Assembly: GCF_000189555.1 (NCBI RefSeq)
Contig: NC_017276.1
Strand: one strand, 5' to 3'
Source: Saccharolobus islandicus REY15A
Lineage (GTDB): Archaea > Thermoproteota > Thermoprotei_A > Sulfolobales > Sulfolobaceae
DNA length: 64,000 nt
The notes beneath the pieces were generated by a model that was given only the letters and a program-made list of their open reading frames with translations, was not told where the DNA came from and did not search any database. Positions 1-64,000 of the stretch are shown here, one piece after another (positions within the stretch are counted from its first letter, which is position 1; each line of letters begins with the position of its first letter). The position numbers and the translations under genes were made by a program.

Positions 1-677
1 TCCGCTATAATCTTCCCCCTATACAATACGTGAACTTTATCCGCACTTATGTGATCTAAAATTCTCCTATAATGGGTTATTATTAGATAGCCAACATTTA
101 ATTCATTCTTAAGCTTATTTATAAAATACGAAATCATTCTAAGTCCATCAACGTCCACACCAGAATCTGGTTCATCTAAAATAGCTATCTTAGGCTTTAA
201 TAGAAGCATTTGTAGGATTTCTACCCTCTTCTTTTCACCACCACTAAAGCCTTCAAACACTCCCCTATTCAATAAAGAATCTGCTATTCCAACTTCTTTG
301 CTAATATTTTTAACTTTTGATATTACCTCCATTACTGAAGCGTTGGCACCACTTACCTTATTGTACTCTGCAACTAAAAGTGTCGATAACCTAACTCCGG
401 CAATTTCTATCGGATTTTGAAAGGCCAAGAAAAGACCTCTTTTAGCTTTCTCATGAGGTTCTAAATTAGTTATATCCTCACCATCTAATGTTATCCTTCC
501 CTTAGTAATTTTATATTTGGGATGTCCCATTAACGCCAAGGACAATGAAGTCTTACCGCTCCCGTTTGGACCCATTAATGCATGTATTTCTCCGCTCTTA
601 ACTTCAAGATTTATACCCCTAAGTATTTCTTTGCCTTCAACCTCTACATGTAAATCCTCTATTTTTAACGTTACCAT
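1..677 (-). CDS. sufC: Fe-S cluster assembly ABC ATPase SufC (5' part; runs off the window start)
   Basis: Read by hand on the minus strand: ATG at 677, MVTLKIEDLHVEVEGKEILRGINL..., Walker A GPNGSGKTS, HPKYKITKGRITLDGEDIT, FLAFQNPIEIAGV and GFSGGEKKR, all typical of SufC. SD-like AGGAGAGG upstream. Missing from the ORF track because it is truncated. Confidence 0.93.
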   Translation of the reverse strand, partial: MVTLKIEDLHVEVEGKEILRGINLEVKSGEIHALMGPNGSGKTSLSLALMGHPKYKITKGRITLDGEDITNLEPHEKAKRGLFLAFQNPIEIAGVRLSTLLVAEYNKVSGANASVMEVISKVKNISKEVGIADSLLNRGVFEGFSGGEKKRVEILQMLLLKPKIAILDEPDSGVDVDGLRMISYFINKLKNELNVGYLIITHYRRILDHISADKVHVLYRGKIIA

Positions 678-693
678 ACTCTATCCTCTCCTT

Positions 694-1695
694 TTACGCC
701 GTTAAATCTTTTTCTATCCAAGGTAAGTCCTCTAAGAAAATCCCACACATGGAATTGTTTAGAGCATTTTCTAATAGATTTACTAAATCTTCTAAATACA
801 AATTAAATGAGCTCGGTAAGGAATCCTTGATTTTTAAGAGATTTTGTCTTATTTGCGATATTAGATTGAATCCATTTGATATTCTTTTTACACTAGGGAA
901 TAAGACGCTCATCACTATCTCATCTAATACATCATTTATACTAGTGAAAATCGATTTTAACGTATCCGTCTGGCTCGGGCTAACATCAAAGTTACCTCTA
1001 AGTTCAGAAATCTTTGACACTATATAATCTATATTTGTCAAAATAGATATATTCAATAAAATAAATGAATTCCTATAATATTCCGTACTACTGGATTGAT
1101 ACTTATTTCCTATTATTCTCCTAAGTAACATCAAATATATTTTCCTTAAATCGTCATTATTAGTTATACCGATTTGATGGGTTGTATTAAAATTAGTTAG
1201 AAACTTGGATACTTCGTCAATTCTTTTTGAGATAATATTTAATATACGTCTCAGTAAGGATTCAACTCCGACTTTCTCTGTATCTAGTAAACACTCTAAT
1301 TTGATTTTTTTCTCGGAATTCTCAACAACTTCTGCTCCAACTAGATGTTTAGATATGTAGAGAACATCTTCGAAATCCTTTTTAGTGAAATCTTTCTTTG
1401 TTTCAAAAACTATTTCATCGAATCCTAAAATGTATAGACATGGAATTATATTAATTAATGGCTGTTTTAACGAGTCTGCATCAACTAATATTGTCTTTTT
1501 CCCTGCGTTAGACTTAGCCTTCTCTGCTATTAGCCTTAAACTACCATCATCCAAGGCCTCAAGAATTACCTTGTCACCCGGCTTTATGCTCCATTTATTT
1601 ATCCATTTTTTCGGAAGTGTGATAAATAATGATGAAGAACCTAATTTCTGGACTTTTCTAGTCTCTATATCCCTGGCTATTTTTTCCTCACTCAA
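694..1695 (-). CDS. AbrB/SpoVT-domain + PhoU-like phosphate uptake regulator family protein
   Basis: N-terminal RKVQKLGSSSLFITLPKKW..IKPGDKV is an AbrB-type DNA-binding motif, followed by helical PhoU-like repeats. Confidence 0.8.
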   Translation of the reverse strand: MSEEKIARDIETRKVQKLGSSSLFITLPKKWINKWSIKPGDKVILEALDDGSLRLIAEKAKSNAGKKTILVDADSLKQPLINIIPCLYILGFDEIVFETKKDFTKKDFEDVLYISKHLVGAEVVENSEKKIKLECLLDTEKVGVESLLRRILNIISKRIDEVSKFLTNFNTTHQIGITNNDDLRKIYLMLLRRIIGNKYQSSSTEYYRNSFILLNISILTNIDYIVSKISELRGNFDVSPSQTDTLKSIFTSINDVLDEIVMSVLFPSVKRISNGFNLISQIRQNLLKIKDSLPSSFNLYLEDLVNLLENALNNSMCGIFLEDLPWIEKDLTA

Positions 1696-1767
1696 AAGTA
1701 GTCCCTCTATATTATTTTCTTAAACAGTGTTTATAAAAGTCTTTCAAACTCTTAGAAAAGCTAATAC

Positions 1768-2139
1768 TTAATCTTTTCTACGCTTTACAGTAATTTTAAC
1801 TAACCATTTTACTCTTGTAACAGATAAACTGTCAATATCAGCATCCTCTGGTACCTTTACATTTAGAACATACTTCTTATTACTCTTATCTTTACAACTG
1901 ATTTTTAGACTATTATTGTTTTCAACTTTTACATATATTGTAGATGTGTCAACATTAGGAATGTCGATCAAGTAGTAATAGAAATCCTCAGATTCATAAA
2001 AGGAATATAGGGGAACATTGTATTTTTCAATTTCCTCTTTAATTTCGCTCTCTATCCTTCGGAACTCTTTCTCCATCCTGCTTATTTCCTTTTCTATCAT
2101 TGACTTTACCATATCATATAAGTCCTTGTATGCAGGCAT
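1768..2139 (-). CDS. Small heat shock protein (Hsp20/alpha-crystallin family, about 14 kDa)
   Basis: 123 aa; YESEDFYYYLIDIPNVD..IYVKVENN and LNVKVPEDADIDSLSV fit an alpha-crystallin domain. Confidence 0.85.
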   Translation of the reverse strand: MPAYKDLYDMVKSMIEKEISRMEKEFRRIESEIKEEIEKYNVPLYSFYESEDFYYYLIDIPNVDTSTIYVKVENNNSLKISCKDKSNKKYVLNVKVPEDADIDSLSVTRVKWLVKITVKRRKD

Positions 2140-2145
2140 TGAAGG

Positions 2146-2901
2146 TCACGCATATGTGTATGGACGCAATCCAGAATAGTTTGGGAGTTCTTGTCTTGTC
2201 TGTTGCATCAAGCCCTTAATTCTTACTCTAATTTCCTCTGCTTCTTTAAGTAAGGAAGAAGTATCAACTTTAAATCCTAACATCTTAGATACTATATCTA
2301 AGGCTACTGCAGCGGCTTCGGGATCAGGCAAATCTAGAAATGATTCAACTACTATAACCAAATTCTTGATAAACTTTTTAGCGGATTCGAATAAAATAGG
2401 AGCATAAGGCCCAGTTACGTAACCTTCTACAAATTTCTTCATTAAATTCAAACTATCTAACTCTTTAGCGAAATCCTCAGAACTAACCACCCAATAGGGA
2501 GTTGGCTTCTCTAGATCTAATCTATTTGGCACTGGGACTCCGGTTATCGATATTATTGTCTGTATCCCATATTTCTCTGCATAGTCTACAACTAAATTTG
2601 CCAAATGATGTATACTATTTGCTGGGATTGCAACCCAAGAATGAAGTAAAAGAAAGTTATCATAGTGATATAAACGTATAGGTGACTTAGCTACTCCGTT
2701 AACTACATGAGAAATGGGGGGCAAATATTTGTGTGAGTAAATTTCTCCATATTCTTTTAAATTTAGAGAATTAATCAAAAATTCTCCAGATATACTACCT
2801 ACTAAGCCAGCATCTGGTAAGCTCACTAATAAATACGATGGTCTACCTATCTGAGGAACGTATCTTTCCCTAATTTCAAACGCTTCACTCAATTCATCCA
2901 C
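2146..2901 (-). CDS. Proteasome assembly chaperone (PAC2/PbaA-B) family protein
   Basis: [23 protein letters not shown] and [10 protein letters not shown] motifs of the PAC2 family. Confidence 0.85.
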
Positions 2902-3304
2902 CCTTTATTTTTTCAATATACTTTTCTGGGCTAAGTAGTTTTTCCTTTTCCTCTGATAGTTTAGACGCCTTTAACTTGAAAATCCAGCCTTCACCATAGG
3001 GATCCTTATTTATTATCTCTGGATGCTCAAGTAATTTACTGTTTACCTCAACTATTATCCCACTTAACGGAGAGAAAATATCTGCTGCAGCTTTTACAGA
3101 TTCTATAACTCCCACAGATTCTCCTGCCTTTACCTCTTTCTGCATCTGAGGTAATTCAATTCCTACTATATCTCTTAACTTCTTTTGCGCATAATCAGTT
3201 ATTCCAACCACCACGTTATCGTTGGAAAGTACTACCCATTCATCAGTCTCCGTATATAGTCTATCTGTCAGAACTACATATCTACCTACTTTCATCTCAT
3301 TCAT
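2894..3304 (-). CDS. gcvH: Glycine cleavage system H protein
   Basis: VGITDYAQ, lipoyl-lysine motif [28 protein letters not shown]. Confidence 0.97.
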
Positions 3305-3315
3305 ATAATATTCAC

Positions 3316-4356
3316 CTAGATAAATGGAAACTCGTCAATTTTTATATCATACTGTTTACTTCTAATTTCCACTGCCAGATTATAGCCTAGATAGAAGTAC
3401 TTGGGATTTACATAACCCATACCTATGACTCTATTTAAGTAAGGAGAAAAAGTACTACTCGTCACATATCCTGCCTCATTTCCAAGTGAGTATATCTTAG
3501 ATGGATGCCTAGGTATAATCCTCTCGCCTTTTTTCATCTTAAAGCCTATCCTAACTTTCTCGATACCACTCTTTATACGTTCAACTAAACTATCTTTTCC
3601 TATGAAATCCTTTTCCAGCGAGAAAACCCAATATCTTGCTTCAACCGGAGTAATGGTCTCATCAATATCTTCTCCATAAAGAACAAATCCCATCTCTTGC
3701 CTTAAACTGTCTCTTGCAATCAAACCAGCAGGCTTTATTCCGATTTTCACTAAATCCATAATTAGTTGTCTGCCAATATCTAATGTAACCCAAACTTCTA
3801 ACCCATTCTCCCCTGTCCATCCAGATTTGCTAACTAAAAAAACGTCATATCCCATAAATTTAGTATTAAGCTTAAATTCTAACGGTTTTAATTCATTTTT
3901 ACCTAAAATTTCTTCTAATTTCCTACCTTGAATAGCAATCATGCCGTATTTGAATGTTAAATCGTCTACATCCAAATTTGAATTGGATTTTATCCAATTT
4001 ACAATTTTCTCTCTATTTATTGCATTCGTTACAATTAACCATTCATTCTCAGATACTTTATAAACCATTACATCATCTTTAAAGCCAGCCTTATCGTTCA
4101 AAAATGCAGTAGGCCCTATCATATTTCCAGAATTCGTCTTGCTAACTTCCTTAGCTACTAACATTTCAAACTCCTTTGGATTACCTTTAACTCTTAGTCT
4201 GCCCATATGAGATAAGTTGAAAAACGCTACTGAACTTCTCACACTCATATGCTCTTCTGCATAACTGGTAAAGCTCATTGGCATTTCCCAGCCAGCGAAT
4301 CCTCCAAAATTAGCTCCCAACTTTTCCTCAAGGTCATGGAAAGGTGAAACAAACAT
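3316..4356 (-). CDS. gcvT: Glycine cleavage system T protein (aminomethyltransferase)
   Basis: [23 protein letters not shown] and [10 protein letters not shown] motifs. Confidence 0.96.
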
Positions 4357-4390
4357 ATATTAAAAATGTCTTAAAGTTGTATTAAGGCTT

Positions 4391-5758
4391 ATGTATAAGC
4401 ATCCTTGGCTTCCAAACCTAGACCTAATAGATGAGATGCTGAAAGAGATAGGGGTAAACTCCCTTGACGAGTTGTTTAATGATATACCGGCTGAAATCAA
4501 AATAAATAGATTATTGAACGTAGCAAAAGGCAAACCACTATCAGAATATGAAATTGAAAAAGAAATCAATGAAAAAGTGAAGAAAAACGTAGAGCTACAA
4601 GCGCCACCTTTTATTGGAGCTGGTATTTGTCCCCATTACATCCCTAATGTAGTGAAATTTATCATAGGTAGATCAGAGTTTTATACATCATATACTCCGT
4701 ATCAACCAGAAATTTCTCAAGGCCTATTACAAGCATTGTTTGAATATCAAAGTTTAATGGCTGAGCTACTAGACATGGATGTAGTTAACGCTTCGATGTA
4801 TGATTGGGGTTCAGCTTTAGCTGAGGCCGTACTGATGGCTAATAGAATAAATGGGAAAAAGACTGTATTGGTTCCTGAAAATGCTAACCCATTTCATAAA
4901 GAAGTAGTAAGAACATGGATTGGAGGAAAGGGGATAAAAATAGAGGAAGTTAAATATGATAAGAATTCTGGCGAACTTGATTTAGAGGATCTGGAGAAGA
5001 AATCTAATATCGATGACATATCTGCAATATATATACAACAACCAAATTTCTTTGGGATCTTTGAAAGTAATATTGAACATGTAATTGATGTTGCCAAACA
5101 TAAAAGAGCATTAAGTATTGTGGGAGTTAACCCACTTTCACTTGGTCTAATAAAGCCACCTGGAAGCTACGAAGCTGATATAGTTGTGGGTGATGGTCAA
5201 GAATTAGGGCTTCCATTGAATTTTGGAGGACCTTTAATGGGAGTATTTGCAGTAAGATGGGATATGAGTTTGGTAAGACAAATGCCAGGTAGAATAGTGG
5301 GAATTACAAAAGACACAAATGGCAAAATGGGATTTACGCTAATTCTTCAAACTAGGGAACAATTCATCAAGAGGGAAAAGGCAACATCTAACATAACTAC
5401 AAACGAAGCCTTACTTGCTATAGCTAATGCCGTCTATTTAAGCTTGTTAGGAAAAGAGGGAATGAGAGAGCTTGCAGAGGAGATTTACTTCAGAAGCCAC
5501 TACGCTGCTAAAAAGTTGACTGAAATAGATAACGTAAGCATGCCATTTAGGTCGGACTTTTTTGAGGAATTTGCAATTAGATTTCCTATAGAATATGATA
5601 AAATAAGTAACAAACTAAAAGAAAGAAAACTACAAGGGGGACTAAAATTGTCCGATTATACATCTCTCTTTTGCGTAACGGAAGTTCATGATAAGAAGTC
5701 AATAGATCTATTAGTATCAACGATACAAGAGATGATAAATGGTGTGGAGACAAGCTAA
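4391..5758 (+). CDS. gcvPA: Glycine dehydrogenase (decarboxylating) subunit 1
   Basis: EFYTSYTPYQPEISQGLLQALFEYQ, NASMYD and TREQFIKREKATSNITTN. Confidence 0.97.
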   Translation: MYKHPWLPNLDLIDEMLKEIGVNSLDELFNDIPAEIKINRLLNVAKGKPLSEYEIEKEINEKVKKNVELQAPPFIGAGICPHYIPNVVKFIIGRSEFYTSYTPYQPEISQGLLQALFEYQSLMAELLDMDVVNASMYDWGSALAEAVLMANRINGKKTVLVPENANPFHKEVVRTWIGGKGIKIEEVKYDKNSGELDLEDLEKKSNIDDISAIYIQQPNFFGIFESNIEHVIDVAKHKRALSIVGVNPLSLGLIKPPGSYEADIVVGDGQELGLPLNFGGPLMGVFAVRWDMSLVRQMPGRIVGITKDTNGKMGFTLILQTREQFIKREKATSNITTNEALLAIANAVYLSLLGKEGMRELAEEIYFRSHYAAKKLTEIDNVSMPFRSDFFEEFAIRFPIEYDKISNKLKERKLQGGLKLSDYTSLFCVTEVHDKKSIDLLVSTIQEMINGVETS

Positions 5759-7268
5759 ATGGGACGAGCCTTTAATATTTGAGCTAAACAATAGTGGTGC
5801 AAATAGACAAGGTCTCTTGATAAATAAGGATGATGAGATAAGAAGCGAGATAAAGGAAATGAAAATACCTAAAAATCTACTGAGGGAGAATGGACCGAAT
5901 CTGCCTAGTTTAAGCGAGCTAGAGGTAGTAAGGCACTTCATTAGATTATCTCAGATGAATTTTGGCGTAGATGTTGGAATTATGCCATTAGGTTCATGTA
6001 CAATGAAATATAATCCAAAAATTGAGGAAAAAGCAACGGCGATTACGGAATCACATCACCCTTTAGAAGATGAGGATCATGTTCAAGGAATACTAGAGAT
6101 GATTTACGAACTTCAGAATTGGTTTAGTGAAATAACTGGTATGGATGAATGTAGCTTACAAGTACCTGCTGGATCTGCTGGTGAGTTCGCTGGAGTACTA
6201 ATGATTAAAAAGTATCATGAGGATCACAATCGAAATTATAAAGATACAATGCTAGTTGCAGATACTGCTCACGGAACTAATCCTGCAAGTGCTGCAATGG
6301 CTGGATACAAGGTTATGTATGTGAAATCAAATGGAGAAGGGCTTGTGGATATGGATATCTTAAGAGAGATCGTAAATGATAAAACTGCAGGTTTTATGCT
6401 AACCAATCCAAATACGTTGGGATTATTTGAAGAGAATATCTTGGAAATCTCTAAGATAATACATTCTGCAAATGCAATACTATACTATGATGGAGCTAAT
6501 TTAAATGGAGTATTAGGTATTGCGAGACCAGGGGATATGGGATTTGATATTGTGCATTTAAATCTACATAAGACATTCGCTGTTCCACATGGAGGAGGTG
6601 GACCTGGAGCTGGAGCAATTTGTGCAAAGGGTGAACTTGTTAATTACCTCCCATATCCAATGGTAGAGAAAGTAAATGGAAAGTATAGATTAAGTAAGAT
6701 TCCGAAGAATAGTGTTGGTAAGATAGCTACATTTTACGGTAATGTGGGTAATTTAGCGCGTAGTTTCGCATACCTATTAGGATTAGGACCCCAAGGTGTT
6801 CAAATGGTAGGCAAAATGAGCACTTTGGCAACCAATTATCTCATAGCTAAGTTAAGAGACATTAAAGAGCTGGAGCTAATTGCACCAAATAGACATAGAA
6901 AGCATGAGGTAGTATTCAGCGTGAAACAGTTAATGGAAAATTATGGAGTAAGCGCTAACGATGTTGCAAAAGCCTTACTTGATAGCGGATTTTACGCTCC
7001 AACTATATACTTCCCACCGATTATTGAAGAAGCGTTAATGATAGAACCCACGGAAACAGAGAGTAAAGAAACTTTAGATATGTTTGCTGAAGCTCTCAAA
7101 AAGATCGTAGAGGATGCTAAAAGAAACCCAGAACAACTTCTAAAAAGTCCTAGTAATACAAGTATTGCAAGATTAGATCAAGCTTATGCTAATCACCCTT
7201 CTACTATAACGCCAACGTATAGAGTGTTAAAGCTGAGGAGGATGGGTAAAATAAATTACCTTAAATAA
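5739..7268 (+). CDS. gcvPB: Glycine dehydrogenase (decarboxylating) subunit 2
   Basis: PLGSCTMKYNP, AHGTNPASA and the PLP lysine motif HLNLHKTFAVPHGGGGPG. Confidence 0.97.
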   Translation: MVWRQAKWDEPLIFELNNSGANRQGLLINKDDEIRSEIKEMKIPKNLLRENGPNLPSLSELEVVRHFIRLSQMNFGVDVGIMPLGSCTMKYNPKIEEKATAITESHHPLEDEDHVQGILEMIYELQNWFSEITGMDECSLQVPAGSAGEFAGVLMIKKYHEDHNRNYKDTMLVADTAHGTNPASAAMAGYKVMYVKSNGEGLVDMDILREIVNDKTAGFMLTNPNTLGLFEENILEISKIIHSANAILYYDGANLNGVLGIARPGDMGFDIVHLNLHKTFAVPHGGGGPGAGAICAKGELVNYLPYPMVEKVNGKYRLSKIPKNSVGKIATFYGNVGNLARSFAYLLGLGPQGVQMVGKMSTLATNYLIAKLRDIKELELIAPNRHRKHEVVFSVKQLMENYGVSANDVAKALLDSGFYAPTIYFPPIIEEALMIEPTETESKETLDMFAEALKKIVEDAKRNPEQLLKSPSNTSIARLDQAYANHPSTITPTYRVLKLRRMGKINYLK

Positions 7269-7686
7269 TAGATGAGAAAAGTATGGATATGTATCCAAGA
7301 TAAGGTATTGAAAATGTAAAATTACCAACCTCTATTATCTTCCCTACCACTAAATTTTTCGGTATACCACTAGCTGGTTCTAGTCCAATCCTATTATCTG
7401 GTATCGGATTAGTTATTTTGTCTACACCTTGAGTAATATAATAACCATTATCTGTAGCTATCACTCTGTGAATTACGTAGTTATTAAAATACGGAGATTT
7501 ATATATTATCACATTACCTACATTAATGGAAATTGGTTTAACGTAAAAAGTTAATGCACCGTTTTGAAATACGGGATACATTGAAACTCCTTCTACGCTC
7601 GCACTTTGTACGATGTTAGAAAACATTAAAATATATATCAATGCAATAAATAAAATAATGATTATATCACTCTTCTTCATCTTCAT
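7261..7686 (-). CDS. Signal peptidase I (archaeal Sec11/S26 type)
   Basis: N-terminal TM helix, catalytic Ser box VEGVSMYP, His box VIHRV, ITQGVD. Confidence 0.85.
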   Translation of the reverse strand: MKMKKSDIIIILFIALIYILMFSNIVQSASVEGVSMYPVFQNGALTFYVKPISINVGNVIIYKSPYFNNYVIHRVIATDNGYYITQGVDKITNPIPDNRIGLEPASGIPKNLVVGKIIEVGNFTFSIPYLGYISILFSSII

Positions 7687-7996
7687 CTAAATCACTTAAG
7701 TCTAATTCTATAACCTCCCCTTCATTAGCTTTTTCCTCAGAATCCTTAGATTGTATTTTCTTAACGCCCTTCTTACCTTCAATCTCTACCGAAGAACCTC
7801 CCGCCTTTATCTTAGACACCACAGATTTCCATTTATGGCCACAATTCGGACAAACAAAAGAACCCATAACTGTTATTGTAATTCTGCCGTAAGAATCTGG
7901 AAGAGGTGAAACTAGCTGCCATGTTTTCTGTGCCTTCTCTACCTTTGTCCCACAATTTGGACAAACGTATGGGTCAAATTGTTTCTTTTTTGGCAT
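7667..7996 (-). CDS. Cren7-like protein with two CPNCG zinc knuckles and an acidic C-terminal tail
   Basis: KTWQLVSP...ITVMGSFVCPNCGHKW resembles the Cren7 KVWALAP...KIGLFKDPETGKYF core. Two CPNCG motifs; tail DLSDLDEDEEE. Confidence 0.55.
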   Translation of the reverse strand: MPKKKQFDPYVCPNCGTKVEKAQKTWQLVSPLPDSYGRITITVMGSFVCPNCGHKWKSVVSKIKAGGSSVEIEGKKGVKKIQSKDSEEKANEGEVIELDLSDLDEDEEE

Positions 7997-8001
7997 CAGT
8001 T

Positions 8002-8310
8002 CTATAATCCAGTTAAAGGATTAATAAATATCTGTATAATTACTGCCATAAATAAGAACGTAACTCCTGAGTATATAATTCTAAACTTCCCTTTATAAAC
8101 AATAAATAAATTAATGCATAAAGACATCAAAACCAGCAGTGTAATTAAAACAGAAGATGAGTATGTTAAACCTACCAGATGAGGTGCTAAAGACCATGCA
8201 ACTAGAAATAGTCGTTCGTTACTTATTTTATCTTTTAAAAATCTAGAGAAAATGAGGGAAAGTAAACCATATGCTAAAAACACTATCGAGGCCATGCTAG
8301 GAGTTAACAT
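8002..8310 (-). CDS. Hypothetical membrane protein (about 4 TM)
   Basis: 102 aa, hydrophobic throughout, 5 nt from the next gene on the same strand. Confidence 0.7.
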   Translation of the reverse strand: MLTPSMASIVFLAYGLLSLIFSRFLKDKISNERLFLVAWSLAPHLVGLTYSSSVLITLLVLMSLCINLFIVYKGKFRIIYSGVTFLFMAVIIQIFINPLTGL

Positions 8311-8339
8311 TTAATTATTGCTAATTCGCTTCAGTAAAT

Positions 8340-9599
8340 ATGATTAACCGTTTTTCCATAGAGAAGGTTAAGGGATTAGAAATCATAGATTCTAGGGGCA
8401 ATCCCACCATAAGAGTTTTCGTAAGAACTAATGACGGTGTTGAATCCTTTGGGGACGCGCCAGCAGGAGCTTCTAAAGGAACAAGAGAGGCAATCGAAGT
8501 CAGGGATGAAAATGGGCTTACGGTGAAGAGAGCCGTGGATATTGCAAATTACATAATAGATCCTGCGTTACACGGAATCGATGTAAGAGAACAAGGTATA
8601 ATCGACAAAATACTAATAGATATAGACTCCACTGAGAATAAGTCTAAATTAGGAGGAAACACAATAATTGCAACATCCATAGCTGCATTAAAAACAGCTT
8701 CTAAGGCCTTGGGCCTAGAGGTTTTTAAATACATAGCTGGGCCTCGGTTACCTAAAATCCCAATACCTTTACTCAATATAATAAATGGCGGCTTACATGC
8801 TGGAAATAAGCTAAAAATACAAGAATTTATCATATTACCAATTAAGTTTAATACTTTTAAAGAAGCTTTTTTCGCTGCCATAGAAGTATATAGAAATCTA
8901 AAAGGGCTAATATCAGAGAGATATGGTAAAATTTACACAGCAGTTGGAGATGAAGGAGGATTCTCTCCACCTTTAGAAGAGACTAGAGAGGCCTTAGATC
9001 TGATATATACTTCAATAAATAACGCAGGCTATCAAGGAAAAATATATATGGGAATGGACGCTGCAGCAAGTGATTTCTACGATCCTAAGAAAGAGAAATA
9101 TATAATAGATGGCAAAGAATTGAATCCCAATCAATTACTTGAATTTTACCTCGACTTAGCTAAAGAATATCCCATAGCGTACTTAGAAGATCCATTCGAA
9201 GAGAATTCTTTTGATATGTTCGGTGAACTACAAAATAAACTAAATTCAACAATCGTCACCGGAGACGACCTATATACTACGAATATAAAATATCTAAAAA
9301 TAGGTATAGAAAAGAGATCAACTAAAGGTGTTATAGTTAAGCCTAATCAAGTCGGTACAATATCTGAAACATTTGAATTTACTAATCTTGCTAGAAGGAA
9401 CTCAATAAAGTTAGTAACTAGTCATAGAAGTGGAGAGACGGAAGACAATTTCATAGCAGAATTTGCAGTGGGAATTGAATCAGATTTCATAAAGACTGGT
9501 GCACCAGCAAGAGGAGAAAGAACTAGCAAATATAATAAACTGTTAGAAATAGAAAATAAATTTGGATTGGAATATGGAGGAAAATATTTTTATCTTTAA
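8340..9599 (+). CDS. eno: Enolase
   Basis: [26 protein letters not shown] and [16 protein letters not shown]. Confidence 0.98.
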
Positions 9600-9847
9600 G
9601 GCAATAATATCCCTAACACTACAAGGAAAATTGCTATTCCTAGTAAGAACAATATGAACTCCTTAGTTGACATTGATGGCACTGCTCTAGCTGCCTTCGT
9701 TAAACCATAAATTATACCACCTATTATAATAATAAGCAAAAGAGCGAAGCCTATAAGAACTAGTATATAGCTTATTGGCTCTATGTTGAGGTTGCCTACT
9801 AGATGAGAAAGCTGCGAGGATATATTACTAAGAGCTTGAGTTGACAT
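9596..9847 (-). CDS. Small hypothetical membrane protein (2 TM)
   Basis: 83 aa with two hydrophobic helices; 4-nt convergent overlap with eno. Confidence 0.7.
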
Positions 9848-9912
9848 AACTCTATTCGAAATAATAATTAATGTTCACTATGCTTTTTAAGCTTCGTCAC
9901 ATAATATTCCCT

Positions 9913-10741
<829 letters not shown>

Positions 10742-10753
10742 CTAAACTAGTGA

Positions 10754-11539
<786 letters not shown>

Positions 11540-11554
11540 TAGGGGGTTATGTAG

Positions 11555-12673
11555 ATGAGTGCTCAAGTAATGCTAGAAGATATGGCTAGAAAATATGCTA
11601 TCCTTGCAGTAAAAGCTGATAAGGAGGGTAAGGTAGAGGATGCAATAACGTATTATAAGAAAGCCATAGAGGTTTTGAGCCAGATCATAGTCCTTTATCC
11701 AGAATCAGTAGCGAGAACTGCGTATGAGCAGATGATTAATGAGTACAAGAAAAGAATAAGTTATCTGGAAAAAGTCTTGCCAGCCTCTAGTGATGGTGGA
11801 GGAGATGGTACAACTACACCTGAGGAAGTGGTAGTTACCGAGAAACCAAAGGTCTCGTTTAAAGATATAGTTGGTTTAGATGATGTGAAGGAGGCATTAA
11901 GAGAAGCAATAATATACCCAACTAAGAGACCAGATTTATTCCCCTTAGGCTGGCCAAGAGGAATTTTGCTATATGGTCCTCCAGGTTGTGGTAAAACTAT
12001 GATAGCTGCAGCAGTAGCAAATGAGATAGACTCCATTTTCATACAACTAGATGCTGCGTCAGTAATGTCAAAGTGGTTAGGAGAAGCTGAAAAAAATGTA
12101 GCAAATGTATTCAAAATGGCTAGGGAAGAGTCTAAAAAGCAAAATAAGCCTACTATAATATTTATAGATGAGCTAGACGCATTGCTAGGAGTTTACTCTA
12201 CTGAGGTAGGAGGAGAAGCAAGAGTAAGAAATCAATTTCTGAAGGAAATGGATGGGCTTTTGGACAAATCAGAAAACTATAAAGTATATGTTATAGGTGC
12301 TACAAATAAGCCTTGGAGGTTAGATGAAGCCTTCTTAAGAAGATTTCAAAAAAGAATATATGTACCATTACCTGATTATGAACAACGATTATCGCTATTC
12401 AAATATTATACTTCGAAGATTAAATTGGATACTGAGGTAAGCCTAGAAGAGTTAGCCAAATTAACTGAAGGATACACGGCGAGCGATATTAGGGATATAG
12501 TTCAAGCTGCACATATAAAAGTTGTCAAAGAAATGTTTAAGAATAATTTAGGTGAACCAAGAACAATTACACTCCAGGACTTTAAGGATATATTAAAAGT
12601 CAGAATGCCAAGTGTTAATCCAGAATTAATAAAGGCTTATGAGGCGTGGACAGAGAAGTTTAAGGCATTATAG
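11555..12673 (+). CDS. cdvC: Vps4-like AAA+ ATPase CdvC
   Basis: N-terminal MIT domain, Walker A GPPGCGKT, pore loop SKWLGEAEK, Walker [21 protein letters not shown]. Confidence 0.96.
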
Positions 12674-12674
12674 G

Positions 12675-12734
12675 AACTCAGTTACCCCAGAGCTTACCTC
12701 ATCTTTTCAGATTGGCATGACTTTCATCATTCAT
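12675..12734 (-). ncRNA. Box C/D methylation-guide sRNA overlapping the topA 3' end
   Basis: Minus strand reads ATGATGA-AAGTCATGCCAAT-CTGA-AAAG-ATGAGGT-AAGCTCTGGGGTAA-CTGA. Box C 12730-12724, D' 12710-12707, C' 12702-12696, D 12681-12678, with a short GAA/TTC terminal stem. Confidence 0.85.
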
Positions 12735-14735
12735 GTTAAGCATGTAAGTTACTATATCTTTTACGTATTTACCCGTTGATTTACTACTACTGATTCTCTT
12801 TAAAATCTTTTTATGATCGTATTTTGTCCTTTCCTCCCAAATTCTCACAGCATCTAAAAGCTTAGTTTTGGCTTCATAGTGATATTTACATAATCCATCC
12901 TTATACTGCTCCAGATCACAAAATTTACACTTTACAATTTTTATAAGGCCTAAAGCTTTAGCTAAGGACTCTCCTACTCTATCTTTATTTGCCTTATATT
13001 CCTCTATAAATTTATTTAATTTTTCTATATTTTCTTTAATAACCTCGCTTTCTAAAATTTTGCCAGTCTTTATCATTTCTAATTTATTTTCCATATCTGC
13101 AGTCATTCTAACATCAACTATATCCGGGAAAAATTTGTTTAATAGCTCAGCAATATAGAAACCTAATTTTGTCGGGACTATATAGCGCCCGTTACTAGTC
13201 AAATATCTCCTCTTCACTAGGATCTCAATTATTCTTCCTCTAGTAGCCTCTGTACCTAAGTCAGAAGATTCCATCCATTTAAGTAATGAAACCTTTGTAT
13301 ATCTAGAGGTGGGTTTACTTAAACTAATATTTACTTTTCCATCTGAAATTATACCCTCATCACCTTTTGAGAGAAGTATTGAATTATCTTCTCTTACATT
13401 ATGAAAGTGATATATATCTAGCCAATTTCTCTCTGGTATTTTTGTATATGAGACTGAGAACTCTAAGGGAAAATCAGCCACTTTCAAGGTGTAAATAGTG
13501 TTTGATAGTTTAGCATCGGCAGATACTGAAGCCAAAAATCTTCTTGCTATTAGGTCATATATCTTGAATTTGTTATTAGGTAAATTTTTAGGAGGTTCGC
13601 CAGTAGGGTGAATTGCGGGATGTGCGGGGTCGTCCTTAACGCCTTGCCTAACTATATATTTCCCTCCTGTAATTTTCCTCACTAAATTAACTAGCTTTCT
13701 ATACGAACTATTCTCCAAACCTTTGATTATATTGTAAATATTAATAGTTGAAGGTATTTTTTGACTATTAGTTCTTGGGTAACTTATTAGTCCGTCCAAA
13801 TAAAGATCTTCTGCTATACGTTCTACGTTATATGGAGATATACCATATATTCTGCCAGCTTCTACCTGGAGATCAGTGAGATTAAATGGAGGAGGTCTTT
13901 CTAATATTCTAATCTTATTTTCAACTTGCGTAACTTTTACGGTTTTATTTATTAATCTATTCAAAAATTCGTTTGCTTCAGTAAGTTTTTCGAATTCTTT
14001 ATTTATCTTAATATTCAGTGAATAATCTTTAATTTTTACAATAACTGAAACAGTGAATTTAGGTAATGGAATAAATAGGTTTCTTTCAATTTCCGAGTTG
14101 ACAACTTGGACGAGAGTTGGGCTTTGAACCCTGCCCGCACTTAATATCACTCTTTTCTTTGCGAAATCTTGTAAAGAAATCATAAGAGCTCTACTAACAT
14201 TAATTCCCCATAACCAGTCAATTTTATGCCTAGCTACTCCAGCGTTTATCATATCGTAATCTAATGTAGACACATTTCTAAATGCCGATAATATGTCACT
14301 TTTAGTCAGCGCTGAAAATTTCATTCGTTTAGCCTTCTTAGTATCACCCAGATATTTGATTATTAAATAGCCAATTACAGAACCTTCTATGTCGTAATCA
14401 CATGCATTGATAAAGCCTAAAGCGTACTTGCTAAGAGACGAGATAAGTTGATAGTACCTTTTTGTGTAGTAACTATTCTTATCAATCTCCCATAAAGGTT
14501 TCCAGTCGGCATCATATACAGGGAAACCACTCTTCCCTTGTAACCCAAAAAGATGTCCTGCCGCAGGGACAATAACATATTTATTGTTATTATCATGATC
14601 TTTTATTATCCAATAGTTAACGTTGTATTTTCTACATAAAATAGGTTTCTCTGAAAGAGCTTCAGCAATTTTTTTAGCTGCTTTTGACTTTTCTGCAATT
14701 ATAAGGTAATAGTTGTTTACATTACATAAATTCAT
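12699..14735 (-). CDS. topA: DNA topoisomerase I/III (type IA)
   Basis: TOPRIM motifs IIAEKSKAA and [18 protein letters not shown], catalytic Tyr in [15 protein letters not shown]. Confidence 0.96.
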
Positions 14736-14740
14736 CTTAT

Positions 14741-15028
14741 TTAACTCTTTCTAAGAGATAATAAAATTATTTTTCCATTTGGTAATCTTCTCCTAATAGT
14801 TATTGGAAGAACTCCTCTCTTAAACTCCTCCTCAGCTATACTAATAACATCAGTCAAACTTATGTTATTTATATCAATTAAGGCTGGTGCACCCATGGCT
14901 AGTTGTAATGCTCTAGCACTTATTACTCTGGCAATCTCGTATCTAGTTAGTTTATTCTGCCATAGAGAAACAAAAACTTCATTAAAATGTAAATCCTGGG
15001 ACAAAATTCCATCCCTCTCTAATCCCAT
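14741..15028 (-). CDS. rpo6: DNA-directed RNA polymerase subunit Rpo6 (K)
   Basis: [22 protein letters not shown] and [16 protein letters not shown]. Confidence 0.96.
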
Positions 15029-16140
15029 AAAACTTCAACTTTTAACTCTTCCGGCAACTCACATTCTTTTGGAATTTCAAACTCAACATTCTTTTTAATT
15101 ATTTCACTCATACTATTAACTAATCTTCTAATTGCTCTATCATCAACTACACCTAAAATCCCTATTCTTACTATTTTATCCCTTAATTCACCCATACCCT
15201 TAGTAATCTCAATATTTCTCTTCTTTAGCTCTGACATAAATGTATCTAAAGGAATAGGAGGAAACGCTGCAACTACCGTGTTGGAGAAATTAGCATCATT
15301 ACCTAACAATTTAAATCCCATCGTCGACATTACTCGCCTTAAATACCTTGCACAAGCTTCATGCCTCTTCCATCTATTTTCTATTCCTTCTTTATCCAGT
15401 AATTCAGCAGCCCTTCTAGAAGCAAAAAATGCTCCTACCGTAGGAGTAAATGGTGTCTCTCCTTTATCTTGAAACTTTAAATGAAGTGATAAATCTAGAT
15501 AACTAGGTAAATCGGATTCTACCAATTCATTCATGCCCTCATCAGACAACGCAGCGAATCCTACCCCAGGTATGCTTGCTAAAGCTTTCTGGCTGCCAGT
15601 TACTGCACAATCAATTTTCCACTGATTAACATATAGCGGATAGGCAGCAAACCCTGATACTGAATCAATAAGAAGCTTTAATCCTGCACTTTTTACAACA
15701 TCAGCTATCTTTTGAAGGTCTCTAAATGCTATACCCGTGCTAGTCTCATTATGAACTAACGCTACTGTAGTAGCGTCTTTATTTTCCTCAATAGCCTTTT
15801 TTATTTCCTCAAGTGTAAAGGTTTCCCCTATTTTTTTCTCGTAACTAATTACCTTTGCTCCACGTCTAACTAAAGATTCTTTTAATCTGTGTCCGAACTC
15901 GCCATAAGGGAATGTTAATACTTTCTCCTCTCTTTTTACCATTGAATAGACCATAGATTCTACAGCTAAGGTACCGGAGCCACTTAATAGTGCAACACGA
16001 GTAGATCCAAAATGTTTATTCATCAGAAACTCTAATGTTTTCACAGTTTCTCTAAATTTCTCTGATCTATGATTCACTAAATGAAGAGAAGCTTGTAGAA
16101 CACTATAAGGAACATTGACTGGACCGGGAATTAGCATCAT
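15019..16140 (-). CDS. Class V PLP aminotransferase (serine-pyruvate/phosphoserine aminotransferase, SerC role likely)
   Basis: [16 protein letters not shown] lysine motif TGSQKAL; directly downstream of serA. Confidence 0.8.
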
Positions 16141-17108
16141 TTGAGAACACCGATTTCTTTTAAAGAAGTGATGAGATTATCTGTTGTGACTACTGCTACT
16201 CTATACTGTGCTTCTTTAGTTTGAGCACCAATGTGAGTAGTTACTATCACTCTCTCATGTCTCAATAATTTAATCTCCCAATCTTCTTTAGGAGGTTCGT
16301 TCCACAAAACGTCTGTAGCATAAGTTAGTTGCTTTTTATCAATATATTCTAGTAATGCCTTACCATCTATTACTACGGCTCTACTGGTGTTGATTATGAT
16401 TGTATTATCTTTGACGTAATTAAATGTATCTTTGTTAAGGATTGGTTTAGCGTCTTTACCTACTGTAACGTGAAAGGTTATTACGTCTGAGTTCTTTAAC
16501 AATTCGTCTAAACTTTCAGCTACCTTGACTCCAAGCATATTCGCCTTTTCTTTTATATCGATAACATCATACGCAATTACGTTCATATCTAATGCCTTAC
16601 ATACCTTAGCTACTTTGGTACCAATTCGACCGAATCCTATAACACCTATAGTCTTACCTGCTAACTCAATTCCCTCTATTTTCTTGAATATGCCACCCTT
16701 TGCCATATTCATGGAATCATATAGTTTTCTAGCTGCTGTAAGAAGTAATCCTATAGTTAGTTCTGCTGCAGAATCTGTAGAAGCCCCTGCTGCATATACT
16801 ATTTTTATATTTCTCTTGGATGCCTCTTCTGTATCTATATTGTCTAGCCCTATCCCGGCTCTGGCTATAATCTTAAGATTAGTCCCATAACGGATTATCT
16901 CCTTATCTACCTTAGTTCTGCTTCTTACTACTAAAACCTGATACTGGTCTATTATCTTTAGTAATTCCTCTCTTGAAATTTCAGGTTTATAGTCAACTAT
17001 TAATCCATTGTTTTGTAAAGTTTTTATCATGTATTGATCTACTGGATCAGTTATTAATACTTTGAAATCTAATTTGTTTATAGAGTTTATACCCTGTATA
17101 GTTTCCAT
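16137..17108 (-). CDS. serA: D-3-phosphoglycerate dehydrogenase
   Basis: [22 protein letters not shown]-binding [16 protein letters not shown]. The ATG at 17108 follows SD AGGTGGT (17119-17113); the ORF track starts at an upstream GTG (17117). Confidence 0.88.
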
Positions 17109-17144
17109 ACATACCACCTGAAACTTTCAAGAATATGATTTAGT

Positions 17145-17264
17145 TTAACATGATGATGAGAATGAGCTTGAGAAAAATGAGGAGAATAAAATAATAATAA
17201 GATCTAATTTTCTTAAAAGTTGAGTAAATTCGAACTCCCTTTTCAGCATACTAGGGTTTTGCAT
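17145..17264 (-). CDS. Putative Ser-rich leader peptide (uORF) of the serA-serC operon, MQNPSMLKREFEFTQLLRKLDLIIILFSSFFSSSFSSSC
   Basis: Translated by hand: ATG 17264 to TAA 17145, 39 aa, with 8 Ser in codons 28-38. It lies between a TATA box (17301-17294) and serA. Confidence 0.5.
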   Translation of the reverse strand: MQNPSMLKREFEFTQLLRKLDLIIILFSSFFSSSFSSSC

Positions 17265-17293
17265 TATGATTCATATCAAACTACAACTACTGG

Positions 17294-17309
17294 TTTATAT
17301 TTTTTATTG
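17294..17309 (-). promoter_or_regulatory. BRE/TATA of the ser leader-serA transcript
   Basis: Minus strand CAATAAAAAATATAAAC: an A-rich BRE plus a TATA-like box about 30 nt before the uORF ATG. Confidence 0.55.
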
Positions 17310-17933
17310 CTACTTAACTATAGTATTAGTCTCCTTATACCATATAAACAAATCCAATATACCTACACTTATATTTAAATTTAAAGCGATGCTTTTCAAA
17401 ACACTCTCCAAAGATATATAGCGACTTTTTGATAAATGTTTAACGTTAGTTTCTCCTATCGCACCTATTCTCCTCATAAAATCTATAAGATGTCTGTCTA
17501 TAATTGCCAGATCGAAATAACCAACATTCCTAAGAAAGTGACTAGCTTCTTTCATCCCTATTCCTTTTATGTTTAATAACTTCTCCCTAGCCAATTGTTG
17601 ATCACTATCAGCTAAAGGCGTTATCTCCTCTTTTAACTTTCCATATACCTTCTCCCTAGCCATAATAATATATTTTGCCTTTAAATTATAAAATCTATAT
17701 TTACATGATTTAAGAATACTTCTGATTACTTCTTCATTAGCGTAGTAGATTTTGTCTCCCAAACAGTTTAGGGCCTGATAAGCCGAAATGAAAGATGAGT
17801 TAGCAGTTAGCAAACATAATGTGAGTTCCCTAAACCACACTTCCTCATTTGATAAATTATTTAACCTAAATTCGTCAACTCTTTCCAGAACTCTTGCTCT
17901 TACTCTTGGATTTTGAACTAGACTTCTTAGCAC
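17310..17933 (-). CDS. ogg: 8-oxoguanine DNA glycosylase/AP lyase (Ogg2 type)
   Basis: [12 protein letters not shown], HhH motif [24 protein letters not shown]; GTG start with SD GAGGAG at 17947-17942. Confidence 0.95.
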
Positions 17934-18396
17934 GCTTTTTACTCCTCTTTTTCTTCTTTTTAGCCCTCTTTACACTATCTTTCTTTTCAGGAATAGGTGG
18001 ATTAATATCTGACATTGATATTATTTTAGTACCATCATGAGTAAAGAATACTATAAATGGTAAATCTCTTTTAACCAAAACTCCACCAATAACATCGCTC
18101 ATATTTACATCAATTCTTGTAATCTGAACTTGATCTCCATTTGCAAATTGAGGAACACCTATGGAAATAACATTTAATGGGCGAGAGAATTGAAAGTCTA
18201 AATTAAATCTGCCATTGATATATTTCTCATTACTTCCCTCAATTATTACAACATCATTAGCCTCATCCGGCATTATTGATTCCAAATCACGAATTCCATC
18301 TATGATTTCAGCTTCTTTGGTTCTGCGTAAAGTATAAAGCAAAACAACATCGTTAATTTTTAAAGGTTCTAGCTTATAATACGATGCTAAGTTCAT
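17875..18396 (-). CDS. Hypothetical protein with a Lys/Ser-rich basic C-terminal tail
   Basis: 173 aa; ends [31 protein letters not shown] and overlaps the ogg start by 59 nt. Confidence 0.75.
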
Positions 18397-18505
18397 CTAA
18401 TAAATACACCTCTTCTTAGACTATAAAGTCTTTTAAAGTAGACAAAGGTATAACGTCGAGAATAAAAATTTAAGTTAATTTGCATGAAGTGGTAGTGGGT
18501 ATAAG

Positions 18506-18724
18506 ATGAGTATTAAAAACAGAGGCTCAAATGCATATGGGCATCTAGGATGGTTAACAGTATATTGTAGGATATGTAATAGGAAACTAGTAATAGGGAC
18601 AGATATTATCTACAAATGCCCTAAGTGTGAAAAGAAATATTCAGCATACTTCTGCGAAGCAGATAAGAGAGGATTAAAGGGGAAGTGCCCATATTGTGGG
18701 ACTGAGTTGGTACCGATTTTATGA
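18506..18724 (+). CDS. Small zinc-ribbon protein
   Basis: CRIC, CPKC, C-x10-CPYC in 72 aa. Confidence 0.75.
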   Translation: MSIKNRGSNAYGHLGWLTVYCRICNRKLVIGTDIIYKCPKCEKKYSAYFCEADKRGLKGKCPYCGTELVPIL

Positions 18725-19035
18725 CAGTAACACACTATAATATATATGGTCTAAATTTTTCTGTAATCTATGAGAATGAAATAGTAGTAGTATATATGGA
18801 TGTAAATAAAGAAATAAAGAGAAGAAAATATGCAGAAGATGAAGAAAGATTAGTATATATGGATGTAAATAAAGAAATAAAGAATGGAATATTGAGAAAG
18901 CTAATAATATGCAAAACTAAAATCTCATCTTACATTTGTAATGCAGTAGTAGAGGTTAATAATAAGAATATAAATGAGGAGTTACTCCTAAATCTCTATA
19001 ACGAAGTAGTAGAGGTTTCCGAAATTGTTATATAA
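18721..19035 (+). CDS. Hypothetical protein with an internal VYMDVNKEIK duplication
   Basis: ORF coupled to the upstream gene by a 4-nt overlap; repeated decapeptide. Confidence 0.65.
   Translation: MTVTHYNIYGLNFSVIYENEIVVVYMDVNKEIKRRKYAEDEERLVYMDVNKEIKNGILRKLIICKTKISSYICNAVVEVNNKNINEELLLNLYNEVVEVSEIVI
18788..18883 (+). repeat. Exact 33-bp direct repeat TAGTATATATGGATGTAAATAAAGAAATAAAGA
   Basis: Copies at 18788-18820 and 18851-18883; period 63 nt (21 codons), so in frame. Confidence 0.95.
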
Positions 19036-19310
19036 AAACCTTGTGATCTTAACCTATTATTAACTTCTTTCATGATCTCAGCAACATACGTCGCATTATT
19101 TGACATTATTTTAAGTGACGCATTCATATCTTTTGAAAGCTGAGAACTAAAATAGATCAAGAGGAGGGTATCCTGATTCGGAGCACAAATATACGATGCT
19201 CCTATTTTTACCGGTTCACATAGATCTTTAAATACATCATTAATGGATTGTGACAAGTACTTTATTCTAAAAGGATCTTCGGCTAAAATCTTGAATCTCA
19301 CTTCAAACAT
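18996..19310 (-). CDS. Hypothetical protein
   Basis: 104 aa ORF in a same-strand run, 4 nt from the upstream gene. Confidence 0.65.
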   Translation of the reverse strand: MFEVRFKILAEDPFRIKYLSQSINDVFKDLCEPVKIGASYICAPNQDTLLLIYFSSQLSKDMNASLKIMSNNATYVAEIMKEVNNRLRSQGFYITISETSTTSL

Positions 19311-19314
19311 TTTC

Positions 19315-19704
19315 TCACTTCTTCTTGTTAATATTTATTTTCTTGACCGGAATTTTAAGTTGCTCGGAAATTCTTTTTACAATTGTTACGTATTTATCAT
19401 CACCATCTATTAGCTTTAACTTTAACTTCCTATACTTCATTACTAATACGATTTTCCCATCATTAATTACAATTATCCTACCTATTACACGCCCGTATAG
19501 ATTCCTTAGAAGGAAAAGATAAACGTATGTGCCTTTATTTGGAATATTTACAATCTTTGCTTCACCTACCTTATATGTAGGTCTTACTACTTTTCCAGGC
19601 AATTCTATCTGCTGTATTACACCATTTACGTCTACTTTAAATAGGAAGGTTCTTAATACATGCTTATTTTTCCTGCTCCTCGAATTTTCTAACAATACTT
19701 CCAT
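19315..19704 (-). CDS. Hypothetical basic protein
   Basis: 129 aa, K/R-rich, overlapping the oxidoreductase end. Confidence 0.65.
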
Positions 19705-20659
19705 TCCCTCTCACACTCTTTAAGGATTCGATTATTCCATTCAAATCTATCTTATCTTCTAAATATGTATCTATGAGAACATCGTTCTTAAAGAATATTC
19801 TCATAAAATTCTTTCTTAAACTTAAACTAGAATATCTATATAGATCTAGTAGCATTTTCTGAATTTTAATTCTTTTCTCTATAATACTGAGCTTATCGTT
19901 AAGAAACTCATCCAGATCTTTTTCTTTATATATAGCCTCAAAAGCGTACTCAGCTGAAATAGCTGATGGCCTTATCCCTTCACCGCTTAGTGGGAAGACA
20001 AGCCCTCTTGCCTCACCTATCCTTAACTTCTTATTTTTAACACTCCCAATACTAATAGGAGCTCCTCTAACATCCTTAATTTCGAAATTCTTAAATTTCT
20101 TCCTCAAATAATAATAAAGTAATTCCTTTGAATTCTTATATTCCAAAAAACCAGCTCCGATATTATATTCATTTTCCCCGCTAGGAAATATCCAATAAAA
20201 ACCTGTATAATGAGTGTCGAATTCCAATATGGCCTCATCGTCAAACTCCTCAGTCTCTATTATGGCTCTAGTAGTATAAACTACCTCTCTATCCATTGGA
20301 TAAGGCCCTCTACTATCTATTACGTAATCAAAGTCTTTAATATTAAGATCATGAGTCACTATTATTTTTGAACTCTTTCGCATATCATTTATCCATTTCC
20401 ACTTATCTATAACCAGCCACTTAGTATGCCTATATTCAACATCGTAAATTTTTTCCCCATCTATATAGAAGGAGAACCTCTTTATACCAAACGTTTCATT
20501 CCAATTAAAGGGGGGTGTATAAACGTTTGGGACTATATCTCCACATGGTTTAACGTAGTATTGGTTAATATCAAAGATTGTAACTTCATTACTAATTCTT
20601 GAAAGTAAGTATGCCAAAGTAGAACCTGCTACTCCTCCTCCCAGAATTGCGATTCTCAT
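19664..20659 (-). CDS. FAD-dependent oxidoreductase, geranylgeranyl-reductase-like
   Basis: [25 protein letters not shown] and [19 protein letters not shown] (GGR-type GDAAG...P..GEGI). Confidence 0.8.
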
Positions 20660-20724
20660 TACGAAATTTTATAAGCTATTCGAATTTATATTTATATAAA
20701 ATCGTCTGTATAGGTGGTCAGTTA

Positions 20725-23175
20725 TTGTTGAACCAAGATGAGATTTTAAAGAAGATGGAAGAATGGCCAAAACATTATAATCCTAAGGAAATCGAGGAAA
20801 AATGGCAAAAGATATGGTTAAGTGAAGAATATTGGAGGGACGTATTTAGATTCAGAGATGAGGACGATAAATCACCGAGATTTGTTATTGATACTCCTCC
20901 TCCTTTTACCAGTGGAGAACTTCATATGGGACATGCATATTGGGTTACAATAGCTGATACTATGGGTAGGTTTAAGAGATTAGAAGGATATAATGTATTA
21001 TTACCTCAGGGATGGGATACACAAGGTTTACCAACTGAACTAAAAGTACAATACAGGTTAGGAATTCCAAAAGATAATAGGCAACTATTTCTCCAAAAAT
21101 GTATAGAATGGACAGAGGATATGATTAAGAAAATGAAAGAAGCAATGATTAGACTAGGATATAGACCAGAATGGGAAAGGTTTGAATATAAGACCTATGA
21201 ACCAAAATACAGAAAGATTATTCAAAAAAGTCTCATTGACATGTATAAAACGAATTTAATAGAAATGAGAGAAGGACCAGTAATTTGGTGCCCTAAATGT
21301 GAGACTGCTTTAGCACAAAGTGAAGTAGGTTACTTAGAGAAAGATGGAATTCTTGCTTATATAAAGTTCCCATTAAAGGAAGGAGGAGAAATAATTATAG
21401 CTACAACTAGGCCAGAACTACTAGCTGCAACTCAAGCTGTGGCAGTAAATCCAAATGATGAGAGATATAAGAGTTTCGTAGGAAAAATTGCAATAGTACC
21501 AGTGTTTAATATTGAGGTAAAAATAATATCTGACTCAGACGTGGAGAAGGAATTCGGAACTGGAGCAGTAATGATAAGTACCTATGGTGATCCCCAAGAT
21601 ATAAAGTGGCAATTGAAATACAACTTACCGACAAGGGTTATAGTGGACGAAAAAGGAAGGATGATAAATACAAATGGTATACTTGATGGGTTGAAAATTG
21701 AACAAGCAAGAAATAAAATGATTGAAATCCTAAAGACTAAAGGGTATCTCGTAAAAGTAGAGAAAATAAAACATAATGTACTGTCGCATGTTGAGAGAAG
21801 TGATTGTCTGTCTCCAGTAGAATTCTTAGTTAAAAAGCAAATATACATTAAAGTTCTAGATAAGAAACAAAAATTGCTAGAAGAATACAAAAAGATGAAA
21901 TTTAAGCCAGCTAGAATGTCCTATTATCTTGAGGATTGGATAAAGAGTATAGAGTGGGATTGGAATATAACTAGGCAAAGAATTTATGGTACTCCATTGC
22001 CATTCTGGTACTGCGAAAATGGGCATTTAACACCCGCTAGAGAAAAAGATTTACCAATAGATCCTATCAAAACTAACCCACCATCAGAGAAATGTCAATT
22101 GTGTGGATTACATCTTAAACCAGTTACCGATGTCGCAGACGTGTGGATTGATTCTAGCGTAACAGTTCTTTTCCTAACCAAGTTCTATGAAGATAAAAAC
22201 GTTTTCAACAAAACTTTTCCAGCATCACTAAGACTTCAAGGTACTGATATAATTAGGACTTGGCTATTCTATACCTTCTTTAGAACTTTAATGTTAGCTA
22301 ATAATATACCTTTTACCACAGTCCTTATTCATGGTCAAGTCCTTGGTCCAGATGGAACTAGAATGAGTAAAAGCAAGGGAAATGTAGTATCGCCATTGGA
22401 TAGAGTTGATGAATTTGGAGCAGATGCGATTAGAATGGCACTTCTTGATGCAAGCATCGGCGATGATTTTCCATTTAAATGGGATATAGTGAAGGGAAAA
22501 AGAATGTTATTGCAGAAATTATGGAATGCGAGTAGATTAGTGTACCCCTTCATAGCGAATCAAAGACTTGATAAACCTGAAAGCCTACATATAGTAGATA
22601 AATGGATTTTACAAGAACATAAGAAATTTGTAATAAAGGCAATAAACGCATATAAGAACTACGACTTTTACTTGGTACTTCAAGAACTCTATAGCTATTT
22701 CTGGGAGATCATAGCTGATGAATATTTAGAAATGATAAAACATAGATTATTCGAAGACGATAAGTCTGCAAAATATACTATACAAAGGATAATAAGAGAT
22801 ATAATTGTATTACTACATCCTATTGCACCCCATATAACAGAGGAAATCTATTCTAGGTTATTTGGTTATAAGAAGAGTATTCTCCTAGAAGAATTGCCTA
22901 AAGTGGATGATATCGAAGAGGATAAAAGAGTAGGAGAACTTGGGGAAGTAATAAAGAAAACAAACTCTCTAATAAGATCAGAGAAGATTAAGAATAGATT
23001 ATCAATGAATGCCCAAGTTAGCGTAAAATTATATGCAAATAGACAATTTATTGAGTTAATTAATGAGGTAAAAGAGGACATAATGAAGACGCTAAAGATA
23101 ACTAAACTTGAACTAGTAGAATCAACTGAAGAAAAAGTGGAAATTAAACTTGCTAATCAGACCATGGGAGTTTAG
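20725..23175 (+). CDS. valS: Valine--tRNA ligase
   Basis: [15 protein letters not shown] (HIGH), [18 protein letters not shown] (KMSKS). A TTG start at 20725 or 20728 after SD AGGTGG is preferred to 20647, which overlaps the divergent gene. Confidence 0.95.
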
Positions 23176-23188
23176 CTCATCAATCTTA

Positions 23189-24394
23189 CTATCGGGAATT
23201 CATCATCTGTTCTGCAAACTCTCTAATTTTTTGTACACCCTCTCTAATAACTTCTTCGTTTACGGCAAAACTTAGTCTTAAAAATTCCTTACCTATATTT
23301 AATGGAAAGACTTCACCAGGTATTGTGACTACACCTTTTTCTTCAATTAGCCTTATTGCAAATGACTTGACGTCGAGCCCACTTATTTTTAGTAACTTAC
23401 CAGCATTTGGGAACATATAGAATGCTCCATTTGGTTTAGATACTTCAATTCCTTTAACCTTAATAAGCTGATCATACATTACGTCTCTTCTCTTCTTAAA
23501 TAGCTTGACCATTTCGTTGACCTCGTCGAAAGTATCAAAGGCTTTTACGGCAGCTTTTTGTACAAAACTTGTAGGGGCAGTGTATATGTTAGCAGCCAAA
23601 ACTCCCATTTTCTGGATAATTTCGCGCTTCGCTACAATATAACCTAATCTCCATCCAGTCATTGAGAAAGTCTTACTAAATCCATTAACGTAAATCAAGA
23701 AATCTCTCCAATCCGAGTCTTCAAGAGTACTTCTCATCTTACCTTCATACACAAAATTATCATAAATTTCATCGGATAGTAAGATAATTTTATTATCCCT
23801 ACTTATATCTACAATTTTCTTAACGTCATTAGGAGAAAATAGAGTACCAGTCGGATTATGAGGATTATTGAATACTATCATTTTGGTTCTTTTTGATATT
23901 TTAGACTGTAGATCATCTACATCTATTGAGAATCCTTCTTTACTCCACTTTAAATTAGTATATATTGGTTTTCCTCCGAGTAACTTAACAACCTCAGCGT
24001 AAGAGTAGAAGGAGGGATCTGGAAGTATTACCTCGTCGCCGGGATTAATGTATAGTATAAAGACTAGGAAAAGCGCAGGCTTAGCACCAGGTGTGACTAT
24101 CACTTCCTCCTTCCTTACGTCAGCACCATATCTAGTATTAAGGTATTGAGCTATTTTTTCCCTTAATTCATCAATACCGAATGCTGAAGTGTAGAAAGTG
24201 AAGCCTTGATCTAGAGCCTCTTTTGCAGCATCCCTTATACGTTTAAATGTAGGTAAATCCGGCTGTCCTATCCCAAAATCGATAATTTTAATCTTCTTAG
24301 TCTTCTCCACATTTCTAGCAATTTCCTTATACAATAAAGTAGTCTCTCCAGTAACTTGCGACATATTTTCGTTGAAGTCTAGTAGTGAGACCAC
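23189..24394 (-). CDS. aspC: Aspartate aminotransferase (class I)
   Basis: [26 protein letters not shown] lysine motif [14 protein letters not shown]. Confidence 0.9.
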
Positions 24395-24412
24395 AAGTGT
24401 ATATGAAGAACG

Positions 24413-25162
<750 letters not shown>

Positions 25163-25750
25163 TTATACTCTATTCAAGAAATTATAAAGTATCTTATATC
25201 CCAATGAGGTTCCAACACTCTCTGGATGAAATTGAACACCGTATATTGGGTAGTCTTCATGATGTATTGCCATTATCTCATTATCCTCAGCGGATATTGC
25301 ATCGACAATTAGAGGTCTATGAACCTCGTCCACAACAAGACTATGATATCTGGTAGCTTTAAACTCCTTAGCAATGCCGTAATATAGTGGAAGTGGAGAG
25401 TCGTTTACTATAATTATGTTACTTATTTTTCCATGAAATACTTTTCTAGCTCTTCTTATCTTAGCTCCAAATGCATAACCTATAGCTTGATGACCTAGAC
25501 AAACTCCTAGTATTGGAGTTTTTTTGCCTAGATATTTGATAACATCCAATGACACTCCTATATCTTCTCGTTTTTCTGGTGTCCCTGGTCCTGGTGAAAT
25601 TATAATCCTATCTGGGTCTATTCTCTCTATTCCTTTTATACTTATTTCGTCATTTCTGATAACTATTGGATAACTCCCTAATTCTCCCACTATTTGAGCT
25701 ATATTATAAACAAAACTATCATAATTATCTATTATCAAGGTTAGATCCAT
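25163..25750 (-). CDS. trpG: Anthranilate synthase component II (glutamine amidotransferase)
   Basis: [33 protein letters not shown]. Confidence 0.97.
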
Positions 25751-27016
25751 TTAACTCACCCCTATTGCTGTTTTTAGTGCTTTTAGTTTATGTTCAGTTT
25801 CGAAATATTCAGATTCTGGATTAGAGTCATATACTATACCAGCACCAGCATGTATTCGTAACAATTCTTTGTTTAGAAATGCAGTTCTTATGGCTATTGC
25901 GAACTCTGCGTTACCATCAGCTGAGATAAAGCCTACAGCACCAGCATAGGGACCTCTTTTGTACTCCTCTAACGTTTCAATTATATTCATTGCCATTGGT
26001 TTTGGTGCTCCGCTCACTGTACCCGCTGGGAAAGTAGCTGATAAAACGTTTAATGCATTATACTTCTTCTTTAAAGTCCCAATCACTTTTGATACTATAT
26101 GTTGGACATGACTATACTTCTCTACATACATTAATTCTGGTACTCTCACAGTTCCGGGGACACATACTTTACCTAGATCATTTCTAGCCAAATCAACTAA
26201 CATTAAGTGCTCAGCCTTATCCTTTTCTGAGTTCATCAATTCCAATTCCAATTTAAGGTCTTCTTCTTGATCAGACCCCCTAGGTCTAGTGCCAGCTATG
26301 GGATAGGTTTCGACAATATTATCTTGAACTCTGAAAAGTAATTCGGGGCTGGATCCTATTAAGTATTTTTCATCAAATTTAAGATAGAACATGTAAGGAG
26401 AGGGATTTATTCTTCTGAGATTATAATATATTCTTAATGGATCCCCACTAAATAAATATCTATAAAATCTAGATAATACGACCTGAAATATGTAACCCGA
26501 TCTTATATACTCTAGCGATTCAGAAACAATCTTCTCATAGTTGTTCTTATTAAGAGACTCGTCATAAAAGCTTATTCTAAACTCCCCCATATCCCCACAT
26601 CCGCCTACAGAGCTTAAATCGGCATTAACGTATACTTTGCCCTCATTATGATCGTAGATTATGATATTGTCTGGAATAAAGAATTCCGCATAAGGCCAAT
26701 CTTCAGCTGCTGGCTTTAAGTCTCTTATTTTCTCCCAAAATCTTACTGCATCATAGCTTATGTAACCTATCATGCCTCCTTTAAACAAACCCGGTATATC
26801 TACTAATTTCAAATCTTTCAAATAACTATTAAGAATATTTACCGGATCATCATGAATTTTCAGATACCCATTAGTTGACCAAGCTATCACACTATATCTC
26901 GCCTTATATTGAGGGCCACCTATGCTCTCTAGTAATCCAGCTACTTTAAAGTCCCTCTCTATGCACTTAAATACCTCAAATGGAGAGGCAAATTCATTTA
27001 TCGGATGAACTTCCAT
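25751..27016 (-). CDS. trpE: Anthranilate synthase component I
   Basis: [49 protein letters not shown]. Confidence 0.97.
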
Positions 27017-27608
27017 ATTTTACCATCTCAACTATTTTTTTCACTATATTAATATCTTTTTTGCCAGGATAAATCTCTATACTACTGGAAATATCAAGCC
27101 AAGCAGGATTTAGATCGATAAAGTTAGAAATATTATCTATACTTATTTTTCCACCTACACCTAGGTGAGGGTAATCCTTAAGGAAACTCGATGCAACGTT
27201 ATAATCGACGCCTACGCCTTTCTTTACGGAATCTATTAATACCATATCCACAGTATCCATAGCCTTCTCTAGGTATTTCTTATACTCGAAGGACGCTGGT
27301 ACATATAATATAATTCTTTTTCTAAAATCGTACGATTTAAGCAATTCTAATTCCAAATCGTCTAATACTCTATGTATCTGTAAATAATCTGATATTGATA
27401 ATTCTTTTTCCATTTCACTCATTAAAATATTGACTTTCACATTAACTATCGGTTTTTCAGTATATCTTCTAACAAATGTTAAGAACTCGCTCTTTACGAA
27501 TCTTTGACTTATGGCGTCAGTTATTATTCCTATATAATCTACATTAAGTTTTGAGAGCTCTATGATATCTGATAACGTTGCGTTACCGCATATCTTTAGT
27601 TTAACCAC
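26994..27608 (-). CDS. trpF: N-(5'-phosphoribosyl)anthranilate isomerase
   Basis: KLKICG, LQIH, LIDS, DISSSIE..PGKKD; in the trpF position of the operon. Confidence 0.92.
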
Positions 27609-28624
27609 TACTCTTCACCATTATCGTTTTCAGTTTAGTTAGATCTCCATTAAGTGAGATTATCTCATTTAATTTATTTACGGAATTTTCTATTAAATAC
27701 TTAGCGTACTCATAGCCTTCCTTAAAATCGCTCACTTTATCTAATGCAAAAAGCGCAACTGCGGTGTTTATCTTAATGAATTCAGCTACATGTTCATCTT
27801 TCCCTAGAAATGCCCTAACTATTTTTATTGCTGAATCCTCAGCAGAATTTACTATTAACTTATCTATTGGAATTGATGATATACCGAAATCAGTTACGTC
27901 AAACTTGACTTCTTCTATACCGCGCTTACTTACTATCTTCATAAAAGTTTTTCCTATCGGACTTACCTCATCTATGCCTGGCTCTCCATGTACTAAAATT
28001 ACTTTATTGAAATCTAATTCATACGCGCTTTTTGACAATAAATCCAAATAATCTTTAGAAAACACTCCCATTAACTGATACTTCGCATTGGCTGGATTAG
28101 TCAATGGACCTAGAATATTGAAAATAGTTCTAATCCCTAAAGTTTTTCTCACATTGGCAACGTTCTTCATTGCAGGATGATAGTATTGTGCGAAGAGGAA
28201 AACGAAATTCGTTTTGTGGACTAATTCTTTTGCTCTTTCTGGTGGAACTATAATATTATAGCCTAAAGCTTCAAGAACATCAGCACTACCACTTTTACCA
28301 CTTACTGCCCTATTACCGTGTTTGGCAACTGGATTAATTAAACTCAATAGGATTGCAGATGCGGTACTAACGTTTACTGTTCCTAATCCGTCGCCACCTG
28401 TACCAGCTGTGTCTATTGCGTTGGGTACGTCTATTTTGATTGCTAATTCTCTCATTGCCCTGGCAAAACCTACTATTTCATTTTTACTTTCACCTTTCAT
28501 TCTTAGTGCTACTAAAATTGCTGATACTAAAATCTCTGGAACTTCACCTCTAATTATAGCCTTAGCTAATTCTTCAGCCTCATCAATTTCCAAATCTGAT
28601 TTATTTATGAGTTTTTTAAGAATA

Positions 28625-28638
<14 letters not shown>
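27601..28638 (-). CDS. trpD: Anthranilate phosphoribosyltransferase
   Basis: [40 protein letters not shown]. Confidence 0.97.
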
Positions 28639-29348
<710 letters not shown>

Positions 29349-29362
<14 letters not shown>

Positions 29363-30626
29363 TCAACCTTTTCATCATGGATTCGTAATTTGATAGATCC
29401 AACAATCCATGTCCACTTAGATTAAAGACGATGACTTTTCGCTCATTATTCTTCCTAGCTTCTATAGCTTCATCGACCACTGCCTTTATCGCATGGGCTG
29501 ATTCTGGTGCTGGTACAATACCTTGATTCTCCATAAATATCTTAGCGGCGTCGAAAATCTCCCTTTCATTATATTCTCTCCATTCCACAATACCCTCCTT
29601 TGCTAACAAACTTAATGTTGGTGCTACACCATGATATCTTAACCCGCCTGCATATATTGGCGGAGGAACGTAATCTTTACCTAAAGTTATCATTTTCACT
29701 AAAGGTAATAATCCAGCAGAGTCTGGAAAATCGTACTTATATTCACCTTTACTAAACTTTGGAATTTCTGCAGAACTTACTGCAATGTAGCGTTTGCCTT
29801 TCTTGTTTCCGATAAAGGGATATGTAAAACCACCAAAATTGCTCCCACCTCCTACGCATCCAATTAGAATATCAGCGTCTTCTCCTAACAAATCCAATTG
29901 GGTAATAGTCTCTTGACCAATAACGCTTTGATGCAAAAGTACTACATCTAAAACGCTACCTACTAAATATCTAAATTCGTTCTTAAGAGCATACTCTATT
30001 GCCTCACTCATTGCTATACCTAGTGATCCAGGATGCTGTGGATTTGTCTCTAATATCTTCTTACCGTATTCAGTTAAGTTTGTGGGGCTTGCATAAACAT
30101 TAGCCCCATATAATTGCATTATGCTCCTTCTCATCGGTTTTTGTTCATAACTTACCTTTACCATGAAGATAGTACTTTTCATATTATACATACTAGCTGC
30201 AAGTGCTACTGCAGTTCCCCATTGACCTGCTCCAGTTTCAGTAACTACGTGATCAATTCCCTCTTCTTTTGCGAAATATGCCTGAGGAATTGCTGTATTT
30301 ATCTTATGAGATCCAGTAGGTGTAGCGCCTTCATATTTAAAGTAGATTCTTGCTGGTGTCTTTAAGTACTCCTCTAATCTTTTAGCTCTAAATAATGGAG
30401 TTGGTCTTCCTATCGATAAATATCTATCTCTTACTTCCTCAGGGATCTTTATGTATCTTTCTATTGTGAATTGTTGCCTTAATACCTCCTTAGGTAGTAT
30501 ACTTCTTAATAAATCAATTCTCGAGAAATCTGCCCCTTGTGGATCCCTTGGAGGAGGCAAGGGTTTAGGCAGATCGGGAATTATATTGTACCAGTACTTA
30601 GGCAAAATCTCGTCTTCTTTTACCAT
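29349..30626 (-). CDS. trpB: Tryptophan synthase beta chain, TrpB2 type (operon copy)
   Basis: Long TrpB2-type N-terminus, [34 protein letters not shown]. Confidence 0.95.
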
Positions 30627-30677
30627 TGGTACATCAGAAGCACCGATAGATTATAAACGTTTTTACCTTATAAACTT

Positions 30678-30950
30678 TTAGTATGTTTCGAAATCCTCAA
30701 ATTCTCCCTTATATTCACTAAACGAGAAATCTACCTTCTCTACTTCAGCTGCTGGTGGACCTTGCTTAATACGTTCCAATAATTTACTTAACGCTTCCTC
30801 ATAACCTTCTGCAACCACTTCTACCGAACCATCGGGTAAATTCTTAGCATATCCCTTTATACCTAACCTTATAGCGTGAATTTGGACAAATTTTCTAAAA
30901 CCAACACCTTGCACTAGCCCATACACGCGAGCGTACATGCGCTTTAGCAT
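30678..30950 (-). CDS. acyP: Acylphosphatase
   Basis: [11 protein letters not shown] and [16 protein letters not shown] at 30950 lies 7 nt after SD GAGGTG (30963-30958). Confidence 0.95.
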
Positions 30951-31043
30951 TTTCAAACACCTCAGTGTCGCTCCACTTCTTCACAGATCTGTTTTTTCCC
31001 TTTCATCACAACATATTTTATCTAGTTATTTAACTTAAAGTTG

Positions 31044-32123
31044 ATGATTCGAGTAGCAATAGCTGGCTTAGGTAATTGCGCATCAATGTTAATTCAAGGA
31101 ATAGAATATTATAAGTCAAAAGGCGATAATTATTATGAGGGATTAATTACTCCGATAATTGGGGGTTATAAAATTACCGATATAGAGATTGTAGCAGCAT
31201 TCGACGTTTCAAAAAATAAAATAGGAAAGGATCTTGCAGAGGCCATATTTCAGCCTCCAAATATTACACCAAAGATAGTGAATATGGAGAAGAAAGGCGT
31301 AAAAGTAAGTGCGGGACCCGTTCTTGATGGTGTAGCCCAACATATGACTAACGTTTTTAATCCTACTTATGATGGCACATTGGAAAAAGCATTAGACGAA
31401 TTAAAAGCTAGCAAAACAGAAATTCTACTTAATTTATTGCCTGTTGGAAGTGAAAATGCGACGAGGACATATGCAAATATAGCACTAATGGCAAGGACTG
31501 CGTTTATAAACGCAATACCCGTGTTTATTGCTAGTGATCCTTCAGGTTACTTTCCTAATAAATTCAAAGAGAAAAACTTGCCATTAGCAGGTGATGATAT
31601 TAAGAGTCAATTAGGGGCTACCATATTCCATAGGTCAATTACTTCACTCTTCAGACTGAGAGGGGTAAAAGTTGAGGAAACTTATCAATTAAACGTGGGC
31701 GGGAATACAGACTTTCTGAACATGAAGACAGAAGAAAGGCTAATATCTAAAAGAATAAGCAAAACAGAAGCAGTAACTAGCACACTAGATAACGGAGAGG
31801 TGATAAAAAGCGAGGGAAAAATAAGGATAGGGCCTAGCGATTATGTGCCATTTTTAGGAAATACGAAAGTAGCCTACATTTACGTAAAAGGAAGTGCGTT
31901 TGCAGGTATGCCAATTAAAGTAGAAGCTTCCTTAGAGGTTGATGATAAAGCTAACTGTGCCGCAGTATTAGTAGATGTTATAAGGGCAGTTAAGGTTGCC
32001 TTGGATAGAAAGATAGGTGGTCCACTTGAAAAAGTATCTGCGTTTTACTTTAAACACCCACCAATTCAGGCTAAAGACGACGAAGAAGCCTATAGATGGT
32101 TTAAAGAGTTCATTGAAATGTGA
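31044..32123 (+). CDS. ino1: myo-inositol-1-phosphate synthase
   Basis: [50 protein letters not shown]. Confidence 0.93.
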
Positions 32124-32364
32124 AATCTGTGAAGAGAACATCTCATTTTTTACGTGTAATTTATGTGGAAGGCAAGTGTGTAGTAATGATTACGTAACAG
32201 ATAAAGGAATTTGTAAAGTTTGTGAAATGAGTCTATGCAAACTTTGTCAAAAACACTTGTCAATAGGCTCATGTGAAATCTGCGGAAATACGGTTTGTGA
32301 AGAATGTACAGCGTATTTCGATGGTGCTAGAAGAATATGTAAAAATTGTTATAATAAAAAATAA
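32113..32364 (+). CDS. Cys-rich tandem zinc-finger protein (83 aa, 15 Cys)
   Basis: TTG start overlapping the ino1 end (MKCEIC...). Two repeats of CxxC-x8-CxxCG-x3-CxxC/D-x7-10-CxxC. The 32 upstream residues in the ORF track are probably not translated. Confidence 0.8.
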
Positions 32365-32375
32365 TTAAAAATTAT

Positions 32376-34763
32376 CTACTTGTTCTTCCTTTTTTCCATA
32401 AGGTTTCTAAGTATAATTTGTTGCTCGATAGAAGCTACTTGCCTCCTAACATTAATAACTGCATCTGGATTTACACTAATACTATCTATTCCAGCTTTGA
32501 CCAAATATTCAACAACTGCTGGATAAACACTAGGTGCTTGTCCACATATTGAGACAGTTTTGCCATACTTATGAGCAGCTCTGATTAGCTTTCTTATGGA
32601 CTCCAAAACAGCTGGATCTCTCTCATCATAATATCCCATCCTCGCTAGTAACTCGGAATCCCTGTCAACACCTAAAGTTAATTGTGCTAAATCGTTACTA
32701 CCTATGCTGAATCCATCAACTATCTTCGCAAACTCCTCTGCAAGAACAACAACTGAGGGGACTTCTGCCATTATCCATACCTTGAAATCTGAATCTCTTC
32801 TTAAACCTTCCTCCTCCATTATTTTTATTGCATTTTCTAGTTCCCATGTAGTTCTGACAAAGGGAAACATTACCCATACGTTCTTAAGTCCCATCTCCTC
32901 CCTAACTTTGCGTATAGCCTTAACCTCTAGCCTAAATGCTGGTTCGTACTCTTTGCTTACATATCTGGATACTCCTCTCCAACCTATCATTGGATTCCTC
33001 TCATCTGGTTCAAACTCCTCTCCACCAATCAATTTCTTATATTCATTAGTTTTGAAATCTGAAAATCTGACAACAACTGGCCTAGGATATATTGCACTTG
33101 CTACTTTGGCTATACCCTCAGCTAACTTATCCACAAATAATTCTGCATTACCTATTTTTATTAGATAAAGTGGATGATACCTAACCCACTCACTTACAAT
33201 AAACTCAATTCTCATAAGGCCTATTCCATCAAAGGGAAGATCCAAATACTTGTCTATAACGTCAGGTTCACCCAAGTTCATGTAGATTTTAGTTGCAGTA
33301 ACTGGATAAAGACTCAATAGGACTTCCCTACTTATTCCTTGAATTCCAGTTGATGGTTGAGCTTGTTGAGATACAGTCTCAGTTGCTTGAATTACCTTAC
33401 CCTCATACACAATACCCCTAATTGCATCTACAGTGATCTCTTGATTATCTTGTATTACCTTAGTTGCTTCTCTACTACCAACTATAGCTGGAATTCCCAG
33501 CTCTCTGGATACAATAGCAGCATGGCTCGTCATTCCTCCCTCATCTGTTATTATTGCCCCAGCTATCTTCATTAACGGTACCCAATCCGGATCTGTCATT
33601 TTCGTAACTAAGATGTCACCCTTCTTAAACTCATGAATTTTAGGATCTTTAATGTCGAGTATAATTTTTGCCTTACCAAAAGCTATACCCGGAGAAGCTG
33701 CAAGCCCCCTAACTAATACTTTGCCACTTACAGAAGCAGAACTCTTTTCCACAGCACTCTTAGTTTCTTTCCTTTTAGAAGACCAGAAAGTTTCCGGCCT
33801 AGCTTGAACTATGAAGATATTCTCAGGGAAACTTAGATCATTATCGATAGCCCACTCAATATCCATTGGCCTCTTGTAATGCTCTTCAATCTTAAGTGCT
33901 AGTTTTGCTAGTTCTATTGCCTCTTCGTCTGTTATACTCATTGCTCTAGATTCCTTTTCATCTAAGGTAATGGTAACGTTCTTCTTAAGTTGTTTATCAT
34001 ATACGATTTTAATATTCTTATTAGAAACCTTTTTTTCTGTAATTCTTAAGGTAGACTTTTCTATTAAAACCTCATCTGGGGTGACCTTACCGCCAACTAC
34101 ACTTTCTCCTAAACCCCAATTAGATTCTATCATGATATACTTTTCATCTCCAGTAACTGGATGTAGAGTAAACATTACTCCAGCAGATCTTGAATTAACC
34201 ATTTTTTGAACAACTACAGCTATAAGTACTGATAAGTCATCTATACCTTTACTCTTTCTATATTCTATAGCCCTTGCGTTATAGAGACTAGCCCATACAT
34301 CCTTAATCCTATCAATAAGTTCGTCCTTAGTAACATTAAGGTAAGTATCTTGCTGTCCAGCAAAACTGGCCGTCTCAATGTCCTCTGCAGTAGCTGAAGA
34401 CCTTACAGCTACTAAGATTTCTTTTCCAACTTTTTTACTTAATTCATCATAGGCCTGATATATCATACTACTCAATTTCTCTGGAATCTTAGCATTCTTT
34501 ATCAATTGTTTTATTTTTTCACTAGCCTCCTCGGAGGTTTCACAACTATTTAAAGTCTCTCTAATTTTGTCAAAAAGGTTGTTGTATTCAAGAAAATATT
34601 TAAAAGCTTTAGAAGTAAGTATAAAGGCTGGAGGTACTCTAACTCCAATGCTCGTTAACTCCCCAAGGTTTGCGCCTTTGCCTCCAGCTAATTGTACCAT
34701 ATCCTTAGTGACTTGACTTACGTCGAGAATGAGGTCTTCTTCACTACTAATTGCCTCAACCAA
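32376..34763 (-). CDS. ppsA: Phosphoenolpyruvate synthase (pyruvate,water dikinase)
   Basis: [29 protein letters not shown], phospho-His motif [27 protein letters not shown] 34763 with SD GGGGAG is the likely start. Confidence 0.96.
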
Positions 34764-34852
34764 AAGGAAACTCCCCAATATATATTACCAATCCAAACCT
34801 TAAAAAACTATTTTACCGTATAAATCTTAGGAAAAAATCTATGAATCAGATA

Positions 34853-35518
34853 TTATTTCTGCTCTTGATTAGATACTTTCTGAGTAGAGGTAACGAAGCT
34901 TGGCAATTCTGGGAACTTCTCTTTCATTCTCTGCTCAGCAACAACAGAAGCTTCTTCTAATATCTTCCTTGCCTCTGGGCTTGAAGCACCATAGTTGGCT
35001 GGCGCACCAGTAAAGTCCCCTGCTTCTATTACTACCTCTTGTAATCCCTCCTCTAATTCTGCTAGCTCCAAACTTATCTCTGGCATAACTCCTTTCATCG
35101 CATTTCTTAGCTCTTTTATAACACCAAGTACTGGTATTAGGCTGTTAAATACATCTCCAAGCTCAGTTATCGTCTCTAACCTGAGTTGTACTTGCTCTAG
35201 GGCAATTTGTGTAGTAATTAGCTGCCTGGAAATCTTCCTAATCTCAGCTATTTCATTAGCATACATAGCTGCTCTTGCCGTATCCTTTGACATCTGAGAT
35301 TCTACGACCTTTTCGAATAGAGTCCTATCTCTCTCTTGTAATCTTGAAATGTAAACGTCAAGACGACTTACCATTGTCCTTAATCTGTAGTTTGCCATTA
35401 CTAATCTATACCTTAGTGGTTGCTGTGGCTTGAACGCATTCTTTATTCTTTCACCAATACTTGGCTCTTGTTTACCTCCCCAATTCTTTACGAAATCTTC
35501 CACTTTACTTGAGGCCAT
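34853..35518 (-). CDS. cdvB2: ESCRT-III paralog (CdvB2/ESCRT-III-2-like)
   Basis: Snf7 core clearly paralogous to cdvB ([27 protein letters not shown]), MIM2-like KEKFPELPS, no winged helix. The B2 rather than B1 assignment rests on recalled synteny. Confidence 0.8.
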
Positions 35519-35552
35519 TTCGGCTCTAATCTACATCTTTGATAGTCTACGC

Positions 35553-35579
35553 TTTTTAAGTACGATAAGGCATAATACT
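35553..35579 (-). promoter_or_regulatory. cdvB2 promoter: TATA CTTAAAAA (35560-35553) with an AGTATTA box (35579-35573)
   Basis: Same CTTAAAA TATA and same-orientation AGTATTA as in the cdvA promoter, but 12 nt apart. Confidence 0.55.
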
Positions 35580-35599
35580 CGAAAAAACTATATTCATAT

Positions 35600-35881
35600 A
35601 TGAATCCTTTCGTAGTGAAATTAACAGGGAGAATCCTTAAAATAACTAGTAATTTAGAGTATTCGGTACAAATTTTGGAAATAATTCTAAAATATAATAT
35701 CACTGTAAATATGATAGACGATAAAGTTGGGCTTAAGGCAATTACAGATAGTGTAAAGGTGAATAAAGAATTAAGAAAAAACGAATCATTGGAAATAGAG
35801 ACTAAGTTAGAAGATATAAGTGAGGTTTCAATAATATATAGAGATACGATGATGGTTAGGAGGTTTGATATCTCTTTATAA
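35600..35881 (+). CDS. Hypothetical protein
   Basis: 93 aa ORF filling the gap; 26-nt convergent overlap with ubiD. No motif recognised. Confidence 0.45.
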
Positions 35882-37301
35882 TTTTATTTATTATTTCATC
35901 TGCTTTTTTAGCCACTCCCTCGTCTGACCTAACCTCTTCTGGCCATTCTTTTCCCATTTCTTCTTTAAACTTCCTAGTAGCGTCTATACCTAGTTTACTA
36001 CCTAATGGTGGAAATGGAACACTAGGGTCCAATGAGTCCGTAAGTGCATTTTCTATTACCCAAACATCACGTTTAGGGTCTACATTAGCTGCAATAGCGT
36101 AAATAACTTGATTAATATCATGAACGTCTATATCTTGATCAACAATTATTATAGTCTTTAAAAGGCTTAGCTGACCAGTACCCCATAGAGCCATCATAAC
36201 TCTCTTGGCCTGGCCAGGGTAATATTTCTTTATAGAGAATATACCAATCCCAGTAAATAGGCCATATTCTGGTAGATTCATGTCGACAAGTTCTGGAACT
36301 AGCATCTTGGCAAAAGGTAAGAATATCCTTTCTACAGCCTTACCTATCCAAGCATCCTCAAGTGGTGGTTTGCCTACTGATGTTACGTGAAATATGGGGT
36401 CTTCTCTAATGTATACTTTTTCCAATTTGAAAACTGGATAGTAATCTGCTGGTGTGTAATAACCCATATGATCTCCAAAGGGACCCTCTAGACGCATGTC
36501 ATTCAAGTCAACATAACCAGTTAAAACTACTTCTGAATGACTCGGTACTAGCAACTTATCATCTAGTTCAGTTACATCAACTCCCTCACCTCTCAAGATT
36601 CCCGCAAACATATACTTATCTATTCCATGAGGGACTGGAGAAGCTGCTGTAAATGCTATAGCAGGATCCACTCCGGTTACTATGGCAATAGGTATCTTGG
36701 TAGTGCCTTTTTCTAAATATCTTTTAGCAGTAAGCGCGCCTCTTTTAAAGGCTTGCCAATGAATTATAGCCTCCTTTTCGTTTAGAATTTGAATTCTATA
36801 AACGCTAAGATTATGAACATCTGTCTCTGGGTCCTTTGTTATTGTTATGGAAAAGGTAAGGTATCTTCCGGCATCTTTAGGCCAGGTTTTTATTGCAGGA
36901 ATCTTAGCCAGATCTAAATTCTTTTCCTCTTTAAAATTAGGTGTCTTAGCTTTAGGCATTACTTTTCCTAGTCCTAAAATTTCCCTAAGTGATTTTATTT
37001 TATCAAAAAATGTGATAGGCATATTGGACAAATTTGATAGAAATCCTTCCGATATTGATTCTAGTTTATTCGTTCCAAAAATCTCGTAAAAGCTTTCAAT
37101 TGAATAGAAAATATTGGAGATTATTTTCCAATTCTCATAATTTTTAATCCTTTTGAATAAAAGAGGGGGTAAATGAGCATAAGTTGCTTTTCTTGTGATT
37201 TCAGTTATTTCTAAATCGACGCTTACTTCCTCATCAACTTCAATTAGCTTATTTCTCTTTTTCATAAATTCTATATAGTCTCTAAGATCTTTGAACGCCA
37301 T
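35856..37301 (-). CDS. ubiD: UbiD family (prFMN-dependent) decarboxylase
   Basis: [51 protein letters not shown] at 37301 preferred. Confidence 0.88.
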
Positions 37302-37394
37302 GTGATTATTATACTTCAACAAAGCTTATATTTTGAAGAACAAACCACTTTAAACAGCTGGTGAATTGTTGTTGGAAACACACTAAGCGGAATA

Positions 37395-38585
37395 ATGAAG
37401 TGCTTAAGTTGTGGATATGAAACGGAAATAGATCAAGATCAGATATTATGTCCAAGATGTGGAGGACTATTGGAAATTATAGTGGAACCACCAAAGGACT
37501 TCTCTTTCAGCAAATTGAGAGGAAGAGGAGTTTGGAGATACAAAGAACTGATAGCAGGCAAATATAAAAATATTGTAAGTATAAATGAAGGAAATACCCC
37601 GCTAATAAGATCCTCAAATATAAATGATAATCTTTATTTTAAATTCGAAGGACTTAATCCTACTGGAAGTTTTAAGGATAGAGGAATGACAGTAGCAGTT
37701 AGTTCTGCAGTAAGCTTAAACTACAAAACCGTAATAGCAGCATCTACTGGAAACACTGCAGCTTCCGCAGCTGCTTATGCTGCAAGAGCAGGTATAAAGA
37801 GCTTTATCGTCTTACCTAAAGGTAAGGTAGCATTAGGTAAATTAGCTCAGTCAATACTTTATGGCTCAGTTATTTTAGAGGTTGATGGAAGTTTTGACGT
37901 TGCTATGGATGCGGTAATGAGGTTATATAAGGATTTAAAAGTAGTATATCCATTAAATTCTTTTAACCCATGGAGATTAGAAGGACAGAAGACAATAGCA
38001 TTTGAGATAGCGGAAGAACTAGGAGTTCCAGATAATGTGATAGTCCCAGTAGGCAATGCAGGCAATATTTACGCAATATGGAAGGGATTTAATGAGCTAG
38101 TTAAAACTGGAGTGATAAATACTATTCCCAGAATGATTGGAATCCAAGCTGAGGGAGCATCACCAATAGCTACTGCAATAGTCAAAGGCAAAGATTCTCC
38201 AGATTTCGTAGAAAATCCAGATACTGTAGCCACTGCAATAAGAATAGGAAAACCAGTAAATTGGCAAAAAGCGATGAAAGCAATAAGAGAATCCAATGGA
38301 ACCGCAATAGCGGTATCTGATTCTGAAATATTAGACGCACAGAAGACCCTAGCTAGAAAAGAGGGCATAGGAGCTGAGCCTGCTTCAGCAGCTGCCTTAG
38401 CTGGTTACATTAAGGCAATAAATGAAAAGGTAGTAGATAAAGATGAAAAAACAGTTTTAATCCTAACAGGACATTCATTAAAAGATCCCGATAGTATGAC
38501 CAAAGCTGAAGCTAAGAGAATATTAGTTAATCCTCTACATATGGAAAAAATTATCCTAGGTGAGATAAATGGCTCTAATAGTTAA
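37395..38585 (+). CDS. thrC: Threonine synthase
   Basis: N-terminal [47 protein letters not shown]. Confidence 0.95.
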
Positions 38586-39909
38586 AATAGGTGGATCAAT
38601 ACAAAAAGATGAAAAAGATTATGAACTTATCGTAAAGAAGATACAAGATTTTTCAAAGAAATCTGATAAGATCATAGTAGTAACATCAGCTATTAAAAAC
38701 GTTACTAACGAGTTAATAAGTGCAACTTTGAATACTGATAACTCTCCAAATATTGTAACTGAAATCTATGAAAGGCATATAAAACTGTTATCAAAATTGG
38801 CAGATGGCAAGGAATTCGAGAACTCATTTAAGGATATATCTAGGCTGAGTGATGAACTGTTCAGAGTAGCTTGGTCTATAAGAGTATTAGACGAAGTAAC
38901 CCCTAGAGTTAGAGACTACATACTTTCATTTGGAGAGAGAATGGCTACCTTACTCCTTTCAGCAATATTGAGAAGTAACGGAATTGAAGCTGAAGGTGTG
39001 ATTACTCCTCCATTTATAACTGATGAAAATTACGGTGAAGCTAACGTAATTGAGGATCTATCTAAAAAGGAAATCATGAGTATATTAGAAAATGTGAAAG
39101 CTAACGTGATAGTCCTTCCAGGTTTTATAGGGAGAACAAAAGAGGGGAGATACACCACTTTGGGAAGGGGTGGTAGCGATTATACTGCAACCTTACTAGG
39201 TAAACTAATTGGATTAAGAGAAGTTAGACTAGTTACCGAGGTCCCTGGGATAATGACAGGAGATCCTAAAAAATTCGAAAATGCTAAAACGATAACTAGA
39301 CTCTCGTTGGAAGAAGCTATAGAACTCTCACAGTTAGGAGCAAAAAGGTTACATCCTAGAACTTTTGATCCAGTCTTTGGAAGTGATATGAAGGTAATAG
39401 TTGAGTCATTATATGAAGATGGATTTACCATGATTAATGGAGAATGTGAAAATAATGATGGACTTAAAGGAATATCACTCTTGGATAACGCAAAATTGAT
39501 AACAGTTGAGAGTACTAAAATCGTTGGAAAAATAGGATCTGCGGCAAGAATAACAAATGAAGCGAAGGAGGCTGGAGTTAACATAATATCAATTTCTCAA
39601 CCAGCTAGTGAGACCACAATACAACTCGTTGTTGATTCACTCTCTGCAAATAGACTGTTATCGAAATTAGAAGAATTAAAGGGAACTTTGGTAAAGGATA
39701 TCGAGGTAAATGATGTTAATATCGTAGGTATAGTAGGATGTGGAATAAAGAAGAAGGAGATCTCTACTAAGGTTCTTTCAATAGCCTCAAGTTATGATCC
39801 GTTAGCTATCTCTAGGGGAATATCTAACGTAAGCATGACCTTTATAGTTAATAAGGAAGAAGGAGAAAAATTAGCAAAAGAGTTGCATAAGGTGATCGTA
39901 AGTGGCTGA
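38569..39909 (+). CDS. lysC: Aspartate kinase with ACT domains
   Basis: [33 protein letters not shown]. Confidence 0.93.
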
Positions 39910-40954
39910 TAAGATAAAAGTTTCGTTACTAGGCTCTACCGGAATGGTAGGGCAAAAAATGGTAAGGATGCTTTCAAAACATCCCTATATAGAATTAGTG
40001 AAAGTTAGTGCATCACCCCAAAAGATTGGTAAAAAATACAAAGAATCTGTAAAATGGATTGAACCCGGAGATATTCCGGAAAACATAGCTGAATTACCAA
40101 TAGTCTCCACTGAGTACGAAGATCATAAAGATGTTGATGTTGTTCTTTCAGCATTACCTAATGAACTAGCAGAGGATGTTGAATTAAAGTTAGTAAAACA
40201 AGGAAAAATAGTAGTATCTAATGCATCACCGTTTAGAATGGATCCAGATGTGCCATTGATCAATCCAGAAGTAAATTGGGAGCATTTAGAGCTACTAAAA
40301 TATCAAAAAAGTAATAAAAACTGGAATGGACTATTAGTCAAAAATCCTAACTGTACTGCGGCAATACTTTCTATGCCAATTAAACCCTTAGAAAGATTAA
40401 TCAAAATTAACGCTATGTATATAGTAACTTTACAAGCAGTAAGCGGAGCTGGCTATAGCGGTTTACCATTTATGGCAATAGATGGCAATATTGTACCTTG
40501 GATTAAAGGGGAAGAGGAGAAAATTCCCAAGGAAATAAATAAAATGTTAGGAAAGTTCGAAACTGGAAAACTAAAATCTTCTAGCTTAGAAATTCATCCA
40601 ACCACTACCAGGGTCCCTGTAAAAGTTGGACATATGGGTGTAATTAATATTGTAACTAACGATAATGTGGATGAAAAAGAAGTTCAAAAAGCGTTAGATG
40701 GTTTCGCGTCATTACCTCAACATAAGAACTTGCCTACCGCACCTAAGAAACCAATTATTTTATTTAAAGATGAGGATAGACCTCAACCAGCTAGAGACTT
40801 ACAATATTACGACGGAATGGCAGTGACAGTAGGCAGAGTAAAGTTCGAAGGAAATGTGTTACGATTAGTTGTTCTTGGAGATAATCTAGTGAGAGGCGCT
40901 GCTGGAATAACGATTTTAACATTAGAAGTTATGAAAGAATTAGGTTACTTCTAA
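39902..40954 (+). CDS. asd: Aspartate-semialdehyde dehydrogenase
   Basis: [10 protein letters not shown], catalytic Cys in [30 protein letters not shown]. In the thr operon. Confidence 0.93.
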
Positions 40955-41613
40955 TGATTTTTGATCTCCATGTACATTCGAGATATAGCGATGGAAAATA
41001 TTTCCCTAAGGATATAATTGCCTATGCTAGAGCTAGAAATATATACGTGGCGATTACAGATCACGATACTTCTTTAGGTTTAAACAGCGTAAAGGAAGAA
41101 AAAGTGATCCCTGGACAAGAAGTTACTACTGAATATGGGCACGTTGTAATATTGTGCAATTTCCCACCATCTCCACCTAACAGAATAGCTGAATTAGTAG
41201 ACTACGCTAAGGAGAACTCTTGCTTAATATTTCCCTCACATCCTTTCGATATTTTTAGAAAAGGAATAGGTAATAAGGTATTTGAATATAAATTTGATTT
41301 AATTGAAATTTATAACTCCAAGGCTCCTAAAATGGCTAATAATAAGGCTAAAGAAGTATCCATAAAGCTGAATTTAGCTGGAGTTTCAAATAGTGACGCT
41401 CACGTAATTCAAGCAATAGGTTCCGCATATAATGATTTATATGAGGTAATGGAGTTTAACGTAGACGATATCCTAGATAACTTAAGGAGAAAGAAAATAA
41501 GAAATATAATCAATGGATTATCATTTAGAGCTAAATTTTCCATTTTACAATGGTATATTGAGAGGAAAATAAGAAATGCACAAAATTCCAGCAGAGCTAT
41601 GCATCAAGTGTAA
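40954..41613 (+). CDS. PHP-domain phosphoesterase
   Basis: [33 protein letters not shown]. Confidence 0.9.
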
Positions 41614-42802
41614 GGGACATAAGAATCTCTGTGGGTTACCGTATTGTCCAATAATGGAGAGATTTAGAGGTATGGTTAGTAGTCTTCAGAAAATTAAAAT
41701 AGATACCTCATTTAAACTGGTTGAAGGTTCTACTCCTCCTAGTGGAATAGTTGGAGAGAAAGGATATCCTAAAGTTTCACTAATCATAAATATTCCACCC
41801 TCAGTATATGGGGAAGATGCTAGAAAATATGAGAATGTTAAGGAATGGTGGGGAAAGGTAAATCTAGGGGATATAATAAAGTTGAGATCCTCATTAATCT
41901 CGAGTATAACTACAGTTAAGGTTGAGAAAGCTACTGAATATTACAATACAGAAATACCATTAGCAATAATTTCAGATAATCCAGTAGTATCTGAGGCAAA
42001 ATTAAAAACATTAGAGGCGAAATTAAAGTTTGACGGAATAATTTTACCGAGAGGACCAGGAGGAATTGCAGAGGAAATAAAGGTTGTTGATAATCCTAAA
42101 ATCCCAACTAAATTGGATAAGCTAATCTTTGATGATGTAAAATCTGCAGAAGCGATCTTAGAACTGTATAGGTATAATGTAGATTATTATAAGATAATGC
42201 ACGCATTATCGTTTGGACTTCTAGGCAAGAAAAAGAACAGAAGATTCGTACCAACTAGATGGGCAATAACTGCAGTTGACAGCACAGTTGGTAAATTTCT
42301 ATATAGCAAAATAATAAACTATAACGAGGTAAATGAGATAGAAGTGTACCACGGCTCATATTTAGGCAACTACTTCTATGTTGTACTTTATCCATCAAAG
42401 TTTAGTTCAATATGGATAGAAATATGGCATCCACTAAGTTTGTGGTCTCAAGATCTCACAATTTCGGAACTAAAGGAGAATTTCTGGGGAGAGTATGAAT
42501 ACTTAGATGGAGGATACATGGCTGCAAGATTAGCGGTGCTAGAACATTTAGAGGAAGTAAAGAGACAAGCGGGAGTTATAATCATTAGGGAAATAACAGA
42601 AGAGTACTTTGCACCAGTTGGAAATTGGCACATTAGAGAAACTGTGAGGAATGCTATGAAAAATAGGATAGGAAAATATGACAATCTAGATCAAGCCATA
42701 TCCGAAGTAAATAAAAAATTAAAGGCTAAAATAAACTTATTTGAGTTACGTACGATAAAGGGTCTAATCAAGCAAAAATCTATTTACGATTTCTTTAAAT
42801 AA
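41576..42802 (+). CDS. nreA: Nre family DNA repair protein (PCNA-interacting)
   Basis: CIKCKG..LCG..YCP N-terminus, [21 protein letters not shown]-terminal PIP box QKSIYDFF. Confidence 0.9.
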
Positions 42803-43718
42803 ATAATGAAAACACTGCCATTGCTGTATATAATCTATTCTCAGCCTGATCCCAGACGGCACTCTTAGGTCCGTCTATTACCTCAAGCTCTACTTCCTCT
42901 CCCCTATTAGCTGGCAAACAATGCATAAATATAGCATCCTTAACCGCATACTTCATTAAGTCTGAAGTAACCCTATAGTTCTGCAATAGTTTCTTCTTCT
43001 GTTCAGCAATATTCTCTTGTCCCATACTAACCCAAACATCAGTATAGACTACATGCACACCCCTAACAGCATCATATGGATCCTCATGAAACTCTATAAC
43101 GCTACCCGTATCATCTGCAATCTCACTTATTATCTTAAACAAATCTTCTCTAGGCTTAAGTTCTTTAGGAGTCGCGATATGTAACTCCAATCCTAATTTA
43201 GCCACAATTGCCATTAGGCTTAGCAATACATTATCAGTTCCGTCACCAACAAACGCTATTTTAATTAGATTATTACCAAACCTTTCCCTAATGGTCATTA
43301 AGTCCGCTAATGCTTGCAGGGGATGAGAAAGATCGCTTAATAAATTAAATACCGGAACTCCAGATGATTCCTTTAGTTTAACTAGGGTTAAGTGATTTAG
43401 TACTCGGGCCCCTATCCCATTAACAACTCTGCCTAAAACCCTTCCAGTGTCTTCGATGGGTTCGCCTCTAGACCATTGCAAATCTTGCTTATTAAGAACA
43501 ATTGGAATTCCACCTAACATTGATACTGCTAATTCAGTACTAACCCTAGTCCTAGTACTTGGCTTCTCGAAAAGTAATGCGACTCTCTTACCACTTAACG
43601 AACTTGGAACGTTATTATGATAAACGTAATTTTTCATTATAAATGAAACATCTAACATTTTCTCTATTTCATGTGTTTCAAAATCAAGCAGACACAACAA
43701 GCTTCTTCCTCTAAACAT
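42795..43718 (-). CDS. argF: Ornithine carbamoyltransferase
   Basis: [36 protein letters not shown]. Confidence 0.97.
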
Positions 43719-43749
43719 AATTTTAATCTATCTTATCACATATTTAAAT

Positions 43750-44370
43750 ATGGATATCCAGATTGTACTTACCAAAGCTGTGGAAACCAGACAAGGCAAT
43801 AAGCCTAAATTTGATGAAGGACATGTTATAATGAGCTTATTTTACATAAGCCAATTACAGCCAGTAGGAAGGATATTATTGATGAAAAAAACGGGATTAT
43901 CAGAAGCATCTATAAAAACATTATTAAAAAGATTAAGAGAAATGAAACTAATTCAGACAGATCCAGTAGGAGGAAATACTCTCACAGAAGAAGGGAATAA
44001 AATAGTCTCATGTATTAAAAACACATCCAATATAAAAAATGTTACTTTGAAATCATTAGGTTGGAACTCATCAATGCTTATCATAAGGGGAGGTGCGGAA
44101 TTATTAAAAAAGATTCCAGTTTTGCATCTAAGAGATGAAATAATAAGATTAGGTGCGGAAAAAGTATTGGTGTGCGTTCATACGGAAGAAGGAAAAATAG
44201 AGATTCCACCTAAGACAGAGGAGATGTCACTCAAAGGGTTATTGGAAGAAATTAAGGAAAATTGTGAGAATTGTGGTCCTAACGATCTTATTATATTTCT
44301 AGTTCCTAATGAAGAACATCTAGGAAATCTGACCTTGGCCTTCATACTTAAGGTGTTAAAGAAATGTTGA
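43750..44370 (+). CDS. Winged-helix protein (DUF4443/DUF2111-like regulator)
   Basis: N-terminal HTH VGRILLMKKTGLSEASIKTLLKRLREMKLI. Confidence 0.65.
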   Translation: MDIQIVLTKAVETRQGNKPKFDEGHVIMSLFYISQLQPVGRILLMKKTGLSEASIKTLLKRLREMKLIQTDPVGGNTLTEEGNKIVSCIKNTSNIKNVTLKSLGWNSSMLIIRGGAELLKKIPVLHLRDEIIRLGAEKVLVCVHTEEGKIEIPPKTEEMSLKGLLEEIKENCENCGPNDLIIFLVPNEEHLGNLTLAFILKVLKKC

Positions 44371-45434
44371 AGAAAATTGGATTTCTTGTGAATCCATATG
44401 CTGGTGCAGGTGGAAGAATAGGAAGGAAAGGTAGTGATGAATTATATCTCGAGAACCCTGAAATACCAAGTAGAGTTGCCAGATTTTTGGTCAAAGCCCC
44501 AGAAGATGCTATCTATGTAACACCAAAGTTAAAAATGGGAGAAATATATTTTATTAAAACAAAATTGAAATATGAGACAATACCTATAGGTGAAAAGGAA
44601 AAAACTACCAGATATGATACAATTGATTCTGTAAAAGAGTTTGTAAGAAGAGGGGTAGATATTATTGTATTTGTTGGTGGGGATGGAACAGCAAGGGATG
44701 TATTTGAGGGACTTCAAGGAGCGCAAATACCAATTTTAGGAGTTCCCGCTGGCGTAAAAATGCACAGCGGAGTTTTCGCTAATACGCCCGAGGCCGCAGC
44801 GATACTGTTAACAAAATTTTTACATGACGAAGCAAAAATAGTGAGGGAAGAAATTCTAGATGTTAATGAGGAGGCATATAGAAAAGGAACGTATTCTGTC
44901 AAATTATATTATATAGCCCTAACCATAAGCAGTAATAGTTTATTAACCCCAAGTAAAGAGGAGACACAATATAGCGAGGATGAACTAGAGGAAATCGCAG
45001 ATTATATAATAGATAACATGGATGACAATATAACCTATATTATGGGTCCTGGGAGTACTGTAAAATATATAGAAAGGAAACTAAAGATCAACACTCCATT
45101 TTTAGGCATTGATATAGTTAGAGGAAAGAAATTAATAAAAGAAAACGTCAGCTATTTTGATTTAATCAATTTAACCGGGGAGTTAAAAATATTGCTTACC
45201 CCAATAGGCAAACAAGGGTTTCTAATCGGAAGAGGAAATCAAGAATTAGGGCCAATGTTCTTAAGAAAGGTAAAAAAGGATGATCTTATAGTAGTGTCTA
45301 CTCTTTCTAAGCTTTACACCATTAACTGTTTTAGAATCGATACGGGGAATGAGAATTTAGATAAACTCTTTTCTGGTGTCTACAACGTCATAGTAGGTTA
45401 CAACAAATTCTACGCTATTAAAACTTGCCAATGA
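44364..45434 (+). CDS. ATP-NAD kinase family protein
   Basis: VNPYAG.GG, GGDGTARD, GVPAGVKMHSGVFA, GPGST, GFLIGRGNQ. Confidence 0.85.
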   Translation: MLKKIGFLVNPYAGAGGRIGRKGSDELYLENPEIPSRVARFLVKAPEDAIYVTPKLKMGEIYFIKTKLKYETIPIGEKEKTTRYDTIDSVKEFVRRGVDIIVFVGGDGTARDVFEGLQGAQIPILGVPAGVKMHSGVFANTPEAAAILLTKFLHDEAKIVREEILDVNEEAYRKGTYSVKLYYIALTISSNSLLTPSKEETQYSEDELEEIADYIIDNMDDNITYIMGPGSTVKYIERKLKINTPFLGIDIVRGKKLIKENVSYFDLINLTGELKILLTPIGKQGFLIGRGNQELGPMFLRKVKKDDLIVVSTLSKLYTINCFRIDTGNENLDKLFSGVYNVIVGYNKFYAIKTCQ

Positions 45435-45518
45435 GTAGTACTGAAATGAAAAATTAACTGAATAATCCCAGTCGGGATTTTAGCTTGTATTTTAAGTTAT
45501 AATGCCTAATATAATAAG

Positions 45519-46259
45519 ATGAGTGAGGACTATCAAAGAGATGATATAGAGGCTATAGCGCAGCAGATAAGCGAGGAGGAGAAAACAAGTAAGGAGTCAC
45601 CTAGATCCAAATTGGTTGAGGCAATACTACTCCTCCTCTACGCCAGACCATTAAGAACAGCTGAAATTGCGACTAATTTAGGTTACGAAACTAAATACAT
45701 AAGTAGTTATCTCAGTTATTGGAAGAAGAAAGGTTTAGTTTATCAAGAAGGAGGAAGATGGCACTTAAGTAGGAGAGGAGAAAACATAGCTAGAGATATT
45801 ATTGAATCACAAAACAATTCTAAATTCAAAGAGTACTTATTACTTGCTAAGCAAGTACTAGAGGGTGAAAAAGTTTACCAAACAAAAAACAACAAAGTTG
45901 AGAAAAGAGATGACAAAAAAGCACAAGAAGTTTTGTGGTTTATTGATGGAAAAACCAGTAATGAAAACAAAAAACAACAAAAGGCTAATCCAACGGATTG
46001 TATAAAGGAGATTATGGATAAACTTGTTGATGATGAAAAAGAAATACTAAGTTATTTATTAAACAAGTATAAGGAGTGGGGGACAACTTACATCTACCTT
46101 GACCAGCTTCAAGAAGAAATGAAAGCTGATACTAGTTGGCTATTTAGAGTACTCAAGAACTTACAAATTAAAAGGCTCCTTTACGTATATCAAGATCCTA
46201 AAATGGGAGTCAGAATAGGCCTTTCAAAAACTCTAAAAGAGAAACTGTCTTCTTGTTAA
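45519..46259 (+). CDS. whiP: Winged-helix replication initiator WhiP
   Basis: Two winged-helix domains ([30 protein letters not shown]; [24 protein letters not shown]). Position between the argF/NAD-kinase genes and thermosome alpha matches recalled Sulfolobus whiP synteny. Confidence 0.8.
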
Positions 46260-46448
46260 CTTTCCCTTCTCCTTTTGGCATTATAATTACTACTACTATA
46301 TGTACGTTAAATTATAAGTACATTGAAAGAAAGATCAAGATTATACAAACCATTCATTTTAATACTCTTATAATAGGAGCAGATCAGTAGTAGTAGTAAT
46401 CTATTTAATCTTTGTACTAGAAGTTATAGCAAGTAGGAGGGAGAATTT
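46260..46448. other. Replication origin oriC3-like intergenic region
   Basis: 189-bp AT-rich gap directly downstream of whiP, with a perfect 13-bp inverted repeat ATTACTACTACTA (46286-46298) / TAGTAGTAGTAAT (46388-46400). oriC3 next to whiP is established in Sulfolobus. Confidence 0.7.
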
Positions 46449-46775
46449 ATGTCAGCTAATAAATCAGTGAAAATGTCTGAAGATGAGATAAATAAGGCGT
46501 TGGCAAAGGCCGAAAAAGAGGCAGAAAAAAAGGATCACAAGAAACAATGGATAGAACGCATGATAAAAAGCGCTAAAACTTACTACAAGTTATGTCCTTA
46601 TTATGATAAGAAGAATACTAAGTGCTTTCTCACATTGGGTGATAAATGTCAGCGCGATGGTAAATATGAGACTTGTCCAATATTTATTTCATTTTTAGAT
46701 AACAAGTATCAAGAAATTATTAATAAGAAGAAAATGTTACCAATGGATTTTCAAGATTTAGCGTTAATGACTTAA
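46449..46775 (+). CDS. Conserved hypothetical protein with a CPYY-C-C-CP motif
   Basis: 108 aa; SD GGAGGGAG upstream; 4 clustered Cys. Confidence 0.75.
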   Translation: MSANKSVKMSEDEINKALAKAEKEAEKKDHKKQWIERMIKSAKTYYKLCPYYDKKNTKCFLTLGDKCQRDGKYETCPIFISFLDNKYQEIINKKKMLPMDFQDLALMT

Positions 46776-46812
46776 AGTTTTATATAAAATAGGTTTCTAA
46801 ATTATAAGTAGA

Positions 46813-47640
46813 GTGCCAAGACGTAAGAAAAATGAGGAAGAAAAAATTGCTAGTGAGAAGAATAGTAAAGAGGGTATGAAGAAGAAAAAATCTTCCAGTA
46901 GTAAAAAATCTGAGAAGTACGTAGATCCAGATAAGGTTTTGGATGAATATTTGGATGAGGTAGTTAACGCGTTAGGAATTTCCTATTTAAACCTTTCAAG
47001 AGAGGATCTGAAGGAGGTGTTAAGAGAGCCCTTTGTCATGGCGGTAGGAGAAGTGAAAACGAAGCCTAAAGTATCTACGATAATTAATAGGCTTAGAGCT
47101 ATGGGAGACAGATTAATGGAAATTATATCATATAAACTCTTGCGTTTATATGATATAGAGAAACTTAGTGAAGACCAATTAGAGTTTATAGTAACTTATG
47201 GTAAAGGTGGTTTAATTCCCATAATGGATAAGCTGTATAAAGAATGCTTGAAGAGAAATAAAAAGGATTTAATAGATCTGTTACGAGTTACTTGGTCAAT
47301 GTTAGCAAACGTCTTAAGATCTCCTATTAAATGTCCTAGATGTGAATTTGATTCGGTAATGCCAGATTTGACTTGTAGGATTTGCGGTTATACGTTAAGC
47401 ATGAAGGAACTAAAAAATATCATACATGTAATTGATATATTACAAGATTTCTTAAGAATGGATAAGGATGGATTTAACGAGATCTTAAAATCGGGTTTCT
47501 TCTACTATACTTCAGAGGGACCTATTCCGCCATCTAGATTTAGACCTAGTCAAGGGCAAATATATTTTGAAGTCATTCTCAATAAGGAGGAGAAGAGTAA
47601 ATTAGAGAGCATCTCGCGCAGTATTTTACCGGGGAGTTAA
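46813..47640 (+). CDS. Hypothetical protein with a basic N-terminal tail and a zinc ribbon
   Basis: N-terminus rich in K/S/E; CPRC...CRICG. Confidence 0.75.
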   Translation: MPRRKKNEEEKIASEKNSKEGMKKKKSSSSKKSEKYVDPDKVLDEYLDEVVNALGISYLNLSREDLKEVLREPFVMAVGEVKTKPKVSTIINRLRAMGDRLMEIISYKLLRLYDIEKLSEDQLEFIVTYGKGGLIPIMDKLYKECLKRNKKDLIDLLRVTWSMLANVLRSPIKCPRCEFDSVMPDLTCRICGYTLSMKELKNIIHVIDILQDFLRMDKDGFNEILKSGFFYYTSEGPIPPSRFRPSQGQIYFEVILNKEEKSKLESISRSILPGS

Positions 47641-48316
47641 TCATTCCTCCACAACCCTCGCATCTGTAATCTTTTCTTCCTGTTTCAAGTAATTTTTTGG
47701 AATTATGGAAAGCGTGGAATAGTTCGTAATTTTCTTTTAACATGTCCCTTTCCCATGTTAGAATTTCATTAAAAATTTCATCCTTTGTCACTATTGCATT
47801 AGATTCATTATTTATGAAACCTTGTAATTCATATAAGGAGGTGTTATAAAATGGAATTAGAAATGAAATATTATTGACTTTGTATTCCAATCCTATCATT
47901 TGGATATAAGTATAATCTTGATTTGTTATTGAGTATACTAAGTAGGCCATCAAGAGGTCAGCTGTAAAAGGTAAAAAGATTTTATTTATTCCGTTTTTTT
48001 GCGAAAACTGTTTACTTTTTATGATTAAGTTCCATATATCATCTAGGATAGAGTTTTGTGGTTCTAAAGTAATTTCGTAATACTGTAAATTAAATCTAGT
48101 GTAAATTTTATTTATTATATTTCTTAGAATTTCTTGAATAAAGCTTAGATAAGAGGGATAAGCAAATAAGATTTTGTCATTATGTACTATTATCTTTCTT
48201 GGGTAAAGTTCCCTCTTAATTCTCTTACCTATCTCGTCTTTGCTGCATATGCTACATAATCTTCTTCCTCCTACTACGTTTATAGCATCTCTTTTGTTAC
48301 ATCTTTCGCACATCAT
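47579..48316 (-). CDS. TtuA/Ncs6-like PP-loop protein, apparently degenerate
   Basis: N-terminal CERC...LCSIC and C-terminal CEGCG...CARC fingers as in TtuA/Ncs6, but no SGGxDS PP-loop. ATG at 48316 or 48313 is likely. Confidence 0.55.
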   Translation of the reverse strand: MMCERCNKRDAINVVGGRRLCSICSKDEIGKRIKRELYPRKIIVHNDKILFAYPSYLSFIQEILRNIINKIYTRFNLQYYEITLEPQNSILDDIWNLIIKSKQFSQKNGINKIFLPFTADLLMAYLVYSITNQDYTYIQMIGLEYKVNNISFLIPFYNTSLYELQGFINNESNAIVTKDEIFNEILTWERDMLKENYELFHAFHNSKKLLETGRKDYRCEGCGGMINSPVKYCARCSLIYSSPPY

Positions 48317-48428
48317 ATTAGAGAAGAATGGATTTTCTATTAATTTAAAAAATTGCTTCACGGTTTGCTTGAGAGAAAAATTTTTATATAAGCGATACTA
48401 ATGTTCTCACGGAACGGTGTTGTGAGGT

Positions 48429-50111
48429 ATGGCATCTCCAGTCTTATTGCTTAAAGAGGGAACGAGTAGAACTACTGGTAGAGATGCGTTAAGGAACAAT
48501 ATACTTGCTGCAAAGACACTAGCCGAAATGTTAAGGAGTAGTTTAGGTCCTAAAGGTCTTGATAAAATGTTAATTGATAGTTTCGGTGACGTAACCATAA
48601 CTAATGATGGCGCTACAATAGTAAAGGATATGGAGATACAGCATCCAGCAGCAAAGCTATTAGTAGAAGCAGCTAAAGCACAAGATGCTGAAGTAGGTGA
48701 TGGTACTACAAGCGCTGTAGTATTAGCTGGTGCTCTATTGGAGAAAGCTGAAAGTTTATTGGATCAAAATATACATCCAACAATAATCATTGAGGGGTAT
48801 AAGAAGGCATATACCAAGGCCTTGGAGTTACTTCCACAGTTAGGAACCAAGATCGATATAAGGGATTTGAATTCTTCAGTTTCTAGGGATACTCTAAGAA
48901 AGATAGCATTTACTACACTAGCAAGTAAGTTTATTGCAGAAGGTGCTGAATTAAATAAAATAATTGACATGGTAATAGACGCAATAGTTAATGTTGCAGA
49001 ACCTCTACCTAATGGTGGTTATAATGTGAGTTTAGACTTAATAAAGATAGATAAGAAGAAAGGTGGAAGTATAGAGGATAGCGTCTTAGTTAAAGGACTA
49101 GTATTAGATAAGGAGGTTGTGCACCCTGGAATGCCTAGAAGAGTCACTAAAGCCAAGATAGCTGTTTTGGATGCAGCATTAGAGGTAGAAAAACCTGAAA
49201 TCTCAGCTAAGATAAGTATAACATCACCAGAGCAAATCAAGGCTTTCTTAGATGAGGAATCCAAATATCTTAAGGACATGGTTGATAAACTAGCGTCAAT
49301 AGGTGCTAACGTTGTAATATGCCAGAAAGGTATTGATGATATCGCACAGCACTTCTTAGCTAAGAAAGGTATATTGGCTGTAAGAAGGGTTAAGAGGAGC
49401 GATATAGAGAAATTAGAGAAGGCATTAGGCGCGAGAATAATAAGCAGCATTAAAGACGCTACTCCCGATGATTTAGGATACGCTGAATTAGTTGAGGAAA
49501 GGAGAGTTGGAAATGACAAAATGGTATTTATAGAAGGTGCTAAGAACTTGAAAGCCGTAAATATCTTGTTAAGAGGTTCAAATGATATGGCATTAGATGA
49601 GGCTGAGAGGAGTATAAATGACGCATTGCATGCTCTGAGGAACATATTATTAGAGCCAGTAATATTGCCAGGTGGTGGTGCTATCGAGTTAGAATTAGCG
49701 ATGAAATTAAGAGAGTATGCTAGAAGTGTAGGAGGTAAGGAGCAATTAGCTATAGAAGCATTTGCAGATGCATTAGAGGAGATACCTATGATTTTAGCTG
49801 AAACTGCAGGGCTGGAGGCTATATCTGCACTAATGGACTTAAGAGCTAGACACGCTAAGGGATTAACCAATACTGGTGTAGATGTAATAGGTGGGAAGAT
49901 CGTAGACGATGTATATGCCTTAAACATCATTGAGCCTATAAGAGTAAAGGCTCAAGTGTTAAAGAGCGCAACAGAGGCAGCTACAGCAATATTAAAGATT
50001 GATGACCTAATAGCTGCAGCTCCATTAAAGAGCGAGAAGAAAGGTGGAGAAGGAAGTAAAGAAGAAAGTGGTGGAGAAGGAGGAGCTGGTACTCCATCTT
50101 TAGGAGACTGA
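48429..50111 (+). CDS. thsA: Thermosome subunit alpha (group II chaperonin)
   Basis: [34 protein letters not shown]; SD GTGAGGT. Confidence 0.95.
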
Positions 50112-50471
50112 ATATTTTTTATTAACTGAAACTTTAACGTTAGACTCTTCAGTGTTTTCTGTATATCCGTTTATTTCTTCCAACATTTTATCTGCTACTT
50201 TTTTTATGTCTTCGTCTGTATAATTATCTTTTATAGCTTCTAATAGTTTCTTTGTTACATCTGGGCCTAAAATTAAGCTAAGTTCTGTGAAGTCTGGACT
50301 TAATAGGAAATCTATTAGTTTTTTTGGATTTCCTCCGTAGGAGGAGAAGTTGTATTTAACTTCTGCCTCTCCTAAAATTCTTCTTGCTTCGTCTAACCTT
50401 TTCGAATCTATTGATAGTGGCGATAGGATCTTACTGGCTACATGTCTAAGGAAGTCCGGTTGATTCAACAT
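50100..50471 (-). CDS. Hypothetical protein
   Basis: 123 aa helical ORF with normal composition. Confidence 0.65.
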
Positions 50472-50726
50472 TGTCGCCTAATAATGTTAATCTAAAACAC
50501 AGTAATATAAGTATACATTCATGATCTAGCTTCCTTCCCGCCTTAAAAGCTTTCGGCCTCATTCTTTATAAGACTTGGCTATTAAGAGATATTAATTATT
50601 TAATATTAGAAATATTTACTGCTCTATGCTATAACGCGTTGGTATAATGAAGAATGAAATTGATTTTAAAAATTCGCATAATGTTTAAAAGTAAGAAATG
50701 AGAAATGAACGTGAGTGTGTATTAGT

Positions 50727-51032
50727 ATGAGTAATGAGACTAAGAAGAGAGGTAAGAAGTCGGCTTCCAATTCTGGTAACGTAGAAAACAAACTAAAGGT
50801 AGTCTATTCCGATAAAGACGTTATAGTAATGACTGCGCCAAATGAGGATGAATTAAAACAAATATTACTTGACTTATTAAATGAAAAGCCAATGAACCTA
50901 AAGGAATTACACAGTATGTTATCTGGAATTGCAAGCGAGGATAAGATAAGAAGAGCACTAGCGGATCTAGTTGAAAAAGGTAAAATTAACTTATCAGAAG
51001 ACGGTAGGTATGTTAAGTTAGGTACCGAGTAA
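50727..51032 (+). CDS. Winged-helix (ArsR-like) DNA-binding protein
   Basis: ILLDLLNEKPMNLKELHSML...KIRRALADLVEKGKI; ATG at 50727 preferred. Confidence 0.7.
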   Translation: MSNETKKRGKKSASNSGNVENKLKVVYSDKDVIVMTAPNEDELKQILLDLLNEKPMNLKELHSMLSGIASEDKIRRALADLVEKGKINLSEDGRYVKLGTE

Positions 51033-51410
51033 GGTCCTATATGGACATCTTTGGAATTCTTTGTTACATAATATGGTCTGTCGTGTTACTAAAACCCTTT
51101 TAATTGCATTGCAATACGCAATGAATCCTTTTTCACTCTTTATGAGCTGGTAATGTTCGCAACCGCTGTCTATAATATTTTCTAATGCGTTTATTTTTGG
51201 GTAAAATCTAATCTCTTGCTCAATGGTTTTATCTTCATTAAATTTCTCTAACCCCCTTTTGCTATCGCTCCCGTCGTCTAAGAAATATCTACAAGTTTTA
51301 AATTGACCAAAGCATCTATTGTTAGAAGTTACTATATCAGAAGGCTTATCTAATGCAGGTGATGTGCAGTAGCCATTCTTGTAATAGGGACATACGTTAT
51401 GTTTCTGCAA
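51018..51410 (-). CDS. Hypothetical protein with two four-Cys motifs
   Basis: CPYY..C..C..CRYF and CEHY..C..C..CPY. Confidence 0.7.
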   Translation of the reverse strand: MQKHNVCPYYKNGYCTSPALDKPSDIVTSNNRCFGQFKTCRYFLDDGSDSKRGLEKFNEDKTIEQEIRFYPKINALENIIDSGCEHYQLIKSEKGFIAYCNAIKRVLVTRQTILCNKEFQRCPYRTLLGT

Positions 51411-51600
51411 CTTCTCTCACAATTACATGTACTCCAACTAGATCACTTTCATCTTTATTTTCAGTCCACTGTGGCAAATGTAACCTAGTTATTACAATGT
51501 CATCCCCTATATGACTTAATGATTTTTTAATTTCTTGCTCATTAATTCTGGGATTTCCACTATAATCCTCTACTATTAGGATTTCCACCCTTTTCTTCAT
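51397..51600 (-). CDS. Small hypothetical protein
   Basis: 67 aa, overlapping the downstream gene by 14 nt. Confidence 0.55.
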   Translation of the reverse strand: MKKRVEILIVEDYSGNPRINEQEIKKSLSHIGDDIVITRLHLPQWTENKDESDLVGVHVIVREVAET

Positions 51601-51654
51601 GGTTATATGATTCTAGTGAGTAAATATTAAAAGTTATAAGGCATAAAACGTGAT

Positions 51655-53532
51655 GTGGATATAATAGGAAGAGCTAAGAAAGAATTGGCGGAATATGTCG
51701 CTGCACAATTAGGTATAAGCGAGGAGGAAGTCTTTAAAAATATTACATATCCTCCTAGGGAAGAACTTGGCGACTTATCATTAGCGTTACCATCATTAAT
51801 AAAGGGAAATATAAATGAGAAAGCGAAATTATTACAAGAATATAAAGGTGAGTTAATAGAGAGGATAGAAGTAGCCGGAATATATCTTAATGCGAGGCTT
51901 AATCTAAGAAATCTTTTCGTGAGTATCTTTAGCAAACTAGACGATAGTTATGGACTGGAAAAAATCGAAAAGCCAAAAAGAATAGTAGTTGAACACACGA
52001 GCGCTAATCCTATACATCCGTTACATATAGGCCATTTGAGAAATACGATACTTGGAGATGCGCTTGCTAGAGCGTTAAAAGCTAGAGGTCACTCAGTTAA
52101 TGTTAGGTTTTACGTTAACGATACTGGGAGGCAAGTTGCAGTTCTAATTTACGGCCTAAAACTTTTAGGTTTTCCTGATCCAGAGCCAAATGTAAAGAAG
52201 GATCTATGGTTGGGTATAATATATGCCATGACTAATGTAATTTTAGAAATTAGGAAGTTGAGAGAGGAGTTAAAGAAACTTTCAGAGTCAGAGTATAGGG
52301 AGAAAGTGAGAGAACTAGATGAGCTAATAGTAATAGCGAATGATCTAAGGAATAGAAATGAGGTACTTTTCGATAAGTTAGCAGACGCTATAAATGCTAA
52401 GGAGGAGCCGGAGAAGGAGATAGGAGAAATCATAAAGAAATACGAAGAGGGTAATGATGAACTAAAGGGGATTATTAGAAAGTACATTAGTTATGCGCTA
52501 GAAGGCTTTAGTGAAACGTTATCCAAACTTAATATAAGATTTGACAATTTTGACTATGAGAGTGACTTGTTATGGGAGAATATGGTTAATGAAGTATTAA
52601 AGGCCTTATTGTCTTCCTCGGCTAAAATACCATATAAGGGAGTAATAGCATTGGACTTAGATAGTTTCTTAGGTGATGAAGCTAGATCTAAGTTGAGAAT
52701 TCCAAAAGGGCTCAAGATACCTCCTTTAGTGTTGATGAGATCCGATGGAACTACATTGTATACCGTTAGGGATATTGCGTATACAATTTTCAAATTTAAT
52801 CAGTTTAATGCAGATTTTGTTATAAATGTGATCGCAGAAGAACAATACATTCCGCAAATACAATTAAGAGGTGCTCTAGAGTTACTCGGATATTCGAGAT
52901 TTGCGGAAAATTTATTGCATTATTCATATGGGATGGTTAACATCCAAGGACTAAGAATGAGTGGAAGACTAGGAAAGATAATAACCATTGACGAGATATA
53001 TGAAAAACTAGATAACATAGTTAGAAATAAGCTGAAAGAGAAAGGTGGTAATATGGAAAATATTGATGATATAGCAAATGCAGCGCTTAGATACGCAATT
53101 TTGTCAGTTTCTGCAAATAAGCCTTTATCATTTGATTTAAACAGGATAACCAGCTTTGAGCAGAACAGTGGACCTTATTTACAATATACTTATGCTAGAG
53201 CTGCTAACATATTAGCTAAATCTACTGAAAACTTATCTATGGATAAGGTAGACTTTAGTGATTTAGTTGGAGATAAGAGGAACATATTAATCTTGATAGC
53301 TAAATTCCCCGAGGTATTCAAGAATGCTGTAGATAACTTAAGGTTAGAAGATTTAGTAGCATTTCTGAGAGAATTATCTGACATATTCAATAGTTGGTAT
53401 GATAAAGAGAGAGTACTACAAGAACAAGATCCAAGGAAGAGAATGTTAAGATTATATATAGTAAAAGGAGTGTCAGTTGTATTAAAGAACGGGTTAAGCG
53501 TCTTAGGTATAAGGAGCTTAGAAAGGATGTAA
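51655..53532 (+). CDS. argS: Arginine--tRNA ligase
   Basis: VEHTSANPIHPLHIGHLRN, RSDGTTLY, MSGRLG, GPYLQYTYARA. Confidence 0.97.
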   Translation: MDIIGRAKKELAEYVAAQLGISEEEVFKNITYPPREELGDLSLALPSLIKGNINEKAKLLQEYKGELIERIEVAGIYLNARLNLRNLFVSIFSKLDDSYGLEKIEKPKRIVVEHTSANPIHPLHIGHLRNTILGDALARALKARGHSVNVRFYVNDTGRQVAVLIYGLKLLGFPDPEPNVKKDLWLGIIYAMTNVILEIRKLREELKKLSESEYREKVRELDELIVIANDLRNRNEVLFDKLADAINAKEEPEKEIGEIIKKYEEGNDELKGIIRKYISYALEGFSETLSKLNIRFDNFDYESDLLWENMVNEVLKALLSSSAKIPYKGVIALDLDSFLGDEARSKLRIPKGLKIPPLVLMRSDGTTLYTVRDIAYTIFKFNQFNADFVINVIAEEQYIPQIQLRGALELLGYSRFAENLLHYSYGMVNIQGLRMSGRLGKIITIDEIYEKLDNIVRNKLKEKGGNMENIDDIANAALRYAILSVSANKPLSFDLNRITSFEQNSGPYLQYTYARAANILAKSTENLSMDKVDFSDLVGDKRNILILIAKFPEVFKNAVDNLRLEDLVAFLRELSDIFNSWYDKERVLQEQDPRKRMLRLYIVKGVSVVLKNGLSVLGIRSLERM

Positions 53533-53722
53533 TTAGTTAAAATGAAATACAGAGGATATTTTTCTAACTGGTAGATATTAATCATTAATATAGACATCAC
53601 TAGAGTTTTGTTACTGATAATATTTTGAAGTCTAGTTAAAATGGAGTATATATGTTATACCATGAAGGCTGGTATTTAACTCTAAAATCTTATAATTAAA
53701 TATGGTAGAGAGTATCATAAGG

Positions 53723-53797
<75 letters not shown>

Positions 53798-54106
53798 TAC
53801 ACTTAAAGTGTGAAATAGTTCACGTCCGTTGCTTCAAAGCTAATGAAGAATTTTAGTTTTATTTATAGTGATAAGACTTACAACATTGGTTTAACTGGGG
53901 AGTTAATTACGGGCTATAAGCTTTTGCAAACTCCAGCTATAGTCTAAAAAAGTAAAATATTTCAGCAATTAACCAACTAGAGATAATTATTTACTAATCC
54001 TTGAAATATAGTGATATTTAGATATTATTTCTGAGAATTAGTATTCATTCAATATATTCTAAAACATTTAATCTTATAGATGAAATTTAATTGAGTTTAA
54101 AAACAG

Positions 54107-54191
54107 TGCGGGGGACGGGATTTGAACCCGTGCAGGCCTTCGCCAGCAGGGCCTAAGCCTGCCCCCTTTGACCTAGCTCGGGCACCCCCGC
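54107..54191 (-). tRNA. tRNA-Leu (anticodon UAG), long variable arm
   Basis: Acceptor GCGGGGG/CCCCCGC plus discriminator A, anticodon arm GCAGG-CTTAGGC-CCTGC, T arm ACGGG-TTCAAAT-CCCGT. Confidence 0.96.
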
Positions 54192-54224
54192 GCATTATAA
54201 AATAAAAATTGAGATTTAAAAAAG

Positions 54225-54494
54225 CTAGTCCTTTACTGTCTCTAAAATGGAAACAACGTTCCAGATGGAAATTCTAGCATGAGTAGGCATATTAGGATCT
54301 TGACTTATATCTTCCAAAATTCCAATCGCGTTTGCAGCCCTTACTGCAGGACTTAAACCAAGGTCTTGAAGATTTCTTATTGCATCAGTTGCTGCTCTTC
54401 TAATGTTTCTGGGAACGCTCGTATCATTAACTATCTTCTGTAATAAAATTACTGCTTGTTTTATCTTAGCTTCATTGTCATAAGGCATTGACAT
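54225..54494 (-). CDS. UPF0147 family protein
   Basis: [15 protein letters not shown] and [17 protein letters not shown] signatures. Confidence 0.9.
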
Positions 54495-54544
54495 GTCAAA
54501 ACACCTCTATTACTTTTTAATATTAGGGAGTTTAAGAATTATTT

Positions 54545-54901
54545 ATGACTAACGAAAGTGAGGTAGGTGTTAAGAAGGCTGCTGAACTTTTACGTCAAGG
54601 CGCTACAATGTTAGAAGAGGCTTGTCCTATATGCAAAATGCCGCTATTTAAATTGAAAAATGGTGATGTTGTATGTCCAGTTCACGGGAAAGTTTATATA
54701 GTGAAGAGTGATGATGAGGAGAAGATCGTAAAGAGAAATTTGCAGTTAGATGAAATAGAAAATATACTGATTGATAGTCTATATTTAAGCGCAAAAAAGA
54801 TGAAGGAGGATCCATTAGATTCTGAAAGGATAATTCAGATCATAAGGTATTTAGATGCATTAGAACGATTAAGGAAGATTAAAATAAATTCTTCTGAATA
54901 A
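54545..54901 (+). CDS. UPF0148 / Sjogren autoantigen-1-like zinc-ribbon protein
   Basis: [24 protein letters not shown]...VVCPVHG. Confidence 0.88.
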
Positions 54902-55448
54902 TTTTTATTGCTTGTTCTAATACTTCATTCTTATCCTTGCTTGCATCTACTATGTAGAAATTATATTCTTTTGCAAGTTTTAGGTATTTTTCCCTAACTT
55001 TTGCAAGGCTTTTAATCTTTTCTTCAAAGTTGAATTTATCATTTTTTATTCTACTGATAGCAACCTCAATTGGTAAGTCTAATAATATTACCATATCTGG
55101 TTTAGGGAAATAGGAATTCACCATTTTTATCCATTGCTCATCTACTCCTAGAGCCCCTTGATAGGCTATGCTGGAGAAATAATATCTATCAAGTATTATT
55201 AGATCAGCATCCTTTATTTTAGATAGCCAATTAACGTGTATTTCTCGGTCTGCTGCAAAGAGCAATACTAATAGGATTGGATCATTCCAGCCAATTTTTT
55301 CTATTAACTTTATTATATCTTCAGAAAATGGCTCTCTCGTAACAATTACGTTCAGTTTCATTTTAGATTCTAGATGCTCCTTTAATAGATTCGCAAGTGT
55401 TGTTTTGCCTGACCCATCTATTCCTTCAATTGCAATTAGCTTTTGCAT
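54879..55448 (-). CDS. tmk: Thymidylate kinase
   Basis: [36 protein letters not shown]. Confidence 0.96.
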
Positions 55449-56518
55449 TTTCTAAATCTAATTCTTCTTTCCTCAAATTTATCATTTAAGCTAATATACC
55501 CTAAAACTAATCCTGTAAACTTGTTTACTCTACTTAGTATTGTTATTTCGTTTTCTTTTAGGTCATCTAATAGGGCGGCTCCTATGACTTTCTTATTTTC
55601 TATTATGCCTAGTAATGCTCCTTTTAGTAAATTAAGTGGTATATAATAGCCTGCACATGGTTTTTCGTCTGACAATTGTATATACTCTCCCCATGCACAG
55701 TATAGAATGTTTGATATTTGTTTTCCCAATAAATTTTCAGATAGGGTTTTTATGTTTTTTGCTTCCTTAAAATATCTCTCATATTTTGCTATTCTATTTG
55801 CTTTTCTTTCAGATCTAGACTTATGCAGATTTACACTTTTTAAAAGAATTGCTTTGTTTCTATAATTTTCAGGTAATGAATCTTTTATTTTCTGATCAAA
55901 TACTATTATATAATCAGGATCTATTGTGTATATTAATTCGAATTTGTGTAACATTGAATTTAGTCCAACAGTCCACCCATCAGTATCTATTACTGTTAGT
56001 CTTTCCTTTGGTGTTGTTTCATAGAGTCTCAATATTTTTTGAACATGTAGTCTAGGATTCGTTGAAGGTGTTATATCTCCAAAGAATTCTAGAGTATCAT
56101 ATCCAAGCTCCTCTAGATTAAGGGTTTTTCTCATCGGTTTTAATTCTGCTATGAAGGTTGGTAGAAATAAAGTGGATTGCCCAACATCTGCATCTATAAT
56201 CTTCAAGTAAGAAGTGGCAAGATTGGTGAATAGATTGGTCAAGTAAGTTTTTCCGGAATCTACATTTCCTAGAAGCACTACTACTCCTACTGTGTTTATA
56301 ATCTCTTCAACTATTTCATCCCATCTTAAATTTAAATTGTCTAACAGCTTTTTACAATCCGTCTCTAACCTTGTATTTTCATCATAAACAATAGTATACG
56401 TCTTATCTGATGGTATTGTTAACAAATCGTTTTTCTGTATCTCTATTCCGAGTATTCTAGCCTCTCCCTCTAAAACTTTTATTGTACAAGGCCCTTGTAT
56501 TATCTGTTCTTTTTTCAT
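55436..56518 (-). CDS. Clp1/Grc3-family polynucleotide 5'-hydroxyl kinase
   Basis: Walker A GNVDSGKT, DADVGQS, FFGDITPS, IDTDGW. Confidence 0.85.
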   Translation of the reverse strand: MKKEQIIQGPCTIKVLEGEARILGIEIQKNDLLTIPSDKTYTIVYDENTRLETDCKKLLDNLNLRWDEIVEEIINTVGVVVLLGNVDSGKTYLTNLFTNLATSYLKIIDADVGQSTLFLPTFIAELKPMRKTLNLEELGYDTLEFFGDITPSTNPRLHVQKILRLYETTPKERLTVIDTDGWTVGLNSMLHKFELIYTIDPDYIIVFDQKIKDSLPENYRNKAILLKSVNLHKSRSERKANRIAKYERYFKEAKNIKTLSENLLGKQISNILYCAWGEYIQLSDEKPCAGYYIPLNLLKGALLGIIENKKVIGAALLDDLKENEITILSRVNKFTGLVLGYISLNDKFEERRIRFRKCKS

Positions 56519-57048
56519 GAAGATGCCCTTAAGGCTATACTATACGCTGCTCTTATGTCTTTATCCTTTATCTGATTAAAGGGTGATTTCGCATTTGTGT
56601 ACTTCTCATCTATACTCTTTACATTTTCATAGATCATTGAGAGAACACTATATATTTCTTTTCCATATTTATTTCCAATACCTACTCCTATTATTTTTCT
56701 TTTTGCTGGGTATGTAATTAGGATTTCACTAATTGCGTTAATTAAAGGTTGAAGTCCATAAGATCTTCTATATTCTATCAATTCTCCATCTATGAGTGCA
56801 ACAACAGTTAGATAGGGTGAATTGGTATCTATGCCTATTAGTAGTTCGTTGAATTCTTGTTTTCCCCTTGAGATAGCTATTATACGGCCCACATATCTAA
56901 GAATATCACTTCTTTCCTTTACTGAATCTATTACTATTTTCACTTCTCCATTCTCAGAAATCTGTATATTTCTTCTCTTTAGTTCATCTAATATGTTCTT
57001 ATATACTTTAGGAGAATCAGTGATAATTGCTACATTTTTTATTTTCAC
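56515..57048 (-). CDS. Hypothetical protein (possible RNase H-like fold)
   Basis: LLIGIDTNSPYLTVVALIDG, IGVGIGN, IDEKYT and DIRAAYSIA resemble YqgF/RuvC-like elements. Confidence 0.5.
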   Translation of the reverse strand: MKIKNVAIITDSPKVYKNILDELKRRNIQISENGEVKIVIDSVKERSDILRYVGRIIAISRGKQEFNELLIGIDTNSPYLTVVALIDGELIEYRRSYGLQPLINAISEILITYPAKRKIIGVGIGNKYGKEIYSVLSMIYENVKSIDEKYTNAKSPFNQIKDKDIRAAYSIALRASS

Positions 57049-57080
57049 ATGTAAGATGTTTATTTAGTGAGTTATAAGCT

Positions 57081-57608
57081 TTGAATTTGTCAACATTTGT
57101 ATTTGAAAGGGGAAATTTGGTGTCAATATACGGCGAGTCTGGGGTAGGAAAGACTAGTCTTTCGTTAGAATTGGCCTTGCAAATAAGGACTTCCGTTTTC
57201 ATCTCGACTGAAGGTTCTCTTTTCGAGGCTAGGTTAGAAAAGATTAAGGTTGGTCAAGGAGTTTATTTCGCTTCTGTTAAAAGCAATATTGAACTATTTA
57301 ATGGAATAATCAATTCTTTGGAATATAAGCCCAGTCTTATAGTAGTTGACACAATTAATACGTTTTATAGATATGAACGGAATGTACATAGTTTCTTAAA
57401 GCTATTAATTATTTTGAGGTCGATCGCCCAGTCTAACGTAAAAATTCTATTAGTTTGGGAAGTATCAGCCAATAATAAGGTGGCTGGGGAAAAATTTATG
57501 CGAAAGTTCTCCGATGATGTTTTGAGGATTACTAAATCTTATATTATAGGTAACCTTAGGAGATGTAAATTTAAGATAACTGAAAGGGGTGTAATTGGTT
57601 GTCTATAG
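57081..57608 (+). CDS. RadA/RecA paralog (aRadC type, ATPase core only)
   Basis: Walker A GESGVGKT, Walker B LIVVD; 175 aa with no N-terminal HhH domain. Confidence 0.8.
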
Positions 57609-58099
57609 CATACGATCTTTTATTATCAATTCTCATATATCTACCTGCATTTGTCGCTAATGGAAGTGGTCCATTCATTAAAAGGGGGACTCCAATAGAT
57701 TTTGGTAAGAATTTCGTAGATGGGAGGAGACTATTTGGAGATGGGAAGACCTTTGAGGGCCTAATTGTTGCATTAACTTTCGGTACTACAGTAGGTGTTA
57801 TTATATCTAAATTTTTTACAGCTGAGTGGACTCTTATATCGTTTTTAGAGTCCTTATTCGCAATGATAGGGGATATGATTGGTGCCTTTATAAAGAGGAG
57901 ACTTGGTATACCTAGGGGTGGAAGGGTTTTAGGTTTAGATCAATTAGATTTTGTCTTAGGAGCTTCTCTAATACTTGTGTTGATGCGTGTAAATATTACG
58001 TGGTATCAGTTTTTGTTCATATGTGGATTAGCTTTCTTTTTGCATCAAGGGACAAACTACGTTGCTTATTTGCTAAAAATTAAAAATGTCCCATGGTGA
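57599..58099 (+). CDS. carS: CDP-archaeol synthase
   Basis: [46 protein letters not shown]. Confidence 0.92.
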
Positions 58100-58108
58100 A
58101 GTAATATC

Positions 58109-58438
58109 ATGCCAAAAAAGTATAACAGACTTTACAACGAGGTTATAAATAGCTATGTAATTTTGATTCTAATATTTATTTTAATTATTGGTATATTGGG
58201 AGTCATTGCTTTTCCCTATTATATTTCACCGTTAAATAACGGACAAGCATTAAATAGTGCTGGTTACCTTGCGCTAGGAGTTATTATAATAATATTTTTG
58301 CTCTTGGGAGTTTACTTCATGGAGAGAAACGAGCATAGTTTAGGTGCAATGTCAATTCTAATTTCGCTTATAATTTTGGTTTTAGCCATATGGTCTATAT
58401 ACGGAATTAATGCAGTAAAATCTATATTTGGGATATGA
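58109..58438 (+). CDS. Hypothetical membrane protein (3 TM)
   Basis: Three strongly hydrophobic segments. Confidence 0.7.
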   Translation: MPKKYNRLYNEVINSYVILILIFILIIGILGVIAFPYYISPLNNGQALNSAGYLALGVIIIIFLLLGVYFMERNEHSLGAMSILISLIILVLAIWSIYGINAVKSIFGI

Positions 58439-58449
58439 GATGATAACCC

Positions 58450-58668
58450 ATGGAAATGTTAAAGATAAAGCTTTCAAGTGGTAGAGAAGTAGAGATAAAC
58501 GATGATGTAATAGCGGTTCTTAACGAATACGTAAGAACACAGATGACACTGGAAGAGCTATCAAAAAGGTTAGGTCTCTCCGGTTGGGAAGAAGCTTACG
58601 AATTAATAAAGCAAGTACCAGCATGGGTAATGTGGTCTCCTCTGCCAATATATAAGAAATTAGCTTAG
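58450..58668 (+). CDS. Small HTH-like hypothetical protein
   Basis: QMTLEELSKRLGLSGWEEAYELI. Confidence 0.7.
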   Translation: MEMLKIKLSSGREVEINDDVIAVLNEYVRTQMTLEELSKRLGLSGWEEAYELIKQVPAWVMWSPLPIYKKLA

Positions 58669-60725
58669 ACTTTTTTGTAACATTCTGGTTTTGCTTCGTA
58701 TATTATACCACTTTTTCTCATATCTGTAAGTAATTTTTCTATGTTACTTTTTTCGATACCAACTTGTTGTGCTTCTTTTAGTATATCCTTAACCTTTGCA
58801 CACTCTGAACTTACTGCTAAGCTATCTATTATTTCTAGTATTTTCATCATTTTCTCTCTAGCACTTTTAGGTTTTCCAGTCATTATCGTATCTATATCTA
58901 TTTTTCCACTTTCCATGTCAACTCCTACGCTTTCTAGGAATAGTCTCATTATATTTATGGCTCTTTCTGCATCCTCTCTGGTGACTTCTGTTTTGAGAGC
59001 CATTTTAGCATAAGCTTCTGAAATTCTTATTAAAGCCTCTAATTGTCTTGGAGTTATCAATATTGGGCTATCGGGAGTTTCCGAACTTTTCTTCCTCATC
59101 TCCACGAAGAAGTCTGTAATTAGATTCTTAGCTTCACTCGTAATTTTTGGTATAATATATTTCCTTGCATACGCTATATATTTTCTTAATGTATCTATAT
59201 CTATAATATTTTTTGTAGATTTTCCTGAATGTACATCTAATATATAGTTTGCAAGCTCTCTATCTTGTTCACCTGGTTGATCCTTTAATATGAATATTAG
59301 GTCAAATCTTGATAAGATTGTGGGAGGTAAGTTAATATTATCAGATACTGGCCTTTCGGTTATATATCTACCAAATTTTGGATTTCCCGCAGCAATAACT
59401 GCAGCTCTAGCGTTTAATTTAGCTACTATTCCAGCTTTCGCTATGGAAACTGTTTGCTGTTCCATTGCTTCATGAATGGCTACTCTATCTTCGTCTCTCA
59501 TCTTATCTATTTCATCTATTACAGCTATTCCACCATCAGCTAACACTAACGCACCAGCTTCTAAGTAATATTCTCCAGTTCCCTTTTCTCTCACTACTGC
59601 AGCTGTTAAGCCTGCAGCTGTGGATCCTTTACCAGTTGTGTAAACTGCCCTTGGAGCTACTCTCGAGATAAACTGTAGCATTTGTGATTTGGCGGTACCG
59701 GGATCACCTATTATTAAAATGTGAATATCTCCCCTTATTCTTGTATCTTCTAGAACCTTAGGAACTCCTCCAAATAATGCTAATGCTAGAGCTTCCTTTA
59801 ATTCCCAATGACCATAAATAGATGGCGCTATCGATGCTATAATTCTATCACGTATCCAAGGATCCTTAGCTAAGTCCTTGATCTTTTTCTCATCTTCTTC
59901 AGAGATTGTTACTTCATCTAGTACTTTTTGTGAAACTTCTATGCTACTAACTTTCATATAAATGTCGAATACCGCTCTACTTCCTCTTTTAATTGGAGAG
60001 TCTTGTTTTATCTCTAAAATTCCAGTTACTTTTACTCTATCCCCTGGCCTTGCAGAATCAACTAAATCGTCTTCAAGGATTATTTCTAACTGCCTAGGTA
60101 ACTGCCCGGAAGGTACTTCTTCTGGTCTCTCCTGGATTACCGCTTTTTGCCAATCAATTAACTTTGTTTTCTCTGGGATTAGCCTGAATTGTCCCGGCTT
60201 ACCACATTTTGGACATATGGTTGGCATCTCTAATATTTCTGGCATCTCTTCATCCTCTGGCCACTCAAACTCTTGCATGCAGTCTGGGTGAATGTGCTTA
60301 TAGGTTGCCTTGTAAATTCTTTCTTTTACCGGAGTAACTTTAACTAGTATTCCATCAATGGTTATTAGTTTATCTATATCAGTACTTCTTATTTTTCTAA
60401 GTTCTATAACTCTAGGTATTCCTACAATTCTAACGTGAACCTTTTCTATATCTCGCTGATATGTAGGATCCAATTGTAGGATATGATCATATAATGCACC
60501 TTCTAGAATCGGTAGAACGATTTTGGTGTTATTTATTATCTCATAAGCTAGATTTTCGTTGAATGAGAGTATATCGGAAAATTCTACTATAAGACTTTTT
60601 TTCCTATACGCTATTAGTTCATTTATTCTCTCAATATATTTGTTCTGATTGTTGGTATTCTTGAAAGTTGTTAGAAATTCTATAAAGAGGTCTCTATAGT
60701 CAATCTGTTTGCTAGGAATTTCCAA
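58665..60725 (-). CDS. mcm: Replicative helicase MCM
   Basis: Zn finger HIHPDC..CPKC, Walker A GDPGTAKSQ, STAAGLTA, IDEIDKM, arginine finger LSRFD. No intein seen (686 aa). Confidence 0.98.
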   Translation of the reverse strand: MEIPSKQIDYRDLFIEFLTTFKNTNNQNKYIERINELIAYRKKSLIVEFSDILSFNENLAYEIINNTKIVLPILEGALYDHILQLDPTYQRDIEKVHVRIVGIPRVIELRKIRSTDIDKLITIDGILVKVTPVKERIYKATYKHIHPDCMQEFEWPEDEEMPEILEMPTICPKCGKPGQFRLIPEKTKLIDWQKAVIQERPEEVPSGQLPRQLEIILEDDLVDSARPGDRVKVTGILEIKQDSPIKRGSRAVFDIYMKVSSIEVSQKVLDEVTISEEDEKKIKDLAKDPWIRDRIIASIAPSIYGHWELKEALALALFGGVPKVLEDTRIRGDIHILIIGDPGTAKSQMLQFISRVAPRAVYTTGKGSTAAGLTAAVVREKGTGEYYLEAGALVLADGGIAVIDEIDKMRDEDRVAIHEAMEQQTVSIAKAGIVAKLNARAAVIAAGNPKFGRYITERPVSDNINLPPTILSRFDLIFILKDQPGEQDRELANYILDVHSGKSTKNIIDIDTLRKYIAYARKYIIPKITSEAKNLITDFFVEMRKKSSETPDSPILITPRQLEALIRISEAYAKMALKTEVTREDAERAINIMRLFLESVGVDMESGKIDIDTIMTGKPKSAREKMMKILEIIDSLAVSSECAKVKDILKEAQQVGIEKSNIEKLLTDMRKSGIIYEAKPECYKKV

Positions 60726-61251
60726 TTATATCACCATACAATTCCTTAATAAGTTGTTTTATTGTTTTATAGATTAAAAGCTCTTCTTCTGTCATCCCGT
60801 TAATTAAGTTCTGATCATCGATGTTGAGAAATGCGAGCTGAATCAGTTTTCTTAGTCTTATTTTAATGATCTCATTCAGTATGCTTATTGATTTTCTAAG
60901 TTTTTCTAAACTCTCAACGTTCTTGTCTCTCTTTAAGGTTTCGAGATAAAGTTGTACTCTGCTTGAGAAATCCTTACCTAAGGGAACTAAAGATGCTGGT
61001 GTGTTCGCATTTTGTCTTTCTTGGAAAAGAATTCTTCCCAGATCTTCGATCGAAATTCTATCTTCTATTTTTGCTACGTTTTTTTCTTCTAAGATAATAG
61101 CTAACCATTGTGGTAACTGATTTTCGCTTCCTTTTATTAACTCAACGTTACCCGCTGTTATTGAGCTCCCATTCCAGTCCTCTATTATCATAACTCGGCG
61201 AATGTAAGTATTGGACAATCTTTTAATAGCTCTAAGTTTTACTTCAATCAC
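60712..61251 (-). CDS. gins23: GINS complex subunit Gins23
   Basis: B-then-A domain order, LPQWLA, RLRKLIQLA, MTEEE; immediately upstream of mcm with an overlap. Confidence 0.88.
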   Translation of the reverse strand: MIEVKLRAIKRLSNTYIRRVMIIEDWNGSSITAGNVELIKGSENQLPQWLAIILEEKNVAKIEDRISIEDLGRILFQERQNANTPASLVPLGKDFSSRVQLYLETLKRDKNVESLEKLRKSISILNEIIKIRLRKLIQLAFLNIDDQNLINGMTEEELLIYKTIKQLIKELYGDIIGNS

Positions 61252-61286
61252 AATCTATTTTTTCTTAATACAAAACCTTATATCTA

Positions 61287-61802
61287 ATGTGGCAGAACCC
61301 AAAGGCTCTTGTAACTACAAAACCTGGTAAAGGTCAGAAATGTATAAATGAAATTTTGAATAGGATACTTATAAAAGATATTGATGCGAGGGTTGTAGAG
61401 TATGTGCAAAACGTAATTCTCATTTACTCAAATTTAGACCCATTAGTAATTTATGGTCTACTTTTCGCTTCTCCTCCATCTTGTGCTGAAAAGGTATATC
61501 CATTTCAATCGATTATAAATGCCACTAACGAAAAGGAGATTGTTGTTAATGTAATGAATTTTATGAAAAATAGAGTAAAAGATATCAAAACTTTTTATGT
61601 TCGTTGTTATAGTAGGGGAATTAGTGTAGATTGTAGAGAAATTGAAATGGGAGTAGGGATAGGGCTAAAGGGTTTAATTAATGTTGATTTTAAAGATCCG
61701 GAGGTTATACTCCACGTTAATGTATTAAAGGAATTCACTGGGATATCGCTTTTGAGAAAGAATCAAGAAAAGTTTCGGACTACTCTCTTAGATAAAATAT
61801 AA
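61287..61802 (+). CDS. THUMP-domain RNA-binding protein
   Basis: KTFYVRCYSRG, VDFKDPEVILHVNV. Confidence 0.8.
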   Translation: MWQNPKALVTTKPGKGQKCINEILNRILIKDIDARVVEYVQNVILIYSNLDPLVIYGLLFASPPSCAEKVYPFQSIINATNEKEIVVNVMNFMKNRVKDIKTFYVRCYSRGISVDCREIEMGVGIGLKGLINVDFKDPEVILHVNVLKEFTGISLLRKNQEKFRTTLLDKI

Positions 61803-61837
61803 GGTAATACCGCTTAATTTAGATTGGGGTAAAAGTT

Positions 61838-63079
61838 TTGGTTTCAGCTAAGGATATACTTTCAGATAGTTTGAGATCATCAGTGTTAATAATCAAGCAT
61901 AAGGATAAGCTTTCGCCAGATTATGTGCCGGAAAATTTACCACATAGAGAAGAAAAGATTAAGGAATTAGGTTTCGTATTTAGAGATTTACTAGCTGGAG
62001 ATGCTAAAGATTCAGAAAGAGTTGTAATAGTAGGTAGGACAGGTACTGGGAAAACAGCAACTGTTAGATTGTTTGGTAAAAATTTTGAAGATATTGCGGA
62101 GAGAGAGTACGGAGTTAAAGTAAAGTATGTTCATGTAAATTGTTATAGGCATAGAACATTGTACTTGATAAGTCAAGAAATAGCTAACGCGTTAAAACTA
62201 CCAATACCGTCGAGGGGATTATCAGCACAAGAAGTATTTAAGATTATCCATGAATATTTAGATAGGAGAAATATACATCTAATAGTTGCATTAGATGAGT
62301 TTGGACATTTCCTGAATACTGCAAATACTGAGGAAATATACTTCTTAGTAAGATTGTATGATGAAATATCAGCAATAATAAAGAGAATTAGTTATATATT
62401 TATAGTTAATGAAAGCCATTCTATTTATAAATTAGATAGAAGTATAAGGGATCATATAGCAAGAAGATTAATTGAATTTCCCCCTTACAGGTCTATGGAA
62501 CTTTATGATATTTTGAAGTATAGGGTAGATGAAGCTTTTAATGATAATGCTGTAGATGATGAGGTATTACAATTCATATCAAATACTTATGGCTATGATA
62601 AAGGGGGTAATGGTAATGCCAGAATTGCAATAGAGACTCTAAGTTTAGCTGGAGAAATAGCAGAGAAGGAGGGATCACCAGTGGTATTGTTAGATCATGC
62701 TAAGAAGGCTAATTCTACAATAAATCCAGAGATTCAAGAGATTGTGGATAGTTTATCGTATCTTGATTTGCATCAACTTATACTCTTGAAAGCGTTAATA
62801 CGGGTTTTAAATAAGAGTAAAGCTGATGAGGTTACAATGGGAACCTTAGAAGAGGAATATATATCATTAGCCAGAGAGTTTAATGAGGAACCTAGAAGAC
62901 ATACACAAGTTTATGAGTATCTGAGGAAACTTAAGGTAATAGGGATAATTAATACTAGGCAGAGTGGGAAGGGAATGAGAGGAAGAACGACTCTAGTTTC
63001 CCTTTCTCTACCATTAGATAAAAGATTAGATGATTATATTATGCAACAAATAGTGGTGAGGTTAAAATCGAAGGCTTAA
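61838..63079 (+). CDS. cdc6: Orc1/Cdc6 family protein (Orc1-2/Cdc6-2)
   Basis: PENLPHRE, Walker A GRTGTGKT, Walker B ALDEF, C-terminal winged helix. TTG start with SD GGGGT. Location next to gins23-mcm indicates the -2 paralog (recalled). Confidence 0.92.
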   Translation: MVSAKDILSDSLRSSVLIIKHKDKLSPDYVPENLPHREEKIKELGFVFRDLLAGDAKDSERVVIVGRTGTGKTATVRLFGKNFEDIAEREYGVKVKYVHVNCYRHRTLYLISQEIANALKLPIPSRGLSAQEVFKIIHEYLDRRNIHLIVALDEFGHFLNTANTEEIYFLVRLYDEISAIIKRISYIFIVNESHSIYKLDRSIRDHIARRLIEFPPYRSMELYDILKYRVDEAFNDNAVDDEVLQFISNTYGYDKGGNGNARIAIETLSLAGEIAEKEGSPVVLLDHAKKANSTINPEIQEIVDSLSYLDLHQLILLKALIRVLNKSKADEVTMGTLEEEYISLAREFNEEPRRHTQVYEYLRKLKVIGIINTRQSGKGMRGRTTLVSLSLPLDKRLDDYIMQQIVVRLKSKA

Positions 63080-63096
63080 TCTATAATTCATCTAAA

Positions 63097-63316
63097 ATGA
63101 AGATATTATCTATATTGATAAAGCATGGTGATATGAATATCACTAAATTATATAGATTGTCTAAGATCCATTACGATAAATTAAGAAGGGAACTGGAAGA
63201 TTTGCAGAAGATGAGTCTAGTTGAAGTAATAGGTAGTGATAAAAAAATAGTTAGATTAAACTACTCTAACCCTAAAGTAGTAATCTTAATTAACCTATTG
63301 GAAGAGTTGGATAAAA

Positions 63317-63333
<17 letters not shown>
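63097..63333 (+). CDS. Small winged-helix protein
   Basis: MNITKLYRLSKIHYDKLRRELEDLQKMSLVEV. Confidence 0.65.
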
Positions 63334-63999
<666 letters not shown>

Positions 64000-64000
64000 A

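Follow-up and report, generated by a model that had tools for sequence, protein, structure and literature searches.

A serine-rich upstream ORF conserved before serA in Sulfolobales as a candidate amino-acid-sensing leader peptide

Introduction

Attenuation by leader peptides is a textbook bacterial mechanism. To our knowledge, serine is not among the amino acids of the classical attenuators. In mycobacteria, leaderless short ORFs encoding polycysteine have reportedly been described by Canestrari et al. 2020 (Mol Microbiol), who are said to have tested their mechanism with reporters. Serine codons differ in their effect on translation: when B. subtilis is starved for serine, its ribosomes are slowed at UCN codons and not at AGC/AGU codons (PMC3862929). 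In the literature searched, no leader peptide that senses an amino acid was found described for any archaeon, and a 2026 review of S. acidocaldarius makes no mention of attenuation, uORFs or riboswitches.

Here we analyze a short upstream ORF (uORF) that precedes serA and an aminotransferase gene in Saccharolobus islandicus REY15A, and its counterparts in other Sulfolobales. Judged from sequence comparison, the best explanation overall is that the 39 codons encode a leader peptide with a regulatory role in the serA-aminotransferase operon, and we consider this probable.

Results

The uORF lies between ogg and serA in the window, the 64-kb stretch of DNA that was analyzed (Table 1). Its end codons read TCC TCA TTT TTC TCA AGC TCA TTC TCA TCA TCA TGT TAA. 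Eight of 11 consecutive near-terminal codons specify Ser (6 TCA, 1 TCC and 1 AGC). Counted over the last 12 sense codons, which we call the tail, 8 of the 12 are Ser and the final one is the Cys codon UGU. The preliminary description of this DNA had given the position of the uORF, its Ser run, the Shine-Dalgarno (SD) sequence of serA, two 6-nt words that might pair, CUGAAA (17246-17241) and UUUCAG (17123-17118), and the flanking ogg, serA and aminotransferase genes; all of these are found exactly so in the window sequence.

Table 1. Features of the serA leader region, in window coordinates
Feature	Position	Strand	Remarks
Leader uORF	17145..17264	minus	ATG at 17264; 39 codons plus TAA; product MQNPSMLKREFEFTQLLRKLDLIIILFSSFFSSSFSSSC, then stop
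Tail, last 12 sense codons	17148..17183	minus	S S F F S S S F S S S C
Candidate BRE/TATA promoter of the leader-serA transcript	17294..17309	minus	TATAAA at 17299-17294; function inferred from geometry
Predicted transcription start	17268..17272	minus	about 4-8 nt 5' of the uORF ATG; inferred from the TATA-to-ATG distance
uORF stop codon UAA	17145..17147	minus	next base A; TAA in 23 of 24 distinct leaders
Spacer, uORF stop to serA ATG	17109..17144	minus	36 nt; holds the pyrimidine word UUCUU and the SD
serA Shine-Dalgarno GGTGG	17114..17118	minus	read from the sequence
serA, type III D-3-phosphoglycerate dehydrogenase	16137..17108	minus	323 aa; Pfam 2-Hacid_dh and 2-Hacid_dh_C
Class V aminotransferase	15019..16140	minus	Pfam Aminotran_5; overlaps the serA stop by 4 nt

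The candidate BRE/TATA element comes directly after the ogg stop codon (17312-17310), and its TATAAA lies 29 nt ahead of the uORF ATG. The TATA-to-TSS spacing in Sulfolobus is usually about 24-27 nt. From the TATA-to-ATG geometry, a 5' UTR of only a few nt is predicted, which would make the uORF near-leaderless.

Among its Pfam domains, SerA contains no ACT domain. The closest solved structure is 2EKL, the S. tokodaii PGDH (E=1.4e-133), which was deposited as D-3-phosphoglycerate dehydrogenase. The window SerA is identical to a protein (P0001) found on 276 contigs. Type III PGDHs lack the ACT domain and are not inhibited by serine (PMC6300728). Because SerA is without this serine-binding domain, control would be needed at the level of its expression. 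The PDB relatives of the aminotransferase are serine, alanine-glyoxylate or serine-pyruvate aminotransferases, and the enzyme is likely the phosphoserine aminotransferase of the serine pathway. The biosynthetic direction is assumed from the S. tokodaii PGDH homologue. The gene upstream of the leader encodes an Ogg-HhH protein (Pfam).

Every ORF of the 64-kb window that starts with ATG and has 12-70 codons, on either strand, was ranked by the enrichment of a single residue in its last 12 positions. The uORF was the top outlier with 8 Ser, and the runner-up had 6 Leu. The uORF again ranked first among the small intergenic ORFs of the window that precede a co-oriented gene. Ser in the last 12 residues averaged 6.4 in the uORFs of the Sulfolobales loci vs. 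1.39, with a maximum of 5, in a background of 203 ORFs of 25-45 codons from the same serA loci of relatives (Mann-Whitney p=3e-15; this and the later p-values overstate independence because the compared sequences are phylogenetically related). No other leader-like ORF was found in the 64-kb window. A Leu-rich ORF at 49981-50097 was rejected as a leader, being antisense within a 560-aa ORF. A weak Ser-containing ORF precedes the inositol-1-phosphate synthase gene in the window.

Related loci were gathered by a single-protein genome scan, which gave 3 Sulfolobales loci, and then by an alignment-based metagenome scan and exact-protein look-ups. The resulting set consists of the window and 33 further loci (L001-L003, L025-L044 and L105-L114), 34 in all with 24 distinct sequences, and its taxa include S. 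acidocaldarius, Sulfurisphaera tokodaii, Acidianus hospitalis, two Metallosphaera, Sulfuracidifex, Sulfodiicoccus and strain HS-7. An ATG-started uORF of 31-39 codons precedes serA in 34/34 loci. In 22 of the 24 distinct leaders, the uORF ATG is preceded by a TATA-like hexamer whose end lies 28-34 nt away. The spacer between the uORF stop and serA measures 18-41 nt across all Sulfolobales taxa, and CUUCUU-type words recur in it. The stop is TAA followed by A in 19/24 distinct leaders. At every Sulfolobales locus, serA has an SD (GGTGA, GGTGG, GGGTG or GAGGT) no more than about 20 nt before its ATG. No stop interrupts the uORF frame in any of the 24 distinct sequences, and of the remaining frames one is open in 0/24 and one in 2/24. 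These two alternative frames, one His-rich and the other Ile/Leu-rich, were rejected as coding since they have stops or no starts in most taxa.

The uORF is kept at two loci (L112 and L113) where the upstream neighbor of serA is a different gene, and its linkage is therefore to serA and not to ogg. Outside Sulfolobales, a Ser uORF before serA was absent in Nitrososphaeria, Vulcanisaeta and three further loci (L045, L046 and L118), and the apparent Ser uORFs at these non-Sulfolobales loci were rejected as off-frame readings of neighboring genes. Pyrodictium (L116) and a GC-rich locus (L117) have short doubtful ORFs before serA.

Conservation is uneven along the uORF. Pairwise identity among the 24 distinct leaders is 15% over the first 18 residues vs. 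39% over the last 12. Ser makes up 53% of the tail vs. 7.7% of the remaining uORF. The choice of Ser codons in the tail is also different from that in serA. TCA accounts for 92 of 153 tail Ser codons (60%) vs. 34 of 317 in serA (11%; p=1e-28), and AGT for 1 of 153 (0.7%) vs. 77 of 317 (24%; p=1e-13). At least one Cys or Trp codon is present in 24/24 tails, and these two residues together form 10.4% of the tails, 0.7% of the heads and 0.8% of SerA. The tail of strain HS-7 ends in YWSCWQ before the stop codon. The GC-richer Sulfodiicoccus type encodes its tail Ser as TCG TCG TCG. Within Saccharolobus, the terminal TCA TCA TCA TGT TAA is invariant at the nucleotide level.

The preliminary description had tied a Ser-rich leader ORF to serA-serC and proposed a check in orthologs. 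The comparison bears this out: throughout Sulfolobales the ORF retains its frame, its Ser run and its spacing from both the promoter and serA, and the run is kept with the synonymous codons TCA, TCT, TCC, TCG and AGC. The obligatory Cys or Trp codon of the tail, the preference for UCA over AGU and the order-wide conservation are additional to that description.

We examined the leader RNA for structure. The predicted fold of the window leader is no more stable than those of its shuffled versions (z=-0.52). RNAalifold with 24 sequences gave 0 conserved base pairs in tail and spacer, and no covariation was found in these leaders. A bacterial antiterminator/terminator hairpin set with a U-run was thus not found by shuffle folding, RNAalifold or inspection of T-runs by eye. 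In RNAfold predictions at 37 C, the SD pairs mainly with the Ser run in roughly half of the 24 leaders and with the spacer pyrimidine word in several more. When a ribosome mask was placed on the last Ser codon, the mean predicted probability that the SD is paired fell from 0.72 to 0.57 (60 C). At 75 C, the predicted minimum free energy is about 0 for most leaders. Composition-preserving shuffles show the same SD-pairing probability as the native leaders (mean z 0.06-0.2), and this comparison gives no support to a helix specifically evolved to sequester the SD.

T4+ runs occur in about 8/24 spacers and T5+ runs in about 10/24 uORF bodies (counted by eye). The U-tract had been put forward as a termination signal; in the 24 leaders, such runs are neither conserved nor above a rough base-composition estimate made by eye and not computed, and the comparison does not support that role. 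All Sulfolobales taxa have a tail and a spacer that are rich in pyrimidines and poor in G.

Discussion

Cys and Trp both derive from serine. We consider it rather likely that the leader senses charged seryl-tRNA and, in addition, Cys- and Trp-tRNA. The codon bias of the tail fits a tRNA sensor; the UCA preference could instead stem from a constraint at the nucleotide level. The peptide itself would be irrelevant, because the N-terminal two thirds of it are not conserved.

The course of events that we infer, from translation of the uORF and ribosome stalling to the direction of regulation and the output step, is as follows. The transcript would begin a few nt before the uORF AUG, and ribosomes would therefore load at its 5' end. 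When serine is plentiful, the ribosome would pass the UCA-rich tail and terminate at UAA. When serine (or Cys/Trp) is scarce, it would stall at a hungry UCA, UGU or UGG among the last 12 codons, and from there its footprint would extend over the pyrimidine-rich tail and the stop codon and into the beginning of the spacer. In the output that we prefer, the stalled ribosome would hold the pyrimidine tract away from the purine-rich ribosome-binding site of serA downstream, with which the tract would otherwise pair. The freed site would allow more synthesis of SerA and the aminotransferase, as in erm/cat or mycobacterial poly-Cys leaders, and this output would operate without the bacterial terminator/antiterminator hairpin set. 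Granted such a sensor, we propose this translational output tentatively, with chances well short of even.

The same sensor might act on the RNA instead, and we regard this as unlikely. In this alternative, the leader would be a hairpin-free attenuator responding to Ser, Cys and Trp. Its stalled ribosome would mask the pyrimidine tract, hiding a factor loading or cleavage site, and transcription or the mRNA would continue into serA. The logic would be that of tnaC/Rho in E. coli, and the preliminary description had proposed it for stalling on Ser codons. The factor could be aCPSF1/FttA, a 5'-3' exonuclease of the aCPSF2/RNase J type, an endonuclease or an Sm-like protein. FttA reportedly terminates untranslated RNA in a factor-dependent manner in archaea (Sanders et al. 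2020 and Yue et al. 2020 are said to have found this). Two features of the leaders favor an output on the RNA: hairpins that could carry a signal are absent by shuffle fold and RNAalifold, and the pyrimidine-rich, G-poor composition of tail and spacer is common to all taxa.

Transcript data from S. acidocaldarius count for the leader reading as a whole and also fit an output on the RNA. On the serA strand, 5'-monophosphate ends were mapped within the uORF at 1168227, 1168270 and 1168289, with DIFF values of 104-120, and in the leader spacer at 1168351 (PMC12817955 File S3). DIFF values of the ends inside serA are 10-24 (PMC12817955 File S3). Those in the leader amount to 5-10 times as much, which would be expected of a leader RNA that is cleaved or more abundant than the full-length mRNA. 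These ends come from a single growth condition, and such data do not show 3' ends. A published supplement on 5' UTRs has nothing on the serA leader locus, and a literature search for Sulfolobus Ribo-seq found none. Against the RNA-level output, the T-runs are about as frequent as in a rough estimate from base composition (by eye), and aCPSF1 has no defined binding motif. Moreover, an upstream stall would uncouple the ribosome from RNA polymerase, which by itself should favor termination and not prevent it.

It is improbable, in our estimation, that the sign of the regulation is the opposite one, so that uORF translation would be required for serA and stalling at Ser codons would lower downstream expression. 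Such coupling could work by short-range termination-reinitiation or by protection of the nascent RNA from polarity. It would make sense for an operon that serves at times of serine abundance, for example with a hydroxypyruvate reductase and a serine aminotransferase, or the uORF might be a mere device for delivering ribosomes. The spacer is always short and the stop nearly always UAA, which fits reinitiation, and the coupling needs no structure, matching the fold results. The enzyme families encoded downstream do include hydroxypyruvate reductases and serine:pyruvate aminotransferases; however, the closest characterized homologue of SerA, 2EKL, is deposited as the biosynthetic enzyme. In addition, a strong SD of its own precedes serA in each taxon. 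A pure delivery device would leave the conserved Ser/Cys/Trp codons and the bias of UCA over AGU unexplained.

Whether the open frame is incidental to a non-coding pyrimidine tract (a promoter, an operator or an RNA-binding site) or to a chance (TCA)n repeat was also considered, and we think this very improbable. The nucleotide-invariant uORF end in Saccharolobus and the similarity of TGTTAAAC to a weak TATA element would agree with it. On the other hand, Ser is kept via AGC and TCG, which break the nucleotide repeat, and only the uORF frame stays open throughout, at a fixed range of distances from the TATA-like hexamer. If TGTTAAAC were a TATA element, transcription would in many taxa start within the SD or even within the coding sequence. 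As a second TATA for serA it was rejected, since it lies anywhere between 18 and 41 nt from the ATG, a spread incompatible with a fixed TSS and SD use. No Rfam match was found in 17100-17320 (E<=1; 14000-20000 scanned). The chance repeat, which the preliminary description had named as the alternative, does not hold, because the Ser enrichment exceeds the background and the frame is conserved order-wide. Least probable of all is a functional micro-protein, such as a small membrane or Cys-terminal peptide, with an incidental position next to serA: the ORF is conserved, a 46-codon version is called as a gene in S. acidocaldarius (P0132, 117 contigs) and many heads are hydrophobic, but the first 18 residues are near random with only the tail composition kept, the length varies from 31 to 39 codons at a steady 18-41 nt from serA, and 7 of 8 tested peptides are absent from 15 billion proteins, the remaining one being unnamed.

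If the leader is such a sensor, it would explain how a type III phosphoglycerate dehydrogenase without an ACT domain comes under end-product control. If the ribosome masks the RNA from the termination or decay machinery, Archaea would have their first leader peptide known to sense amino acids, and tRNA charging would be linked directly to archaeal transcription termination or mRNA survival. Since no hairpins are involved, the output step cannot be the one used in bacteria; its study could reveal the ways in which translation communicates with initiation, termination (aCPSF1/FttA) or decay in an archaeon at 75-80 C. The leader is conserved in an order with the tractable S. acidocaldarius and S. 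islandicus, and therefore feedback through the ribosome and tRNA charging is testable by simple reporters. It could also supply a compact serine-responsive part for Sulfolobus engineering, and it prompts a look for similar leaders at other archaeal biosynthetic operons.

Similar to trpL, hisL, thrL, leuL, pheL and ilvL/ivbL, the serA leader is a short ORF directly before a co-oriented amino-acid biosynthetic operon. As in the bacterial attenuators, the codons for the product are clustered near the end of the ORF, the remaining peptide is not conserved, and the regulatory codons are rare in the adjacent gene, here serA. It would be multivalent like thrL (Thr and Ile) and ilvL (Leu/Val/Ile), with Ser plus Cys/Trp in their place. 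Unlike the bacterial attenuators, it has no pause, antiterminator or terminator hairpins and no hairpin with a U-run; it is served by archaeal RNA polymerase and termination factors, and it is apparently near-leaderless.

Uncharged tRNA as the proposed signal, and a leader for which no specific hairpin is supported, set the locus apart from ermCL and catA86/cmlA, whose stalls depend on a drug and the nascent peptide and act on a defined RBS hairpin. What would be shared with them is a stall in a short leader that frees the next RBS a few tens of nt away. Like tnaC/Rho of the E. coli tna operon, a serA leader acting on the RNA would be hairpin-independent, with a ribosome at the leader end masking a factor site on pyrimidine-rich RNA. 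However, tnaC senses free Trp via its nascent peptide, stalls at the stop codon and uses Rho as the factor, and aCPSF1/FttA and its site are hypothetical for the serA leader.

GCN4 and the CPA1/arg-2 arginine attenuator peptide resemble the locus in having uORFs before amino-acid biosynthesis genes that are read by a eukaryotic-type ribosome. GCN4 relies on scanning and reinitiation under eIF2, and serA is equipped with an SD of its own. The arginine attenuator depends on conservation of its peptide sequence, and the serA-leader peptide is not conserved. With B. subtilis sinR (Subramaniam et al. 2013, PMC3862929) the leader has in common the UCN serine codons, as it favors UCA and avoids AGU, but those of sinR are within the regulated gene and those of the serA leader in an upstream ORF. 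The mycobacterial polycysteine sORFs are from another domain of life, concern another amino acid and have no homology to the serA leader, which is known here from sequence. Similar to the serA leader, which is predicted to be near-leaderless, they are leaderless or nearly so, rich in one residue and placed before genes for the metabolism of that amino acid, and in both cases ribosome stalling with an output on the downstream cistron has been proposed.

Organization of the serA leader

The minus strand between ogg and serA carries a 39-codon ORF (uORF), whose final codons had been listed in the preliminary description as including 8 Ser, 6 of which are TCA, within 11 successive codons; rereading of the sequence agreed with this listing exactly. 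When the ATG ORFs of 12-70 codons in the window were all compared for single-residue enrichment over the last 12 positions, the uORF came out as the top outlier. It also ranks first among the small intergenic ORFs that precede a co-oriented gene.

Features of the serA leader region in the window
Feature	Position	Strand	Basis
ogg (Pfam Ogg-HhH)	end 17310	minus	Pfam
BRE/TATA, canonical, A-rich; TATAAA, after ogg end	17299-17294	minus	sequence
uORF, 39 codons, MQNPSMLKREFEFTQLLRKLDLIIILFSSFFSSSFSSSC and stop	ATG 17264, TAA 17147-17145	minus	sequence
Spacer, 36 nt, uORF stop to serA ATG, SD inside	17144-17109	minus	sequence
SD GGTGG of serA	17118-17114	minus	sequence
serA (2-Hacid_dh)	ATG 17108	minus	Pfam
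Class V aminotransferase gene, 4-nt overlap with serA	3' of serA	minus	Pfam

The aminotransferase gene likewise overlaps the next minus-strand gene, rpoK (Rpb6). Across Sulfolobales the order from ogg through the leader, serA and the aminotransferase gene to rpoK is kept, with overlapping stops and starts (window 14741-17933, minus strand); because of this, the RNA polymerase subunit gene rpoK may be co-transcribed with a serine-controlled operon.

A second ATG, out of frame, lies 10 nt 5' of the uORF ATG and opens a 7-codon ORF, MNHNAKP (17251-17274, minus strand). L001, L043 and L114, all Saccharolobus relatives, retain it; lying about 19 nt past the TATA box, it is probably 5' of the predicted transcription start site (TSS). 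An AGTAG/AGTAA-like word that precedes the predicted TSS (AGTAGTTGTAG in the window, 17281-17291, minus strand) recurs 3-10 nt past TATA in most Sulfolobales leader promoters (loci L001, L002, L027-L034, L107, L110 and L114), and the adjoining N-terminal parts of the uORFs have diverged to near-random. One possible role for this word is as the operator of a further transcription factor. Elsewhere in the window, a 33-codon ORF (30937-31038, plus strand) has 4 Ser within a stretch of 8 residues and stops 3 nt short of a myo-inositol-1-phosphate synthase gene, probably by chance. The 64-kb window holds tRNA-Arg(TCG) (53723-53797, plus strand) and tRNA-Leu(TAG) (54106-54191, minus strand) and no tRNA-Ser gene.

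Conservation of the leader

serA loci were gathered without reference to the leader by a genome scan, by a metagenome scan with a Sulfolobales SerA alignment, and by exact-protein look-ups in named genomes (S. acidocaldarius DSM 639, Sulfurisphaera tokodaii, Acidianus hospitalis, Metallosphaera tengchongensis, Sulfuracidifex tepidarius, Sulfodiicoccus acidiphilus, Sulfolobales strain HS-7 and S. tengchongensis). The same leader anatomy was found in 34 of 34 Sulfolobales loci, the window included, with 24 distinct leader sequences. A strong TATA is followed about 30 nt on by an ATG, which opens an ORF of 31-39 codons with a Ser-rich tail and a TAA stop; then come 18-41 nt of spacer, an SD of the GGTGA type and the ATG of serA. 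The leader stays with serA even where the upstream neighbour is not ogg (L112 and L113).

Among the 24 leaders, pairwise identity is 15% in the N-terminal parts (heads) and 39% in the last 12 residues (tails), and the Ser content is 7.7% and 53%, respectively. That the heads are near-random shows the tails to be held by selection. The tails average 6.4 Ser, as compared to 1.39 (maximum 5) in 203 same-size background ORFs from the same loci (p = 3e-15, a value that overstates independence since the leaders are related by descent). Ser is kept through TCA, TCT, TCC and AGC, and through TCG TCG TCG in GC-richer Sulfodiicoccus-type loci, and therefore what is constrained is serine itself or the tRNAs for it, and not a nucleotide repeat alone. 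Only the uORF frame is stop-free in all 24 leaders; of the other two, one is open in none of them and one in 2. A Ser-codon leader in front of serA, with ORF, frame and synonymously varied Ser run persisting in every Sulfolobales locus sampled, is confirmed.

Seven of eight leader peptides tested had no match in the protein collection; the exception was that of S. acidocaldarius, a 46-codon version of which is gene-called, without a name, on 117 contigs. Where UCA precedes UGU or UGG at the uORF end, the junction yields an AUG in another frame (window 17140-17151, minus strand), which opens the mini-ORF AUG UUA AAC UAA (MLN). Counterparts such as MLK, MLNF and MVNIE occur in most taxa; the mini-ORF may simply follow from the Ser-Cys/Trp-stop arrangement, or it may have further significance.

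No comparable ORF was found before serA in Nitrososphaeria (L004-L016), Vulcanisaeta (L115), L045, L046 or L118. Short doubtful ORFs are present in Pyrodictium (L116) and in the GC-rich contig L117. The latter (1375-1430; SerA 54% identical) has 16 codons, MTLLTAPSSSTPGASY, ends 73 nt before serA and is either a divergent leader or chance. Judged from these sequences, the leader is a trait of the order Sulfolobales within the loci sampled.

Codon content of the tails

Two features of the tails had been overlooked in the preliminary description. No tail among the 24 lacks a Cys or Trp codon, and these residues make up 10.4% of the tails, 0.7% of the heads and 0.8% of the SerA proteins. In 15 leaders the final sense codon encodes Cys, and in 3 it encodes Trp. 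Serine is the precursor of both cysteine and tryptophan, and therefore the leader looks multivalent for the serine family, like thrL and ilvL for theirs. In strain HS-7 (L113, 2370-2470), YWSCWQ before the stop replaces the Ser run, leaving a single Ser beside one Cys and two Trp; the sensor in this lineage may be tuned to serine-derived amino acids.

The second feature is the choice of Ser codons. TCA accounts for 92 of 153 Ser codons in the tails and 34 of 317 in the adjacent serA genes, and AGT for 1 of 153 and 77 of 317, respectively (p = 1e-28 and 1e-13, both from related sequences). The same split is seen in serine-starved Bacillus subtilis, in which ribosomes slow at UCN codons and not at AGC/AGU (PMC3862929).

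Possible need for control at the level of expression

The window SerA is identical to a cluster representative present on 276 contigs, the other members being named Saccharolobus/Sulfolobus islandicus, S. solfataricus and S. shibatae. Its nearest solved structure is S. tokodaii D-3-phosphoglycerate dehydrogenase (2EKL, E = 1.4e-133). Containing only substrate-binding and nucleotide-binding domains, it is therefore a type III enzyme (PGDH), which lacks the ACT domain and feedback inhibition by serine (PMC6300728), so end-product control would have to be exerted through expression. The aminotransferase falls in the class V serine/alanine-glyoxylate/phosphoserine group, its exact specificity being putative.

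RNA ends in S. acidocaldarius

A published re-analysis of S. acidocaldarius dRNA-seq lists 5'-monophosphate ends near the leader (File S3, PMC12817955; NC_007181, locus L106). On the serA strand, ends at 1168227, 1168270 and 1168289 fall inside the uORF (1168218-1168337) with DIFF of 104-120, and a fourth, 1168351, falls in the spacer; sites within serA (ATG 1168374) have DIFF of 10-24 (PMC12817955). The read differences of the leader sites are thus 5-10 times those inside serA. These ends show that in S. acidocaldarius the serA strand of the leader is transcribed, its RNA being either plentiful or extensively processed.

Proposed sensor and output

We propose that the leader is a sensor of tRNA charging, a reading that its sequence features make fairly probable. 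Bacterial-type alternative hairpins and a terminator are absent from the leader. Shuffled sequences fold as well as the window leader (z = -0.52), RNAalifold found no conserved pair in the 24 aligned tails and spacers, and Rfam gave no match in the leader. What is conserved is a short, bounded distance from uORF end to serA SD, the UAA(A) stop, and the pyrimidine richness of tail and spacer as against the purine-rich SD.

Granted a sensor, the likeliest output, itself a tentative choice, would be unmasking of the ribosome-binding site: a ribosome parked in the Ser-rich tail would free the serA site from pairing. UCAUC can pair with GGUGA, one of the pairs being G-U. In RNAfold at 37 C, about half of the 24 leaders have the SD paired chiefly with the Ser run, and in several others its partner is a CUUCUU-type spacer word. 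With a ribosome on the last Ser codon, predicted SD pairing falls from 0.72 to 0.57 at 60 C, a behaviour in which native leaders show no gain over composition-preserving shuffles (mean z 0.06-0.2); predicted leader structures are marginal at 75 C.

The next most likely output would be protection of the pyrimidine tract by the ribosome against aCPSF1/FttA or an RNase. The preliminary description had suggested Ser-sensing attenuation, with a U-tract and a possible 6-bp pairing among its details. Its leader of Ser codons, now with Cys and Trp, holds up across relatives. The 6-bp pairing and the U-tract gain no support; T-runs in uORFs and spacers, judged by eye, are neither conserved nor obviously over-represented. 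A lesser alternative is positive coupling, in which the operon would be expressed when serine is abundant.

Comparison with known leaders

Our literature search, with subscription papers outside its reach, found no account of a serA leader or of any archaeal amino-acid leader peptide, and a 2026 review of S. acidocaldarius mentions no leader peptide, attenuation or uORF. In kind, the proposed device is a leader-peptide sensor, already known in bacteria. It differs from the bacterial sensors in the domain of life and in the amino acid, and apparently also in the way the signal is passed on.
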